A stretch of DNA of 64,000 nt, taken from the NCBI GenBank assembly GCA_030647655.1, contig JAUSJH010000006.1, forward strand, positions 3,737 to 67,736, written 5' to 3'. Every line of letters starts with the position of its first letter. Positions within the stretch are counted from its first letter, which is position 1. The stretch is from a bacterium. GTDB lineage: Bacteria > Patescibacteriota > Minisyncoccia > Phycocordibacterales > UBA2100. Shown piece by piece: positions 1-64,000 of the stretch. Position numbers and translations under genes: made by a program. The notes beneath the pieces are model-generated. The model was not told the origin of the DNA, did no database searches, and was given only the letters and a program-made list of their open reading frames with translations.

Positions 1-1235
1 TCACCCCATGAGAGTCGGTAGCCCGTGCAGGCCGAGGGGACATCGAACGATACAGAGAATGAAAGCGAGTCCGCGCCTGAAGGTGAGACGATTGGCGGGC
101 TGTATTGATACGCGGCTGGCGGAGGAGGAGGCGGAGGTGGCGCCGCCGCCCCGACGATGATGGTCTCCGTCCCTACGGTGGGCCTTCCCACGCCTGCGCC
201 ACCCTGATAGAGCGTCGCCCTGTATCCGCCCGATTGTGTGTATGAGTGTGTGACACTGTAATTGAGCCAGCCGCCGACGGTTGCCGGAAGATTGACAGAT
301 GCCATCGTGCCATCTCCGAAATCCAAGGTCGACGCACATCCACCTTGGCAGAATCCGGCGTCGTTGCTATTCACGGTACCCGAGAATGTGACGCTAAGCG
401 GGGCTGGGCCCGATGTGGGGCTTACGCTAAAAGATTCGCGTGGGAGGTTGGGAGTGAATACCGGAGGTGGGGGCGCTCCCGCACCAGAAACGGTCACGGT
501 CGCGGATGTCTGATGTCTTCCGGCCGAGAGATTTATCTGATACGTGCCGCCGTATTGATAAGTGTGCGGGTACGTTTGGTTGAGTGTCCCGCAATTGCCT
601 GCAGAAACTGGTATCTGCTGCACGGTGGTGTTGTCACCAAAATCGAGCGAGTAGATTGCGCCAGCGCAAGAGCTGACCGTATTCACCGTCGCCGTGACGC
701 TGACGGCAAGCGGTGCATTGCCCGAGATAGGCGTAACGGTGATGAAGCCGCCTACGGCTGGTACGCTAGGACCCGGTACGCCGCCATAATTCCCGGTCGT
801 GCACAAAAGCGCGATTGCGGCGGCAGTGCGCGGACCCACAACTCCATAGCCGGTGGTGGCCGGTGTCCCGGACGAAACGATGTTGTATTTGGCTTGCCAG
901 CGTTGAACTGCCTTTTCTGTGAGCCCTCCGTAGTAGCCGCTCGCAATACCTTCGGGATATATAGATGGGTCGCGTGCAAGAAATTGCTGAAGACGCAAGA
1001 CGTCATCGCCCGAGACACCGTTCTTAAGACTCCTCCCGATAAGCGGGCACGAGCTCGAGTCGTTACCTGTAGGTACGACATTTGTATTGGGATTCCCCCC
1101 AAGTTGAGCCTGAAGCGCCGCGACTTGCGCGAGCAATGCTTGCGCCTGCGCCTGTAATTCGGCCGCCGTCGCGGCATTTGCAGAAAGTGGAAGAATGAGA
1201 AGCGCCAATATCCAAAAACCCAGAGCTCTTTGCAT
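1..1235 (-). CDS. secreted coiled-coil / peptidoglycan-binding-domain protein (partial; C-terminus lies beyond window start)
   Basis: Manual translation of the minus frame from ATG at 1235: MQRALGFWILALLILPLSANA (signal peptide), LQAQAQALLAQVAALQAQL (coiled coil), then a PG_binding_1-like stretch (LxxFL...YYG...WQ...GP.T) and a polyPro stretch near 120-145. The frame is open to position 1. Paralog of 22861..24633 and 24743..25915. Not in the supplied ORF track. Confidence 0.6.
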   Translation of the reverse strand, partial: MQRALGFWILALLILPLSANAATAAELQAQAQALLAQVAALQAQLGGNPNTNVVPTGNDSSSCPLIGRSLKNGVSGDDVLRLQQFLARDPSIYPEGIASGYYGGLTEKAVQRWQAKYNIVSSGTPATTGYGVVGPRTAAAIALLCTTGNYGGVPGPSVPAVGGFITVTPISGNAPLAVSVTATVNTVSSCAGAIYSLDFGDNTTVQQIPVSAGNCGTLNQTYPHTYQYGGTYQINLSAGRHQTSATVTVSGAGAPPPPVFTPNLPRESFSVSPTSGPAPLSVTFSGTVNSNDAGFCQGGCASTLDFGDGTMASVNLPATVGGWLNYSVTHSYTQSGGYRATLYQGGAGVGRPTVGTETIIVGAAAPPPPPPPPAAYQYSPPIVSPSGADSLSFSVSFDVPSACTGYRLSWG

Positions 1236-1333
1236 GCCTACATTGTTGCATGGCTCACAAACCACGCAACTCGCGAATTCACAGCGGGATTCATCTACCT
1301 TGTCCGGAATACTTGAAATAGTTTGAATCAGAA

Positions 1334-2188
1334 TTATGTACCCGTATGGACTTCTATTTTTCTTTCACCTCCCGGCGGACCCATGAGAACGCCAACGCGA
1401 TATTTCTTCTCCTTGGGGCGCACACGGCCGTCGGCAATCGACTCACCCGGATAGTACGGCAACTGTCCAATCGCACGGAAAACATTCTCAAAGATGTCGA
1501 ACCCGAATGTGCGCTCGTTCCAGATGTACAGGTCTAGGTAGTGAATGAGAAGAAGAACCAAAACAACAGCGCTCGAAATCGCGAGGGTGACGATATCGAA
1601 GAACAGGGTGCCGGTACGAAGCCCATACAACGAAAGTATGAAGAGCGCCGCGAGTATAAGTAGTATCGCCCACTGGAATCGAGAAAGTGTCCGAGCCCCA
1701 AGAACGGTAAGCTGCTGGCGGGCGATACTGATGTCGTGCATTATCCCCCGGATGATCTGATAGACCGGTAAAAGCTCGGGCTTTACCGGAAACGACCGCA
1801 CCGTCTCAACTATCGCCTGATACTCGGACGCTGTTGCTTCTGCATATTCGATAATCTCGAAGTCGAAATTCCGCCGCAGGTAGACATCAACGAGTCCGGA
1901 AAGTTTCTCGGCCAATGGTCTATCATAGGTAAGGACATTATCGTAGAGATTAATCCATCCGGCTGTTTCTGCTGAGAGAATATTTTTTACGCTGTTGTAG
2001 TCAGTCGTCGTTACGACAATGTAAAAGCCCGCGATAATGCCAAATAGAAATGCAATGACGGTCAGTACCGTGTTGCCAAGATCGGAAGAGATGAACGGAT
2101 GCGGGACAACAAAAAGCAGGAGGACGAACGCCGCAAAAGAAACCCAAAATATCCGCTGTGTCCTCATGCATCTTTCACTATACATCAA
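1334..2188 (-). CDS. hypothetical polytopic membrane protein
   Basis: 284-aa ORF with two pairs of hydrophobic helices (FAAFVLLLFVV, IAFLFGIIAGFYIVV, WAILLILAALFILSLYG, VTLAISSAVVLVLLLI); no family recognised. Confidence 0.45.
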   Translation of the reverse strand: MMYSERCMRTQRIFWVSFAAFVLLLFVVPHPFISSDLGNTVLTVIAFLFGIIAGFYIVVTTTDYNSVKNILSAETAGWINLYDNVLTYDRPLAEKLSGLVDVYLRRNFDFEIIEYAEATASEYQAIVETVRSFPVKPELLPVYQIIRGIMHDISIARQQLTVLGARTLSRFQWAILLILAALFILSLYGLRTGTLFFDIVTLAISSAVVLVLLLIHYLDLYIWNERTFGFDIFENVFRAIGQLPYYPGESIADGRVRPKEKKYRVGVLMGPPGGERKIEVHTGT

Positions 2189-2190
2189 AG

Positions 2191-2264
2191 TCCGCCCGCT
2201 TGGACTCGAACCAAGAACCCCAGAGGTATAAGCTCTGTGCTCTAACCAATTGAGCTACGGGCGG
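2191..2264 (-). tRNA. tRNA-Ile, anticodon UAU
   Basis: Reverse complement folds as a cloverleaf: acceptor CCGCCCG/CGGGCGG, D arm GCUC-AAUUGGUUA-GAGC, anticodon stem CAGAG/CUCUG with loop CUUAUAC (U33, A37), T arm CUUGG-UUCGAGU-CCAAG, discriminator A; no encoded CCA. Confidence 0.7.
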
Positions 2265-2283
2265 TACAGGAACGATTATAATG

Positions 2284-3417
2284 CTAACGAATGACTTTCG
2301 CGACTGCCTTGGCAACGCGCTTGTCGAACATGTCGGGAACTATCCTCTCTGCAGTCGGCTTTTTCACGAGATTGGCAATCGCGCGCGCGGCTTTGATTTT
2401 CATCTCATCGGTAATTTTAGTTACGCGGTGGTCTAAGGCGCCGCGGAAAATGCCGGGAAAAGCGAGTGAGTTATTTATCTGATTCGGAAAATCAGAGCGC
2501 CCCGTGCCAACGATGAGTGCACCTCCCCTCTTTGCTTCGGGCGGCATTATTTCGGGCGTCGGATTCGCCATCGCAAATACGATAGCTTTCTTTGCCATGA
2601 GTTTAATATCCGCGGCTTTTACAAGATTCGGGCCCGATACTCCGAGCAGTACATCCGCATTTTTCAGAGCATCCTGCAATCCGCCTTTGACGCCCTTGGT
2701 ATTGAAAATCGCAAGTAGCCGCTTGTGCGGCTCGGGGCGGGCGCGATTAACGATACCTTTGCTGTCGAGCACGATGATGTTTTTTGCTCCCGCCACGTGC
2801 AGAAGCTTTGCCGTTGCAGTCCCCGCGGCTCCCGCGCCAAGTACTACAAATCGCGCGGTTGATATCTTTTTACCAACGATCTTGAGCGCGTTTATCATGC
2901 CGGCGAGTACGACCACCGCGGTGCCGGGCTGGTCATCATGCATGACGGGAATATCAAGTGCCTCGGCGACGCGACGTTCTATCTCGAAACATTTGGGCGA
3001 CGCGATGTCTTCGAGATTTATCCCACCGAACGCGGGTGCCACCCGTATGACCGTGTCAACAATTTCATCGGCATCTTGCGTGTCGAGTACGAGCGGTATC
3101 GCATCAACTCCGGCAAAGGTCTTGAAAAGTGCGCACTTTCCTTCCATCACAGGCAATGCTCCGAGTGCGCCGATGTTGCCAAGGCCCAAGACCGCCGAAC
3201 CGTCGGAGATGACGGCGACCATGCGGCCTTTCATCGTATATTCTCGGGCCTCTTTGGGATGCTTCGCCACATAAGTCGATACCGCCGCCACTCCGGGCGT
3301 GTAGACGAGCGCGAGGTCGGCGCGATTGCGCACCGGCGCAGCCGGCATGATGCGGATTTTCCCCCCGAGCTTTTTGTGTAGTGCGAGAGCTTGCTTTGCG
3401 ACGTCCTTTTTTGCCAT
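2284..3417 (-). CDS. NAD(P)-dependent malic enzyme (small type)
   Basis: Protein MAKKDVAKQALALHKKLGGKI...VYTPGVA...GLGNIGALGALPVMEGK...VVLGAGAAGTA... matches malic enzyme N-terminal and NAD-binding domains; start taken at the internal Met (MAKKD). Confidence 0.8.
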   Translation of the reverse strand: MAKKDVAKQALALHKKLGGKIRIMPAAPVRNRADLALVYTPGVAAVSTYVAKHPKEAREYTMKGRMVAVISDGSAVLGLGNIGALGALPVMEGKCALFKTFAGVDAIPLVLDTQDADEIVDTVIRVAPAFGGINLEDIASPKCFEIERRVAEALDIPVMHDDQPGTAVVVLAGMINALKIVGKKISTARFVVLGAGAAGTATAKLLHVAGAKNIIVLDSKGIVNRARPEPHKRLLAIFNTKGVKGGLQDALKNADVLLGVSGPNLVKAADIKLMAKKAIVFAMANPTPEIMPPEAKRGGALIVGTGRSDFPNQINNSLAFPGIFRGALDHRVTKITDEMKIKAARAIANLVKKPTAERIVPDMFDKRVAKAVAKVIR

Positions 3418-3440
3418 TCCCGCCAGTGTATACTTCTCGC

Positions 3441-4544
3441 ATGAGTGACACAATCACGATTAAAAAACCCTTTGATTCACACGTGCACCTGCGGCGCGGA
3501 GCGATGTTGCGGGCGGTCACGCCCATCACCGCTGAGAAATTTTATAGCGCAATCGTCATGCCTAATACCGAGCCGCCTATTGAGACGGTGGAGCAAGCAG
3601 TTGAATACAAAAAAGAAATTCTTGCCGCGCTAAAAAACCATCAAGGCGTCGCCTTGATGGTTTCCGCGTTCGAGCCGTTGATGACGTTGTATCTCACAAA
3701 GAAATTGACGCCTGCAGAAATTGAGAAAGGTGTGAGTAATGATGTTTGCAAGATATACGGAGTGAAGTCATACCCGTATGGTGCGACGACAAATTCGCAA
3801 TGGGGATTTCGAAGTATTTTGGAAGCAAAAGACGTACTCAAAAAGATGGAAGAGGTCGGCATGCCGCTTTTGCTCCACGGTGAAGTGCATCTGAATGAAA
3901 ACAACGAGGAAGAAGACCCCTATGACGGCGAGAAGTTATTTATTGCCGATGTACTCCCGCGACTTTTGGAAACATATCCCAAACTCAAAGTCTCGCTCGA
4001 ACACATGTCGACCTCTCAAGCAGTGGATTTCATGGAAAAGAATGGCAAAGACGGCCAGCTCGTCGCGACGGTGACGCCCACGCATCTCATGTATGACCGC
4101 CGGCAAGCATTTTCCGGCGGCTATCGCCCCCTCCTTCATATGAAGCCGCTTATCAAACGCCGCGAGCACAAAGAACGCGTGCGGGAGCTCGTGAAAAAAG
4201 GCCTGCCGTTCATTTCCGCTGGCACCGACAGTGCGCCGCATCCAGAATCGAAGAAGTTTTCCTCATGTTGCGTCTTCGGCGTCTTCAATTCCCCCGTCGC
4301 TGTCGAGCTCTACACGCAGGTTTTTGATGAGCTCGGGTGCCTCGACAAACTCGAGAATTTTATGTCCATGAACGGCCCGCGATTCTACGGCCTAGAGCCG
4401 AGCAGTGAAACAATAACCCTCGCCAAGAAAGATTGGCAGACGAGCGAGCCCGTCGTAACCGAAGAGGATGTGAAGGTATGGCCTATTTGTAATACGCAGC
4501 ACGGCCTCGGAAATGAGACGGTTCACTGGCAAGTGCAGGCGTAA
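3441..4544 (+). CDS. pyrC: dihydroorotase, class II (homodimeric type)
   Basis: MSDTITIKKPFDSHVHLRRGAMLRAVTP...IVMPNTEPP... aligns with E. coli PyrC (DxHxHLR, MPNL/TxPP); 367 aa from the internal Met. Confidence 0.8.
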   Translation: MSDTITIKKPFDSHVHLRRGAMLRAVTPITAEKFYSAIVMPNTEPPIETVEQAVEYKKEILAALKNHQGVALMVSAFEPLMTLYLTKKLTPAEIEKGVSNDVCKIYGVKSYPYGATTNSQWGFRSILEAKDVLKKMEEVGMPLLLHGEVHLNENNEEEDPYDGEKLFIADVLPRLLETYPKLKVSLEHMSTSQAVDFMEKNGKDGQLVATVTPTHLMYDRRQAFSGGYRPLLHMKPLIKRREHKERVRELVKKGLPFISAGTDSAPHPESKKFSSCCVFGVFNSPVAVELYTQVFDELGCLDKLENFMSMNGPRFYGLEPSSETITLAKKDWQTSEPVVTEEDVKVWPICNTQHGLGNETVHWQVQA

Positions 4545-5546
4545 TCAGGCGCGCAATTTTCTTGCAGAATCAATCTGCTGTCTCATGTGTTCTTCCGCCC
4601 GGGCGGCGGCTGCCGAGATCTTTCCGGAATCGATAGTCAGCGTTCCAACTACTTTATCGGCTCGCAGAAAAAGGTGTGGCTTGCCGCACTTTTCTAGAAG
4701 TTCATCACGCTCTTTCAGATTTTTATCACGTGAGAGCCACGCACTGCGCAATGGTCCCGGAAGTCTTCGGGAGAGAAGAGTGTCTCCGAGACGGGTCAAA
4801 CGATCTTGCGGGGTGTTTTTCGGAGAGTTGGTCAGGATCAAAATGTGAGTCGGGTCGTATCGCTTCAGAATATCTTGCAGAGCATCACGTGCCGCAGGTG
4901 AACCATCTGAATATCGCATCCCATCAATTTCGACAGGTATGGTGTACAGCGACGGAACTGCCGACGAAGCTTGTATTTTACGGATGATGTCACCTTCTTT
5001 ACCATTCAAGAGCGCGCTTTTCCCCGTCTCATACTTGACAGCGATAATGAGAAAATCAGGCCTACTATGTTTGATGTTCTCTACATTAAGCCGTTTGTTG
5101 CCTACCTCCCCTCTATAGAGCTGGCTTATAAACTCGACATCCATTCCGTATCCATCCGGAATTCGCTTCAGGCGTATGAAATCGGATGTCGTACATTCTT
5201 CTGAATATATGGTCGTTCCGAGGCGTGGGTCGCCCGAGAGTAACCACGCGCCCAAATGTGCGCCGGTAGAGTTACCGGCAATTACTTTAAATCCATTAGT
5301 CAGTCCGGCCTCGTGGATGGCCGTTATTTCACCTCCCCCGTACACGCCACTATTGCCTCCCGGGTCTATTAAAAGGGCGACGCGAATATTCGGATCTTCT
5401 CTGCCTTCGCGGACGTTTTGCGCCTGCTGTATTACCGCAGAGATAACGTCCGGATCACCCTCTGCTTCTATCCGACCGTCACGTTCTGGATCGTATGCTG
5501 TGTCCAGTCGGCTCCTCGGACGCAAGGAAAACCTATCCATGCACAA
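4545..5546 (-). CDS. patatin-like phospholipase family protein
   Basis: Gly-rich oxyanion region DPGGNSGVYGGG and GxSxG motif (AGNSTGAHLGAW); alpha/beta fold length about 330 aa. Confidence 0.55.
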   Translation of the reverse strand: MCMDRFSLRPRSRLDTAYDPERDGRIEAEGDPDVISAVIQQAQNVREGREDPNIRVALLIDPGGNSGVYGGGEITAIHEAGLTNGFKVIAGNSTGAHLGAWLLSGDPRLGTTIYSEECTTSDFIRLKRIPDGYGMDVEFISQLYRGEVGNKRLNVENIKHSRPDFLIIAVKYETGKSALLNGKEGDIIRKIQASSAVPSLYTIPVEIDGMRYSDGSPAARDALQDILKRYDPTHILILTNSPKNTPQDRLTRLGDTLLSRRLPGPLRSAWLSRDKNLKERDELLEKCGKPHLFLRADKVVGTLTIDSGKISAAAARAEEHMRQQIDSARKLRA

Positions 5547-5554
5547 ATGATACC

Positions 5555-7489
5555 CTACGCCAACGGTTGGTGTTCGATGTCCTCCTTCTTCTTCGGAGTG
5601 ATGCCGTTCGCGATGAGGATGTTCTCGAATTCCTGACGTTCGAGAGTTTCTACTTCTACGAGTTTTTGCGCGATTGCATTGAGCGCCTTACGGTGTTTTT
5701 TCATGATGGACTCGGCTTTTTTGTGCGCACCTTCGATGATGTGCTTTACCTCTGCATCTATCTGCCCCGCCACCGCTTCTGATTGCTCACTTCCCTCTAC
5801 GCCAGCCCCAAAGAGCGTGCGCCCCATCGCGGCATCAAATGCGATGGGTCCCAATTTTTCCGACATGCCGTAGCGAGCCACCATATCGCGTGCGAGCGCG
5901 GAGAGAACTTGCAGGTCGTTCGAAGCCCCCGTCGTGATGTCACCAAAGACCATCCGCTCGGCCACGTAGCCGCCCAAGGATACCGCGATGTCGTCGAGAA
6001 ATTCTTTGCGCGATTGCATTCTCTTGTCTTCAAACGGTAGCTTCAGCGTGTAGCCCGCCGCGCGACCGCGCGAGATGATGGAAATTTTGTGCACAGGGTC
6101 GGCATACGGTAGGACGGATGCGACAAGCGCGTGCCCTGCTTCGTGGTACGCAGTAATCTCTTTTTCTTTCTTGTTCAAGACGTGGCTCCGACGCTCCGGC
6201 CCGAGCATTACTTTTTCTATCGAGCGAATGAGGTCGTATTGCGTGAGCTCTTTCCTATTTTCGCGCGCTGCTAGTATCGCGCCTTCATTCATAAGGCTCG
6301 CGAGATCGGCACCGGAGAATCCCGGCGTGCGCTCCGCGATGACGACGAGATTCACGTCTGCGCCGAGCGGCTTCTTACGTGCATGTACTTTCAGAATTTC
6401 TTCGCGATCCTTGCGGTCGGGTAAATCTATCGTGACGCGCCGGTCAAATCGGCCGGGGCGCAGAAGGGCGGGGTCGAGCACGTCCGGCCTGTTGGAAGCC
6501 GCCATCACAATGACTTTTTCATTGGGCTCGAAGCCGTCCATTTCGACGAGTATCTGATTCAATGTCTGCTCGCGCTCGTCGTTGCCGCCGCCCACTCCGG
6601 TGCCGCGCACGCGCCCTACCGCGTCAATCTCGTCGATAAAGACGATTGCGGGCGCGGCTTTTTTGGCCGTCTGGAAGAGGTCACGCACGCGCGAAGCGCC
6701 TACCCCGACGAACATCTCGACGAATTCCGAGCCTGAAATGGAGAAGAACGGCACGCCTGCCTCTCCAGCAACCGCGCGTGCAAGCAGGGTCTTCCCCGTC
6801 CCCGGTGCTCCCATCAACAAGACGCCTTTGGGAATGCGCGCGCCTATCTGGATAAACTTCTTTGGATTCTTCAGGAAGTCCACAATTTCCAAGAGCTCGG
6901 ATTTCGCCTCTTTCGCGCCCGCAACGTCTTTAAACGTCACTTTCTGCACTTCATCTTCCGGATTCACGAGTCGTGCCATTGATTTGCCGAACGAGAATGC
7001 CTGCATCCCGCCGCCGCGCATCTGCCGCGAGAGGTACCAAATGACGCCAATAAGAAACATGATGGGCACCAGTATCGGAAGGAGGGTGAGCGCCCAAAAT
7101 CGTAAGCCGCCTTCGTCCTTAATCTCTATCGCCACCCCCGCCAATTTCTCCGGAGCGATCCCATAATCAGAAAGCGTCTGCACGAGCGAGCTCTCGCTTT
7201 CTTTGCGTGATGTTTTGGTAGTTTTGTCCGCATACGTTGCGGTGATGGAATCGCCAGAGACATCGAGCGACGTTATCGTGCCCGCGGTGATGTCTTGCGC
7301 TATCTGCGAGAGGGGTACAGTCTCGTCCTGTGTGGAGATGTATTGACGTATAAAAGAGTATCCAAACGAGAGCACGAGGAAGACGCCGAACGCCGCCGCG
7401 AGCTGAACCCAAATCGAAGGGCCGCCGGAGGGCTTCGGCTTCTCGCCTACCCGTGGCTTACGCGGGAGCTGTTTTTCAGGAATTGCCAT
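5555..7489 (-). CDS. ftsH: ATP-dependent zinc metalloprotease FtsH
   Basis: N-terminal TM helices, AAA Walker A GAPGTGKT, second region of homology, HEAGHALVA zinc motif; 644 aa. Confidence 0.92.
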
Positions 7490-7550
7490 ATCGGGGCATT
7501 ATACATACTTGAAGCATGATTGAAAGAAATATCGTTGCTATAGTTCCTGC

Positions 7551-8396
7551 ATGAGTGACACCCACGCGCGAGGCAAGACCGCTATCGTCTTGATCGGGGG
7601 TGGCATGCGAAGTGCCTACAGCGCAGGTTTTCTTTATGCACTTGCGACGAAGCTCGGTATACAACATCCCGACATCATGATTGCGGCCTCTGGAAGCGCC
7701 GGCAGTGCGTTCTATTTCGCAGCCGGACAGTACGAATCGGGCAAACATATTTGGACGGAGCTTCTCTCAACGCCGCTCTTCCTTTCACATCCTCGAGTCT
7801 GGCGCGTTATGCAGATCGACTATCTCATCGACACGGTCTTCAAGAAACAAGACCCGCTCGATTTTAGCGCCTTCAGGCGTTCGCAAACCGAAATGATCGT
7901 TGCCGTAACGAACACAAAAACGGGAAACGCTGAATTTCTCGATGCGCGGAAGAGCTCGCAACCGCTTGAATTGTTGCGCGCAACAAAGGCACATCCTGTG
8001 CTTTATCGAAAGACGGTTGAAATCGATGGCGAACGCTACATCGACGGTGCGATGGGAATGACGCCACAGATAATCACCGACGAAGCAGTGCGCCGCGGCG
8101 CGCGCGGGATCTTATGCATCAACGAAATGACATCTCGGCGCACACTTGTCGCGCATACATTAAGGGTAGGAAGGTACGTCGCTCCATCGCATCTACGAAC
8201 GGTGTTGAAGCAGTACCCCCTCGCAACACCTGTGCCCATGGTCCCCCGCGATGTCAAACTCCTCTACATATTTCCTGGAAAACTTCCCGTAAGCAGGTTG
8301 TCGCGTAACAAGAAAGCACTATTCGATACCTTTGAGCGCGGAGCTGCGGACGCCCTTGCGCGAGAGAAGGAACTGCGTAGTCTTTTTAATGTGTGA
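7551..8396 (+). CDS. patatin-like phospholipase family protein
   Basis: IVLIGGGMRSAYSAG (GGGxR oxyanion), ASGSAG (GxSxG), DGA/DGG Asp dyad region. Confidence 0.65.
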   Translation: MSDTHARGKTAIVLIGGGMRSAYSAGFLYALATKLGIQHPDIMIAASGSAGSAFYFAAGQYESGKHIWTELLSTPLFLSHPRVWRVMQIDYLIDTVFKKQDPLDFSAFRRSQTEMIVAVTNTKTGNAEFLDARKSSQPLELLRATKAHPVLYRKTVEIDGERYIDGAMGMTPQIITDEAVRRGARGILCINEMTSRRTLVAHTLRVGRYVAPSHLRTVLKQYPLATPVPMVPRDVKLLYIFPGKLPVSRLSRNKKALFDTFERGAADALAREKELRSLFNV

Positions 8397-8516
8397 GCCT
8401 TGTCGAAAATAAGAAGGTCGGGTATGTGAAAAAAAGGCCGTAACGTTGGCGTGAGGGCTGGAGTCTGGAATAGGGCTTCGAATGAAAGAACCCGGGGTCG
8501 GTGTATAGTTGTCCGC

Positions 8517-9629
8517 ATGACACGGCTGGAGAAGAGGGCGCGCGAGATCCTAACTATTGCAGACATCACCATCAACGGTAAAGCGCCCTACGATATTCAA
8601 ATCCACGACGACGCTGTTTATCGCCGAGCTTTCGGGCAGGGCTCTGTTGGCTTGGGTGAGGCGTATATGGACGGGCAATGGGACGCGGAAGACCTCTCGG
8701 CCTTTTTCGCCCGCGTGTCACGCGCGCGACTCGACAAGAAACTCTTTAACCTCCCTACGTTGTTACATGTTATTCGCGCACGCCTCACCAATCTGCAAAG
8801 CAAATTACGCGCCTTTGAGGTCGGAGAACGGCACTACGATCTCGGCAACGACCTCTACGAAGCGATGCTTGGGAGGACGCTCGCCTACACCTGTGGATAT
8901 TGGAAAGATGCAAAAGACTTGGACGAGGCCCAGAACGCCAAACTCGACCTCATTTGCCGCAAAATCGGCCTGAAGCCCAGTCAGACTGTGCTTGATATCG
9001 GCTGTGGGTGGGGCTCCTTCCTCAAATTTGCCGCGGAGAACTATGGCATCAATGGTGTCGGTACCACCATTTCCAAAGAGCAGGCTGCGTTAGCTCGCGA
9101 ACGCTGTAAGGGTCTTCCTATAGAAATTCGGGTCGAGGATTATCGCGATACGCAGGGACAGTTCGACCACATAGTTTCTATCGGTATGTTCGAGCATGTG
9201 GGGCCGCATAACTACCGGGCCTATATGCAAAAGGTGCGAGAGTTGCTTAAGGACGATGGGCTATTTTTACTTCATACTATCGGTGCACATAACACCGTCT
9301 ACACATCCGACCGGTGGATAACAAAATACATCTTTCCGAACGGGACATTGCCTTCTGTAGCGCAAATCGGTGAGGCTATAAACCAGGTCTTTATTATGGA
9401 GGACTGGCACAACTTCGGGCTCGATTACGACAAGACGCTCATGGCGTGGTTTGAGAACTTTGACCGTGCGTGGCCGCAGCTCGAAGCAAAATACGGTAAA
9501 CGGTTTTATAGGATGTGGAAGTATTATCTGCTCTCCTGCGCAGGTATGTTCCGTTCACGATATACCCAACTCTGGCAGATAGTGCTCTCAAAAAAGGGAG
9601 TCGAGGGCGGCTACACTTCGGTACGGTAA
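8517..9629 (+). CDS. cfa: cyclopropane-fatty-acyl-phospholipid synthase family methyltransferase
   Basis: DYDLGNDLYEAMLG..., SAM motif VLDIGCGWGSF, GMFEHVG...Y signature of CFA synthases; start taken at MTRLEKRA. Confidence 0.8.
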   Translation: MTRLEKRAREILTIADITINGKAPYDIQIHDDAVYRRAFGQGSVGLGEAYMDGQWDAEDLSAFFARVSRARLDKKLFNLPTLLHVIRARLTNLQSKLRAFEVGERHYDLGNDLYEAMLGRTLAYTCGYWKDAKDLDEAQNAKLDLICRKIGLKPSQTVLDIGCGWGSFLKFAAENYGINGVGTTISKEQAALARERCKGLPIEIRVEDYRDTQGQFDHIVSIGMFEHVGPHNYRAYMQKVRELLKDDGLFLLHTIGAHNTVYTSDRWITKYIFPNGTLPSVAQIGEAINQVFIMEDWHNFGLDYDKTLMAWFENFDRAWPQLEAKYGKRFYRMWKYYLLSCAGMFRSRYTQLWQIVLSKKGVEGGYTSVR

Positions 9630-9666
9630 GCAAGGCGACCAATGTGCAAACTGGTATAGTGTTCGC

Positions 9667-10110
9667 ATGACCATCGTCGAGAATAAGCGCGTCGGATTCG
9701 ACTACACCATCCTTGAGACCATTGAGGCGGGTTTGGAATTGCTCGGATATGAAGTGAAGTCACTCCGAGCAGGACACGGCTCACTCAAGGGCTCACGCGT
9801 GGTCGCGCGCGGAGGCGAGGCGTATCTTGTGGGCGCGAGCATCCCCGCATGGCAGATATTGAATGCGCCCAAGAGCTACGACCCAGAGCGAACGCGCAGG
9901 CTTCTCCTCTCGCGCAAGCAAATCGCCCACGTTGCCTCTGCCGAAGGTGAAAAAGGGTTGACAATAGTGCCTCTCAGGGTGTACAATAAGGGCCGGAAAT
10001 TGAAGCTTGCTATCGCGATTGTCCGCGGAAAGAAAAAAGAGGACAAACGCCATAGTATCCGTGCGCGCGAGGAGAAACGCCGCATCGAACGCACTTTGAA
10101 AACTAAATAA
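9667..10110 (+). CDS. smpB: SsrA-binding protein SmpB
   Basis: Full-length similarity to SmpB (KRVGFDYTILETIEAGLELLGYEVKSLR...AHVASAEGEKGLTIVPLRVY...). Confidence 0.9.
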   Translation: MTIVENKRVGFDYTILETIEAGLELLGYEVKSLRAGHGSLKGSRVVARGGEAYLVGASIPAWQILNAPKSYDPERTRRLLLSRKQIAHVASAEGEKGLTIVPLRVYNKGRKLKLAIAIVRGKKKEDKRHSIRAREEKRRIERTLKTK

Positions 10111-10138
10111 CATCTGTGGTCAGTCAATCGCCTAAAAC

Positions 10139-10417
10139 ATGGTTTACGCGGTGTACATTCTTTACAGTCAAAAAGATAAGCGGCTGTATGTAGGGTGTAC
10201 GTCAAACTTGAAAGAACGTCTACGTAGACATCAAGCTGGACAAGTGCAGGCAACAAAACTGAGAAGGCCGCTTGTCTTAATCCGCGAAGAGAGTTCCGAG
10301 AATAAAACAGACGCTTTCAAACGGGAGCGATTCCTCAAATCTCTCTGGGGCTCTCGCGAGAAAAAGAAAATCTTAAAACGGTATTTGGATGGGCTAAACC
10401 CTAGAGCAAATCTTTGA
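10139..10417 (+). CDS. GIY-YIG nuclease family protein
   Basis: VYILYSQKDKRLYVGCTSNLKERLRRHQ matches the GIY-YIG motif; 92 aa. Confidence 0.7.
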   Translation: MVYAVYILYSQKDKRLYVGCTSNLKERLRRHQAGQVQATKLRRPLVLIREESSENKTDAFKRERFLKSLWGSREKKKILKRYLDGLNPRANL

Positions 10418-10455
10418 TTTGCTCGGGTCGCCCGAACATGCAAAGCATGTTCTAG

Positions 10456-10837
10456 GGGGGTGACTGGCTTCGACAAGGAAATCGACATATATGTGCGCGG
10501 GGCAAAGCTGTAGTTGCTTTTCAACCGCTACACAATTCAAGTGCGAACAAAGTAGCACGTGCGGTTCTCTCACCTATTCAGGTGTCTGACCTGCAGTTCG
10601 CTTACGCGTTAGCCTAAGCGACCGTCCGCCAGTTCAACGCTTGATCAGAGCTGAACGGGCGTCACTTCATTCAAGCACTGATGTCGTAGGTCCGGACGAT
10701 ATCTAAGATGAGGACTCGGCGGTATACGATTCTGTTCATCTCATACGTATGCCGCTTAAATCAAAAGATGTTCTACGCTTCGTAGACACGCATATACTGT
10801 TTTTCCTTGGACGGGGGTTCGATGCCCCCCACCTCCA
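10456..10837 (+). ncRNA. ssrA: tmRNA (transfer-messenger RNA)
   Basis: 5' GGGGGUGACUGG...CGACAAGG resembles tmRNA 5' ends. 3' end GGACGGGGGUUCGAUGCCCCCCACCUCCA gives a T arm and acceptor strand pairing with the 5' end (including G3:U70). An internal frame ends ...DLQFAYALA-stop, a plausible tag peptide. Lies 40 nt after the GIY-YIG gene downstream of smpB. Confidence 0.75.
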
Positions 10838-10886
10838 CTCGATTCGGCCATATAAAATGGCCTCACTCGTGGCAAGCCACAAAATC

Positions 10887-10916
10887 AAAAGACCGCCAAG
10901 GGGCGGTCTTTTGATT
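10887..10916 (+). terminator. rho-independent terminator after tmRNA
   Basis: AAAAGACCGCC-AAGG-GGCGGUCUUUUGAUU hairpin followed by a U run. Confidence 0.5.
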
Positions 10917-10929
10917 ACCCACACGCTCT

Positions 10930-11049
10930 CTACTCCTCTGCTTCTATCTTCGAACGATTGGACGGGCACTTTTTGCCGCAGCCGGTGCACTTCTCATCAC
11001 CTGGCTTGCACGTGCTGTGCTCACCGCAGTTGCATTCATCTTCACTCAT
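10930..11049 (-). CDS. small cysteine-rich protein (39 aa), putative
   Basis: Manual translation: MSEDECNCGEHSTCKPGDEKCTGCGKKCPSNRSKIEAEE-stop; CxC...CxxC spacing suggests metal binding; below the ORF-track length cut-off. Confidence 0.2.
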   Translation of the reverse strand: MSEDECNCGEHSTCKPGDEKCTGCGKKCPSNRSKIEAEE

Positions 11050-11112
11050 AAAAAATTATTAGCCTATTAATCACCTCAAATGGTATCCCCGCCCGCCAAT
11101 CTGTAAAGAACG

Positions 11113-11805
11113 CTATCTTTTCCTCTCAAACGAAACCTCTTGCGGTCCGGCAGAGTACGGTGCGACCTGGTATGGTTGGAAAATAAAGGTTACTTTGCCT
11201 GCCGATATCAGGAACGAGCTGAAATTCTCAGGGTTGGAATTTGCTCCCTCGGCAAAAAAGGTCTCACCCAGCCTCTCTTTCAATTGTGCGCTCACCGCAA
11301 CGGAGACCTGCTGAGCGGTTAGCTTTATCATTTTGAACGCATCATCTTGGAGAAGCTGTTTGCCGCTTATGCGGTCAAAATTTAATCCACTGAAGAGCGA
11401 GTTCGGGTGTGCACCGCCAGTGTATTGCGAGATAACGAGCTTGAAGGAGACAACGTCGGGCCCGACATAGGGAGATTCGTACCGAACGGTGAGCTCATTT
11501 TGCGGAGAGCTCATGCCCGGAGGATTCGGCGGAAGTGTCTTGAATTCCGCGATAGTGTCGTTCACGATTTTTCCTACCTTGGCATCGATTGCGGAAATGC
11601 CAAACTTCGGATACTGCACGTCTATCGTGTACACAGACGTTTCTTCGTTCACATTCGCTGTCGTAATCTGCACACTTTGCGGAGTTGTCGTGGCGACACC
11701 TGTGTTTTGTGCCTGTAGCTCCGGCTGCACGCGTGTCGCGACGAAGTAGCCTATGCCAAGTGCAAGAGCAGCAACAACAATGTATCCCGCAAAGCGACCC
11801 ATGTC
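11113..11805 (-). CDS. DUF3298/DUF4163 domain protein (RsiV/PdaC-like), membrane-anchored
   Basis: N-terminal TM (YIVVAALALGIGYFV); C-terminal YTGGAHPNSL and surrounding region typical of DUF3298; start at internal Met. Confidence 0.55.
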   Translation of the reverse strand, partial: DMGRFAGYIVVAALALGIGYFVATRVQPELQAQNTGVATTTPQSVQITTANVNEETSVYTIDVQYPKFGISAIDAKVGKIVNDTIAEFKTLPPNPPGMSSPQNELTVRYESPYVGPDVVSFKLVISQYTGGAHPNSLFSGLNFDRISGKQLLQDDAFKMIKLTAQQVSVAVSAQLKERLGETFFAEGANSNPENFSSFLISAGKVTFIFQPYQVAPYSAGPQEVSFERKR

Positions 11806-11967
11806 TTGAGTATACCCCGTGAGATACGTCTGCCATATTTTGCTCCATAATCCGCCGAATATATATCTCACGGGGTATATCAAACCCGCCCGCTACGCGA
11901 CAAAGCCGCCCCTCGATCCGCCGATTGGCGAACTCAGGGCGGCTTTTGCACGATATCCAAAACCGAA

Positions 11968-12480
11968 TTACATCTCGATGCCCACCGTCACACTGACATT
12001 CCCGTCTCCAGTTTCAGCGATGTAGGCACCTACGGTGCGCGTGTCTTTCGTCGCCGAGACGACTGTGGCACCGGCCACGTTGGTCGTACCATGAATGGTC
12101 CAGCCCGCTGAGGTGAGTTGTTGTTTATAGTAATCTGCGACGCTCTGAACGGAAGCGTTCACGGTGTAGGAAACCGCGGAGCCCGATGTGCCGGTCTGCG
12201 GGTTCGAGGTGCCTGAGTAAACTATTGCCGCGCCCGTATAGTTTGCAGGAGCGTCCGATGGCCAATTCGCCGGCATACTTGCGCTGGTGCCGACCGTCAC
12301 GCTTCCATCGTTGTTGGTGTAAGTGGTTGAGCCGTCGGCATTCAGACTGCCGCCCGCCACGCCGCCTAACCCTCGCGTAACGAGCCACCCGAGGAGAAGC
12401 AAAATTACGATACCGCCGATAATGTACCACATCTTGTTTGAGCCCGATGTGGAAGGTGTGTTTGTGTTTCCTTCTGGCAT
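11968..12480 (-). CDS. hypothetical membrane-anchored Ser/Thr/Gly-rich protein
   Basis: One N-terminal TM helix (WYIIGGIVILLLLGWLV) then a low-complexity extracellular region; no family recognised. Confidence 0.4.
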   Translation of the reverse strand: MPEGNTNTPSTSGSNKMWYIIGGIVILLLLGWLVTRGLGGVAGGSLNADGSTTYTNNDGSVTVGTSASMPANWPSDAPANYTGAAIVYSGTSNPQTGTSGSAVSYTVNASVQSVADYYKQQLTSAGWTIHGTTNVAGATVVSATKDTRTVGAYIAETGDGNVSVTVGIEM

Positions 12481-12539
12481 ATTAATACTGTTACGTTGCT
12501 AAGTTCCTCCAGTCTCCCACTCGTGCTCTTGATGTGCAA

Positions 12540-14018
12540 CTAGACGTGCGCGGTTATATATTTCTTGATTAGCTCGGCATCCGCGTCATATACCTCGAAT
12601 CGCTCGGGAAGTGTGACGAGGCTCTTGAAGTGCACTGGTAGATCCGGGTCGCGCCCGATTGCTTCGCGGATAGTATTGGCAAATTTTGTGGGTAATGCGG
12701 TTTCAAGACATATCAAGGGAACATCTGCCTCGCGATGTTTGAGCCCGGTTGTTACTCCATCCGCTGTATGCGGGTCTATCAACACATCATATTTTTCCCA
12801 GATAGAGCGTATCGTGTTCAGACGCTCGGCATGTGTGCTTGAGCCCGCAATAATGCCTGTCTCGGAGATGCGCGAGAAATCCGGCGAGCCGGAAATGTCG
12901 AAGGCCCCTTTGGTTTGTAAATTGCCCCAGAGTTCCTGCATACGCGAGCGATCGCGGAGGATGAGATCAAATACATACCGCTCAAAATTCGATGCCTTCG
13001 AAATATCCATCGAGGGGCTTGAGGTGACCGCAACTTCGCCCCCCTTTCGCGGACGATACACGCCTCCAGTTTTTCCGCCCGAGGCGGATCCTCCTCCGGA
13101 GGAGAAGAATTCCTCGAGCACATTGTTCTCATTCGTCGCAAGGATAAGTTGTTTGATGGGAAGTCCCATGCATCGCGCCACGTGCCCCGCAAGAATGTCG
13201 CCGAAGTTTCCCGTAGGCACGGCATATGAGACGCGTTCGACATTCGAGCTTGTTGCGCGGAAATATCCCCAAAAGTAGTACACGACTTGCGATGCGATAC
13301 GCGCCCAGTTGATGGAATTGACTGCGCCGAGCTTGTACCGCTTTTTGAATTCTGAATCTCTATTCACCTGCTTTACGACATCCTGACAATCATCGAACGT
13401 ACCTCTAATGGCGATATTGAAAATATTTTCATCGGGCAAAGTATACATCTGCTTGCGCTGAAAATCGCTCATGCGACCCAAGGGTGAGAGCATGAAAACA
13501 CGGACACCCACTCTTCCGCGCATCGCGTACTCGGCCGCCGAGCCGGTGTCGCCGGAGGTCGCACCGAGGATATTAAGACGTTCCCCACTCTGTGCGAGCG
13601 CGTATTCGAATGCCCGACCAAGGAACTGCAGTGCGATGTCTTTGAACGCGAGTGTGGGGCCTTCGGAAAGATCAAGGAGATACAGCCCTGCTTCAAGTTT
13701 TTTAAGTGGCACAATATTATCGCTCCCGAAAATTTCTTTGGTGTACGTATCGAAAATGATTTTCCGTAGATCAGCCGGCGGGATGCCGTCGGCAAATTTC
13801 GAGAGAATCACGTACGCAAGCTCCGGATAACTCATCCGGCGCATCGTCTCAAGCTCCTGCGGGGAAAGTTGTGGGTATTTCTCGGGAACATACAAACCGC
13901 CATCCGGAGCAAGCCCTTCGAGAAGGATCTTGAGAAACGGCTGCGGAGCTCCTCCGCCCCGTGTCGAGATGTAGCGCATGAGTTGAATACTACCGACAAT
14001 TGACCGCTTTTCAATCAT
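12540..14018 (-). CDS. thrC: threonine synthase (long form)
   Basis: MRYISTRGG start region, PLP-lysine motif TLAFKD, SGDTGSA glycine loop; start ambiguous (14018 or 13979). Confidence 0.8.
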   Translation of the reverse strand: MIEKRSIVGSIQLMRYISTRGGGAPQPFLKILLEGLAPDGGLYVPEKYPQLSPQELETMRRMSYPELAYVILSKFADGIPPADLRKIIFDTYTKEIFGSDNIVPLKKLEAGLYLLDLSEGPTLAFKDIALQFLGRAFEYALAQSGERLNILGATSGDTGSAAEYAMRGRVGVRVFMLSPLGRMSDFQRKQMYTLPDENIFNIAIRGTFDDCQDVVKQVNRDSEFKKRYKLGAVNSINWARIASQVVYYFWGYFRATSSNVERVSYAVPTGNFGDILAGHVARCMGLPIKQLILATNENNVLEEFFSSGGGSASGGKTGGVYRPRKGGEVAVTSSPSMDISKASNFERYVFDLILRDRSRMQELWGNLQTKGAFDISGSPDFSRISETGIIAGSSTHAERLNTIRSIWEKYDVLIDPHTADGVTTGLKHREADVPLICLETALPTKFANTIREAIGRDPDLPVHFKSLVTLPERFEVYDADAELIKKYITAHV

Positions 14019-14074
14019 GCCGCATAGTTGCCACGGGCCAATCGTTCTCAAATCAACAGCCTGTGGGGAATTGC

Positions 14075-14374
14075 ATGAAAAACTATCCTGGCTTTGATGC
14101 GGGTATACCCGTGGCACTTGCCGTGGACATCAGCGAAATCGAAGAAGAACTCATCGCCATACGAGGGTTCCTTCAAAAACGCATCGCCGCTGCCGCCAAT
14201 GCAGGAGAGAAGGCAACACCCGAGCTGCAAATTCAGCTCGACCGAGAGCTCGCCAACGAGCTGCGTAATCATTCGGGATTCAGTAAACAAGATGTGTTGC
14301 GGATCAACTATGAGCTGACCGAGTTCTGCGTCTATATCACCGACCCGGAAGGCCGCAAGTATAGAATCGAGTAA
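14075..14374 (+). CDS. hypothetical protein
   Basis: 99-aa ORF from MKNYPGFD..., followed by a strong terminator; no family recognised. Confidence 0.35.
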   Translation: MKNYPGFDAGIPVALAVDISEIEEELIAIRGFLQKRIAAAANAGEKATPELQIQLDRELANELRNHSGFSKQDVLRINYELTEFCVYITDPEGRKYRIE

Positions 14375-14397
14375 TCGAGGTGCCTGAGGGAGAAACT

Positions 14398-14448
14398 GGG
14401 CGCGGCGGTGAGGAAATGTCCTCACTGCCGCGCCCGCTATTTTTTTGA
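14398..14448 (+). terminator. rho-independent terminator
   Basis: GGGCGCGGCGGUGAGGA-AAUG-UCCUCACUGCCGCGCCC followed by a run of seven U. Confidence 0.6.
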
Positions 14449-14502
14449 ACGCCCGCCTGCGCTGAAGCTCCTGCCTGCGCTGAAGCTTCGGCAGGCAGGT
14501 CG

Positions 14503-15303
14503 GTGGGCAGGTATACTCTTCACATGAATATGCGTTCTATTTTGCAAATTGGTGGTGGAATTGTGCTCGGAATTTTAATCGGCGTTTTCCTAGTGGGCCG
14601 AACTACAGCGCCTGTCTTTAAGAGCGTGTCAATTGCCTCCCCCGCGGCGTCTGCAGTATCTACGAATGCGCCCACAGCGGCTGGCACTTACCCCGTCGTG
14701 AAAGTCGTCGATGGCGATACGCTCGCTATCCTGATGAATGGAAAAAGCGTAACACTGCGACTTATTGGGCTCGACACGCCGGAGACGGTAGACCCGCGCA
14801 AGCCCGTGCAGTGCTTCGGGAAAGAGGCGTCGGAGGAAGCGAAAGAGGTGCTCGCCGGCAAGACGGTTCGCCTAGAAATGGACCCGTCGCAGGGAGAGCT
14901 TGATAAATACGGTCGCACGCTCGCGTATGTGTTCCTGTCAGACGGAATGTCTTTCAACAAGTACATGATATCCGAGGGCTACGGGCACGAATATACTTAT
15001 AATCTGCCGTACAAATACCAGAGCGAATTCAAAGCGGCAGAAAAACAAGCGCGTGAGGAGAAAAAAGGATTGTGGGGGCTAGAACAATCGCAAAGCGATT
15101 GTTCGCCCGAACCTGTCTCGCCGAGCGAGACAGGTTTTAGGGCAGATGGTACCCATGATTGTTCCCGCAACACTTATAACTGCTCAAGCTTCAAAACGCA
15201 GTCGGAAGCCCAGCGGGTGTTCGACCTCTGCGGCGGCACTGCGAACGATGTCCACAAACTCGACAGCGATAAGGATGGCAGGGTGTGCGAAAGCCTGCCC
15301 TGA
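14503..15303 (+). CDS. secreted thermonuclease (SNase-like) with C-terminal Excalibur calcium-binding domain
   Basis: N-terminal TM/signal; VVDGDTL...RLIGLDTPE...GRTLAYVF nuclease motifs; C-terminal DSDKDGRVCE (Excalibur DxDxDGxxCE). Confidence 0.75.
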   Translation: MGRYTLHMNMRSILQIGGGIVLGILIGVFLVGRTTAPVFKSVSIASPAASAVSTNAPTAAGTYPVVKVVDGDTLAILMNGKSVTLRLIGLDTPETVDPRKPVQCFGKEASEEAKEVLAGKTVRLEMDPSQGELDKYGRTLAYVFLSDGMSFNKYMISEGYGHEYTYNLPYKYQSEFKAAEKQAREEKKGLWGLEQSQSDCSPEPVSPSETGFRADGTHDCSRNTYNCSSFKTQSEAQRVFDLCGGTANDVHKLDSDKDGRVCESLP

Positions 15304-15306
15304 CAT

Positions 15307-16602
15307 GTGTTTTTCTCGGTATACTTAGAACACATGCGCAATCCCGACCTTTCTGTTGCTGTTACTATTGCGACCGCAGTATTCATAAGCGTGGCGGTGT
15401 TTTGTTTGGTCCCGCGTTTTGTGGATGCGGCCGACCTTCCTGCAACAAATCCGGCCGCTTGCAACCAACTATTCGATCTGCCCCAAAATACAATGACGCG
15501 GCCTGCGGACAAGGCACTCATGACCCCGGAAACATGCGATGCTTACTTGTTTCTGCTTCAAAGATACGCCCCGTCGGCCGGCGGCTGTAGCGCACGATAC
15601 GTTCAAAGAACTGCCGGTATCACGAGTCTGAACCCGGATTTTGCCATTCGATTGACAAAAATGTTTCGCGCTGCACCCATGAACATTATGATAATTTCCG
15701 CATATAGGAATCGGCAAGCGCAACAATGCGCAAACCCGAGAGTGACCGACTCAAATCACTCAAAAGGTTTGGCTGTTGACCTTGGATGGGACCAGAAGAG
15801 TTGTAGCTCCTCGGCCTGCCAATGGGTGCTGGCGAACGGCGCTACATTCGGAGTCGGAATTCCTATGCGCTATGGGCCAGAATGGAATCATGTCCAACCG
15901 AGAGGATCCGTGCAGGGTGGGCTTGGTCCCGGGGCGGATGCTTCACAAACTTCTTCGCAACTTTCTGACGCTATTCGCCAAGCTCTCGGCATGCAGCCGC
16001 CTCCACCGCCTCCACCGCCTCCACCGCCTCCTCCTCCACCTCCGATGCAGCCGCAACCAATACTTCCCCCGCAAACCGCGCTCCCCGCACAGCCGACACT
16101 TCCTGCACAACCCACGCTCCCCGCCCAGCCAACGATATTTTCTGAGCAGACACCAATATCAAGTCTGCTTACAATGAATCCAATCGTGATAACACCAACG
16201 ACCACGCGTAGTACAACAACATCAGATACCGGCAACGGTGATTCTATATTCGACCTGATTGAGCAGTATGTAAGTCCAGTGAGCGACTTCATCATTATCG
16301 GCACGGCAACATCCATCTCGCTCAATCCGGATACTGGTGATGCTCTGGTACTTGTAGCGACACGACCGACCTCCACCGCGAATATATTCCCAACGTCTTC
16401 TTCGGTGAATGTGCCCAACACGTTCACGTCCCAAGACCTCGCCAAAAGTCCCATTTCTTCCTCTGTACTCCGACAAAATTCGCTCGTGCTGAAGGTGCTT
16501 GAAGTGATGAAAAATACCCTGCTCTACGCGCTTAACTACCTGAAGCCGTTCGGGGGGAGGACGCCCGGAACAGTACCGCCAGGCAGTGTGTACGCGGATT
16601 AG
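15307..16602 (+). CDS. membrane-anchored VanY/peptidase M15-like zinc hydrolase with polyproline linker and conserved C-terminal domain
   Basis: IISAYRNRQAQQ ... SNHSKGLAVDL matches SxYRxxxxQ...SxHxxGxAxD of M15B/VanY; 17 consecutive Pro; C-terminal 150 aa about 80% identical to the paralog at 16662..17903. Confidence 0.6.
   Translation: MFFSVYLEHMRNPDLSVAVTIATAVFISVAVFCLVPRFVDAADLPATNPAACNQLFDLPQNTMTRPADKALMTPETCDAYLFLLQRYAPSAGGCSARYVQRTAGITSLNPDFAIRLTKMFRAAPMNIMIISAYRNRQAQQCANPRVTDSNHSKGLAVDLGWDQKSCSSSACQWVLANGATFGVGIPMRYGPEWNHVQPRGSVQGGLGPGADASQTSSQLSDAIRQALGMQPPPPPPPPPPPPPPPPMQPQPILPPQTALPAQPTLPAQPTLPAQPTIFSEQTPISSLLTMNPIVITPTTTRSTTTSDTGNGDSIFDLIEQYVSPVSDFIIIGTATSISLNPDTGDALVLVATRPTSTANIFPTSSSVNVPNTFTSQDLAKSPISSSVLRQNSLVLKVLEVMKNTLLYALNYLKPFGGRTPGTVPPGSVYAD
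15997..16048 (+). repeat. (CCGCCTCCA)n short tandem repeat encoding polyproline
   Basis: Direct 9-bp repeats inside the CDS; a shorter analogous repeat lies at 17349..17387 in the paralog. Confidence 0.6.
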
Positions 16603-16661
16603 AGAAAGGTTTTGCTCAGGGTCCGTGTCGAGTCTGAGCGTTTTTTCTGTATACTTCGTCT

Positions 16662-17903
16662 ATGAGTTCGACACGCGCTGAGATCGTTCTAAGAGGCGTA
16701 GTCCTTTTTCTGTTCCTGTTCCTACTAACAACTCCTTTATGGTCACAGGCAGCACTCACACCATGCACCAACGGTCATATAGCAACTCCGCAAGACGTTG
16801 CCGCCGGATACCCAGCTGGCGAGATTGTGTGTCCTCAAGATTATCAAACGACTGGTGTAACGGCTGATAGTGGCGCAGCAAAGCAATATTTAAATACGCA
16901 GTGGTGCCGTGGCGGGCCGTGTACGAAAAATGGTTACGTTTCCAATGTCACGCAACTTGATCCTAAATTCGCTATTTGCGCCGCAAATTTCTTAGAAAAG
17001 TACAAACAAAGAGACCCATCAGTTTGCATACGATGCGCATACCGGAGTCCTGAAATGCAACAAGCAATGTGTGGCTCAGGCTCATCTGGTTGCGCAGCCG
17101 CGAACCAATCAAATCATCCAAAGGGTATCGCAGTTGACTTAGTGCCGAGAAATTTGGATGACATGCAAGCCGCCGTACGCTCATTTTCCGGACTGAGACA
17201 TTTGACCCTTGTGAACGACAAGTGGCATGTCGAGGCCAACAATACGGGTACTTGTGGATTTGGAACTAATGGGGCAAACTCGGGCCCACCATCCGAAAAC
17301 TCACAATCCTCCTCTCTTGCCAACGCCATCCGCCAAGCGCTCGGCATGCCGCCGCCTCCCCCGCCTCCCCCGCCCCCACCTCCGCCATTACAACAGCAAC
17401 CGCAGACACTTCCACAGTCAGCACAACCAACTATTCCATCAGAGTCCCCACAAATCCCGCCCATATCGAGTCTTATATCTTCCACCTCCACGCCGCCACT
17501 TGTATCAACGAACATAAACACCAACGCTAATACAAATACAAACACCGACGCCACCTCCACGTTTGATCTGATTGAGCAGTATGCAAACCCAGTGAGCGAC
17601 TTCATAACTATCGGTACGGCAACATCCATCTCGCTCAATCCGGATACGGGTGACGCCATAGCCCTTAATGCGACAAGGCCGACCTCCACGGCGACAGGGA
17701 CAATCCTGACATCTCTTTCCGTGAATGTGCCCAACACGTTCACGTCCCAAGACCTCGCCAAAAGTCCCATTTCTTCCTCCCTACTGGGACCAAATTCGCT
17801 TGTGCTGAAGGTGCTCGCAGTGATGAAAAACACCCTGATTTACGCGCTTAACTACCTGAAGCCGTTCGGGGGGCGCACAACATCGCCAATGTACAGCGAA
17901 TAA
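16662..17903 (+). CDS. membrane-anchored VanY/peptidase M15-like zinc hydrolase paralog with polyproline linker
   Basis: IRCAYRSPEMQQ ... SNHPKGIAVDL; PPPPPPPPPPPP linker; shared C-terminal domain (FDLIEQY..PVSDFI.IGTATSISLNPDTGDA...NYLKPFGGRT). Confidence 0.6.
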   Translation: MSSTRAEIVLRGVVLFLFLFLLTTPLWSQAALTPCTNGHIATPQDVAAGYPAGEIVCPQDYQTTGVTADSGAAKQYLNTQWCRGGPCTKNGYVSNVTQLDPKFAICAANFLEKYKQRDPSVCIRCAYRSPEMQQAMCGSGSSGCAAANQSNHPKGIAVDLVPRNLDDMQAAVRSFSGLRHLTLVNDKWHVEANNTGTCGFGTNGANSGPPSENSQSSSLANAIRQALGMPPPPPPPPPPPPPLQQQPQTLPQSAQPTIPSESPQIPPISSLISSTSTPPLVSTNINTNANTNTNTDATSTFDLIEQYANPVSDFITIGTATSISLNPDTGDAIALNATRPTSTATGTILTSLSVNVPNTFTSQDLAKSPISSSLLGPNSLVLKVLAVMKNTLIYALNYLKPFGGRTTSPMYSE

Positions 17904-17949
17904 GGAGCCGTTGAGAAAATGCTGATAGGTGCTATAGTCCCCTCAACAA

Positions 17950-18552
17950 ATGGGATTCACTAAGTACACATCGCAGGCGGAAAAAGTGCGCGCACGAATG
18001 AACGAGGGCATCAAAAGCCCCGAGGTACGGGTAATCGGACCGGAGGGCGAGAATTTCGGAGTGCTTCCTATACGTGAGGCGCTCGCAAGAGCCCAAGCGG
18101 CGGGACTCGATCTCATCGAGATATCGCCGAATGCTCAGCCGCCGGTGTGCAAAATCACCGATTATGGCAAATTCAAATACGAGCAGAAGAAAAAAGACAA
18201 AGAGATAAAATCGAAAGCGCATGTTACGGAGACCAAAGTGACGCAGGTGAAGATCGGAACCTCGGAGCGCGACATGCAGATAAAGGCTGGCAAGGCGGCC
18301 GCGTGGCTTAAGGAGGGGCATCGTGTGCGCGTGGACCTTTTCTTGTGGGGCCGCTACAAATACATGGAGTATGAGTTCCTCAAAGAGCGGCTCGAGAGAT
18401 TCCTCGCGGTCATTCCCGAAGGCTTTAAAATAGCCGAGCCTATACAAAAGGGGCTCAAGGGGCTTTCGGTATCCATCGAGCGTGACACTTCAAAGAAAAC
18501 CGCACCGCAAAAGAAAGCACCGGAAATATCGGCATCGTCCGAAAAAGCTTGA
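17950..18552 (+). CDS. infC: translation initiation factor IF-3
   Basis: PEVRVIGPEGENFGVLPIREALARAQAAGLDLIEISPNAQPPVCKITDYGKFKYE... is full-length IF-3; the true start may be a non-ATG codon. Confidence 0.85.
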   Translation: MGFTKYTSQAEKVRARMNEGIKSPEVRVIGPEGENFGVLPIREALARAQAAGLDLIEISPNAQPPVCKITDYGKFKYEQKKKDKEIKSKAHVTETKVTQVKIGTSERDMQIKAGKAAAWLKEGHRVRVDLFLWGRYKYMEYEFLKERLERFLAVIPEGFKIAEPIQKGLKGLSVSIERDTSKKTAPQKKAPEISASSEKA

Positions 18553-18691
18553 AAACTTGCTTTTTCTGAACATCTCGGGCATACTTGCACGACCGCCAAA
18601 GAGCGGTTTTTATCTACCGTAGCGTAGCGAGAGAAGTGGGAAAGTTCACTTTCACACTTCCGAGCCAGCAAGGTAGCATTCGAAGAATCAC

Positions 18692-18880
18692 ATGAAAACA
18701 AACAAATCGTTCACAAAGCGCCTCCGCGTGAGCAAGAACGGCAAAATAGTCGCCCGCGCACCGGGCCAAAATCACTTCAACGCCAAAGAGAGCAGCTCCG
18801 GCCGCATGCGCCGCCGCCGCTCCATTTCCTTCCACGCGGCATTCGACAACACGGCAAAGAGCCGGTTTCTGGGAAATTAA
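18692..18880 (+). CDS. rpmI: 50S ribosomal protein L35
   Basis: MKTNKSFTKRLRVSKNGKIVARAPGQNHFNAKESSSGRMRRRR..., basic 62-aa protein in infC-rpmI-rplT order. Confidence 0.8.
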   Translation: MKTNKSFTKRLRVSKNGKIVARAPGQNHFNAKESSSGRMRRRRSISFHAAFDNTAKSRFLGN

Positions 18881-18898
18881 TAGGTACGACTCACAAGT

Positions 18899-19240
18899 AT
18901 GTCACGAGTAAAGCGCGGAGTAACAAAGAATAAGCGTCGAAAGAATATATTGGCGCAGGTCAAGGGGTATCGCTTCGACCGCAGCAGCAAAGAGCGCATC
19001 GCGAAAGTTGCCATCAAGCACGCTGGTATTCATGCCTTCCGGCACCGACGCGCAAAAAAGCGCGAGTTCCGAAATCTCTGGACCTTGCGGATTAATGCCG
19101 CTGTACGCCCTTTGGGATTCTCGTACTCGAAGTTTATTGACGCTCTTAAAAAGAGCAATGTCGAACTCGATCGCAAGGTCCTATCGGAGCTCGCCAAGGA
19201 TCATCCGGAGGTTTTCGAGCGTCTCGTAAAAATACTGTAG
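18899..19240 (+). CDS. rplT: 50S ribosomal protein L20
   Basis: MSRVKRGVTKNKRRKNILAQVKGY...RINAAVRPLGFSYSKFIDALKK matches L20. Confidence 0.9.
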   Translation: MSRVKRGVTKNKRRKNILAQVKGYRFDRSSKERIAKVAIKHAGIHAFRHRRAKKREFRNLWTLRINAAVRPLGFSYSKFIDALKKSNVELDRKVLSELAKDHPEVFERLVKIL

Positions 19241-19268
19241 TACCATAGAGAGGCTCACGAGCCTCTGC

Positions 19269-19841
19269 ATGGAGTTGGTTACTGCATTTTTGATCGCGAT
19301 TTTTGTATCGCAATGTGCCCTCCTCGGGGCATCGCTAGCCTTTTGTGTCAAATACACGACACTCGCGCTTTCATACGGATACAACGCCCCATACGTCCCG
19401 ACTCACCCCGAATATTTCGAGAAGATTGCTGGAGCGCTCGAGATTAAAGTCGACGACATTGTCTACGATCTCGGATGCGGCGATGGGCGCTTAATTCTTT
19501 TTTGCGCGCGACGCGAGCCGCATGCCCAGTTCATTGGGATTGAACGTAATCGTCTTCTCGTTGCATACGCCAGAACGAGAAAATTAATGACGGGTAATCC
19601 CTCAAACGTATCTTTCAGGTGCAAGGATTTTTTTGACGTTAATTTTAGCGAGGCGACTTGTATCTACTCGTATTTACTTCCACAGACGGTGAATGCATTA
19701 TTCTCTCGTCGAAATCTTACTGGCGTGCGACTTATCTCTCGCGCTTTTCCACTCTACAACCGCACTCCCACCGAGGTCATTAGGCTCTCCCAAAAAGATG
19801 GTTCACATGGAGAGCACCTTCTCTATGCATATAAGCTATGA
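19269..19841 (+). CDS. class I SAM-dependent methyltransferase
   Basis: Motif I VYDLGCGDGRLILF; N-terminal TM helix. Confidence 0.55.
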   Translation: MELVTAFLIAIFVSQCALLGASLAFCVKYTTLALSYGYNAPYVPTHPEYFEKIAGALEIKVDDIVYDLGCGDGRLILFCARREPHAQFIGIERNRLLVAYARTRKLMTGNPSNVSFRCKDFFDVNFSEATCIYSYLLPQTVNALFSRRNLTGVRLISRAFPLYNRTPTEVIRLSQKDGSHGEHLLYAYKL

Positions 19842-19842
19842 A

Positions 19843-20544
19843 TTATAGAATCACCTCTTGGTTCTTTCCGGTAGCACTCCGGCTGTCGTGATTGTTGTAA
19901 ATAAGCATCGTTTGCTCCTTTTCTTTTGTCACCATCTCTATTAACCGCTCTACCATGGCTTTGGGATCGGAATCAAAAACTATTTTCTCGTTGGGCCGAT
20001 TCGCGGCGTCTATAATGTGTTTCAATATTTCGTCGGTCTCCCATGTGCCTTCCAAAATGCCGATTGGCCGACGATCCTCGAAGGCAACCGCGAATTCATT
20101 CAAGGTTCCTATCCTTCCGCAGCCGACAATGATCGCATCCGATGAGCGCACCAAAAGCAGGTCGCGCCCCGAATAGCCAAAGCCGGTGTAGAGAACCACG
20201 TCCATGAAATCGAGAGGGAGTCGGTAGGTTTCCACGTGTTCGCGCTCGGTCGAGGCGGGAGAAAAACCGATGGAAAAGCCGCATTCGTCCTTAGCCCCCA
20301 TCGCGGCATACATAGGGAAACCGGTCGTGGCACCCGTGGTTATAATCCCGCCGTGTTTCGCGATCTCACGCCCGACTTCTTTTGCTTTTTCATACGCGTC
20401 TAAGCCACATGCCCCCGCCTCCGCCGCGCCCGAGACCCCGATCTTCACGACGCCATACCCATCAGGCAAACGGCAGAAATTCAGGGGTACTGCTGTGTGG
20501 TTGGGATGGAGAATTCTTTTTGCCATTAACTGAAATTGTAGCAT
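19843..20544 (-). CDS. TIGR00725/SLOG (LOG-like Rossmann fold) family protein
   Basis: GGIITTGATTGFPMYAAMGA and VGCGRIGTLNEFAVA motifs typical of the LOG/DprA-like SLOG clade. Confidence 0.5.
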   Translation of the reverse strand: MLQFQLMAKRILHPNHTAVPLNFCRLPDGYGVVKIGVSGAAEAGACGLDAYEKAKEVGREIAKHGGIITTGATTGFPMYAAMGAKDECGFSIGFSPASTEREHVETYRLPLDFMDVVLYTGFGYSGRDLLLVRSSDAIIVGCGRIGTLNEFAVAFEDRRPIGILEGTWETDEILKHIIDAANRPNEKIVFDSDPKAMVERLIEMVTKEKEQTMLIYNNHDSRSATGKNQEVIL

Positions 20545-20548
20545 CTCT

Positions 20549-21970
20549 TTACCAATCTATTTCAAACGACTGTCCTGATTCGGGCACTGTCGCGTCGGTT
20601 CCAAGAAAGTCACGAATGCGTTGCGCGAGAAACATTGACGAGTGTGGTTCGCCCATCGTCACAAAGACGCGTTCAAGCGATTCCCCTGCGCCGTCAACGA
20701 AACGAAGTAACTGGTCGCGATCGGCGTGGCCGGAGTAGCCTGAAAGTGTCTCGATGTGAGCATGGACACGGATGTGTTCCCCGTCTATTTCCACTTTCTT
20801 CTCTCCATCCTGTATGCGCCGCCCCAAAGATCCGGGCACCTGATAGCCGACGAAAAGGACCGTCGCATGTTTATCGCTTAAGTAATATTTTTCATGCGCG
20901 CGGATACGACCGCCTCCGGACATTCCTGCACCTGCAATGATTATCTTTGGATTTGGTGCTTTATGTATGGCCTGCGACTCCACCGTACGAGCCGTGAGAG
21001 TGAGGCTTTTGAAAGAAAAAGGATTACCCCCCTTCCCAAAATGTTCTCGCGCCGCTGGATTTAGAAGATTCTTATACTTTCGAAACACATTGGTAACCTC
21101 TATAGCAAGCGGTGCATCGAGATACACGGAGACTGGTTGCATAATTTCCTCTTCTATCATTGCATTGAGTTCAAAGAGCAACACTTGCGTCCGCTCGATG
21201 GAAAATGACGGAATGAGAAGAACACTACGTCGAGCACGTGCATCTTCAACAAAGCTTCGCAGGTGTTCGCGGCGCTCTTCGCGCTTCTCGTGCATCCTAT
21301 CTCCGTAGACGCTCTCCATAACGATGTAGTTCGCACCTTCCGGAGTCTCCGTATCATTCAATATTGGTTCGGGGGAATTTCCTATATCGCCTGTAAATAA
21401 AACAGATTTTCCGCTGCGACCGCATTTAACCATTGCAGAACCTAGAATGTGTCCGGCATCTAGAAATTCGATTGATACGTCCCCTATGTTGAACGGTTCA
21501 TGATACCCATGCGTTTGCCAGAGCGCTAGAGCATGCCCCACGTCCTCTCTTTCATACAGTATTTCGCATCCATGCCTCTCGACTTCCCTCTGCATGATGC
21601 CAAGCGCGTCATCGAACATGAGCGCTGCGAGATCCTTGGTCGCCGCTGTTGAATATATGGGGCCTTTGAATCCGTCGTGTACAAATCTCGGAATCCTTCC
21701 AATGTGGTCAGCATGCGCGTGTGTGACGACGAGGGCATCTATTTTCTTCGTGTCGTACGGAAAGGGGGCTGCGTTCGCGATATCACATACACGCTCACGC
21801 TGGAGAATGCCGCAATCTATTAATATTTTTTTGCCTAAATCATTCGTCTCTGACGAATGATCGGCCGAACCATCTGCGTTTTGCGCAGATGGTTTTAGGC
21901 CAGTATCCAAAAGAAAGTTCGCCCCTGTCACCGTGCCAGCGCCACCGTAAAATGTTATCCCAGCCGACAT
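20549..21970 (-). CDS. MBL-fold beta-CASP ribonuclease (RNase J-like)
   Basis: HAHADH metallo-beta-lactamase motif (VVTHAHADHIG), beta-CASP region, C-terminal GHADRDQL motif; 473 aa. Confidence 0.75.
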   Translation of the reverse strand: MSAGITFYGGAGTVTGANFLLDTGLKPSAQNADGSADHSSETNDLGKKILIDCGILQRERVCDIANAAPFPYDTKKIDALVVTHAHADHIGRIPRFVHDGFKGPIYSTAATKDLAALMFDDALGIMQREVERHGCEILYEREDVGHALALWQTHGYHEPFNIGDVSIEFLDAGHILGSAMVKCGRSGKSVLFTGDIGNSPEPILNDTETPEGANYIVMESVYGDRMHEKREERREHLRSFVEDARARRSVLLIPSFSIERTQVLLFELNAMIEEEIMQPVSVYLDAPLAIEVTNVFRKYKNLLNPAAREHFGKGGNPFSFKSLTLTARTVESQAIHKAPNPKIIIAGAGMSGGGRIRAHEKYYLSDKHATVLFVGYQVPGSLGRRIQDGEKKVEIDGEHIRVHAHIETLSGYSGHADRDQLLRFVDGAGESLERVFVTMGEPHSSMFLAQRIRDFLGTDATVPESGQSFEIDW

Positions 21971-22178
21971 TGAGCGATTCTAGCACTCTAAACCCCGCCA
22001 AGGGCGGGGCTCAGGGGTGCGGTCAGTACGGCAAGCCTGGGTTTGGACCAGGTGGGTTGCCGCAGCATTTACACCAAAGGCGCAAAGCGATGTAGGCATT
22101 CCCTTTCTTGTACCAAGCAGGTTTAAGTACCGGCCGCTAAAATCAGTATACCACTCTATTTTTCCGTGCAAATGGAAA

Positions 22179-22787
22179 CTACGGAAGAATATTCTCCAAT
22201 TCTTTGTTGTACATTATATCCTCGCGAGTCACTTTGTAGTCTATTATCTCGGCTTTTTTGAACCAGTGCGGTATTTCCATGTCGGCTTCCGAGACAGAGC
22301 CGGATGCGTGGATAAGATTGCGCACCGCGCGGTCGTCTGCGTCCGACATGACATAGGAATCCACGACGAAATCGCCGCGAATAGTGCCCACCGGAGCTCC
22401 ACGTGGTTCGGTGCCGCCGGTAATCTTGCGGACGAGCTCTACCGCGTGCGCGCCCTCCCACACCATACAGATGACGGGACCAGCCGTAAGATATTTCTTG
22501 AGGTTTTTGAGGATTTTCGCGGTTATCTCTAGCGGGTCTTCGGATGGCGGCGTTAATCCGCGGTCGCGATAATTCTTAATCGTCTTTTCTCCCGTCACAC
22601 GGCGCCAATTCGGGTCGAGCGTGTAGTGTCCTTCCACCTGCTCGGCCGTAGGCACCACCATCTTCAATCCGACCAATTTCAATCCAAGCCGCTCGTAGCG
22701 CACGATAATCTCGCCAACGAGTGACCGCTGTATCGCATCGGGCTTGATAATGACAAGCGTCCGCTCTTTTTTGGGGTGGTCTTTCAT
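22179..22787 (-). CDS. ndk: nucleoside diphosphate kinase (long form with insertion)
   Basis: ERTLVIIKPDAIQRSLVGEII..., NLIHASGSVSEA (active-site His region); 202 aa. Confidence 0.8.
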   Translation of the reverse strand: MKDHPKKERTLVIIKPDAIQRSLVGEIIVRYERLGLKLVGLKMVVPTAEQVEGHYTLDPNWRRVTGEKTIKNYRDRGLTPPSEDPLEITAKILKNLKKYLTAGPVICMVWEGAHAVELVRKITGGTEPRGAPVGTIRGDFVVDSYVMSDADDRAVRNLIHASGSVSEADMEIPHWFKKAEIIDYKVTREDIMYNKELENILP

Positions 22788-22860
22788 GTCCGCTACTGTA
22801 CCATAATTTTACTGATTTGCGTATGCATCTTTCTCCGCCACCGTGAAGAGATCGTGGTTG

Positions 22861-24633
22861 TTAGTAGCAATACGAGGAGCAGTATCCTATCCCGAACATA
22901 GCTGTTGCTTGTCCTGCAGTTGCTTCGTTACCACTGAATAGTATTTGATAATTCTGAAAGTTTCCTCCTGCAAGTTCACTTGGTATCGTCCATGTGAAGC
23001 TGCCGCCTTGTAATCCTGAAGAATATGCGGTGCCAAGCGAACGGTCGATTGAGCCATATGGGATGCCGCCCAATAAGCGTAAAGAGTAACTCTTTACCCC
23101 CACATCAGAGCCTGTCCACGTAATACGGTATGTTTGACCGGCATACAGTTGCGCGCCAGGAGTCGGGAATGTGATTGTAACTGGCTGCACCAGATTGCTC
23201 AAAACTTTTACACGGACCGAATTGCTCGTCCCGTACTGATTCACGACGTACAGGTCATAGCTCTGCCCGACAATAAGCGACGAGGGGACATCCGCATTCA
23301 CCCGGGTCTCGCTCGTCCACGTCACGGTCGCCGGAATACCACTGAAGAACACTTTGGTTGAATCGACCGTAGCAAGATTATTTCCGTAAATCGACACTTC
23401 GCCACCCGCATCTACCTCCAAATTGCCGGCAGCTTTTGCGCTCGTTGAGATGATGACAGGATCGGTACTTGGAGCATTGACGACGGTGAAATAGCCATTG
23501 CTTTCATCGCGAACATTGCCCGTAGTGAGCGCGACCTTGTACTGCCCGCCCGGTAAGAGCTCACCTGTATTTGGACAGACGTAGCCCGGCCCCATATAGA
23601 ACCCGTACGTCCCGGCAGACACCGCAACAGTGCCGATGTTGCACGAGATTGTCGGGGACACAAGAAATACCCCGGCCGATCCTACGACTCCATGCGCTAT
23701 CCAATTCACTCGCAGATCTACATCCTTACCGCTACCGAAGACGAGGGATTCTCCGCCGTTCGGATACGTAATTGTGATAGACGAAGATGTGTCGACGACG
23801 TAATCAGATGTTTCGCCGACATCATAGCAGTAGCGTCCTTGCTCCCCCCTACAGCCGGCCGAATCGCTCCCCGTCCACAAATTCCCTTGTGAGGGCGCGA
23901 CGTCATTATCATAGTCGAGCGCGGAACTTCTGTTTTCGAGACTTGCACCGAGTTCATATCCTCTTCCCCCTCCGAGTTGATCATATGAATATGAGTTGTT
24001 ATCAGAGACATCTATCGGAACGGAGGCAATGTAGTCAGGCGCGAGAAAAGAGGTTGTCGGAGGATACATCCCCTTATCATCGTAGTAGAGCTCCAGCGCG
24101 AGTTGAAGCTGCTTGATATCGGCGATTCGACGCGCATCACGACCTTTTGCCCGCGCCTCGGCGGTATTCTCTGGAATTTCCATGCCGTAACAGAGCCGTG
24201 CCATCGCGGTGCGGGTGCGCGAGCCGACAAAGCCGTAGCCCGTTGAGTCCGGGTCGCCGGAAGATACGACGCCGTGCGCGGCTTGCCAGCGCTGCACCGC
24301 GCGCATCGTTGCAGGGCCGAAGTAGCCAGTGATGCGCGCTTCGGGATAGATTGAGGGGCCATACGAAGCGAGAAATTGTTGGAGTTTGGTAACCTCCCCG
24401 TTGGTGTCTGCATCGGTGTCGTCAACTGAAAGACTATTTGAAAGAGAGACGCACGCTGAAGTACTGGCGGGGGTGGTATTTGCGGGGACACCGAGTTGGG
24501 ACCTTAGAGCGGTGATTTGTGTTAGCAAACTCTGGACTTGAGCCTGCAAGTCGCTCAACGTATCAGAGGAAGCGAAGAGTGGTGACGCGAGAAAGAGAAG
24601 TCCGAGGCCGCCGAAGGCGATTTTTTTAAGCAT
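22861..24633 (-). CDS. secreted coiled-coil / peptidoglycan-binding-domain protein with pseudopilin (GspG-like) domain and beta-rich C-terminal region
   Basis: Signal peptide MLKKIAFGGLGLLFLASPLFA, heptad region LSDLQAQVQSLLTQITALRSQL, PG_binding_1-like VTKLQQFLASYGPSIYP...YFGPATMRAVQRWQ, then RDARRIADIKQLQLALELYYDDKGMYP (type IV pilin/pseudopilin globular-domain signature) without the N-terminal pilin TM helix. Confidence 0.6.
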   Translation of the reverse strand: MLKKIAFGGLGLLFLASPLFASSDTLSDLQAQVQSLLTQITALRSQLGVPANTTPASTSACVSLSNSLSVDDTDADTNGEVTKLQQFLASYGPSIYPEARITGYFGPATMRAVQRWQAAHGVVSSGDPDSTGYGFVGSRTRTAMARLCYGMEIPENTAEARAKGRDARRIADIKQLQLALELYYDDKGMYPPTTSFLAPDYIASVPIDVSDNNSYSYDQLGGGRGYELGASLENRSSALDYDNDVAPSQGNLWTGSDSAGCRGEQGRYCYDVGETSDYVVDTSSSITITYPNGGESLVFGSGKDVDLRVNWIAHGVVGSAGVFLVSPTISCNIGTVAVSAGTYGFYMGPGYVCPNTGELLPGGQYKVALTTGNVRDESNGYFTVVNAPSTDPVIISTSAKAAGNLEVDAGGEVSIYGNNLATVDSTKVFFSGIPATVTWTSETRVNADVPSSLIVGQSYDLYVVNQYGTSNSVRVKVLSNLVQPVTITFPTPGAQLYAGQTYRITWTGSDVGVKSYSLRLLGGIPYGSIDRSLGTAYSSGLQGGSFTWTIPSELAGGNFQNYQILFSGNEATAGQATAMFGIGYCSSYCY

Positions 24634-24742
24634 GATTTTGACCTCTATGGTAATACCGTAAGGGTAACACGTACTGCACTATTGATGCAGCACCACAGGC
24701 TACCGGTAGTCGTCGGGAGGTTAAACCTCCAGAGTTCACTTT

Positions 24743-25915
24743 TTAGTTGGAAATCGTAAACACCCCACTTTCGGCGAGAGTGTCCATTCCTCTGCTGATG
24801 CGAATCTTGTATCTGCCCGGTACAACAGTATTTTCCTTGTTGATAGTACCAGCACCGAGATAGTTGAGCGTTATGCTGGCAGTCCATCCACTGAATTCTG
24901 CTTGCGAACCGTTGTTTAAGCTGCCAACTATTCCTGCTTGAGAACCATCTTCCCGTATAAGATTCAGAACTACCTTATCGCCCTCAGGCCATGTAGCGAT
25001 GACAGGTTCACTCAGCTTAATTATATGCGCCTCGCCGGTCTTCCAACGGTCGCCGGGTATCGGCGAAAGAACGGTAATGCCGTTTTGAGAACTCTCCGTA
25101 ACCGTAAAGGAAACGGAATTACTCCACTTCGACCATGGTTTTACGGAAATCTCGTAGACGCCTGGAGACACAGAAAAATATGATGCGCATGGAAGTCCTG
25201 AATAAGAAGTGTCCTGCTTACAGAACGATGACTGTATTGTTGTCACGATAGTAGTATCGTCGCTACCAGTCCTGTCCCCGTACATAACACCGCTAGAGTA
25301 ATCCGGAGGGTTAAATTCCGTTGCAATACGAGCATTCAGATCACCTTCAAAACCGCGCAGATTTTTGCCTTTGATAGTAATCTTTGTGCCGATAGGACCG
25401 CTCGAAGGAGTTACGCTGTAAATGACGGGGTCTAAAGTGCTATTGCTGGTCGAACCTGAGCCGCATGATTCTGTGATCTTTGCCCGTGTCATCGGACCGA
25501 CGCCGCTTTTGGGTGTTACGAAACCCATGCCGTGGGCTTTTTGCCAACGCATGACCGCCTGCGCGGTGAGATTTCCATAATAGCCAGTGATAGGACCCGT
25601 GTAAACCCCCTGATCTGTGAGAAACTGTTGCAGACGTGACACTTCATCATCGTGCAGTGAGTCGGTAGAACCTATGATTAAATTTCGCGTAATCATCGGG
25701 CACGTCCCCGCACCCGTCGGATTAGACGGGGCAGTTTTCATGGCGGCCATCTGCGCTTTCAACTGGGTGATTTGTGCGAGCAACCCTTGAATTTGCGATT
25801 GTAGTTCCTCAATCGGATTCGTCGTGGCAAGTGCGGGTGTGGCAAGAAAAAGAATTCCCAAAACCGGAAGCGCGAGTTTTTTAAGCATGATGTTTGCCTT
25901 AAGGGTAATGCACAA
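24743..25915 (-). CDS. secreted coiled-coil / peptidoglycan-binding-domain protein
   Basis: Signal MLKKLALPVLGILFLATPALA, IEELQSQIQGLLAQITQLKAQMAAM, VSRLQQFLTDQGVYTGPITGYYGNLTAQAVMRWQ PGBD-like; paralog of 22861..24633. Confidence 0.6.
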   Translation of the reverse strand: MCITLKANIMLKKLALPVLGILFLATPALATTNPIEELQSQIQGLLAQITQLKAQMAAMKTAPSNPTGAGTCPMITRNLIIGSTDSLHDDEVSRLQQFLTDQGVYTGPITGYYGNLTAQAVMRWQKAHGMGFVTPKSGVGPMTRAKITESCGSGSTSNSTLDPVIYSVTPSSGPIGTKITIKGKNLRGFEGDLNARIATEFNPPDYSSGVMYGDRTGSDDTTIVTTIQSSFCKQDTSYSGLPCASYFSVSPGVYEISVKPWSKWSNSVSFTVTESSQNGITVLSPIPGDRWKTGEAHIIKLSEPVIATWPEGDKVVLNLIREDGSQAGIVGSLNNGSQAEFSGWTASITLNYLGAGTINKENTVVPGRYKIRISRGMDTLAESGVFTISN

Positions 25916-25940
25916 ATGCTAGCATTTTCGGCCTTATTGT

Positions 25941-28766
25941 CTATTGATACAACGATGCGGGCAATTCGGGTTCGAGTGGGTTTGGCGCGGGCTTTTTGCC
26001 GTAGGCGGCGTCGAATTTGCGGCGAATGTCTGCTTCTACCTCTTCTCTATCTTTCCCATACATTTTGTATGAAAGTTCTTTCATCGTGTCTATCTTGCTG
26101 TAATCCATGTGAGGAAGATCGGCAGTTTGGATAGTGAATGGTCGCGCAGGGACGCCATTGACGAGAAGCGCCAAAACCGCGGTTCTGTTCGGCAGATTCT
26201 CAAGATCCTGCTGCGTGAATATCGGCGTAAATTGTTTCTCCAAAAACTCGGCATCTTGCGTGCCTACACGGAACGACGCTTTGGTGCCCACATTTCCGAT
26301 GACCGCGTCGCGGATGTCTTCTTCGAGCTGCGCAATAAATTGATGCGCTATCGTGAGTGAGAGCTTGTATTTGCGGGCCTCGGAGAGAATGGTCGCGATT
26401 GATGGTGTAGCGAAGTTCTGGAACTCGTCGATATAGAGATAAAAGACGGGCAAAAGGTCGCCCCTCGTGTCAACACGCGAGAATGCCGCCTGCAGAAATT
26501 TTGAGACGAGAATAAGACCGAGGAGCGAGGTGTTTCGATCGCCCAAGCGACCTTTCGAGAGATTGGCGAGAAAAATCTTTTTCTTATCCATTATCTCGCG
26601 GAAATTGAACGCGGATTTTTCCTGGCTAACGATAGGCCGCATGATGTCGTTGGTGAGAAAGACGTCGAACTTGCTGGTGATGTAGGGCGCCACGTTCTCA
26701 AGGCTGGGGTCACCTTGCGCCTGTTCGGCAATTTTGCGCCAGAATTGCACGATTATTGGGTTATTGCAGTGGCTAAGCTTTAAATTGCGGAACGCGGTAT
26801 CGGCGAATACACGCGGTATCTCGACGAAAGTACTTCCTGTGTCCGGATCCTCGACGACGAGCTGCACCGCGTTGCGGTAGTATTGCTCGAACATCGGGCC
26901 GAAGGCCTCCGGCACGTCGGCGTAGAGTTTTCTGAAAATGCCATACACTTCGTCCACCACGAATGTCTTCATTTCCGGCTTCGAGCGGTCGTACTCGAGC
27001 ATGTTGAGGCCCATCGGCCGTGCTGTGTATGCAGGGTCAAAATAGATGACGTCTTTCATGCGCTCGGGCGGGATACACGCGAGCACATCCTCGATGTCGT
27101 TGCCGTGCGGATCGATGAAGGCAACTCCTTCGCCGTTCTTTATATCCTGAATAATCATATTCTTGATGAGCCCTGTCTTTCCGGTACCTGTCTGTCCGAT
27201 GACATACGCATGGCGGAGGCGATCCGACGCCCCGAATCGCACCGGCGTCTCGTCGGCGCCGTACTTGTTGATACCGATGGTGATGCCGTCGGCCGGAGTC
27301 TCGACTGGCGCAGGCGCTTGTTTGGCGAAGCTGCGCTTCAACTCGCGTGAGGTCGTGAGGCGCTCGGCGGTGAAATGGAATATCGAGGTCACTTCCGCTA
27401 GCGAGAGCGGCATCGATATCCCGTGGTCGAACTCTCGGTATGTAAAGTCGCGCAGAAAGTTGGCAAGTCCCCAACTTCCGACTTCTTTGAAGATTAAATG
27501 ATTGCCTTTTGCATCATCGTACTGGTTGAAAGGCGCCTCCAGATTACTCAAAAGTTCTTCCGCACGGGCTTTTGTCGGCGCGGACGTGACGAGGCGGATG
27601 GAGACGGGTGCTATGCGCGTTTTTACCTTCTTAGTTACCTCTTCGGTCACCACCTGATCGCTCGAGCGGCGGAATTGTTTTTCCACTTCCATCTCATACT
27701 CCTTCGCCATGAATATTTGTTTTGCCATTGCATAGACCGCTTCTCCAATTTCTGTTTCAGGCACTTTGATGGCCTTGCGGAAATTTTTCCCCTTCTCAAG
27801 TTCCCGAATAATCTTCTTATAGTGATGATTGTACCGATCGCCTTCGGTCGAGACGGTAATCTGTAGCGCCGCCCCCTCCCCGTGTTTTGCTATTTTCGCG
27901 AACGCCGCAAGCAAGACGTTCATCGGATCGTGCTCAAAAAGCTCGGGGGTTTTGAGGGGAAGCGAGGGATGGTCGGCAAGAGTCGCATAGGCGGCAGCAT
28001 GCTCGCCTTCGTAGTTGAAAATGTTGTAATCACCGCGAGATTCGGACATACGCGCGTTGGGAAATACGGATGATATAAGGCGCTCCGCAAGGATCTTTTT
28101 TGCCCGCGGCACGGCGAGGTACAAAAATGCTTCTTCGCTCCCCTCTTGCACTGCGATCTCGAGTGAGAATCCTTCGTGCTTGTCGATGAGGGAGGTGAGG
28201 CCTGCGTAAAGCTGTTCGGAAGATGAGAGGAGCTGTTCGAGCTTGTGCTGTTGATTCTCCTGTTTGTCACCCTCACCAAATGCCTGCGGCTGTATCTCGA
28301 AGAGAACCATGTTGAGTGCGCGGCGAACTTTCTCGGGCGCCTTCATACCGTGGTCCGGCAAGCCTTCTGCGATGTAGCGCACCAAGGCGCGATGCACGTC
28401 GTCCTCGAGGTGCGGATTCTTCATGCGTGCCGCGACCGAAAGTGCGTTCCTTATACCGCTCTGCTGGACCAGTCGCAGTATCTCGTCCACCTGTTTATCG
28501 TGCGTCTCCGGCTCAAGTTTCAAGACCGTGCGCACAATGTCGTGCTCGGCCATAACAACCGTTTCGTGGAGGACGGTCGCCGCAGGAGTGTCCGCATAGG
28601 CGGCAACTTCACGGCGGGCGATACGGTCTTTTTCAAAACGGTTGTCCGGCGCTTCCATCTCGGCCTCTTTCTCGCGCACCCGCTCGCGCAAATAGGCAAG
28701 CTCCTCTTCAGGTGATTTGAATTTCTCTAGAGCCGCATTACGCGGCTTCTCCATCATGGGAGGCAT
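25941..28766 (-). CDS. large P-loop NTPase, VirD4/TraG/TraD (type IV coupling protein)-like ATPase domain with about 500-aa N-terminal extension
   Basis: Walker A GQTGTGKT followed by AFIDPHG / YFDPAY (DP motifs of T4SS-DNA_transf family), Walker B-like YIDEFQNF, RKYKLSLTIAHQFIAQL (TraG-like Q motif); 941 aa, no N-terminal TM helices. Confidence 0.55.
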   Translation of the reverse strand: MPPMMEKPRNAALEKFKSPEEELAYLRERVREKEAEMEAPDNRFEKDRIARREVAAYADTPAATVLHETVVMAEHDIVRTVLKLEPETHDKQVDEILRLVQQSGIRNALSVAARMKNPHLEDDVHRALVRYIAEGLPDHGMKAPEKVRRALNMVLFEIQPQAFGEGDKQENQQHKLEQLLSSSEQLYAGLTSLIDKHEGFSLEIAVQEGSEEAFLYLAVPRAKKILAERLISSVFPNARMSESRGDYNIFNYEGEHAAAYATLADHPSLPLKTPELFEHDPMNVLLAAFAKIAKHGEGAALQITVSTEGDRYNHHYKKIIRELEKGKNFRKAIKVPETEIGEAVYAMAKQIFMAKEYEMEVEKQFRRSSDQVVTEEVTKKVKTRIAPVSIRLVTSAPTKARAEELLSNLEAPFNQYDDAKGNHLIFKEVGSWGLANFLRDFTYREFDHGISMPLSLAEVTSIFHFTAERLTTSRELKRSFAKQAPAPVETPADGITIGINKYGADETPVRFGASDRLRHAYVIGQTGTGKTGLIKNMIIQDIKNGEGVAFIDPHGNDIEDVLACIPPERMKDVIYFDPAYTARPMGLNMLEYDRSKPEMKTFVVDEVYGIFRKLYADVPEAFGPMFEQYYRNAVQLVVEDPDTGSTFVEIPRVFADTAFRNLKLSHCNNPIIVQFWRKIAEQAQGDPSLENVAPYITSKFDVFLTNDIMRPIVSQEKSAFNFREIMDKKKIFLANLSKGRLGDRNTSLLGLILVSKFLQAAFSRVDTRGDLLPVFYLYIDEFQNFATPSIATILSEARKYKLSLTIAHQFIAQLEEDIRDAVIGNVGTKASFRVGTQDAEFLEKQFTPIFTQQDLENLPNRTAVLALLVNGVPARPFTIQTADLPHMDYSKIDTMKELSYKMYGKDREEVEADIRRKFDAAYGKKPAPNPLEPELPASLYQ

Positions 28767-29179
28767 AGAGAAAGTATATCACTGACTTAAACTGTTTGTC
28801 CGACCGCACGTTAGTACGGTCGGACACATTTGCTCATATGCCTTTCCTGATTTGGTTGTAGGCTTTTTGGAGTAACAAAATTACTACGACTGTCACTAGT
28901 ACTTGTGCTACCACATGTCCGATACCTATTGACGATTTCGAAAGGAAGATGACGTCAACGAGATACAGAGTGTTTGCGCCCACAATTATATAGGCGGCTC
29001 CAGCATAGATGTTCATATGACCTCTCCCTGTTTAAGAGCCGCGTATGCGGCTATGGGTTGTTTGATTGAGTGTGAGAGATTGAAACTAACCAAACAGCGC
29101 CACGAGGGCGTCATTTGGAAAGTTTTTAGGGGCTTTACCGATTCCCACTCCCGTAACAGTATTCCGAAAATTTATACTG

Positions 29180-30460
29180 TCAAGAAAGGGACTTTGCCCC
29201 GATGTCGCGGCGGAAATGCATGCCTTCGAAATGGATTTTGCCGACCGCTTCGTAGGCACGGTCGAGCGCCTGCTTGAGCGTGCCGCCGACCGCGGAAACC
29301 CCAAGTACTCTGCCGCCGTTTGTATACAAGGTTGAACCTCGTAAAATAGTGCCTGCATGAAATACGACGACACCTTCCACCTTTTCGGCTTCTTCAATTC
29401 CCGTTATCGGGAACCCCTTCTGATACGCGTCCGGATAACCGCCGGATGCCAAGACGATATTTGCCGCAAAGCCGCGATGCCATTCCACCGATTTTTTTAC
29501 CACATCTACCGTGCTATCGACACACGCGTCGAGAAGGTCGAGAAGGTCGGTTTTGAGAAGACGCATGTATACCTGACATTCAGGATCGCCAAAACGTGCG
29601 TTGTATTCCAAAACCTTGAGACCGTCAAGCGTCACTTTGAGACCGGGATACAGAAGTCCCTGGAACTGTATGCTGCGTTTTTTGAGCGCTTCGAAGGTCG
29701 GGATAACGACCGCGCTGTCGATGCCGGTCATCACTTGTGAGGTGACCCACGGCACTGGAGCGATAGCGCCCATCCCGCCGGTATTTTTGCCTTCGTCTCC
29801 ATCAAGCGCGCGCTTGTGATCTTGGGAAGAAGGAAACAGTACGTGCGTAATCCCGTCTGTAAGAGCGTGTATGGATATCTCGGGACCATCGAGATATTCC
29901 TCTATCACAACCTCGTTACCGGCATCTTTGTGTATTTTCTCAATCATTATCTCGGTAATCGCATGCTCGGCCTCTTCGAAACTTCTGCAGATGTACACTC
30001 CCTTCCCTAGCGCAAGCCCACTCGCTTTTATGACGATTGGAAAGCCATGCGTGCGCACATGCGCGAGCGCCGTGTGCGGCTCGCTAAAGAGCGCAAACTC
30101 GGCGGTCGGGATTTTTGCCTCCTGCATCAATTGTTTTGAAAAAGCTTTCGAGCCTTCGATTTGTGCTGCTTCTTTGCTTGGGCCCCAGATGCGCAGTCCG
30201 TGCGACTTGAACACATCAACGATGCCGCCGACCAGCGGATCATCGGGACCGACAACGGTGAGGCCGATTCTCTTCTCTTCCGCGAATCTAGCCAACTTTT
30301 CGAATTCCATCACACTGATATCTACGTTCTCGGCGAGCATTCCTGTACCGCCATTCCCCGGCGCCACGTAGAGTTTGCCAACGCGCGGTGACTGCTTTAA
30401 TTTCCACGCGAGCGCGTGTTCTCTCCCCCCGCTGCCGATTATGAGAACGTCAGTTGCCAT
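29180..30460 (-). CDS. purD: phosphoribosylamine--glycine ligase
   Basis: MATDVLIIGSGGREHALAWKL... and ATP-grasp region; full length. Confidence 0.85.
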   Translation of the reverse strand: MATDVLIIGSGGREHALAWKLKQSPRVGKLYVAPGNGGTGMLAENVDISVMEFEKLARFAEEKRIGLTVVGPDDPLVGGIVDVFKSHGLRIWGPSKEAAQIEGSKAFSKQLMQEAKIPTAEFALFSEPHTALAHVRTHGFPIVIKASGLALGKGVYICRSFEEAEHAITEIMIEKIHKDAGNEVVIEEYLDGPEISIHALTDGITHVLFPSSQDHKRALDGDEGKNTGGMGAIAPVPWVTSQVMTGIDSAVVIPTFEALKKRSIQFQGLLYPGLKVTLDGLKVLEYNARFGDPECQVYMRLLKTDLLDLLDACVDSTVDVVKKSVEWHRGFAANIVLASGGYPDAYQKGFPITGIEEAEKVEGVVVFHAGTILRGSTLYTNGGRVLGVSAVGGTLKQALDRAYEAVGKIHFEGMHFRRDIGAKSLS

Positions 30461-30998
30461 GCGCTTCAATATACCGCATCGCATCCTTCGGAGTATCTGC
30501 AAAATATATTAACTCATCCAACGGGAGCGGAATCTTTGCACTTCTCAGGAACCCTTCTTTTTCCATTTTCTCAAGTTGCTGTTTTAATCCTTCGTAGAAG
30601 CTACCGGTACTAAGAATGACGATGGGCTTTTTGTGAACACCGTGTTTCTTAAGTTCGAGTACTTCGGTCACTTCGTCCAGAGTCCCGATGCCTCCGACCA
30701 TCGCCACGATGGCATCCGCGCGTTCCAGCATCGCCTCTCGACGTTCTCCGAGAGTCTTGGCAATAATCATTTCATCAGCATTCCTTCGTGTGTGTTCTTT
30801 GAGAAATTCAACAGATATACCAACTATTTTTCCGCCCGCGTCTTGTACGCCAGAAGCAATCACCTTCATTATTCCCTTGTCTGAACCGCCCCAAACAAGC
30901 GTGTGTCCATGCTCACCGAGAAGTTTCGCGAACTCCGCCGCTGGCTTTGTATATTTCTCCGCAATCTCGCTCGCCGAGCAGAAAACGCAAATGTTCAT
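30450..30998 (-). CDS. LOG family protein (cytokinin riboside 5'-monophosphate phosphoribohydrolase-like, TIGR00730)
   Basis: VFCSAS, VWGGSDKGIMK (GGxxGxMG), MVGGIGTLDEV (PGGxGTxEE) motifs. Confidence 0.7.
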   Translation of the reverse strand: MNICVFCSASEIAEKYTKPAAEFAKLLGEHGHTLVWGGSDKGIMKVIASGVQDAGGKIVGISVEFLKEHTRRNADEMIIAKTLGERREAMLERADAIVAMVGGIGTLDEVTEVLELKKHGVHKKPIVILSTGSFYEGLKQQLEKMEKEGFLRSAKIPLPLDELIYFADTPKDAMRYIEAHGN

Positions 30999-31023
30999 GG
31001 GCGCATTCTACTCTATTCTTTCG

Positions 31024-31449
31024 TTAAAATCTCCGATCGTAGTAGTTGAGAAAGACCGTCAGAAGTTTAGGATTAGCAAGTCCATAGATGTAACGGCTAG
31101 TCGGTTCTCCCTTGGAATCCGGGATTTGGACCCAACCAGCACGCTTGCCGTACATACCGACCGCTAAAGGGTTCTGATCGGGTTCAACTGCATCGCCCAA
31201 AAGGATCGGTTCTCCAGACTCTCTGCTGATCCTTTCAACTTCGGCCATCAACTGGGATGCCAAACCTTTTCCTTGGTCCTTTTTTCCCACCCAGAGGAAG
31301 TGGGCAACGTAGTGCGGGACTGGAAACATGTTTTTGCTAAGGGAGATAGTCCCAGATATCGATTCGCTCCCAAATTTCTTTATCTGGATTTTGTTCCCCA
31401 TTCGTTCTATTTCTCCAAATTCCTTTTGTATAGGAAGTGCTTCATTCAT
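31024..31449 (-). CDS. GNAT family N-acetyltransferase (putative)
   Basis: Motif A-like KDQGKGLASQLM; 141 aa; overlaps map by 8 nt. Confidence 0.45.
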   Translation of the reverse strand: MNEALPIQKEFGEIERMGNKIQIKKFGSESISGTISLSKNMFPVPHYVAHFLWVGKKDQGKGLASQLMAEVERISRESGEPILLGDAVEPDQNPLAVGMYGKRAGWVQIPDSKGEPTSRYIYGLANPKLLTVFLNYYDRRF

Positions 31450-32215
31450 ACTTTGTCAAAATCTCCGGGCCGTTTTTTGTGACAAGAACTGTGTGCTCGG
31501 CGTGTGCGGTGCGCGAGCCGTCTTTCGTGCGGTATGAATAGCCGTCTTTATCTATGAAAAGCTCGCCGCTTCCAAGCGTCATCATGGGCTCGATTGCGAT
31601 TATTAATCCTTCGACGAGTTTTGCTCCTTTTCCTCGCTCACCGAAGTTGGGCACATGCGGCTCTTCATGCACCTTGATACCGACGCCATGACCTGAAAGA
31701 TTCTTGGGATAGCCGAAGTGATATTTCTCGGCGATTTTTTGCACCGCATAGCCGATGTCGCCAGTTGCATTCCCCACTTTCGCCTGTGCGATGCCCGTGG
31801 CGAGTGCTTCATAGGTGCCTCTGACCAACTCTTCGTCACGCGGGTCACGTCTGGTACCGGCGATCACAGTCACCGCGTGATCGGTATAGAATCCTTTGTG
31901 CTTAATGCCAAAGTCGAGACATACGACATCTCCATCGTGAATAACCGCATCATTGTCGCTTGCGGGAGAGTGCACAATCACATCGTTCACTGAAACACAG
32001 AGGCCCGATGGGTACGGTTTGTCCCCCTTGCGCTCCGTGTGACCAAAGAACGCGAGCGTGTCACCATCTGCTTTCACAAGTTCGCGCGCCTTATCCTCAA
32101 GCTCGCGCGAAGTGACGCCCGGCGCGACGAGCTCGGAGAGAATGCGCAGATGCCGCGCGAGACGCCTGCCGCCTTCGCGCAGTGCATCGATTTCTGCTTT
32201 GGTTTTCGCAATCAT
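31442..32215 (-). CDS. map: type I methionine aminopeptidase
   Basis: HDGDVVCLDFG...GHGVGIKVHEEP...IAIEPM metal-binding residues. Confidence 0.85.
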   Translation of the reverse strand: MIAKTKAEIDALREGGRRLARHLRILSELVAPGVTSRELEDKARELVKADGDTLAFFGHTERKGDKPYPSGLCVSVNDVIVHSPASDNDAVIHDGDVVCLDFGIKHKGFYTDHAVTVIAGTRRDPRDEELVRGTYEALATGIAQAKVGNATGDIGYAVQKIAEKYHFGYPKNLSGHGVGIKVHEEPHVPNFGERGKGAKLVEGLIIAIEPMMTLGSGELFIDKDGYSYRTKDGSRTAHAEHTVLVTKNGPEILTKYE

Positions 32216-32802
32216 TGCGCCAATCCTAACACCGAGAGGATATTTTTATGGATAGACTCTACATCCGGTTCACCATCAATCTCGTGGATCAATCTACCAC
32301 GACTTTTCAAAAGTTCGAGTTGCGGCACAACGTCGGTTTTTGTCCACGCGAGGCGTCTGCGTATCGCTTCTTCTGTATCATCGTTGCGCCCGCGTGCGAG
32401 AAGACGCGTAACTGCTGTATCGTCGGAAATGACGAGGTTCACAATTTGTAAGTCCTCGCGCTTGAAAAACTTAACCATGTCATCGAATCCTCTCGTCTGG
32501 TCCTCTCCACGAGCCAATCCGTCGGCGATAACATGTTCTTCTCCGGTGAAATTATCGACAAGTTTCTTTGTTTGGAGATAGATTGCCATAAAATCATAGA
32601 TGCGAATCCCGTTGTCTATGATTTCCCCGGTCAATTTCCCCGCGTATGTTCCCGTATCGCGTAAATTGCGAAGCTCTTGCCCCATGTCGATACGAATGAT
32701 GACGCGGTTGGATTTCGATTGAAGGTACTCAATGAGCATCTTCACTTGCGTTCCCTTGCCAGCTCCCTGTGAGCCAAAAAATAACACGGTGAGCGGTTTC
32801 AT
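32212..32802 (-). CDS. adk: adenylate kinase
   Basis: MKPLTVLFFGSQGAGKGTQ P-loop from the internal Met; the upstream part of the listed ORF is Arg-rich junk. Confidence 0.8.
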   Translation of the reverse strand: MKPLTVLFFGSQGAGKGTQVKMLIEYLQSKSNRVIIRIDMGQELRNLRDTGTYAGKLTGEIIDNGIRIYDFMAIYLQTKKLVDNFTGEEHVIADGLARGEDQTRGFDDMVKFFKREDLQIVNLVISDDTAVTRLLARGRNDDTEEAIRRRLAWTKTDVVPQLELLKSRGRLIHEIDGEPDVESIHKNILSVLGLAQ

Positions 32803-32804
32803 GT

Positions 32805-33395
32805 TTAGAGATTGTATCCTTCTTTGCGCATTATATCCACGACATCGTGCACGGTGTCCTCGAGCTTTCCATTGGCATTTACGACGCGGTAATCGTACTG
32901 CGGCGCGTGCACGCGCAACTCCTCTTCGGTCACTTTCATGCGCGCTTGAAATTCGGCTTCCGACCACTCCGGAGAGCGCGTGTGCAGGCGGCCTCTAAAT
33001 TGTTCGAGGGACTCGGGCATGATGAAGATGGTGGTTGCTCCATAGCGCTCTTTCAAGAGCCGCGCGCCTTCGATGTCTACTTGTGCGAAAATGATTTTCC
33101 CCTCTTGTATCTTCTTTTCGAGGTCCGGCAGGTAGGTGCCGTAATACGTATTGAGCGCAGGCACAAAGCGGTGTTCTGGGATGTTGCCTGACGCAAGCTC
33201 CGCATCGAATTGCTCCTGCGAGAGAAAATAATAGTCCACTCCCTCGCGTTCGGCTGGGCGCATGGAGCGGGTCGTCGCTGTCACGAGACGCACGCAATTG
33301 CGGTAGCGTTTGAGTATCTCATTGATGACCGCGTTTTTTCCAGAGCCCGAAGGACCTGCGATGACAACGACCTGTTTACCAGATGCCGCGTTCAT
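32805..33395 (-). CDS. gmk: guanylate kinase
   Basis: VVVIAGPSGSGKNAV...TTRSMRPAEREGVDYYF motifs. Confidence 0.85.
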   Translation of the reverse strand: MNAASGKQVVVIAGPSGSGKNAVINEILKRYRNCVRLVTATTRSMRPAEREGVDYYFLSQEQFDAELASGNIPEHRFVPALNTYYGTYLPDLEKKIQEGKIIFAQVDIEGARLLKERYGATTIFIMPESLEQFRGRLHTRSPEWSEAEFQARMKVTEEELRVHAPQYDYRVVNANGKLEDTVHDVVDIMRKEGYNL

Positions 33396-33400
33396 TGCGG

Positions 33401-34675
33401 TTAATACTCTCTGATGGAGGTCTGCGCGTCAACCTTTTTGACGACGTCGAGTACGACTGAAACGACGATGAGGAGCGCTGTACCGCCGATTGTTATCGCG
33501 GTGATACCTGTCAGCCCCTGAAGAATGATGGGCAAGACGGCGAGCACACCGAGAAATAAAGCGCCGACGAGCGTGATGCGTGTAATAATGTTGCCGAGAT
33601 ATTCGGCTGTGGTGCCGCCTGGCCGGACTCCGGGAATAAAGGCGCCATTCTTCTGCAGATTTTTAGCGACCTGATTGGGCTCGAACGTAATCGCAGTGTA
33701 GAAGTAGGTAAAGACGAAGACAAGGAAAAAATAGAGGGCTCCGTAGACCCACGTGTTGGCAAGCGCCGCAACTACTGCGTTCGCACCAGAGGCAACGAAG
33801 GCAATGGGGCTTTTCGTAAGGAAGGTGGCGATCATCTGCGGGAAGAGAAGTATCGAGAGCGCGAAGATAATGGGAATAACTCCTGCCTGATTCACGCGAA
33901 GCGGGAGGTACGTGGAAATTCCGCCCAGGACCTTGGTCCCGCGAACACGCCGTGCATAGGTCACAGGTATCGGGCGTTCAGCCTCCGTGATAAAGACGAC
34001 GCCCGCGATGATGACCGCGGCGGCGGCGGTGAACGCAATGTAGAGAGGAATCTGCGAAACTTCGAATGAAAAGATGAGCTGGGCAAAAGCCGATGGAAGA
34101 GCGGCAACGATTCCGGCAAAGATGAGCAGTGATATACCGTTACCCACACCAAATTCCGAAATGAGCTCGCCAATCCACATGAGAAGAATGGCTCCGGCCG
34201 CGATAACGGTGACATTCGTGATGAAGCCAAGCGTCGTCAGAGAAGATACGATGCCGTTCTGCTGAAGGAGCAAAAGAAATCCGAACGCTTGAACGAACGC
34301 GAGCGGCACCGAGAGGTAACGCGAGTACTGCACGAACCTCTGTCGGCCGGCATCCCCCTCTTCCTGATACATCTCTTTTAATTTCGGAATAAGAATGGTC
34401 ATAAGCTGCATCACGATCGAAGATGTGATGTACGGAGAAACACCGATCATCATGATGGATAGATTGGAAAAGCCGCCTCCCGAGAATATATTGAGAAGAC
34501 CGAGGAATTGGTTGTTGCTCAAGAATGCTTCAAGCTGAAGGGCATTGATTCCGGGGATAGGAATGGTCGCGAGAAAGCGGAAAACAATGAGAGCGCCGAA
34601 AACGAAAAGGATGCGCGAGCGTAAACCCTCGTCTTCGAAGATGAGCTTTACTTTACGAAGAAATGTTTCCCACAT
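33401..34675 (-). CDS. secY: preprotein translocase subunit SecY
   Basis: Ten TM helices and conserved motifs (GINALQLEAF, GVSPYITSSI); directly downstream of rplO. Confidence 0.92.
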   Translation of the reverse strand: MWETFLRKVKLIFEDEGLRSRILFVFGALIVFRFLATIPIPGINALQLEAFLSNNQFLGLLNIFSGGGFSNLSIMMIGVSPYITSSIVMQLMTILIPKLKEMYQEEGDAGRQRFVQYSRYLSVPLAFVQAFGFLLLLQQNGIVSSLTTLGFITNVTVIAAGAILLMWIGELISEFGVGNGISLLIFAGIVAALPSAFAQLIFSFEVSQIPLYIAFTAAAAVIIAGVVFITEAERPIPVTYARRVRGTKVLGGISTYLPLRVNQAGVIPIIFALSILLFPQMIATFLTKSPIAFVASGANAVVAALANTWVYGALYFFLVFVFTYFYTAITFEPNQVAKNLQKNGAFIPGVRPGGTTAEYLGNIITRITLVGALFLGVLAVLPIILQGLTGITAITIGGTALLIVVSVVLDVVKKVDAQTSIREY

Positions 34676-34677
34676 AT

Positions 34678-35127
34678 TTATGCAATGGTGCCGCCAGCAT
34701 TCTCAATAGTAGTGCGTGCGGAGGCTGAAACTGAAACTCCTTTGAGAGAAAACTTGGTATTAATGCTGCCACCACTCACAATCTTGACCGGCGGCATCGT
34801 ACGCGCTGAAATGGCGCCTTTCTCGGCGAGAATCTTTGACGTTACCTCCCCACCGTTCGGGAAGAGCGCACTGAGATGCTCTAGCGAGATAGCGACCGCG
34901 TCGAGCTTTGTTCCATCGACGGTGCGCCCACGATTCTTGCCGTATCCGCGTCGTTTCGGCAACTTTTTGATGATATCACGCAGCTCGGGACGACGTTTAT
35001 TACCAGCGCGCGCCGTTTGTCCTTTGCCCCCCCTCCCAGATTGCTTGCCGCGTGTACTCGATTGCCCACGACCGACACGACGGGATGCGCGCTTTGTCAT
35101 TCTATGCAATGAATTGAGTCCGGTCAT
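34678..35127 (-). CDS. rplO: 50S ribosomal protein L15
   Basis: MTGLNSL...RRVGRGQSSTRGKQSGRGGKGQ matches L15. Confidence 0.9.
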   Translation of the reverse strand: MTGLNSLHRMTKRASRRVGRGQSSTRGKQSGRGGKGQTARAGNKRRPELRDIIKKLPKRRGYGKNRGRTVDGTKLDAVAISLEHLSALFPNGGEVTSKILAEKGAISARTMPPVKIVSGGSINTKFSLKGVSVSASARTTIENAGGTIA

Positions 35128-35133
35128 ACGAAT

Positions 35134-35838
35134 TTATGAGGTGATGGATATTTTCTTCAGAGCCTCGATAGCCGCTCGTGCGTTGTTGACGGGATTCTTA
35201 CTTCGGGAGAGAAGCTTGGCGGTAACGTCCGATACACCGGCAAGCTCGAGCACGGTGCGCACCGACGAGCCCGCGACCAATCCGCGGCCTGGGCTCGGGC
35301 GTATCTCGACGCGTGACGCACAGAATTTTGCCTCTACGTTGTGTGCGAGCGAGCGGTTCTTGGTCAGATTCAAGCTGATCATATTGCGCTTTGCAGCGCG
35401 TGTCGCTTTCTCTATCGCTTGTGCGGTATCAGCTGCCTTCCCCAGCCCCACACCCACGCGGCCCTTCTTGTCGCCCAAGACGAGGCCTGCGCTGAAATTG
35501 AAACGGCGGCCGCCGGCCATGACACGCGCGACGCGCCGGATGCCGATAAGTTTTTGTGCAAACTCACTGCGGCGTTCATCGCCTCCGCGGCGAGGCCCTC
35601 CGCGGCCCCTCTGACCTCCACTACGGCGATCACGATTGCCGCGACCCGCAAAAGGTGCTCGCGCAGGACGCACCTCCACAGGGACTTCTACGGAAGCCTT
35701 TACCGGCACATCCTGCGCAGGCGTTTCGGCAATTACCACCACTTCGTCTTTTTGATTGTCAGCCACCCCCTGAGAAAACGAGTTCTGAGATTCAGCGAGG
35801 ATATTGTCTGTCGGATCTTTTGGAGTTGTGTCGGTCAT
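35134..35838 (-). CDS. rpsE: 30S ribosomal protein S5 (with N-terminal extension)
   Basis: IGIRRVARVMAGGRRFNFSAGLVLGDKKGRVGVGLGKA...; only 6 nt separate it from rplO, so no rpmD. Confidence 0.9.
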   Translation of the reverse strand: MTDTTPKDPTDNILAESQNSFSQGVADNQKDEVVVIAETPAQDVPVKASVEVPVEVRPARAPFAGRGNRDRRSGGQRGRGGPRRGGDERRSEFAQKLIGIRRVARVMAGGRRFNFSAGLVLGDKKGRVGVGLGKAADTAQAIEKATRAAKRNMISLNLTKNRSLAHNVEAKFCASRVEIRPSPGRGLVAGSSVRTVLELAGVSDVTAKLLSRSKNPVNNARAAIEALKKISITS

Positions 35839-35861
35839 AAAATATTTATTTTCTCATGGGG

Positions 35862-36206
35862 TTAAAATACTAATCCTGCGGCACGCGCGGCTTCCGCAAA
35901 CGCTTTGACCGTGCCGAGATACTGGAATCCCCCGCGATCGAAGACGACCGATTTCACGCCCTTCGCGCTCGCGCGTTTCGCGAGTGTTGCGGCGGCCGCT
36001 TCGGCGCGCTCGCGCGGGGTCTTGCCTTTCTCATCAAGCGACGAGACAGCAGCTAGTGTCGTCCCCTTTGCATCATCTATTATCTGTGCGACGAGACGCG
36101 TGTTTGATTTGTAAATCGAAAGACGCGGGCGCGATTCAGACCCCTGCACCTTCGCGCGCACGCGGCGGTGCCGTCGGTCTCTCTGTTGTGTTTTAGTAAG
36201 TGCCAT
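35862..36206 (-). CDS. rplR: 50S ribosomal protein L18
   Basis: RLSIYKSNTRLVAQIID...GGFQYLGTVKAFAEAARAAGLVF. Confidence 0.9.
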   Translation of the reverse strand: MALTKTQQRDRRHRRVRAKVQGSESRPRLSIYKSNTRLVAQIIDDAKGTTLAAVSSLDEKGKTPRERAEAAAATLAKRASAKGVKSVVFDRGGFQYLGTVKAFAEAARAAGLVF

Positions 36207-36212
36207 AGTGTT

Positions 36213-36761
36213 TTATGCCGTAGTGGCTACTGCGGCTTTCTTGCCCTGCTTCTCGCGCACCACTTCGCCTTCGTAACGGATGCCCTTGCCTTTGTATGGC
36301 TCCGGCTTCTTCTCTGCGCGAACACTTGCCGCAAATTCTCCCACCTGCTCTTTGTCGGCACCGGAAACGGTGATGATGTTCTTGTCGACAGCAACAGTAA
36401 CGCCTGCGGGAACGGACAGAAGGACGGGGTGCGAAAAGCCGATTGCGAGCTTCAGTGTTTTGCCCGAGAGTTCGGCACGATAACCGATACCTTCAATCTG
36501 TAGTTTTTTCACGAAAGGCGTATTAACGCCTGCGATCATGTTGCGCATATGCGCTGCGTACGTGCCCCAGAGAGCGCGGCCCAAGCGAGACTTTTCTTTG
36601 GGAGAAACCAGCGCTTCGCCATTCTCGATAGAAATCGAAATCGCCGGATGGAGCATGCGCTTCAGCGTTCCGCCTTTTCCCTTGACGATTATCTCATTGG
36701 AAATGATGGACACATCGGTGCCTGCGGGAATTTTTATCGGATTTTTTCCTATGCGACTCAT
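36213..36761 (-). CDS. rplF: 50S ribosomal protein L6
   Basis: MSRIGKNPIKIPAGTDV...; start at the second Met. Confidence 0.9.
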   Translation of the reverse strand: MSRIGKNPIKIPAGTDVSIISNEIIVKGKGGTLKRMLHPAISISIENGEALVSPKEKSRLGRALWGTYAAHMRNMIAGVNTPFVKKLQIEGIGYRAELSGKTLKLAIGFSHPVLLSVPAGVTVAVDKNIITVSGADKEQVGEFAASVRAEKKPEPYKGKGIRYEGEVVREKQGKKAAVATTA

Positions 36762-36766
36762 ATGTT

Positions 36767-37162
36767 TTACCAAATCTCAAAAAGCGCCTCTCCTCCGACC
36801 TTTTCCTTTCGTGCTTCTTTGTCCGTCATGACGCCGCGCGGCGTCGAGAGTACCAAAGCGCCATGCCCGTAGCGTACCGGCAGGATTTCGCGCGTACTCT
36901 TGTACATGCGCCGCCCCGGCTTCGAAATACGCTTCACGCCATTGATGGCGTGTTCGCCTTCGGCGTTGTATTTGAGGACGACGTCCAGTGTCTTTCTCAC
37001 TTTCTTTCCTTTCTTTTCGACACCAGCAACATATCCGGCGTCTTTCAATTTTTCTGCGACCGCCATTTTGAAAGCCGAGTACGGCACGGAGACAGACGTC
37101 TTTTTGATAGCACCTGCATTTTTGAGAGAGATTATGAAATCACCGATGGGATCGTTTACCAT
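36767..37162 (-). CDS. rpsH: 30S ribosomal protein S8
   Basis: [16 protein letters not shown]...[30 protein letters not shown]. Confidence 0.9.
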
Positions 37163-37341
37163 GAAGATTTTTTGATGCCGGGGATATTCCCTTCTAGTGC
37201 TTCCTCGCGGAAACAGATGCGGCAGAGATTAAAATCACGCATAAAACCGCGCGGGCGGCCGCATTTGAAACAGCGTCGCACCGTCCGAGACGAAAATTTC
37301 GGCACGCGATTCGCCTTTATTATCATTGATTTTTTGGCCAT
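37156..37341 (-). CDS. rpsN: 30S ribosomal protein S14 (zinc-binding type Z)
   Basis: 61 aa, [20 protein letters not shown] CxxC...CxxC. Confidence 0.9.
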
Positions 37342-37510
37342 ATATAGATACCCCTAGGAGACTTAGAGGCCCTTGCATCCGGCGCTTGCGCAACCGACTT
37401 ACAGAAGCTTCTTCGCGTGGCTTTGTTCTTCTTCCAACCTGTGGTCAAAAAACAAAGCCCCCTACGAGGCTCGGACAATATAGTCGATGTGGGAGGTAAA
37501 GTCAATCGAA

Positions 37511-37569
37511 TAGACAAACGTCCGAATCGGCATATATTATCCAAACTCACGTAACCACCCAATGGAGGA
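37511..37569 (+). promoter_or_regulatory. sigma70-like promoter (TAGACA-N16-TATATT) and Shine-Dalgarno GGAGGA for the inserted gene
   Basis: -35-like TAGACA 37511-37516, -10-like TATATT 37533-37538, GGAGGA 37564-37569, six nt before ATG 37576. Confidence 0.45.
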
Positions 37570-37575
37570 CGAACG

Positions 37576-38040
37576 ATGAGTGCTCTCGACAACAGGCTCT
37601 CGCCGGACCAACTGAAAGCGCCCGCGGGCAAGTTCCGCGTGGTGAAAGTCCAGACGCCGAAAGACGGCCTTGCCGATTCGGCGGCATTCTTCCTCGTCGA
37701 GGACTTCCCCGACAGGTACGACGCCCTCGTGCGTTGGCGCGACCTCGCACAGGCGGGCTGGCGCTCGGACGAAGAAGGCATCAGCTACAGGTTCTACGAC
37801 GACCAGGGCCGTATCAACGACGCGATCGGCGCGCATGTCACCGAGGGGGACCGGAAGGCACCGCCCGGCAAGTTCCGCATCATTTGCGTGGACTTTGCAG
37901 GGCATCCGCCGGCGATCAAACTCGTCACCGACCTCGACGACCGCGATGCGGCGATTGAATACGCGAAGACCGCATACGAAGGTCCGTACACCGGCTTTCA
38001 GGTGCACGACGACACCGGAGCGGCATTAATCCCGGTCTGA
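37576..38040 (+). CDS. hypothetical protein, GC-rich foreign-looking gene inserted in spc operon (opposite strand)
   Basis: 154-aa ORF with strong GC3 bias unlike neighbours, internal duplication (PAGKFRVVKVQTP / PPGKFRIICVDFAG), own promoter, SD and terminator; no family recognised. Confidence 0.55.
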   Translation: MSALDNRLSPDQLKAPAGKFRVVKVQTPKDGLADSAAFFLVEDFPDRYDALVRWRDLAQAGWRSDEEGISYRFYDDQGRINDAIGAHVTEGDRKAPPGKFRIICVDFAGHPPAIKLVTDLDDRDAAIEYAKTAYEGPYTGFQVHDDTGAALIPV

Positions 38041-38066
38041 TGACCAGGCGCGAGATTGAAAACGAA

Positions 38067-38104
38067 AACGGGCCCCGTGTTTGGGGCCCGTTGTTTTTTA
38101 TTTC
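38067..38104. terminator. bidirectional rho-independent terminator
   Basis: AACGGGCCCC-GUGUUU-GGGGCCCGUU then UGUUUUUUAUUU; the complementary strand also has a U-rich tail. Confidence 0.65.
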
Positions 38105-38652
38105 TTTGCTTCTTCTTGTTTCTCCTGCAGCGGCATGCCGAGGTGGCGAAGGAACGCTTCGGCTTCTTTTTTGTTTTTCGCCGTCGTGGTGATGGTGATG
38201 GCAAGACCGAAAATGTCTTTTGATTCCTCGTCTGAAGTCTCGGGGAATACGATGTGTTCTTTGAAGCCAATCGAGATGTTGCCCATCTCGTCGATAGCGC
38301 TCGTCTTTATGCCCCGAAAGTCTTTGACGCGCGGGAGCACGATATTTATGAGTTTACTTAAGAACGACTGCATGCGCGCGCCGCGGAGCGTCGTCTGGTA
38401 GCCCACCACGTCACCCGCGCGGCTTTTGAAATTCGCTATCGCTTTCTTCGCGGCGCGCGGCGCGGGAGCCTGCCCAGTGATGCGCGAAAGTCGGTCTACG
38501 ACAAGCTCGAGGCGTTTTTTATCTTTATTGACCTTGCCGACGCCCGAAGAAACGACGATTTTCACGACCTTCGGAGCCTGCATTACATTCCTGTAGCCAA
38601 GCTCACTTTTGAGTGCGTTGAATGTGCTCATGTGTGGTGTTGCTGTTTTCAT
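38098..38652 (-). CDS. rplE: 50S ribosomal protein L5
   Basis: Full-length L5 (…YRNVMQAPKVVKIVVSSGVG…). Confidence 0.9.
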   Translation of the reverse strand: MKTATPHMSTFNALKSELGYRNVMQAPKVVKIVVSSGVGKVNKDKKRLELVVDRLSRITGQAPAPRAAKKAIANFKSRAGDVVGYQTTLRGARMQSFLSKLINIVLPRVKDFRGIKTSAIDEMGNISIGFKEHIVFPETSDEESKDIFGLAITITTTAKNKKEAEAFLRHLGMPLQEKQEEAKK

Positions 38653-38661
38653 ACGAAATGT

Positions 38662-38979
38662 TTACTTCAGTGGTTCTCCACTTTTAACGGCGACGCGCCC
38701 ACGCTCCCCGTCTTTGCCGCGCACTATTCGAATGCGCGTGGGCTTGCCGCTCTTCGGGTCCATGAGCATCACGTTGGATACATGCATAGGCATCGATTTT
38801 TCCACGATCTGGCCTTTGCGGTTTTGCGCCGATGGCTTGCGATGCTTTTTGACGAGATTCATGCCGTCGATAAGGACCATTTCCTTGCGCGGCAAAACAC
38901 GAACGATGGCGCCGCTTTTCCCCTTGTTCTTGCCCGCAATAACGAGCACGGTGTCTCCTTTTTTCAATTTCATACGCAA
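38662..38979 (-). CDS. rplX: 50S ribosomal protein L24
   Basis: KLKKGDTVLVIAGKNKGKSGAIVRV KOW motif. Confidence 0.9.
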   Translation of the reverse strand: MRMKLKKGDTVLVIAGKNKGKSGAIVRVLPRKEMVLIDGMNLVKKHRKPSAQNRKGQIVEKSMPMHVSNVMLMDPKSGKPTRIRIVRGKDGERGRVAVKSGEPLK

Positions 38980-38997
38980 AAATTTATTTTGTACAGA

Positions 38998-39378
38998 CTA
39001 GACGATCTCGGGCGCAAGCGAGCCAATGCGCTGGTATCCGCGGTCCACGACCTCGCGTGGAATGGGGCCGAATACGCGATTCGCCTTTGGCTCCTTGGGG
39101 TCTTTGCCGCTACCGACGATGAGCACTACAGCATTCTCGTCGAAACGCACGTATGAGCCGTCTTTGCGACGGAGCGCATTGACCTGTCGCACGACGACCG
39201 CGCGATGCACTTCTTTTTTCTTAACCGACTTCCGCGGCTGGGCTGTTTGGATTGAAATTACTATTTCATCGCCAATACCCGCGTAGCGCTTCTTCGAGCC
39301 GCCCAATATTTTAAAGACACGGCCGATGATGCCGCCAGAATTATCTGCAATCTTTACGAGAGTTCTATCTTGTATCAT
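38998..39378 (-). CDS. rplN: 50S ribosomal protein L14
   Basis: MIQDRTLVKIADNSGG... Confidence 0.92.
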   Translation of the reverse strand: MIQDRTLVKIADNSGGIIGRVFKILGGSKKRYAGIGDEIVISIQTAQPRKSVKKKEVHRAVVVRQVNALRRKDGSYVRFDENAVVLIVGSGKDPKEPKANRVFGPIPREVVDRGYQRIGSLAPEIV

Positions 39379-39380
39379 AT

Positions 39381-39668
39381 CTATTCTTTTCCTCCGGAGG
39401 AGGATCCGCCTTCGGCGGACACCTCCGTGCGAGATACGAGTATGAAGCGTTTGCGTTTTGAGATGGGACGCGTCTCACGAATCACGACCTTCTCCCCCAC
39501 TTGTGCGGTGTTGCCCACATCGTGCACGAGAAATTTCTTGCTCAAGCGCATGAATTTCTTGTACTTCGGATGCTTCACGTAGCGCTCCACAGAAACGGTG
39601 GCCGTGTCTTTCATGGCGCGCTTAACGACGACGCCTTCGAATGTCTTGCCTTGTTTTGTTTCGTTCAT
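39381..39668 (-). CDS. rpsQ: 30S ribosomal protein S17
   Basis: GVVVKRAMKDTATVSVERYVKHPKYKKF... Confidence 0.9.
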   Translation of the reverse strand: MNETKQGKTFEGVVVKRAMKDTATVSVERYVKHPKYKKFMRLSKKFLVHDVGNTAQVGEKVVIRETRPISKRKRFILVSRTEVSAEGGSSSGGKE

Positions 39669-39683
39669 AAAGAATTGAATATT

Positions 39684-39887
39684 CTACGCGGCTTTCTTTT
39701 TCGAATCAATCTGACGAGCTCGCATCTCCGTCAAGATCTGTGCAATCTCGCGGCGCAGGTTTCTGCCTTCGCGCACGTTCCTCGTGCGACTACCCTCGCC
39801 CTGAAAGCGGAAAGTGCGCAATGCCTCGCGCTTATCGGCAACGAGCTTCTGCAATTCCGGGGCATCCTGTTTTGAAAAATTAGACAT
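39684..39887 (-). CDS. rpmC: 50S ribosomal protein L29
   Basis: LQKLVADKREALRTFRFQ...; start at the internal Met. Confidence 0.8.
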   Translation of the reverse strand: MSNFSKQDAPELQKLVADKREALRTFRFQGEGSRTRNVREGRNLRREIAQILTEMRARQIDSKKKAA

Positions 39888-39894
39888 AGTATTT

Positions 39895-40317
39895 TTATTC
39901 GCGCGCGACGACACGAACCTTGAGCGGTAACTTTGTCCCTGCCTTGCGCAGCGCTTCGCGCGCCATCGCCTCGGGTGCCCCGTCTATCTCGAAAATAACG
40001 CGGCCTGGGCGTACGTCGAATACAAATCCTGCGACGTCTCCTTTACCGCTTCCCATGCCGACCTCTGCCGCCTTCTGCGTGAACGGCCTGTCGGGAAAAA
40101 TGCGCGTCCATATCTTTGCGGATTTTCCGCCGGCACGCGTGAGCGCTCGACGAGCAGCCTCGAGCTGATTCGAGGTGACGCGCGCCTGCGAAAGTGCTTT
40201 GATTCCGTATGAGCCGAAAGCGACCGTGATGCCGCGTGTCTCCGGAGCGTTGAGGCGTTTCCCGCGTCGGCGACCACTCTGCCACTTGCGATATTTTGCT
40301 TTTTTAGGTGCGAGCAT
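39895..40317 (-). CDS. rplP: 50S ribosomal protein L16
   Basis: MLAPKKAKYRKWQSGRRRG...; start at the internal Met. Confidence 0.9.
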   Translation of the reverse strand: MLAPKKAKYRKWQSGRRRGKRLNAPETRGITVAFGSYGIKALSQARVTSNQLEAARRALTRAGGKSAKIWTRIFPDRPFTQKAAEVGMGSGKGDVAGFVFDVRPGRVIFEIDGAPEAMAREALRKAGTKLPLKVRVVARE

Positions 40318-40319
40318 AT

Positions 40320-41021
40320 TTATTTCCTGCTTGAAGCTACCCCGCCTTGGGCGGACTTTGCTTCTTTGTCGAAGATGTCTCCTCGGTAGATCCAAACTTT
40401 GACACCAACCACGCCGTATGGGAGATACGCTTGCTCACGCGCGAAATCTATATCGGCGCGCATCGTCTGGAGGGGTACGCGGCCGCGCTTTATCTCTTCT
40501 GTGCGCGACATCTCCGCCCCGCCGAGTCTGCCGGCAATCGCTATTTTCACCCCCTCGACATCGCGATTTGCCATCACTTTCTCCACCGTCTGCTTGAGGA
40601 CACGACGGAACGTCTGGCGTTTCTCCAAGCCCTCAGCAACCATATAGGCGACGACCGGCGACTGACTTTCCGGTGAACGAACTTCCTCTATATCGAGACG
40701 CACTGTTTTGCGCTCGGCGCGCGGCACTGTGCGGATGACTTTTTCTATCTCTTTGGTGAGCTTGGTCGAGCCTTCGCCACCGCGACCGATGACAAGGCCC
40801 GGACGCGAAGTTTTGATGATGACGCGGATGGCCTTCTCATTGCGCTCGATCTCGACAGAGCACACATAGTTGCCGCGCAAACGTTTCTTGAGAAAGCGGC
40901 GAATGGCGGCGTCGACACACACTCCGGTGCGATAATCTGCCGGTGTTTTGCCGAACCAACGACTTTTCCAGTCGCGGATGATGCCGAGGCGGTGCGCGTA
41001 TGGGTGTACGGTATGTGTCAT
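40320..41021 (-). CDS. rpsC: 30S ribosomal protein S3
   Basis: MTHTVHPYAHRLGIIRDWKSRWF...KH domain. Confidence 0.92.
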   Translation of the reverse strand: MTHTVHPYAHRLGIIRDWKSRWFGKTPADYRTGVCVDAAIRRFLKKRLRGNYVCSVEIERNEKAIRVIIKTSRPGLVIGRGGEGSTKLTKEIEKVIRTVPRAERKTVRLDIEEVRSPESQSPVVAYMVAEGLEKRQTFRRVLKQTVEKVMANRDVEGVKIAIAGRLGGAEMSRTEEIKRGRVPLQTMRADIDFAREQAYLPYGVVGVKVWIYRGDIFDKEAKSAQGGVASSRK

Positions 41022-41022
41022 A

Positions 41023-41433
41023 TTACTTGTCCGCCGAAGCCTTAGCGGAGGCGGATTTTACTTTCTTTGGTGAACTTCTTTTGGCAACTTTTCCTGGCTT
41101 TGTTGTTTTTGCCGTAGCGCCCAACTCAAGAAAAACAATACTCATCGTCTTCCTAATGGTTCCGGAGCGTCCACGCGCAAAAGGGCGCGCGCGGCGCATG
41201 ACCAAGCCCTTGTTGACTGTGATTGTTTTTACAAAAAGATTGTCGGCCGAAGCTCCCTTAGCACCAGCGTTGGCAACGGCGGAGTTCAAAAGCTTGCCGA
41301 TCGCCGGCGAAGACTTCTTCGGCAAATACAAGAGCGCCGCGCGCGCAGCCGCAACACTTTTGCCGCGAATGAGGTCCGCGACAAGCCTCACCTTGCGAGG
41401 CGACTGGTGGTAGTTGGTGAGTGTTGCTTTCAT
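41023..41433 (-). CDS. rplV: 50S ribosomal protein L22
   Basis: MKATLTNYHQSPRKVRLVADLIRGKSV... Confidence 0.9.
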   Translation of the reverse strand: MKATLTNYHQSPRKVRLVADLIRGKSVAAARAALLYLPKKSSPAIGKLLNSAVANAGAKGASADNLFVKTITVNKGLVMRRARPFARGRSGTIRKTMSIVFLELGATAKTTKPGKVAKRSSPKKVKSASAKASADK

Positions 41434-41460
41434 AGATTATTTATAGTGAGCACTGTCGAA

Positions 41461-41811
41461 CTATTTCTTCGCTGCGGCGGTCGTGTCGGCAGTTGCCTTT
41501 GCGGCCTGCGCGGTCGCAATTTCTGCCGCTTTCGCTGCCATTTCGGTCTCTTTTTGCATCTTACCGCCGTGCTTGATGAATTTGGTCGTCGGTGCAAATT
41601 CGCCTAATCGGTGTCCCACCATGTCTTCCGAGACGTACACATCATCGAAATTCTTGCCAGTGTGTACCGCAAATGTGTAGCCGACGAATTCAGGCGCTAT
41701 CTGCGAGCTTCGCGCCCACGTCTTAATAGCCCCCTGTCCCGATTTGCGCAGAGAGACTTTCTTCATCAGTTTGACGTCCACATACGGACCCTTTTTGAGT
41801 GAGCGTGTCAT
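41461..41811 (-). CDS. rpsS: 30S ribosomal protein S19 (Ala/Lys-rich C-terminal extension)
   Basis: [12 protein letters not shown]...FAVHTGKNF...[10 protein letters not shown]. Confidence 0.9.
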
Positions 41812-41925
41812 ATCAATTTAAATCCCGCCGCAGCGGGAGTCCGCATAATGTATAGGAAACCGGGGGCAATGTCAACAAAAATCTCTCGCCCGCTTGCAAG
41901 TTGGGGCTACATTTATCGCGATTTT

Positions 41926-42768
41926 TTACTTCCGCTTCCCTACCTTACGACGGCTAACAATGAAAACATTGCTGTATTTCTTTGGGCGTCTTGTCTTCTG
42001 TCCTTTACCGGAAGGTTTGCCCCACATGGTTTTCGCGCGACGCAAACCGCGACCCTGACGGCCTTCACCTCCACCGTGCGGATGGTCTACCGGATTCATC
42101 GCCGTGCCACGGACCGTGGGCCGACGCCCTAGCCATCGGCTCCTTCCTGCTTTGCCGAGATTGACCAAGCGGTGCTCCTCGTTGGAAACTTCGCCCACAG
42201 ATGCCCACGCGGTCGAAATGACTCGACGCACTTCCGTACTAGGCATCTTGAGGTGCGTGTAGCCGGCGTCCTGCGCCACTATCTCGCAGTAATTACCCGC
42301 GGCGCGCGCGAGGACAGCGCCTCCATTCGGCTTTAATTCTATGTTGTAGACAAATGTGCCGACCGGCATTCCGCCGAGTGGAAGTCGGTTACCGAGAGCG
42401 ACCGGTGCAGTCTCGGATACAAGAAAGGTGTCGCCAACCTTCACTTTTTGCGGAAGCACGACGTAGCGTTTCTCACCGTCCTGATAGATGGCAAGCCCGA
42501 TGAATGCGGAGCGGAATGGGTCGTATTCTATGGAGACGATCTTGGCGGGAATATTCTTTTTGTCGAAACGAAAATCCACCTGCCGGTAGGTCTTCTTGTG
42601 TCCGCCGCCCTGATGACGCATCGTGATGCGACCATGTGAGTTTCTCCCGCCCATAGACCTTTTGCCGCGCATGAGCGATTTTTCCGGAGCATGACCCGAA
42701 AGCAATTTCCGGTACTCTATCGAGGTGTGCTGGCGCTGTGATGGCGATGTGGGTTTGTATGTTTTCAT
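41926..42768 (-). CDS. rplB: 50S ribosomal protein L2
   Basis: Full-length L2 (…GGGHKKTYRQVDF…HPHGGGEGR…). Confidence 0.92.
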   Translation of the reverse strand: MKTYKPTSPSQRQHTSIEYRKLLSGHAPEKSLMRGKRSMGGRNSHGRITMRHQGGGHKKTYRQVDFRFDKKNIPAKIVSIEYDPFRSAFIGLAIYQDGEKRYVVLPQKVKVGDTFLVSETAPVALGNRLPLGGMPVGTFVYNIELKPNGGAVLARAAGNYCEIVAQDAGYTHLKMPSTEVRRVISTAWASVGEVSNEEHRLVNLGKAGRSRWLGRRPTVRGTAMNPVDHPHGGGEGRQGRGLRRAKTMWGKPSGKGQKTRRPKKYSNVFIVSRRKVGKRK

Positions 42769-42801
42769 ATTTGTTTACTGTTCACTGTCAACTGTTAACT
42801 G

Positions 42802-43176
42802 TTAACTAATCGTAATCGTCTCTCCCTTTTTAAGGTACACATACGCTTTCTTGCCTCCTCCAGTCGTTCCACGCTTTCCGGTGCGCACAGAGCGGCGTAC
42901 CTTCCTCGGGATAGAAACGACACGCACCATGCGCGGGCTCACTCCATAGAGCGCACGTACCGCCTGCATCACATCGCGCTTCGTGGCTCTTTCGGCGATG
43001 TCGAAGGTGTAGACGCCGACGCCTTGGTGCATCGTCGCTTTCTCCGTGACACGCGCGTGCTTCAAGATGTGCGACAGGCCTGCGCTTATACCTGAAGCCA
43101 CGGCGGCCGGTTTTATCCTGGCCGGCGTGATAGCAACTGGCGGGAGAGACTTTTTGTTTCGCGTGAATAGTGCCAT
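42802..43176 (-). CDS. rplW: 50S ribosomal protein L23 (N-terminal extension)
   Basis: ILKHARVTEKATMHQGVGVYTFDIAERATKRDVMQAVRALYGV. Confidence 0.85.
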   Translation of the reverse strand: MALFTRNKKSLPPVAITPARIKPAAVASGISAGLSHILKHARVTEKATMHQGVGVYTFDIAERATKRDVMQAVRALYGVSPRMVRVVSIPRKVRRSVRTGKRGTTGGGKKAYVYLKKGETITIS

Positions 43177-43178
43177 AT

Positions 43179-43961
43179 TTATTTTTTAGCCCCTACGAGT
43201 GAAGTATCCGGGGCCTTGACCATAGCATCGTGAGGTTTAGAAACTCTAGAAGTCTTCGTTTTGCGCGGTGGTGCTTTCGGCTTCGCGCTCGGCTCCGTCT
43301 TGTGAAGACGGCTCTCGACAATAGCGACCGCGGCTTCCGGATTCTCGATGACGAGATACGAATTGCCGAGGATAGCGACAGGATTCAGGTTGCGCACGTC
43401 GATGCATGTCACATTGCCGAGATTGCGGAAACTCTTTTGCGCGGCGAGGTTGCGATCGGAGAGCGCTACGAGCGCGGCGTTCTTGCGCTTGGTCGTAAGT
43501 TTCGCAAAACCCGACACCTTCGAGAGCATCACGAGAGCGCGCTTCGCCGCGGCGGTCTTGGGCTCGCTGATTCCAAACGAATCAACGAAAAGTATCTCGC
43601 CTTCTTTGAGTTTGCGCGAGAGCGCCATAAAAAGGGCTTTCGCGCGCATTTTCTTTGGGATCGCCCGTGAATAATCCTTATCCTTGCGCGGCCCGTGCGT
43701 GACGCCTCCGCCACGCCAAATGGGAGAGCGGATAGAGCCGTGGCGCGCGCGGCCCGTGCCTTTTTGCTGCCATGGCTTTCTCCCGCCTCCTCTCACTTCG
43801 CCGCGCGTCTTCACGTGCGCCACGGTCGGTCGGGCATTGGCCTGCATCGCGGTTACCACCTGATGCATTAGGGAGTCGTTCCACGCAACGCCAAAGACAC
43901 TCTCCGGCAATTCGACGGAGCCCGCTTTCTTGCCTTGAATGTTGTAGATGTCGGTTTTCAT
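43179..43961 (-). CDS. rplD: 50S ribosomal protein L4 (C-terminal extension)
   Basis: Full-length L4 plus a Lys/Pro-rich tail. Confidence 0.9.
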   Translation of the reverse strand: MKTDIYNIQGKKAGSVELPESVFGVAWNDSLMHQVVTAMQANARPTVAHVKTRGEVRGGGRKPWQQKGTGRARHGSIRSPIWRGGGVTHGPRKDKDYSRAIPKKMRAKALFMALSRKLKEGEILFVDSFGISEPKTAAAKRALVMLSKVSGFAKLTTKRKNAALVALSDRNLAAQKSFRNLGNVTCIDVRNLNPVAILGNSYLVIENPEAAVAIVESRLHKTEPSAKPKAPPRKTKTSRVSKPHDAMVKAPDTSLVGAKK

Positions 43962-43968
43962 AAAAATA

Positions 43969-44577
43969 TTATCCTCTTATCTCAACGAGCGTGCCTGGGC
44001 GTCCCGGAATCGCACCTGAAATAACGAGTGTATTGCTGGCCACATCCACCTGCAAGACTTTGAGATTCGGCACCGTGATACGCTCCCCTCCCATACGACC
44101 GGCCATGCGCATGCCTTTTACCACACGCCCGCCAGCGCGGCCGCCGCCGCCGATAGAACCCGGAGAGCGCTCGCGATTCTTCTGGCCGTGACTGCGCGGA
44201 CCGCCGTGGAAACCGTGGCGCTTCACGACACCCTGAAATCCTTTTCCCTTTGAGGTCGCAGAGACGGTGACAACATCCCCCGGCGTGAAAATGGAGACGT
44301 CTATCGCGGAAGCAGGCTCCGGATTCGAAGCACCTGCTTCTAGGGAGAACTCGCGAATGTGCATAAATGGTTTCCCGGTCTGTGCCTTGTTGAGACGCGA
44401 TTCTTTCTTTGTGCCAAAGCCTACCTGAACAGCCGCATAGCCGTCTTTGTCCTGTGATTTCGTCTGAGTAACGGCGAGAGGGCCCGCGGTAACGATGGTC
44501 GCAGCGGAAACGACACCCTTCTCATCGAAGACCTGCGTCATACGGCCCTTGGTTCCGAGCATGAATTTTGTTGTCAT
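43969..44577 (-). CDS. rplC: 50S ribosomal protein L3
   Basis: Full-length L3 (MTTKFMLGTKGRMTQVFDEKG…). Confidence 0.92.
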   Translation of the reverse strand: MTTKFMLGTKGRMTQVFDEKGVVSAATIVTAGPLAVTQTKSQDKDGYAAVQVGFGTKKESRLNKAQTGKPFMHIREFSLEAGASNPEPASAIDVSIFTPGDVVTVSATSKGKGFQGVVKRHGFHGGPRSHGQKNRERSPGSIGGGGRAGGRVVKGMRMAGRMGGERITVPNLKVLQVDVASNTLVISGAIPGRPGTLVEIRG

Positions 44578-44697
44578 GAAATTGAAACGCCCGCAATAGC
44601 GGGCATACGATGCCTGCCATTGGTCCCTATGGGGACATGGGATGACAGGGAGTATACAGAGGCAAACTCAAAAGTCCACCCCCCTGTACTCGAAATG

Positions 44698-46149
44698 CTA
44701 AAGCGTGGGCTCGAGTGGCGACGCATGATTTCGTCGGCGGACCCAGAGCCATGAGACTACAAGAAGCGCCAGAAGCGCAATCACGCCAGTAAGCTTCAGG
44801 AGACCTGACGGTGAGAGGATGTCGCTTAAGGAGAACGTTTGCGATTTCAACTCTTTCGGAAGGCAGGTAGACGGAGCAATCTGATTGCAATCGTACGTCA
44901 GCAGAGACTCATCGACGAGCGTGCCGCCCTGATAGAGCTTCGCGGTGAGCTCGAACGTGTCGTAATTGCCTTTCGGGGTGAATTTCTCCGCGACGCCCAT
45001 CATGTCACCAGTCACGTCACCCGTATACGTATATTCGTGAATAAGTTTGCCCGAAGTGTCCGAGAGATGGAGGACGAGCTTGCCATTGGGTACAGACTCG
45101 CTCTCGCCGCTGTTGTGCAGGCACGAGAAGAGCGTCGTTTCCTCACCTTTGCGCAACGGAAATGCGGTCACTCCCGGAAAATTGATGCGCGTGCGGTCGA
45201 TTCCTGTGCGCGCGAAGCGCACGTTGATGATGGACTGCGTGTTGCCCCAGCCCACCCAGCCGATGAGTAAGTACACCGGATAGCGCGCATCGGTCGCGGT
45301 ATACGAGACTGTCGCGCTCCCGCCAGCGGGGACGGATACTTGCGAATCGCTTTGCGCTACCAGGTTGCCCGGCTGACCCGCATCCCATGTGTAAAGCTTC
45401 CACGACACGGGCACAAGTACTTTCTGCGCCGTGGTATTGCGTATGACCGCGCTTATCGGCACGGCCGCTACTTTGTCTGTGCGCGGCGGGAACGCGGCGA
45501 AGTAGTATGTGTTGCCCGCTACCGTGACCGCGTTCTTATCGAACGATACGAGTTTCTGCTGTTCGCCAGACACATGGAAGCTCGCTGTGTTACCGACAAC
45601 ATCGTCAGTGAACGAGAGGCCGAGCAGATTGTATTTCTTGGATGTGGTGAAGAAGGTGGCGATTTTGTAGTCGCCCGTAGATGCATAACTCGGAATATCC
45701 CACGTGAACGCGATGGGCAATGAGCCCTGCGCCGGTAGATTGATACCACTACGCACGAAGAATTGGTCAACGACATCGGGACCGTTCGGGTCTTTGGCGC
45801 CGGAATTATCCTTCAGTCGGAATACCTTGATATAGAGTGCGCCGTCCACGATTGGGTAGGGATTGTCGTTCTTGATGGCGCCGGTAAAGGTGATGGGCGT
45901 GCCCGAGACCGCGGTCGTGACACTTGAACTTACGTTCACTTGTACCGAACCGAAACGGTAGTACGCGAAGCAATCGGTAGTGCCAGCCGGAAACACGACC
46001 GTGGTGGTAGAAGGGACCGCATCAGCGTCGTCGGGCGCAAGCGTATCTTGTGCGAGTGCGAGCGGCGCGCCTGAGCTGGCAAGGAGAAGCACGGCACTGA
46101 TAAATGCGGTTCCGCGCCGAAGACTAACGATGAGAGAGTTCATAGACAT
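44698..46149 (-). CDS. secreted surface protein with C-terminal TM anchor, hypothetical
   Basis: Signal peptide, beta-rich 440 aa, C-terminal GVIALLALLVVSWLWVRRRN helix plus basic tail. Confidence 0.5.
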   Translation of the reverse strand: MSMNSLIVSLRRGTAFISAVLLLASSGAPLALAQDTLAPDDADAVPSTTTVVFPAGTTDCFAYYRFGSVQVNVSSSVTTAVSGTPITFTGAIKNDNPYPIVDGALYIKVFRLKDNSGAKDPNGPDVVDQFFVRSGINLPAQGSLPIAFTWDIPSYASTGDYKIATFFTTSKKYNLLGLSFTDDVVGNTASFHVSGEQQKLVSFDKNAVTVAGNTYYFAAFPPRTDKVAAVPISAVIRNTTAQKVLVPVSWKLYTWDAGQPGNLVAQSDSQVSVPAGGSATVSYTATDARYPVYLLIGWVGWGNTQSIINVRFARTGIDRTRINFPGVTAFPLRKGEETTLFSCLHNSGESESVPNGKLVLHLSDTSGKLIHEYTYTGDVTGDMMGVAEKFTPKGNYDTFELTAKLYQGGTLVDESLLTYDCNQIAPSTCLPKELKSQTFSLSDILSPSGLLKLTGVIALLALLVVSWLWVRRRNHASPLEPTL

Positions 46150-46150
46150 A

Positions 46151-47809
46151 TTACAGCTCCCGAACCAACGGTACGACGTTCACGGTCGTGGATTGTGTGA
46201 GTATCGAACCATCGAGCCCCGTGCATGAGAGCGTGTAGACGGTCTGGCTCTGGATTTGAGATGTGGCGACGCCTGAGGAGAGTGCCCCGCTCCAAGCGCC
46301 CGTGCCATTGGCGAGTGGGTCGCTCGGGCTCGTCACCTTGCAGGAATTGCCCACGACATTAGCGGCGCTCCACGAGACAGTCGTCGTGTCGCCCGGACGC
46401 ACAAGCGAAGGAACGGCACGGATGAGGAGCGCGGGCGTGCCTCCTCCGCCTCCTCCTATGCAGTAAGCGCCGCTCTGCGTTTGCGGTGGGGTGCACTGGC
46501 ATGATGGGTATGCTGTCTTGTTGAGGCCGTTGGAGCACAAGGTGCCAATGTCCACACAGGAAGAGCCGCTTTGTTTTTGCCCAGTGGGACAAGTGCACGA
46601 TGGATACGTCGTCTTGTTGAGGCCGTTGGAGCACAGATTCTGTGTGCCCGAGCAGGTGAATCTGAAGGTGGTCCATCCCGAGGAAAATCCGGGCTTGTCG
46701 AACGCAATGACCTTGATGGTCTTCCCGCCAGCTGTTGTGTATGTGCGAGAGGCCGATTGCGCGACTCCCGAGGCGACGTATCCCGAAGATGGAACGAACT
46801 GGTCTACGGTGCCATCTGCGTCCCAGTCCACGCCGTATCTCACTTGGTCACCGTCGGAATCCGTGGAGTAGAACGTGATGGTATGCGAGGTGCCGATGGT
46901 GCACTGGCCGGAGCCGGAGACAGTGGGAGCGGAGGGTGTGGAACCTGTGGTATCTGTAACAGTAATTGGATACGGGATTGTTTGCGTCGGAACAGTAAGC
47001 AAGAAATTGCCCTGTGATCTCCCTGCACTTGATGCCGCGGGTTTGTATACCCACATGGGTTCGTTGTTCCCTGTGCAACGGCGCGCTGCCAATGGTCCAC
47101 TCGTGGGGTCCAGTCTACCGTAGAATCTTCCCCTTGTGGCGGCAAAGGAAAACGAGAGCGGGACTGTGCCGAGATCGGAGGCAGTGCAGGTGCGCGAACC
47201 GTTCTCGGCCGCTTCTCCGCATGAAAGGTTGCCGACTCCTTGTACGGTCTGGTTTGGAGGTGCCGCGACAAGCGCCGCATAGATTTTTCCGTCTCGGACA
47301 CCGTTACGATCATGTCCTACAAAATCCTTTTCAAGACAGGCGAGCCGCGGCGCCGATGCTTGCGCGCGCCATTCTCCGTAGGGGCTGTCGTAGCCGAAGC
47401 CCGTGGAAAACCAATAGATGTCTTCGCTCGCGTGTCGGTCGAATGAGAGAACGAGCCGAGTCCCGCGCAAGACCGAGCCGCCGGGAGGAATGATTTCGCC
47501 TGTCGCCGCTTTTTTCACTACCGCGCGATATTGCACGGAAATCGTCGGATTACCGAATCCGAACGAATCCGGTCCGGAGCATTGGCGATCGGCGCCCAGC
47601 GGAACGAGGCAGGAGCGAATAAGTGTTCTAGAAACCGTCGTGCTCCACACGACGCTTTCCGCGTGAACAAGAAGGGGCAACACTATTGCAATTAAAAGCG
47701 CCGCCAGTGAAAGCGAATAGGCACACCAGAGAGTTCGATGCATATCTGCATTATAGAGCGTGGAAAGCGTCGGCGGCGACACAATGTGGCGACGTGTGTA
47801 CAAATTCAC
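46151..47809 (-). CDS. secreted Cys-rich repeat protein, hypothetical
   Basis: Signal/TM at N-terminus; two tandem about 33-aa Cys repeats (CSNGLNKT.YPSC.C...QSG..C), then a poly-Gly. Confidence 0.5.
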   Translation of the reverse strand: MNLYTRRHIVSPPTLSTLYNADMHRTLWCAYSLSLAALLIAIVLPLLVHAESVVWSTTVSRTLIRSCLVPLGADRQCSGPDSFGFGNPTISVQYRAVVKKAATGEIIPPGGSVLRGTRLVLSFDRHASEDIYWFSTGFGYDSPYGEWRAQASAPRLACLEKDFVGHDRNGVRDGKIYAALVAAPPNQTVQGVGNLSCGEAAENGSRTCTASDLGTVPLSFSFAATRGRFYGRLDPTSGPLAARRCTGNNEPMWVYKPAASSAGRSQGNFLLTVPTQTIPYPITVTDTTGSTPSAPTVSGSGQCTIGTSHTITFYSTDSDGDQVRYGVDWDADGTVDQFVPSSGYVASGVAQSASRTYTTAGGKTIKVIAFDKPGFSSGWTTFRFTCSGTQNLCSNGLNKTTYPSCTCPTGQKQSGSSCVDIGTLCSNGLNKTAYPSCQCTPPQTQSGAYCIGGGGGGTPALLIRAVPSLVRPGDTTTVSWSAANVVGNSCKVTSPSDPLANGTGAWSGALSSGVATSQIQSQTVYTLSCTGLDGSILTQSTTVNVVPLVREL

Positions 47810-47845
47810 AACTCCCGAAACAACGGTAAGGTGCCGCGGCGCAAT

Positions 47846-48331
47846 TCAGACTTGCACAATATTATCCGAGCGCACAGGATGTCGGCGTCGGTGGAGCATT
47901 TCCGCGATAATCCACACAAGTCCCATCGAGGCTGCGCCGAGCGTGAAAGCAATGGTCGCGTCGGGGCCTGCGAAACCAAAAGCTTCATTAAACATGCACA
48001 GGAACCTAGAGGCCCGGCACGCGTCAGGCGATACCGGACTTTGCTCACTCGCAGTAAAGCTCTGTGTGTTTTGCGGACGCCATTGTATGTCTTGCACTGT
48101 CATCCCCTGTTTTCCTGCTTCATCCGTGAGGAGGTCTACCATCGCGTCGAGCTCGGCATTGGACAGTCCGGAAGTACGTGGATCGCTCAAGAGTTCAGCG
48201 CGAATGGTGGAGCGCAAATCACCCTGTGCAACGGTCTGTGCGTACAGGACGAAGGGGAAAAATGCAAAGAGGCACGTGAAGAGAACGAGTGCGAAGTAAA
48301 ATGAGAGTGTTGTGTGCGTGCGCATGTGCAT
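47846..48331 (-). CDS. hypothetical membrane protein
   Basis: 161-aa ORF, N- and C-terminal hydrophobic helices. Confidence 0.4.
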   Translation of the reverse strand: MHMRTHTTLSFYFALVLFTCLFAFFPFVLYAQTVAQGDLRSTIRAELLSDPRTSGLSNAELDAMVDLLTDEAGKQGMTVQDIQWRPQNTQSFTASEQSPVSPDACRASRFLCMFNEAFGFAGPDATIAFTLGAASMGLVWIIAEMLHRRRHPVRSDNIVQV

Positions 48332-48337
48332 ATTGTA

Positions 48338-49732
48338 CTACTGTTCGTTGAAAATGGGAACGATGTTGACCGTGGTCGAGTCTGTCACGCTCGGGGGCGA
48401 GGAGCCTTCAAGCCCTTGGCAGAGAATGGTGAAGACGGTCTGGGCATTAATCAGCTTCGAGGTTTGGATAATCTCGGTAGAACAGGCACCCCCCAGACAA
48501 CTCCATGAATCATTATTGGTACTAGTCACCGTGCACGATGCGACATAGTCAGCTTTCCATTTGACTTGCACGGCATTGTTCCTCTGCACTAAAAGAGGTC
48601 GAACACTCCAAGTGACTATCGAAGGAGGTGGTGCCCCGATACACGCGCCGCCGGAACAGCCGTAATCGCAACTCTGGTAGAGTGACTCGGTGCAACTTGC
48701 CCCGCTTCGCCGATACAGATCATTTCCACGACATACGAACGGCGGCGTGCATTGACTAATCGACTGCGTATATTGGCACTTTCGTTCAGACGTGCATCGC
48801 GTTACAGACAGCCAGCGAAGGTCCTGCGCCGGGTTTGTATCTCCTGTACATACTGTCGCATTTGAAGGTAGTGACCCTGTGCAGGCTCCTGCTGACTGCG
48901 TATATTGGCACTTTCGTTCAGACGTGCATCGCGTTACAGACAGCCAGCGAAGGTCCTGCGCCGGGTTTGTATCTCCTGTACATGCTGTCGCATTTGAAGG
49001 TAGTAATCCTGTGCAGACTCCCGCTGACTCCGTATATTGGCACTTTCGTTCAGACGTGCATCGCGTTACAGACAGCCAGCGAAGGTCCTGCGCCGGGTTT
49101 GTATCTCCTGTACATGCTGTCGCATTTGAAGGTAGCGATCCTGTGCAGCTCCCCCCTCCCACTCCACCAACAGTAACACTTGCCGTACACGTCGCTGGCA
49201 AAGGCTGGGCGTGGATTGTGCCTATGCGATAGTAATCAGTTCCTGTGAGAGTATAAGTCACCGTGCCAGCTGTGTTTGGAGCAGTAACATTGCGAGAGCC
49301 ACTAAGGGTGGCGCTCCCGCTATCCGTGACATTGAGCCCGCCAGGATTGATTGAACCGTCAAATCTATGGCGCGAATTTGGGTAACCGATAGAAAAACCA
49401 CCAGTCGGCGGCGGTCGCGTCACGCGCCATGTAAGCCTGAATTGACGGCCCGCATCGGGGGGCGTATCCGAAGGGGTGAGCGTACAAATGGCACCAGATG
49501 AACTACAATTAGGCACACCTGTATCGCCCGCAAAATGCGGAGGCGCTGACGGGCATGAGGCTGGGACAATCGCAAGTCCGTGCGGGGAGGCATCGGTGAA
49601 TTTCACCTCGGCGGATGCAAAAGGTTTTTGTGTGTTTGAAGCGATACCGGAGAGGAGTAGCGCGATCGCAACGAGCGCGGCAATCAATAGCAACTCTTTC
49701 CTCAAAACAACCCAATGTAGATGTTTTTTCAT
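48338..49732 (-). CDS. secreted protein with three near-identical 41-aa Cys-containing tandem repeats, hypothetical
   Basis: Signal peptide; repeat CTGSLPSNATACTGDTNPAQDLRWLSVTRCTSERKCQYT.S three times. Confidence 0.5.
   Translation of the reverse strand: MKKHLHWVVLRKELLLIAALVAIALLLSGIASNTQKPFASAEVKFTDASPHGLAIVPASCPSAPPHFAGDTGVPNCSSSGAICTLTPSDTPPDAGRQFRLTWRVTRPPPTGGFSIGYPNSRHRFDGSINPGGLNVTDSGSATLSGSRNVTAPNTAGTVTYTLTGTDYYRIGTIHAQPLPATCTASVTVGGVGGGSCTGSLPSNATACTGDTNPAQDLRWLSVTRCTSERKCQYTESAGVCTGLLPSNATACTGDTNPAQDLRWLSVTRCTSERKCQYTQSAGACTGSLPSNATVCTGDTNPAQDLRWLSVTRCTSERKCQYTQSISQCTPPFVCRGNDLYRRSGASCTESLYQSCDYGCSGGACIGAPPPSIVTWSVRPLLVQRNNAVQVKWKADYVASCTVTSTNNDSWSCLGGACSTEIIQTSKLINAQTVFTILCQGLEGSSPPSVTDSTTVNIVPIFNEQ
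48776..49145. repeat. 123-bp tandem direct repeat, 3 copies, over 95% identical
   Basis: Period measured from the recurring tatattggcactttcgttcagacgtgcatcgcg at 48779, 48902 and 49025. Confidence 0.8.
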
Positions 49733-49774
49733 GCGTTCTTGCTATCAACTATCAACTGCGAACTATTCACTACT

Positions 49775-50638
49775 TCATTGTACCGTGCTCGAGGCAAGCG
49801 ACTGCTCTATGGTGTGCATATTGCCAGACACGGCCTTTTTGAACGCCGCGAGTCCATCACTCGCGATCTTTGGGTCGTTGCCGGGGTATGCAACGAGCCA
49901 CTGCTTTTCTGTGGTCTTTCGTACCTCCGCGTCGGCACGTTGTACGTATACAAGCGCTCCTGCATAATCCCCCATCTCATAGAGCGCAGTCGCTTGTGAA
50001 TTAAGAAGCCACGGGTTATCGGGAAAATTCTCGAGGCCGCGCGCAGTTGCCGCCGCGGCTTCTTCTGGTCGATTTGCTTTGAGCAATACCCACGCATAAT
50101 CATTGAGGGCCGCCCAGTTCGTCGGGTCGTACTCAAGATAGCGCTCATAGTCTTTCGCAGAAGCGTCATATTTGCCCATATAACCCTCAATGAGTCCGCG
50201 GACATAGTATGAATTCGGAGTTTCGTCTCCGTGCATGCTTATCTGGAAATCTATCTTGGCGAGTGCCGCGTTGAAACGGCCTTTCAAAAAATCAATACGC
50301 GCGAGTTCGTGGTAGAGGTAGAGGATTGTCGGATCAAGTGCCGCCGCTTTCTTGAAGAAGTATTCGGCGCGAGCGATATCGTAAGCCGATGAATTGCTCG
50401 CATTGAAATGCCGCTCGCCATAGGCAAAAGCGCGGGCGGCTGTGGGATTGATAACGTAGAGTGCGTCCTCGCCCGCGTTCCGCAAACTTTGCGGCGCTGT
50501 ATTCCATGTAAGAGCAAGACCGAGCACGAAGAGAACAGCTAATCCCGCGGCATGTGCGTGAACGCGCGTTATCCCCCATACTTTCACCCCGTTAGAAAAT
50601 GCCCTCTTTCTAACGGGCGAGCTTGACTTTTCACACAT
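49775..50638 (-). CDS. tetratricopeptide (TPR) repeat protein, membrane-anchored
   Basis: N-terminal TM; multiple TPR-like 34-aa units (YYVRGLIEGYMGKYDASAKDYERYLEYDP...). Confidence 0.6.
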   Translation of the reverse strand: MCEKSSSPVRKRAFSNGVKVWGITRVHAHAAGLAVLFVLGLALTWNTAPQSLRNAGEDALYVINPTAARAFAYGERHFNASNSSAYDIARAEYFFKKAAALDPTILYLYHELARIDFLKGRFNAALAKIDFQISMHGDETPNSYYVRGLIEGYMGKYDASAKDYERYLEYDPTNWAALNDYAWVLLKANRPEEAAAATARGLENFPDNPWLLNSQATALYEMGDYAGALVYVQRADAEVRKTTEKQWLVAYPGNDPKIASDGLAAFKKAVSGNMHTIEQSLASSTVQ

Positions 50639-50651
50639 AATCTTATCTTGG

Positions 50652-51845
50652 TTATGATGGATTTCTCCCCGCCTTGTGCGGGGGGATTTTATTTTGATCC
50701 GGCAATTCAGTATGCTTCGCCTGCTCGTGTAAGAGCATGTCGGTATAATTCTCGCGATTCACAACAGCAAACCGCGCGGCGGGATATGTTTCCCTCCAGA
50801 GCGCAGGCGCCCGTGCACTGCCCGACCACTTACACTCGATCGCGGTAAGCACTCCGCTTTTCTCCCGTACGATATCAACCTCATGTCCCGCGTGTGTCCG
50901 CCAAAAGTAGAACGTTGCAAAATCTTCAGCGATGCCGCTTTGCTTCACCAGCTCCATAAAGACAAAATTTTCCCATAATTGTCCAACATCGTTGCGAAGA
51001 TGGAGCGGGTTAAATTGGCCGATGAGGGCATTTCTCACTCCGAGATCGACAAAATAGTATTTCGCCTTCCTTGAAATCTCGTTCCGCAAATTTCGACTGT
51101 AGGCTCGCACTTTTTTAATAACAAACATTTTTTCCATGACGTCAAGATACCGCCCTACGGTTTTCCCGTCGAGACTGGTGAGTCTCCCGATTTCATTAAG
51201 CGACACCTCTGAACCAATTTGAAACGCGAGTGCACGAACAACATTCAATAAGGAATCCGGCGAACGCACTTTGTCGAGCGCGAGTATGTCTTTAAACAGA
51301 TACGAGGACACAAGTTCGTTCAAGATTTTCTCTTTTGTGTGTGCATCGCGTTCCTTTAAGACTTCTGGGTATGATCCGTGAATAAGGAGGTCGGGAAGTG
51401 CATTCTTGAGCTCAAATTCACTCGCGTCCATTTCAGATTGAGCAAAAGGAAAAAGTGTAAGAGTAAAATGTCTTCCCGTAAGTGGCTCGCCCACCTGCTG
51501 AGACAGATCAAACGATGACGAACCGGTCAGGATAATTTCTTTTTCCGGGTACTCGTCGACAATCATCTTGACTCCGAGTCCGATCAGGGGAACTTGTTGA
51601 GCCTCGTCAATCGCGACAATTTCAAAAGGCGCTGCAAATTTCAAAATGTCATCCCGTATTTGCGAGGAAAAGAGCGCTCGAAGGCGAATGTCATCTCCCG
51701 AAGCAAGAAAGGTTTTTCGGTGGGCATTTTTCTTTAAATACTCTTTAAGCAAGGTTGTTTTCCCTGTGCGTCGTGGTCCATACACGATAAGGGCCCGGCC
51801 CTGCTTGATATTTTCTTCAATACTCTGAAGTCGGTGAAATTGCAT
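50652..51845 (-). CDS. AAA family ATPase with DUF4143 (COG1373)
   Basis: Walker A GPRRTGKTT, Walker B IVAIDEAQ, C-terminal DUF4143-like region. Confidence 0.75.
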   Translation of the reverse strand: MQFHRLQSIEENIKQGRALIVYGPRRTGKTTLLKEYLKKNAHRKTFLASGDDIRLRALFSSQIRDDILKFAAPFEIVAIDEAQQVPLIGLGVKMIVDEYPEKEIILTGSSSFDLSQQVGEPLTGRHFTLTLFPFAQSEMDASEFELKNALPDLLIHGSYPEVLKERDAHTKEKILNELVSSYLFKDILALDKVRSPDSLLNVVRALAFQIGSEVSLNEIGRLTSLDGKTVGRYLDVMEKMFVIKKVRAYSRNLRNEISRKAKYYFVDLGVRNALIGQFNPLHLRNDVGQLWENFVFMELVKQSGIAEDFATFYFWRTHAGHEVDIVREKSGVLTAIECKWSGSARAPALWRETYPAARFAVVNRENYTDMLLHEQAKHTELPDQNKIPPHKAGRNPS

Positions 51846-52217
51846 ATATTCAGGGTATACTAAACCTCAAATTGTGTCAAATCTGCGGTGTGGAGAACCG
51901 AGAATCTACTTCTTTGCCGCTACAGAATCACTTGCCGTCCAGCCATATGCGAGTTTTTGTATCATGCCCCTTCCAGAAATCCTTTTTCATCCCGTGTATC
52001 GTACCACGGTGAACACTTTAGGTTCGCTGCGCAACTCACGCGAGCTCATGATACACGTACAGAAGCGTCGGGTCTTTTGCGGCCGCAAGATCAAAAAAAT
52101 GCTCTGTACGTTTGATATCGTACTGTGAAGGTCAATGCGCTGTGTGAAATCCCTTTTCTTCGACTCTGGCCCCGAAAACCCCTGTCTTTCCCGGGAATTA
52201 AGCGGGGACTCTTTCGG

Positions 52218-53300
52218 TTATTTGAAATCCGCCTCCGTCCAGCCGAGCGAAATGACGAGTTGTTTGAATTTCGGATCAATCGAAGCGAGGAGAATAACAT
52301 TGTTTTTCGCACCAAGACGATTCTCGCGTTCGTTTCTGAGAAAACTCGCAAAAGAGATGCCGTGTGCTTCGTAGTCTTCATTGAGTGGGGCGAGAATGTC
52401 TCTGATGTCGGTACTGCGAACAGTCCCGAATGTTCTCGCAAGATACACTGCGTATTGAAAACGTGTCGTTGCGTCATATTGTAAGTGGTACACAGAGAAT
52501 AGATTGAGTAAATCCGCAAAATCTTTCTCTGGGTCTCCAAAAGAGGTGTCTCCGAGCTGAGTCATCCTACCGACTATAATCGCCCGACGTTCAAGCGAAT
52601 ACACAAGCATGTACGCTTGCGTTGAGTCGCCACGAATCTGATCGAGATTGCTGTCGGCAAGTTTGATTTTCTGCCGAATGATTTCTTTATACTCGGGATG
52701 CGACACGGGGTCTTTCGCAAGCTGGCTCGAGTACCAATTTGCAATATACAACTCCGAAAGAGCAAGTGGGTACAGTGAGGTCGCGTATTCAAAGAGGTGA
52801 CGATAGGTGAGTGAACTATCTCCCTTCACTACAAAATCACTGTACGGTTCGTCTTTGAAAATTTCTTCCGTGATGCGCGGGTCGCCATAACGATAGAACA
52901 TCCACGCCATTCTCTGTACCGCCGATGCGCGAGTATGAAGTGAGTATGCATTCTTGTCTGCCGCGATCTCTTTCAGGACCGAGACGGCTTCTGCATAATT
53001 ACCAATGGGCTCGTCAGCATTCACGAGCCAGAATTTTATTACCGCTTGCTCTACTGGATTGCTTGTACCCGCAAGCGCATTTCGAAACTGTGCTCCGGCG
53101 GAGGAATACGCGCCGCTTTTCTGGAGTTGGATGGCACTTACAAACGCGGGGTTATCTGCCGTCAGCTGATTATACCCATCAAGCGCTGTTTGATATCGGT
53201 ACGGACTGGTTTGCTGAAAAAATCCTAGATACCACAGTCCAAAAACACCAAGTGTAGTGAAAGAGAGTAAAACCAGCCCGATGATAATCCTTCTAGTCAT
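52218..53300 (-). CDS. hypothetical membrane-anchored protein
   Basis: 360 aa with N-terminal TM helix; alpha-rich; no family recognised. Confidence 0.4.
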   Translation of the reverse strand: MTRRIIIGLVLLSFTTLGVFGLWYLGFFQQTSPYRYQTALDGYNQLTADNPAFVSAIQLQKSGAYSSAGAQFRNALAGTSNPVEQAVIKFWLVNADEPIGNYAEAVSVLKEIAADKNAYSLHTRASAVQRMAWMFYRYGDPRITEEIFKDEPYSDFVVKGDSSLTYRHLFEYATSLYPLALSELYIANWYSSQLAKDPVSHPEYKEIIRQKIKLADSNLDQIRGDSTQAYMLVYSLERRAIIVGRMTQLGDTSFGDPEKDFADLLNLFSVYHLQYDATTRFQYAVYLARTFGTVRSTDIRDILAPLNEDYEAHGISFASFLRNERENRLGAKNNVILLASIDPKFKQLVISLGWTEADFK

Positions 53301-53327
53301 AAAAATATGTTTGGCGCAGGTCTAGCC

Positions 53328-53687
53328 CTAGCCACCTTCGCCACCTTCGCCACCTTCGCCACCTTCGCCTTCGCCTTCGCCTTCGCCTTCGCCTTCGCCT
53401 TCGCCGCCACTACCTTCGCAGCCCGCAGTGCCGTCTGAAGTGCCTTCGGCGCTACCCCCACTACCGCCACTACTACCATCACAGCTACCGGCGCTACTGC
53501 CTTCCCCACTACCTTCACCGCTACCGGCTGCATCGGCGTGAACGTATGGAGCGGGAAACGAGAGCGTATTTGAAAGCCCGTGACCGCGTGATTCTCCCCC
53601 AAGAATGGTCAGTACAAATGCAAGCGTGGTCAATACAATGTACACCGCAAATTTAAATACTCTTTTTATGAGGATGGCCATAATCAA
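53328..53687 (-). CDS. small membrane protein with Gly/Glu/Ser low-complexity tail
   Basis: N-terminal TM; tail ...GEGEGEGEGEGEGGEGGEGG encoded by hexamer microsatellite. Confidence 0.35.
   Translation of the reverse strand: MIMAILIKRVFKFAVYIVLTTLAFVLTILGGESRGHGLSNTLSFPAPYVHADAAGSGEGSGEGSSAGSCDGSSGGSGGSAEGTSDGTAGCEGSGGEGEGEGEGEGEGEGGEGGEGGEGG
53330..53410. repeat. (CACCTTCGC)4 + (CTTCGC)6 microsatellite (GAAGGC on coding strand)
   Basis: Direct reading of 53331-53407. Confidence 0.8.
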
Positions 53688-53797
53688 AATACTCGACTCA
53701 ATGGTAGCACGCGCGATGAAAAATGTTACCGAACAATGGGGATAAAAAGGTCGTGGTATGGTAGCTTAACATGTGCAATACTGCTGGCTAAATAGCT

Positions 53798-55480
53798 ATG
53801 GAGCATACGGGCAAAAAACAGCGGGGCATGGATTCTCTTGCCGTACTACACTACGCGCTTGCGAACAGAGCCTTTAGGATGCGCGAAGAACAGCGGATGG
53901 TCACCCAAAGCGGTGACCCGTGCAGATGGTTCTTTGATTTTAGAAGCATACTCCTCGAGGGACCCACACTCACTGTAATCTCCGAGCTTTTCTGGAAACA
54001 ACTAAAATCAGAAGTGCCGTTTCAAGTAGGAGGACTCGAGACGGCGGCAATCACGCTTGTTGCGGGTGTAGTCCTCAAGGCAAAAGCCGACAATGTTATT
54101 GTCAATGGCTTTTATGTGCGAAAATCGCGCAAAAAAGACGGCATCCAGCAGATGGTAGAAGGAGCTCTAGGCGACGAGAAGGTCATTCTCATAGACGACG
54201 GGCTCAATAGCGGCAAGAGTTTAATACGACAAATTGAACTGCTTCATCTTCTGGGGAAAAAAGTGCATGCCGTTTGCGTCATGGTGCGGTTCCGCGACCT
54301 TTCGTTCTACAGGTATTTCCACGAAAACGGAATCCGCATCATCTCACTTTTCACGCTCGATGACTTTCCGGAAACTGGCGGAATCGAGAAATATGCACGT
54401 GACAATGCAGAAAAAAGTACGTCAGCGGCACACATCCCCTTCATTCTACACTGGAAATTTGAGAGCAAAGACCCAAGTTACTTTCATATACTCCCCAAAT
54501 CCGCGCCCGCAATCGATGACGAGCGTGTATATTTCGGCGCGGACAATGGTACCCTGTGGGCACTCAATCAATCCGATGGTTCGGTCGCATGGAGTTACAA
54601 GACATTATTTGGTGCGGGAAAAAAGCGGATTTTCTCTTCGCCCGCTGTACATGATGGCATCGTGTATTTCGGTGCATACGACGGGAATTTCTATGCGTTG
54701 GATGCAAAAACCGGAAAAAAGAAGTGGATATACAGAGAGGCTGATTGGATCGGTTCATCGCCGTGCGTTGCAGAAGATTTTGGTACCATCTTCATAGGAC
54801 TCGAATTCGGACTCTGGAACAAACAGGGGGGCATCGCGGCGCTTGACTTAAAAACGGGCGAAAAAAGATGGTGGCGGTACGTCAAGACAATGGTGCATTC
54901 TTCCCCCGCACACTCAAGAGAGTATTGTGTCGTTATAGTCGGGAGTACGAGTGGCACGGTGTATGCCTTTAATGCGAAGTCCGGCGAGCCGCTTTGGACA
55001 TTTCAGACCGATGGCGCAGTGCGCGCAGGGTTCGCATTCGACGAAACATACGGTTATGTCTGTTTCGGTTCGGAGGATAAATATACTTATGTGCTCAATA
55101 CAAAGAATGGGACGCTTGTGTATAAAGTAGAAACATTAGAACCTATATACTCAACTCCGCTGGTTGCGAACGGACGATTGTATTTCGGAGTCTTGGACAA
55201 ACGGGTTCTCTGCGTCGACCTTACGACAGGAAGTGTCCTTTGGACCTTCTGGACAAGCTCACGCATATTTGCAACTCCCTTAATGGTAGATGGACATATT
55301 TTTATTGGAAGCAATGACGGACGGCTTTACGAGCTTGACGCAACAACGGGCAAAGAGATGGGCTACTTTCAGACAACCGAGCGCATCGTCAACAAAGTAG
55401 CGTATAATCCGACAACGAAAAGATTCTTCGTGCCGACGTACGCCAACGAGTTGTATTGTCTTGAGAGAAAAAACGAGTAA
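53798..55480 (+). CDS. phosphoribosyltransferase-like domain fused to PQQ-like beta-propeller repeat protein
   Basis: N-terminal EKVILIDDGLNSGKSL (type I PRTase PRPP-binding motif); C-terminal repeated ...DG.VYFGA.DG.LYALDA.TGK.KW blades. Confidence 0.5.
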   Translation: MEHTGKKQRGMDSLAVLHYALANRAFRMREEQRMVTQSGDPCRWFFDFRSILLEGPTLTVISELFWKQLKSEVPFQVGGLETAAITLVAGVVLKAKADNVIVNGFYVRKSRKKDGIQQMVEGALGDEKVILIDDGLNSGKSLIRQIELLHLLGKKVHAVCVMVRFRDLSFYRYFHENGIRIISLFTLDDFPETGGIEKYARDNAEKSTSAAHIPFILHWKFESKDPSYFHILPKSAPAIDDERVYFGADNGTLWALNQSDGSVAWSYKTLFGAGKKRIFSSPAVHDGIVYFGAYDGNFYALDAKTGKKKWIYREADWIGSSPCVAEDFGTIFIGLEFGLWNKQGGIAALDLKTGEKRWWRYVKTMVHSSPAHSREYCVVIVGSTSGTVYAFNAKSGEPLWTFQTDGAVRAGFAFDETYGYVCFGSEDKYTYVLNTKNGTLVYKVETLEPIYSTPLVANGRLYFGVLDKRVLCVDLTTGSVLWTFWTSSRIFATPLMVDGHIFIGSNDGRLYELDATTGKEMGYFQTTERIVNKVAYNPTTKRFFVPTYANELYCLERKNE

Positions 55481-56239
55481 TTAACCGAGGACGAGCGAGC
55501 AGATGGCAGATTCGGAGAATCCGTCTATATCCAGAAGTCTTTCGATTTCCGGCTCGCGCACGCCGTCGATTGCGCAACATTTGATACCGAGTGCGGTGGC
55601 GACGAGATAGATGTTTTGGACGATAGCCCCCGCCTCAATGAGGATTTGCCGATACCCCCGCTCGCCGTACTTCATTTGATTGCGCTCGAAAACGGCCGTT
55701 ATTACAAGTGCACACGAGGCGTTTTGCGCCCATGGATAGGTGAAAAGCTCTGCGATATCCTCTTTCACAAAGGCCCGGGTCCATAATGCATCAAGTCCGT
55801 GCTCCTTGATGTTGTAGTGATAAAGACCCGATGGAATCCCATCACCTCCGACAAAGATAATCGGATATACTTCGAGAGGATAACGCCCGCCTCCGGAGGG
55901 CTGTGCGCGATGGTACCCATTTTCCTCCTCGCTCGTTGTGCCACAGGCGTACTTCAAGAGGGTACCCAACCTGGCTTTATTTAGAGGCCGCCCTGCAAAG
56001 TCGCGATGCGAACGGCGTGAGCGTATAAGGTTGGACAAATCCCCGCGTGGTCGTGCGTCGCCGAGTGTAATCGTCTTAAAACGCGGATACTGTTTGTAGA
56101 AGAGGGTTTTCCACTCAACTGGCCATAGACTCGAATCGAGTGGTATATTCACGCCCCCCTCTCCAGAACGGTCCTTGGAAGATTGATGAAAAAGCCCCGA
56201 GAAATCTATGTGCATACTTATGGAAACGGGTGTGGCCAT
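55481..56239 (-). CDS. SagB-type (McbC-like) FMN-dependent dehydrogenase / nitroreductase family
   Basis: RRSHRDF, PSGGGRYPLEVY, IEAGAIVQNIY hallmarks of the SagB/ThcOx family; overlaps the YcaO gene by 22 nt. Confidence 0.7.
   Translation of the reverse strand: MATPVSISMHIDFSGLFHQSSKDRSGEGGVNIPLDSSLWPVEWKTLFYKQYPRFKTITLGDARPRGDLSNLIRSRRSHRDFAGRPLNKARLGTLLKYACGTTSEEENGYHRAQPSGGGRYPLEVYPIIFVGGDGIPSGLYHYNIKEHGLDALWTRAFVKEDIAELFTYPWAQNASCALVITAVFERNQMKYGERGYRQILIEAGAIVQNIYLVATALGIKCCAIDGVREPEIERLLDIDGFSESAICSLVLG

Positions 56240-64000: not shown

What the first reader, a model, noticed from the sequence alone, without database searches (positions are those of the whole stretch)
37342..38105. 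Self-contained GC-rich gene cassette inserted between rplE and rpsN inside the spc ribosomal operon, on the opposite strand
L5 and S14 genes are normally contiguous. Here 756 bp separate them and contain a plus-strand 154-aa ORF (37576..38040) with markedly higher GC and GC3 than surrounding genes and a canonical GGAGGA Shine-Dalgarno six nt from the ATG. It also has a sigma70-like TAGACA-N16-TATATT promoter and a strong bidirectional terminator (GGGCCCC stem plus U run) abutting the rplE stop. The protein has an internal duplication and no recognisable family. Operon transcription on the minus strand must traverse the terminator and the antisense of this gene to reach rpsN-rpsH-rplF..., implying read-through or an internal promoter.
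Basis: partly seen in the sequence, partly recalled or inferred. Interest (0 to 1): 0.75.

Follow-up and report, generated by a model that had tools for sequence, protein, structure and literature searches.

The report
Conserved orphan gene splitting ribosomal operon
A small gene of unknown function really does sit backwards between two ribosomal-protein genes, but it is a long-standing resident of a variable "cargo slot" that a whole group of tiny uncultured bacteria keep at this spot, and the ribosomal genes downstream have their own promoter and a folded RNA leader.

Summary
A 756-bp gap (37342-38097) separates rplE from rpsN. It holds a plus-strand 154-aa ORF (37576-38040) with a promoter, GGAGGA Shine-Dalgarno and a bidirectional terminator. 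Its GC (0.63) and GC3 (0.79) are the highest in the window.

The "inserted foreign cassette" reading is only partly right. The protein family is small and undescribed: about 20 two-repeat members, all from Paceibacteria-like CPR bacteria. In 11 of 12 genomic contexts the gene occupies this same slot, at 30-83% protein identity.

The slot itself is a clade-wide break in the spc operon:
- rplE usually ends in a terminator.
- rpsN has its own invariant TTGACT-17-TATATT promoter in 27 relatives.
- A ~130-nt leader follows, with covariation support and no Rfam match.
- The cargo between them varies: this gene, a single-repeat relative, a YafQ/RelB toxin-antitoxin pair, a methyltransferase, a PaaX/Cas2-like protein and others.

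The gene keeps its own promoter, 5'UTR and terminator even when relocated. Its repeat domain also occurs alone in 60-100-aa proteins in IMG/VR viral contigs and in arrays of small genes that look like mobile elements.

Function is unknown. My best guess is an accessory binding protein derived from a mobile element. Downstream operon expression most likely comes from the internal promoter, not read-through.

The parts
38098..38652 (-). rplE (ribosomal protein L5). It is the last gene of the upstream transcription unit.
   Evidence: Pfam Ribosomal_L5 and L5_C, E = 6e-31. ORF coordinates.
38060..38099 (.). Bidirectional intrinsic terminator shared by the convergent ORF and rplE. It consists of an A-run, a GC hairpin at 38067-38092 and a T-run. 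The T-run overlaps the rplE stop codon.
   Evidence: Terminator scan on both strands. Folding energy -24.7 and -22.9 kcal/mol, z about -6. The stem is kept through compensatory changes in 6 loci (alignment A3). rplE is followed by a comparable hairpin in most relatives, with or without the ORF.
37576..38040 (+). 154-aa ORF made of two tandem copies of a roughly 65-aa alpha+beta domain. Predicted pI is 4.9 and mass 17 kDa.
   Evidence: 19 homologues. Codon-position pattern. AlphaFold2 model with pLDDT 89.6 and pTM 0.79. pI.
37615..37815 (+). Repeat 1, about residues 14-80. Motif: KAPxGxFRvv ... flVxDF ... helix ... YxxYDDxG.
   Evidence: Half-versus-half BLASTP, 34% identity, E = 1e-6. DNA repeat D2. 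Secondary structure beta-beta-alpha-beta.
37849..38037 (+). Repeat 2, about residues 92-154. This is the better conserved half. It matches single-repeat proteins of 60-106 aa.
   Evidence: hhalign of A1 against A5 gives probability 99.8%, E = 1.9e-30, over residues 84-154.
37564..37569 (+). Shine-Dalgarno sequence GGAGGA, 6 nt before the ATG.
   Evidence: Sequence. Conserved as GGAGG in homologous loci.
37511..37538 (+). Promoter-like site of the ORF: TAGACA-16-TATATT.
   Evidence: Conserved as T(A/G)GACA-N16/17-TATAT(T/A) wherever the ORF occurs, including the relocated copies in L007 and L002.
37544..37557 (+). Conserved start of the ORF's 5'UTR (AACTCACGTAACCA). It is predicted to pair with the start-codon region ACGAUGAGU.
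   Evidence: Nearly invariant across ORF-bearing loci. Unique in the window. The fold is -9.4 kcal/mol, no better than shuffles. Its role is unexplained.
37477..37505 (-). Internal promoter for rpsN-rpsH-rplF...: -35 TTGACT (37505-37500), 17-nt spacer, -10 TATATT (37482-37477). It lies back to back with the ORF promoter, 5 bp between the two -35 boxes.
   Evidence: The -35 box and the spacing were not part of the search pattern, yet both are invariant in all 27 distinct loci.
37342..37472 (-). Structured 5' leader of rpsN, about 130 nt. It forms a three-way junction. P0 is a closing helix that pairs the 5' GCCUC.UAGGGG with CUCUCCU..GG(C), the Shine-Dalgarno-like region. P1 pairs GCUUUGUUUUU with AAGAACAAAGC. 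P2-P3 is a hairpin capped by a GNRA loop.
   Evidence: MFE folds of divergent sequence types give the same architecture. With covariance model R1, 88% of cells are paired against 40-63% when partners are slid, 19 of 36 pairs show compensatory change, and 0 of 500 shuffles reach that value. The minus strand folds at -49 kcal/mol (z -2.1) against -33 (z +0.1) for the plus strand. No Rfam match.
37156..37341 (-). rpsN (61-aa S14). It is the first gene of the downstream transcription unit.
   Evidence: Pfam Ribosomal_S14, E = 5e-23.
36767..37162 (-). rpsH (S8). It overlaps the end of rpsN by 7 nt.
   Evidence: Pfam Ribosomal_S8, E = 1e-38.

Best explanation
SHOWN.
(1) The ORF is a genuine protein-coding gene under purifying selection. 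It forms a monocistronic module with its own sigma70-like promoter, a conserved 5'UTR, a strong Shine-Dalgarno sequence and a hairpin terminator.
(2) It belongs to a small, undescribed family of two-repeat proteins. All members come from metagenomes or MAGs, and the named ones are Paceibacteria-like CPR bacteria. In 11 of 12 contexts the gene lies in this same slot, convergent with rplE and usually divergent from rpsN.
(3) In this clade the spc operon is split at rplE|rpsN whether or not the gene is present. rplE is generally followed by a strong terminator. rpsN is preceded by an invariant promoter-like site and a covariation-supported structured leader.
(4) The DNA between terminator and promoter varies among relatives, from about 0.38 to 2.4 kb. 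It can hold this gene, a single-repeat relative, a YafQ/RelB-like toxin-antitoxin pair, a SAM methyltransferase, a PaaX/Cas2-like protein, a receiver domain, a Fis-type HTH protein, guanylate kinase or unknown genes.
(5) The repeat domain also occurs on its own in 60-106-aa proteins. These lie in large IMG/VR viral contigs and in arrays of small genes, near SSB, an RNaseH-like gene and an Eco57I-type methyltransferase.

INFERRED.
- The downstream ribosomal genes (rpsN to secY) are transcribed from the internal promoter, not by read-through across the antisense of the ORF. The bidirectional terminator insulates the two convergent units.
- The leader probably gives autogenous, ribosomal-protein-dependent control of translation by closing helix P0 over the Shine-Dalgarno-like GG(C).
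- The slot behaves as an accessory-gene hot spot. Its cargo can be swapped by homologous recombination because the flanks (ribosomal-protein genes and the leader) are among the most conserved DNA in these genomes.
- The 154-aa protein is most likely a non-enzymatic, pseudo-dimeric binding protein that derives from a small protein of a mobile element or phage. It would act by stoichiometric binding of a partner, in a conflict or modulator role. It was acquired long ago and is kept patchily.

The biochemical target is unknown.
For: Coding status: codon-position differences of 0.29, 0.26 and 0.52. There are 19 full-length homologues with 25 invariant residues. The AlphaFold2 model is confident.

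Same slot. The only exception is L002, which still carries the module's promoter, UTR and terminator.

Clade-wide split:
- 23 metagenome loci were found with the leader/-10 motif, and in all of them the motif lies 115-150 nt upstream of rpsN.
- The -35 TTGACT and the 17-nt spacing are invariant although they were not in the search pattern.
- Terminators follow rplE in loci that lack the ORF.

Leader structure.

Variable cargo. L024 has only a 377-nt gap, with no complete gene in it.

Link to phages and mobile elements: profile search, hhalign probability 99.8%, genomic contexts, and IMG/VR contigs of 103, 238 and 317 kb.

Not recently mobile: no target-site duplication or terminal inverted repeats, and no hit in reference phages or plasmids.

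Precedent: insertion of a few genes into the ribosomal operon cluster is a known route to operon disconnection (PMC8046335).
Against: - No expression data exist. Promoters, transcription start sites and terminators are consensus predictions supported by conservation only.
- CPR promoter rules have not been characterised.
- The leader loci were collected with a pattern that fixes 22 nt, including the 5' arm of P0. P0 therefore shows only one-sided changes, and the sample is biased towards close relatives.
- The strict positional fidelity over deep divergence, and the second location next to prfA, rpmE, rpsB and tsf, fit a translation-linked role at least as well as an accessory role.
- Recombinational cargo swapping is inferred only from patchy presence and from a weak, non-significant correlation between ORF and S8 identity (r = 0.33, 15 pairs).
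- IMG/VR contigs can include misclassified cellular DNA.
Confidence: 0.62

Rival explanations
1. One reading: a recently acquired foreign cassette from a higher-GC donor inserted into an otherwise intact spc operon of this genome. This would force read-through or ad hoc expression of the downstream genes.
For: The ORF is the strongest GC and GC3 outlier among about 70 ORFs in the window. It is a self-contained module. Its domain has relatives in viral contigs and in arrays that look like mobile elements. ORF divergence does not track S8 divergence.
Against: The same gene lies in the same slot and orientation in at least 10 other genomes, at 30-83% identity. The operon split, the rpsN promoter and the leader exist in relatives that lack the gene. 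No target-site duplication, inverted repeats or integrase were found. All two-repeat members come from the same kind of organism. The GC3 excess is absent in L001 and L002.
Confidence: 0.07
2. The protein is a lineage-specific translation or ribosome-associated factor, for example an assembly, hibernation or regulatory factor. Its position next to ribosomal-protein genes would then reflect function and co-regulation, not a neutral hot spot.
For: Eleven of 12 contexts are in the rplE|rpsN slot, and this holds down to about 30% identity. The single relocated copy again sits among translation genes: prfA, rpmE, rpsB and tsf. The promoter is back to back with the rpsN promoter. The strong Shine-Dalgarno sequence and high GC3 are compatible with high expression. 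Very weak fold echoes of eIF4E and ClpS appear in the structure searches.
Against: The gene is absent from 13 of 18 related loci in which the whole gap was recovered, so it is dispensable. The slot also holds clearly unrelated cargo, such as a toxin-antitoxin pair, a methyltransferase and a PaaX-like protein. Single-repeat relatives sit in viral contigs and mobile-element-like arrays, not in translation contexts. The family's pI ranges from 4.8 to 8.9. The fold matches are not significant.
Confidence: 0.2
3. The protein regulates the divergent rpsN promoter or its leader, as a divergently transcribed autoregulator would.
For: The two -35 boxes are 5 bp apart. The ORF's promoter and 5'UTR are strongly conserved.
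Against: There is no DNA- or RNA-binding motif, and the protein is mostly acidic. The rpsN promoter and leader are equally conserved in loci without the gene. The gene keeps its module when it is moved 1.3 kb away or to another locus.
Confidence: 0.04
4. The ORF is a chance open frame in a GC-rich non-coding spacer.
For: A 156-aa antisense ORF (37537..38007) is also open. This shows that long open frames arise easily in this stretch.
Against: Substitutions concentrate at third codon positions in the plus frame. Start, stop, Shine-Dalgarno and length are conserved in 19 or more homologues. The structure prediction is confident. Profile hits reach distant homologues.
Confidence: 0.01

Closest known systems
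Small gene insertions that break ribosomal-protein operon clusters (Brandis 2021, Genome Biol Evol, PMC8046335)
   Same: [quoted passage not shown] The inserted content is not kept in all descendants. That paper also shows the rplE-rpsN-rpsH segment to be a site of recombinational exchange, of rpsN isoforms in Streptococcus.
   Different: Here the break is inside the spc operon rather than between operons. It is opposite-strand, and it is fixed across a clade. It comes with a dedicated terminator, an internal promoter and a structured leader. The inserted content turns over like an accessory-gene hot spot.
S8-dependent autoregulation of the E. coli spc operon (mRNA site overlapping the start of rplE; Fu et al. 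2013, PMC3616713)
   Same: A structured mRNA element within the spc gene set is positioned to control translation of rpsN and the genes after it. rpsH (S8) is the second gene of the unit served by the new leader.
   Different: The location differs: this element is a 5' leader of rpsN, not a site at the rplE start. The architecture differs: a three-way junction of about 130 nt. There is no Rfam match. The binding protein is unknown, and mimicry of the S8 site in 16S rRNA was not tested.
Small phage or mobile-element proteins found in arrays of short genes, such as anti-defence, antitoxin or modulator proteins (Dmd, Acr proteins)
Bidirectional intrinsic terminators between convergent genes
   Same: A GC-rich hairpin is flanked by an A-run and a T-run, so that it reads as a terminator on both strands. 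It lies between two convergent stop codons.
   Different: Nothing unusual. It is simply an unexpected element to find inside a spc operon.

Membership tests
Any described protein family (Pfam-A, NCBIfam, PHROGs, PADLOC, PDB sequences) | Significant profile or sequence match | tested here: not met
   No hit for the ORF or for its single-repeat relatives. The only trace is YaiA at E = 0.0036 for P0033, below the family cut-off.
Any solved or predicted fold family | Significant structural match of the confident AlphaFold2 model | tested here: not met
Recently integrated mobile element or genomic islet | Compositional deviation from the host genome | tested here: met
   GC 0.632 and GC3 0.794, against window means of 0.530 and 0.572.
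Recently integrated mobile element or genomic islet | Flanking direct repeats or att sites, terminal inverted repeats, or an integrase or transposase | tested here: not met
   No flanking repeats. The gap holds only this ORF.
Recently integrated mobile element or genomic islet | Site empty in close relatives, and the gene absent from the lineage otherwise | tested here: not met
   The gene is present at the same site in diverged relatives. The site is never 'closed': even the shortest gap (L024, 377 nt) keeps the promoter and leader.
Accessory-gene hot spot between conserved core genes | Conserved flanks with different gene content among related genomes | tested here: met
   There are 27 distinct loci with the same rpsN promoter and leader. 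In the 18 of them that span the whole gap, rplE forms the other flank and the cargo differs: a toxin-antitoxin pair, a methyltransferase, a PaaX/Cas2-like protein, a receiver domain, an HTH protein, guanylate kinase, unknown genes, or this ORF.
Accessory-gene hot spot between conserved core genes | Evidence of exchange, i.e. incongruence between gene tree and host tree | tested here: inconclusive
   The correlation between ORF identity and S8 identity is r = 0.33 and not significant, from 15 pairs of 6 taxa. This is too few data points, and the divergence is near saturation.
Sigma70-type promoter (rpsN internal promoter and ORF promoter) | -35 and -10 hexamers with 16-18 nt spacing | tested here: met
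   TTGACT-17-TATATT on the minus strand and TAGACA-16-TATATT on the plus strand, each matching 10 of 12 positions.
Sigma70-type promoter (rpsN internal promoter and ORF promoter) | Conservation of hexamers and spacing in relatives | tested here: met
   for rpsN. The -35 box and the spacing were outside the search pattern, but the -10 box was inside it. for the ORF promoter.
Sigma70-type promoter (rpsN internal promoter and ORF promoter) | Mapped transcription start site | not testable with these tools
   No transcript data.
Intrinsic (Rho-independent) terminator, bidirectional | Stable GC-rich hairpin followed by a U-run on each strand, with the stem conserved through compensatory changes | tested here: met
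Ribosomal-protein autoregulatory leader | Conserved secondary structure with covariation in the 5'UTR of a ribosomal-protein gene | tested here: met
   88% of cells are paired, against 40-63% when partners are slid. 19 of 36 pairs show changes on both sides. 0 of 500 shuffles reach the observed values. Independent MFE folds agree. Caveats: the alignment was fitted to the model, and the 5' arm of P0 was fixed by the way the loci were collected.
Ribosomal-protein autoregulatory leader | Structure occludes the ribosome-binding site or start codon | tested here: inconclusive
   Predicted helix P0 pairs the Shine-Dalgarno-like GG(C)/AGGGG with the 5' GCC(UC). It is 84-98% paired, but only one-sided changes are seen.
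Ribosomal-protein autoregulatory leader | Binding of a ribosomal protein encoded in the operon, and mimicry of its rRNA site | not tested
   The resemblance of UGUAAGUCGG/CCGGAUGCAAGG to the S8 site in 16S helix 21 is recalled from memory only. There is no 16S gene in the window.
Ribosomal-protein autoregulatory leader | Membership of a described Rfam leader family | tested here: not met
   No Rfam hit in 37342-37472 at E <= 1 or at gathering thresholds.

The most novel reading that the evidence does not exclude
A clade of CPR bacteria has converted the rplE|rpsN junction of the universally conserved spc operon into a permanent, insulated docking site for exchangeable accessory genes. The site runs terminator, cargo, internal promoter, then a new ribosomal-protein-responsive riboregulator. 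Its most faithful tenant would be a tandem-repeat protein co-opted from a small phage protein domain, which has become a clade-specific modulator of translation or the ribosome rather than a passenger.
Probability: 0.12. Interest if true: 0.8.

Novelty: new variant of a known kind. Interest (0 to 1): 0.5.

Why it matters
The S10-spc-alpha ribosomal gene cluster is among the most rigid pieces of gene order in bacteria. Here a whole clade tolerates a break in the middle of spc and has built infrastructure around it. The break has an opposite-strand tenant, a bidirectional terminator, a new internal promoter and a covariation-supported leader RNA that is absent from Rfam.

That yields three testable results:
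1. A candidate new ribosomal-protein leader for organisms in which no such regulation has been described.
2. A natural accessory-gene slot flanked by ultra-conserved DNA. This is relevant to how CPR genomes exchange genes.
3. An undescribed small protein domain (KAPxGxFR...DDxG) shared between CPR bacteria and large phage-like contigs.

None of this overturns a principle. The protein's function remains unknown.

Tried and rejected
- Pfam, NCBIfam, PHROGs, PADLOC and PDB-sequence searches of the ORF and of single-repeat relatives found nothing.
- tblastn against reference phages and plasmids gave no match.
- The GTDB species-representative scan returned only one locus, the genome already found, so it gave no view of taxonomic distribution.
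- I first read the GCCUCGUAGGGGGC hairpin plus U-run just after the rpsN promoter as an attenuator or terminator. I rejected this. The U-run is the 5' strand of helix P1, with compensatory changes, and it is not U-rich in one leader type. The G-run pairs with the distal CUCUCCU.
- The Rfam L20_leader hit at 38054-38171(-) scores 29.9 bits against a gathering score of 58.7. It overlaps the terminator hairpin, and I treat it as chance.
- Small plus-strand ORFs across the leader (for example 37326..37499) look conserved only because the nucleotides are conserved. Their frames differ among loci, so I rejected them as genes.
- The test of gene-tree against host-tree congruence, using S8 identity, was underpowered.
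- No paralogue of the ORF and no second copy of its 5'UTR motif occurs in the window.
- No target-site duplication or terminal repeats were found.
Full report
**1. Observation**

- Pfam identifies rplE at 38098..38652(-), rpsN (61-aa S14) at 37156..37341(-) and rpsH at 36767..37162(-).
- The 756-bp gap between rplE and rpsN holds one long plus-strand ORF, 37576..38040, of 154 aa.
- GGAGGA lies six nt before the ATG.
- A TAGACA-16-TATATT promoter-like site lies at 37511..37538.
- A hairpin at 38067..38092 reads as an intrinsic terminator on both strands and abuts the rplE stop codon. Its folding energy is -24.7 and -22.9 kcal/mol, with z about -6.
- The ORF's GC (0.632) and GC3 (0.794) exceed those of all of about 70 ORFs in the window, whose means are 0.530 and 0.572 and whose maximum GC3 is 0.71.
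- The two halves of the protein are homologous: 34% identity, E = 1e-6, with a 25-nt DNA repeat 240 nt apart.
- No described family matches.

The rest of the cluster is contiguous and co-directional: rplB-rpsS...rplX-rplE on one side and rpsN-rpsH-rplF-rplR-rpsE-rplO-secY on the other. This is therefore the only break.

**2. The ORF is a real gene, and it is not unique to this genome**

A search of 5.8 billion proteins found 19 full-length homologues at 43-100% identity. All are unnamed. The labelled ones come from 'Candidatus Paceibacterota' or unclassified MAGs. They align end to end with 25 invariant residues.

Among eight homologous coding sequences, differences are 0.29, 0.26 and 0.52 at codon positions 1, 2 and 3. 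That is the signature of a translated plus-strand frame. The 156-aa antisense ORF is a by-product of high GC3.

AlphaFold2 with this alignment gives a confident model, with pLDDT 89.6 and pTM 0.79. Each repeat folds as beta-beta-alpha-beta(-beta). A profile search of 1.84 billion cluster representatives found only about 13 two-repeat clusters, so the family is rare.

**3. The gene occupies the same slot in relatives**

Context look-ups place the gene between rplE and rpsN on the opposite strand in these cases:
- L001 (60% identity), the P0013 contig, L003, L005/L006, L007, the P0019 contig, L042, and the very divergent P0029 in L043.
- The metagenome loci L012, L016 and L031.

The only exception is L002, where the gene lies between prfA-rpmE and a PemK toxin-antitoxin pair with rpsB-tsf.

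That makes 11 of 12 independent contexts, across 30-83% protein identity, in this one slot. No target-site duplication, terminal repeats or integrase flank the window copy. This rules out a recent insertion specific to this genome.

Composition is the exception to that criterion. GC3 is also elevated relative to neighbours in L003, L005 and L007, but not in L001 or L002. The bias therefore belongs to the gene and does not show recent arrival.

**4. The gene is nevertheless a self-contained module**

Wherever the ORF occurs, it is preceded by three elements:
- T(A/G)GACA-N16/17-TATAT(T/A);
- a nearly invariant transcript start, GTCnnCACTCACGTAACCA;
- GGAGG.

It is followed by a GC hairpin whose stem is kept through compensatory changes and is flanked by an A-run and a T-run.

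These elements stay with the gene in L007, where a methyltransferase and another gene separate it from rpsN, and in L002 at the prfA locus.

The conserved 5'UTR is predicted to pair with the start-codon region (ACUCACGU with ACGAUGAGU). That may explain the invariant Ser2 AGT codon. However, the fold is no better than shuffles and shows no covariation. I leave it unexplained.

**5. The break in the operon is a feature of the clade, not of the gene**

Aligning the rpsN-ORF intergenic regions revealed a block far more conserved than the proteins. I searched metagenome contigs with 22 fixed bases of that block. This returned 23 loci, and in every one the motif lies 115-150 nt upstream of rpsN, in the same orientation.

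In all 27 distinct loci, the -35 box TTGACT and its 17-nt spacing to TATATT are invariant, although neither was part of the search pattern. In the window this promoter-like site is at 37505..37477 on the minus strand. It stands back to back with the ORF's promoter.

rplE is followed by a strong hairpin-plus-U terminator in most relatives, whether or not the ORF is present. The structure is weaker where a methyltransferase follows rplE on the same strand.

The conserved evidence favours an internal promoter. The bidirectional terminator would insulate the two convergent units. This remains an inference without transcript data.

**6. A structured leader precedes rpsN**

The roughly 130 nt between the predicted start (about 37470) and the rpsN ATG fall into several sequence types, and all fold alike.
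- Independent MFE folds give a three-way junction. Closing helix P0 pairs the 5' GCCUC.UAGGGG with the distal CUCUCCU...GG(C). P1 pairs GCUUUGUUUUU with AAGAACAAAGC. P2-P3 is a hairpin with a GNRA loop.
- RNAalifold and duplex folding show compensatory changes in P1 and P3.
- A covariance model (R1) aligned all 27 loci. On that alignment, 88% of cells pair, against 40-63% when partners are slid. Nineteen of 36 pairs show changes on both sides, and 0 of 500 shuffles reach the observed values.
- The minus strand folds much better than the plus strand: -49 kcal/mol (z -2.1) against -33 (z +0.1).
- Rfam has no match here.

Two caveats apply. The alignment is fitted to the model. The 5' arm of P0 was fixed by the search pattern, so P0 shows only one-sided changes.

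What I first read as a hairpin-plus-U-run terminator just after the promoter is really the strands of P0 and P1.

This is most simply a new candidate ribosomal-protein leader. In E. coli, S8 controls the spc operon through an mRNA site at the start of rplE (PMC3616713). In this clade the unit begins with rpsN-rpsH, so S8 is a natural candidate ligand. That idea is untested.

**7. The slot is an accessory-gene hot spot**

Between the rplE terminator and the rpsN promoter, relatives carry different cargo (for Pfam labels on called genes):
- nothing complete (L024, 377 nt);
- the two-repeat gene;
- a single-repeat homologue (L023, identical to P0038);
- a YafQ-type toxin with a RelB-like antitoxin (L014);
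- a class-I SAM methyltransferase co-directional with rplE (at least nine loci);
- a PaaX_M/Cas2-like protein;
- a receiver domain;
- a Fis-type HTH protein;
- guanylate kinase;
- several proteins with no family.

Of 18 loci that span the whole gap, four carry the two-repeat gene, one carries the single-repeat form and 13 lack both. The gene occurs in all four leader sequence types and is missing from other members of each type. ORF identity does not track S8 identity (r = 0.33, not significant, 15 pairs).

This pattern fits an old resident with many losses. It also fits swapping of cargo by recombination between the very conserved flanks. The data cannot separate the two.

Small insertions into the ribosomal operon cluster, and recombinational exchange in the rplE-rpsN-rpsH segment, have been described in other phyla (PMC8046335).

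**8. What the protein might be**

The repeat is a previously undescribed domain. Its motif is KAPxGxFRvv, then a hydrophobic strand ending in D, a helix (..eeAI.yA..), and y.VhDDtG.

The domain also occurs as stand-alone proteins of 60-106 aa. Profile hits are, and hhalign gives probability 99.8%. These single-repeat proteins lie in arrays of short genes:
- next to SSB and an RNaseH-like gene (L035/L036);
- beside DUF4262, DUF7736 and an Eco57I-type methyltransferase in Ignavibacteriaceae (L033/L034);
- next to a SNF2/ResIII helicase (L037);
- in four IMG/VR viral contigs, three of them 103-317 kb long.

The window protein is acidic (pI 4.9), but the family ranges from pI 4.8 to 8.9. Structure searches give only generic small alpha+beta neighbours (ClpS, Dmd, Acr proteins, eIF4E) at non-significant scores.

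The best-supported reading is a non-enzymatic protein in which two fused repeats act as a pseudo-dimer and bind a partner. It would be of mobile-element ancestry and serve an accessory, conflict or modulator role. I hold this at about 0.3 on its own.

A translation-linked role is the main rival, at about 0.2. The reasons are the striking positional fidelity and the fact that the one relocated copy again sits among translation genes.

**9. Verdict**

The sequence of elements is:
- rplE;
- the bidirectional terminator;
- the exchangeable cargo, here a conserved orphan two-repeat gene with its own promoter and UTR;
- the invariant rpsN promoter;
- a new structured leader;
- rpsN-rpsH and the genes that follow.

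As a kind of thing, accessory genes interrupting a ribosomal operon cluster are known. The within-spc position, the dedicated regulatory elements, the hot-spot behaviour and the undescribed protein domain make this a new variant. Interest is moderate (0.5). The leader RNA and the protein domain shared with phage-like contigs are the parts most worth following up.

Noticed in passing
window 37342-37472 (-); same element in L001, L003, L005, L007, L010-L032, L042: A roughly 130-nt structured 5' leader of rpsN forms a three-way junction, with helix P0 over the Shine-Dalgarno-like GG. It has covariation support and no Rfam match. It is a candidate new ribosomal-protein leader. S8, S14 and L5 have not been tested as ligands.
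   Followed up: partly
L014, L025, L026, L027, L029, L007, L011, L021, L005 (gap between rplE and rpsN): Relatives carry different cargo in the same slot: a YafQ toxin with a RelB-like antitoxin, a 229-aa SAM methyltransferase co-directional with rplE, a PaaX_M/Cas2-like 194-aa protein, a receiver domain, a Fis-type HTH protein, guanylate kinase and several proteins with no family.
   Followed up: partly
L023 887..1162 in the re-oriented locus (not the stored L023 coordinates); identical to P0038: A single-repeat (91-aa) member of the same domain family occupies the same slot, divergent from rpsN. It may show what the gene looked like before the tandem duplication.
   Followed up: partly
window 37544-37557 (+) and 37571-37581 (+): The start of the ORF's 5'UTR (ACUCACGUAACCA) is nearly invariant. 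It is complementary to ACGAUGAGU around the start codon, and Ser2 is invariant as an AGT codon. This could be a 5' hairpin that occludes the start codon, or an operator. The fold is not statistically distinguishable from shuffles.
   Followed up: partly
window 35137-35838 (-): Ribosomal protein S5 carries an N-terminal extension of about 93 aa that is low-complexity and rich in Arg and Gly (RGG-like). It coincides with a local GC peak of 0.63-0.65 at about 35250-35700.
   Followed up: no
window 35128-35133: There is no rpmD (L30) gene between rpsE and rplO; only 6 nt separate them. Relatives L001, L003 and L005 show the same gap. From my own knowledge, loss of L30 is typical of CPR bacteria.
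   Followed up: no
L001 8063-8206 and the P0013 contig: In two relatives, rpsS is followed by a plus-strand gene instead of rplB. This suggests a second break in the S10 part of the cluster. In the window, rplB (41926..42768) does adjoin rpsS (41461..41811), 114 nt apart.
   Followed up: no
window 10456-10840 (+) and 2191-2264 (-): A tmRNA gene (115 bits) and one tRNA are the only Rfam matches at gathering threshold in the 64-kb window.
   Followed up: no
P0032 (3265 aa), P0040 (2560 aa), P0042, P0051: Giant proteins match the family profile in many short stretches; P0032 has 22 stretches on profile positions 64-95. This may be a repeat that resembles the beta3-turn region, or a low-complexity artefact.
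   Followed up: no
window 37522-37532 and 37671-37681: A perfect 11-nt inverted repeat, CCGAATCGGCA and TGCCGATTCGG, links the spacer of the ORF promoter to a site inside the ORF. About 0.1 such matches are expected by chance in 1 kb, so it is probably coincidence.
   Followed up: no
window 38054-38171 (-): A weak Rfam L20_leader hit (29.9 bits against a gathering score of 58.7, E = 0.003) overlaps the terminator hairpin and the 3' end of rplE. I judge it to be chance.
   Followed up: partly
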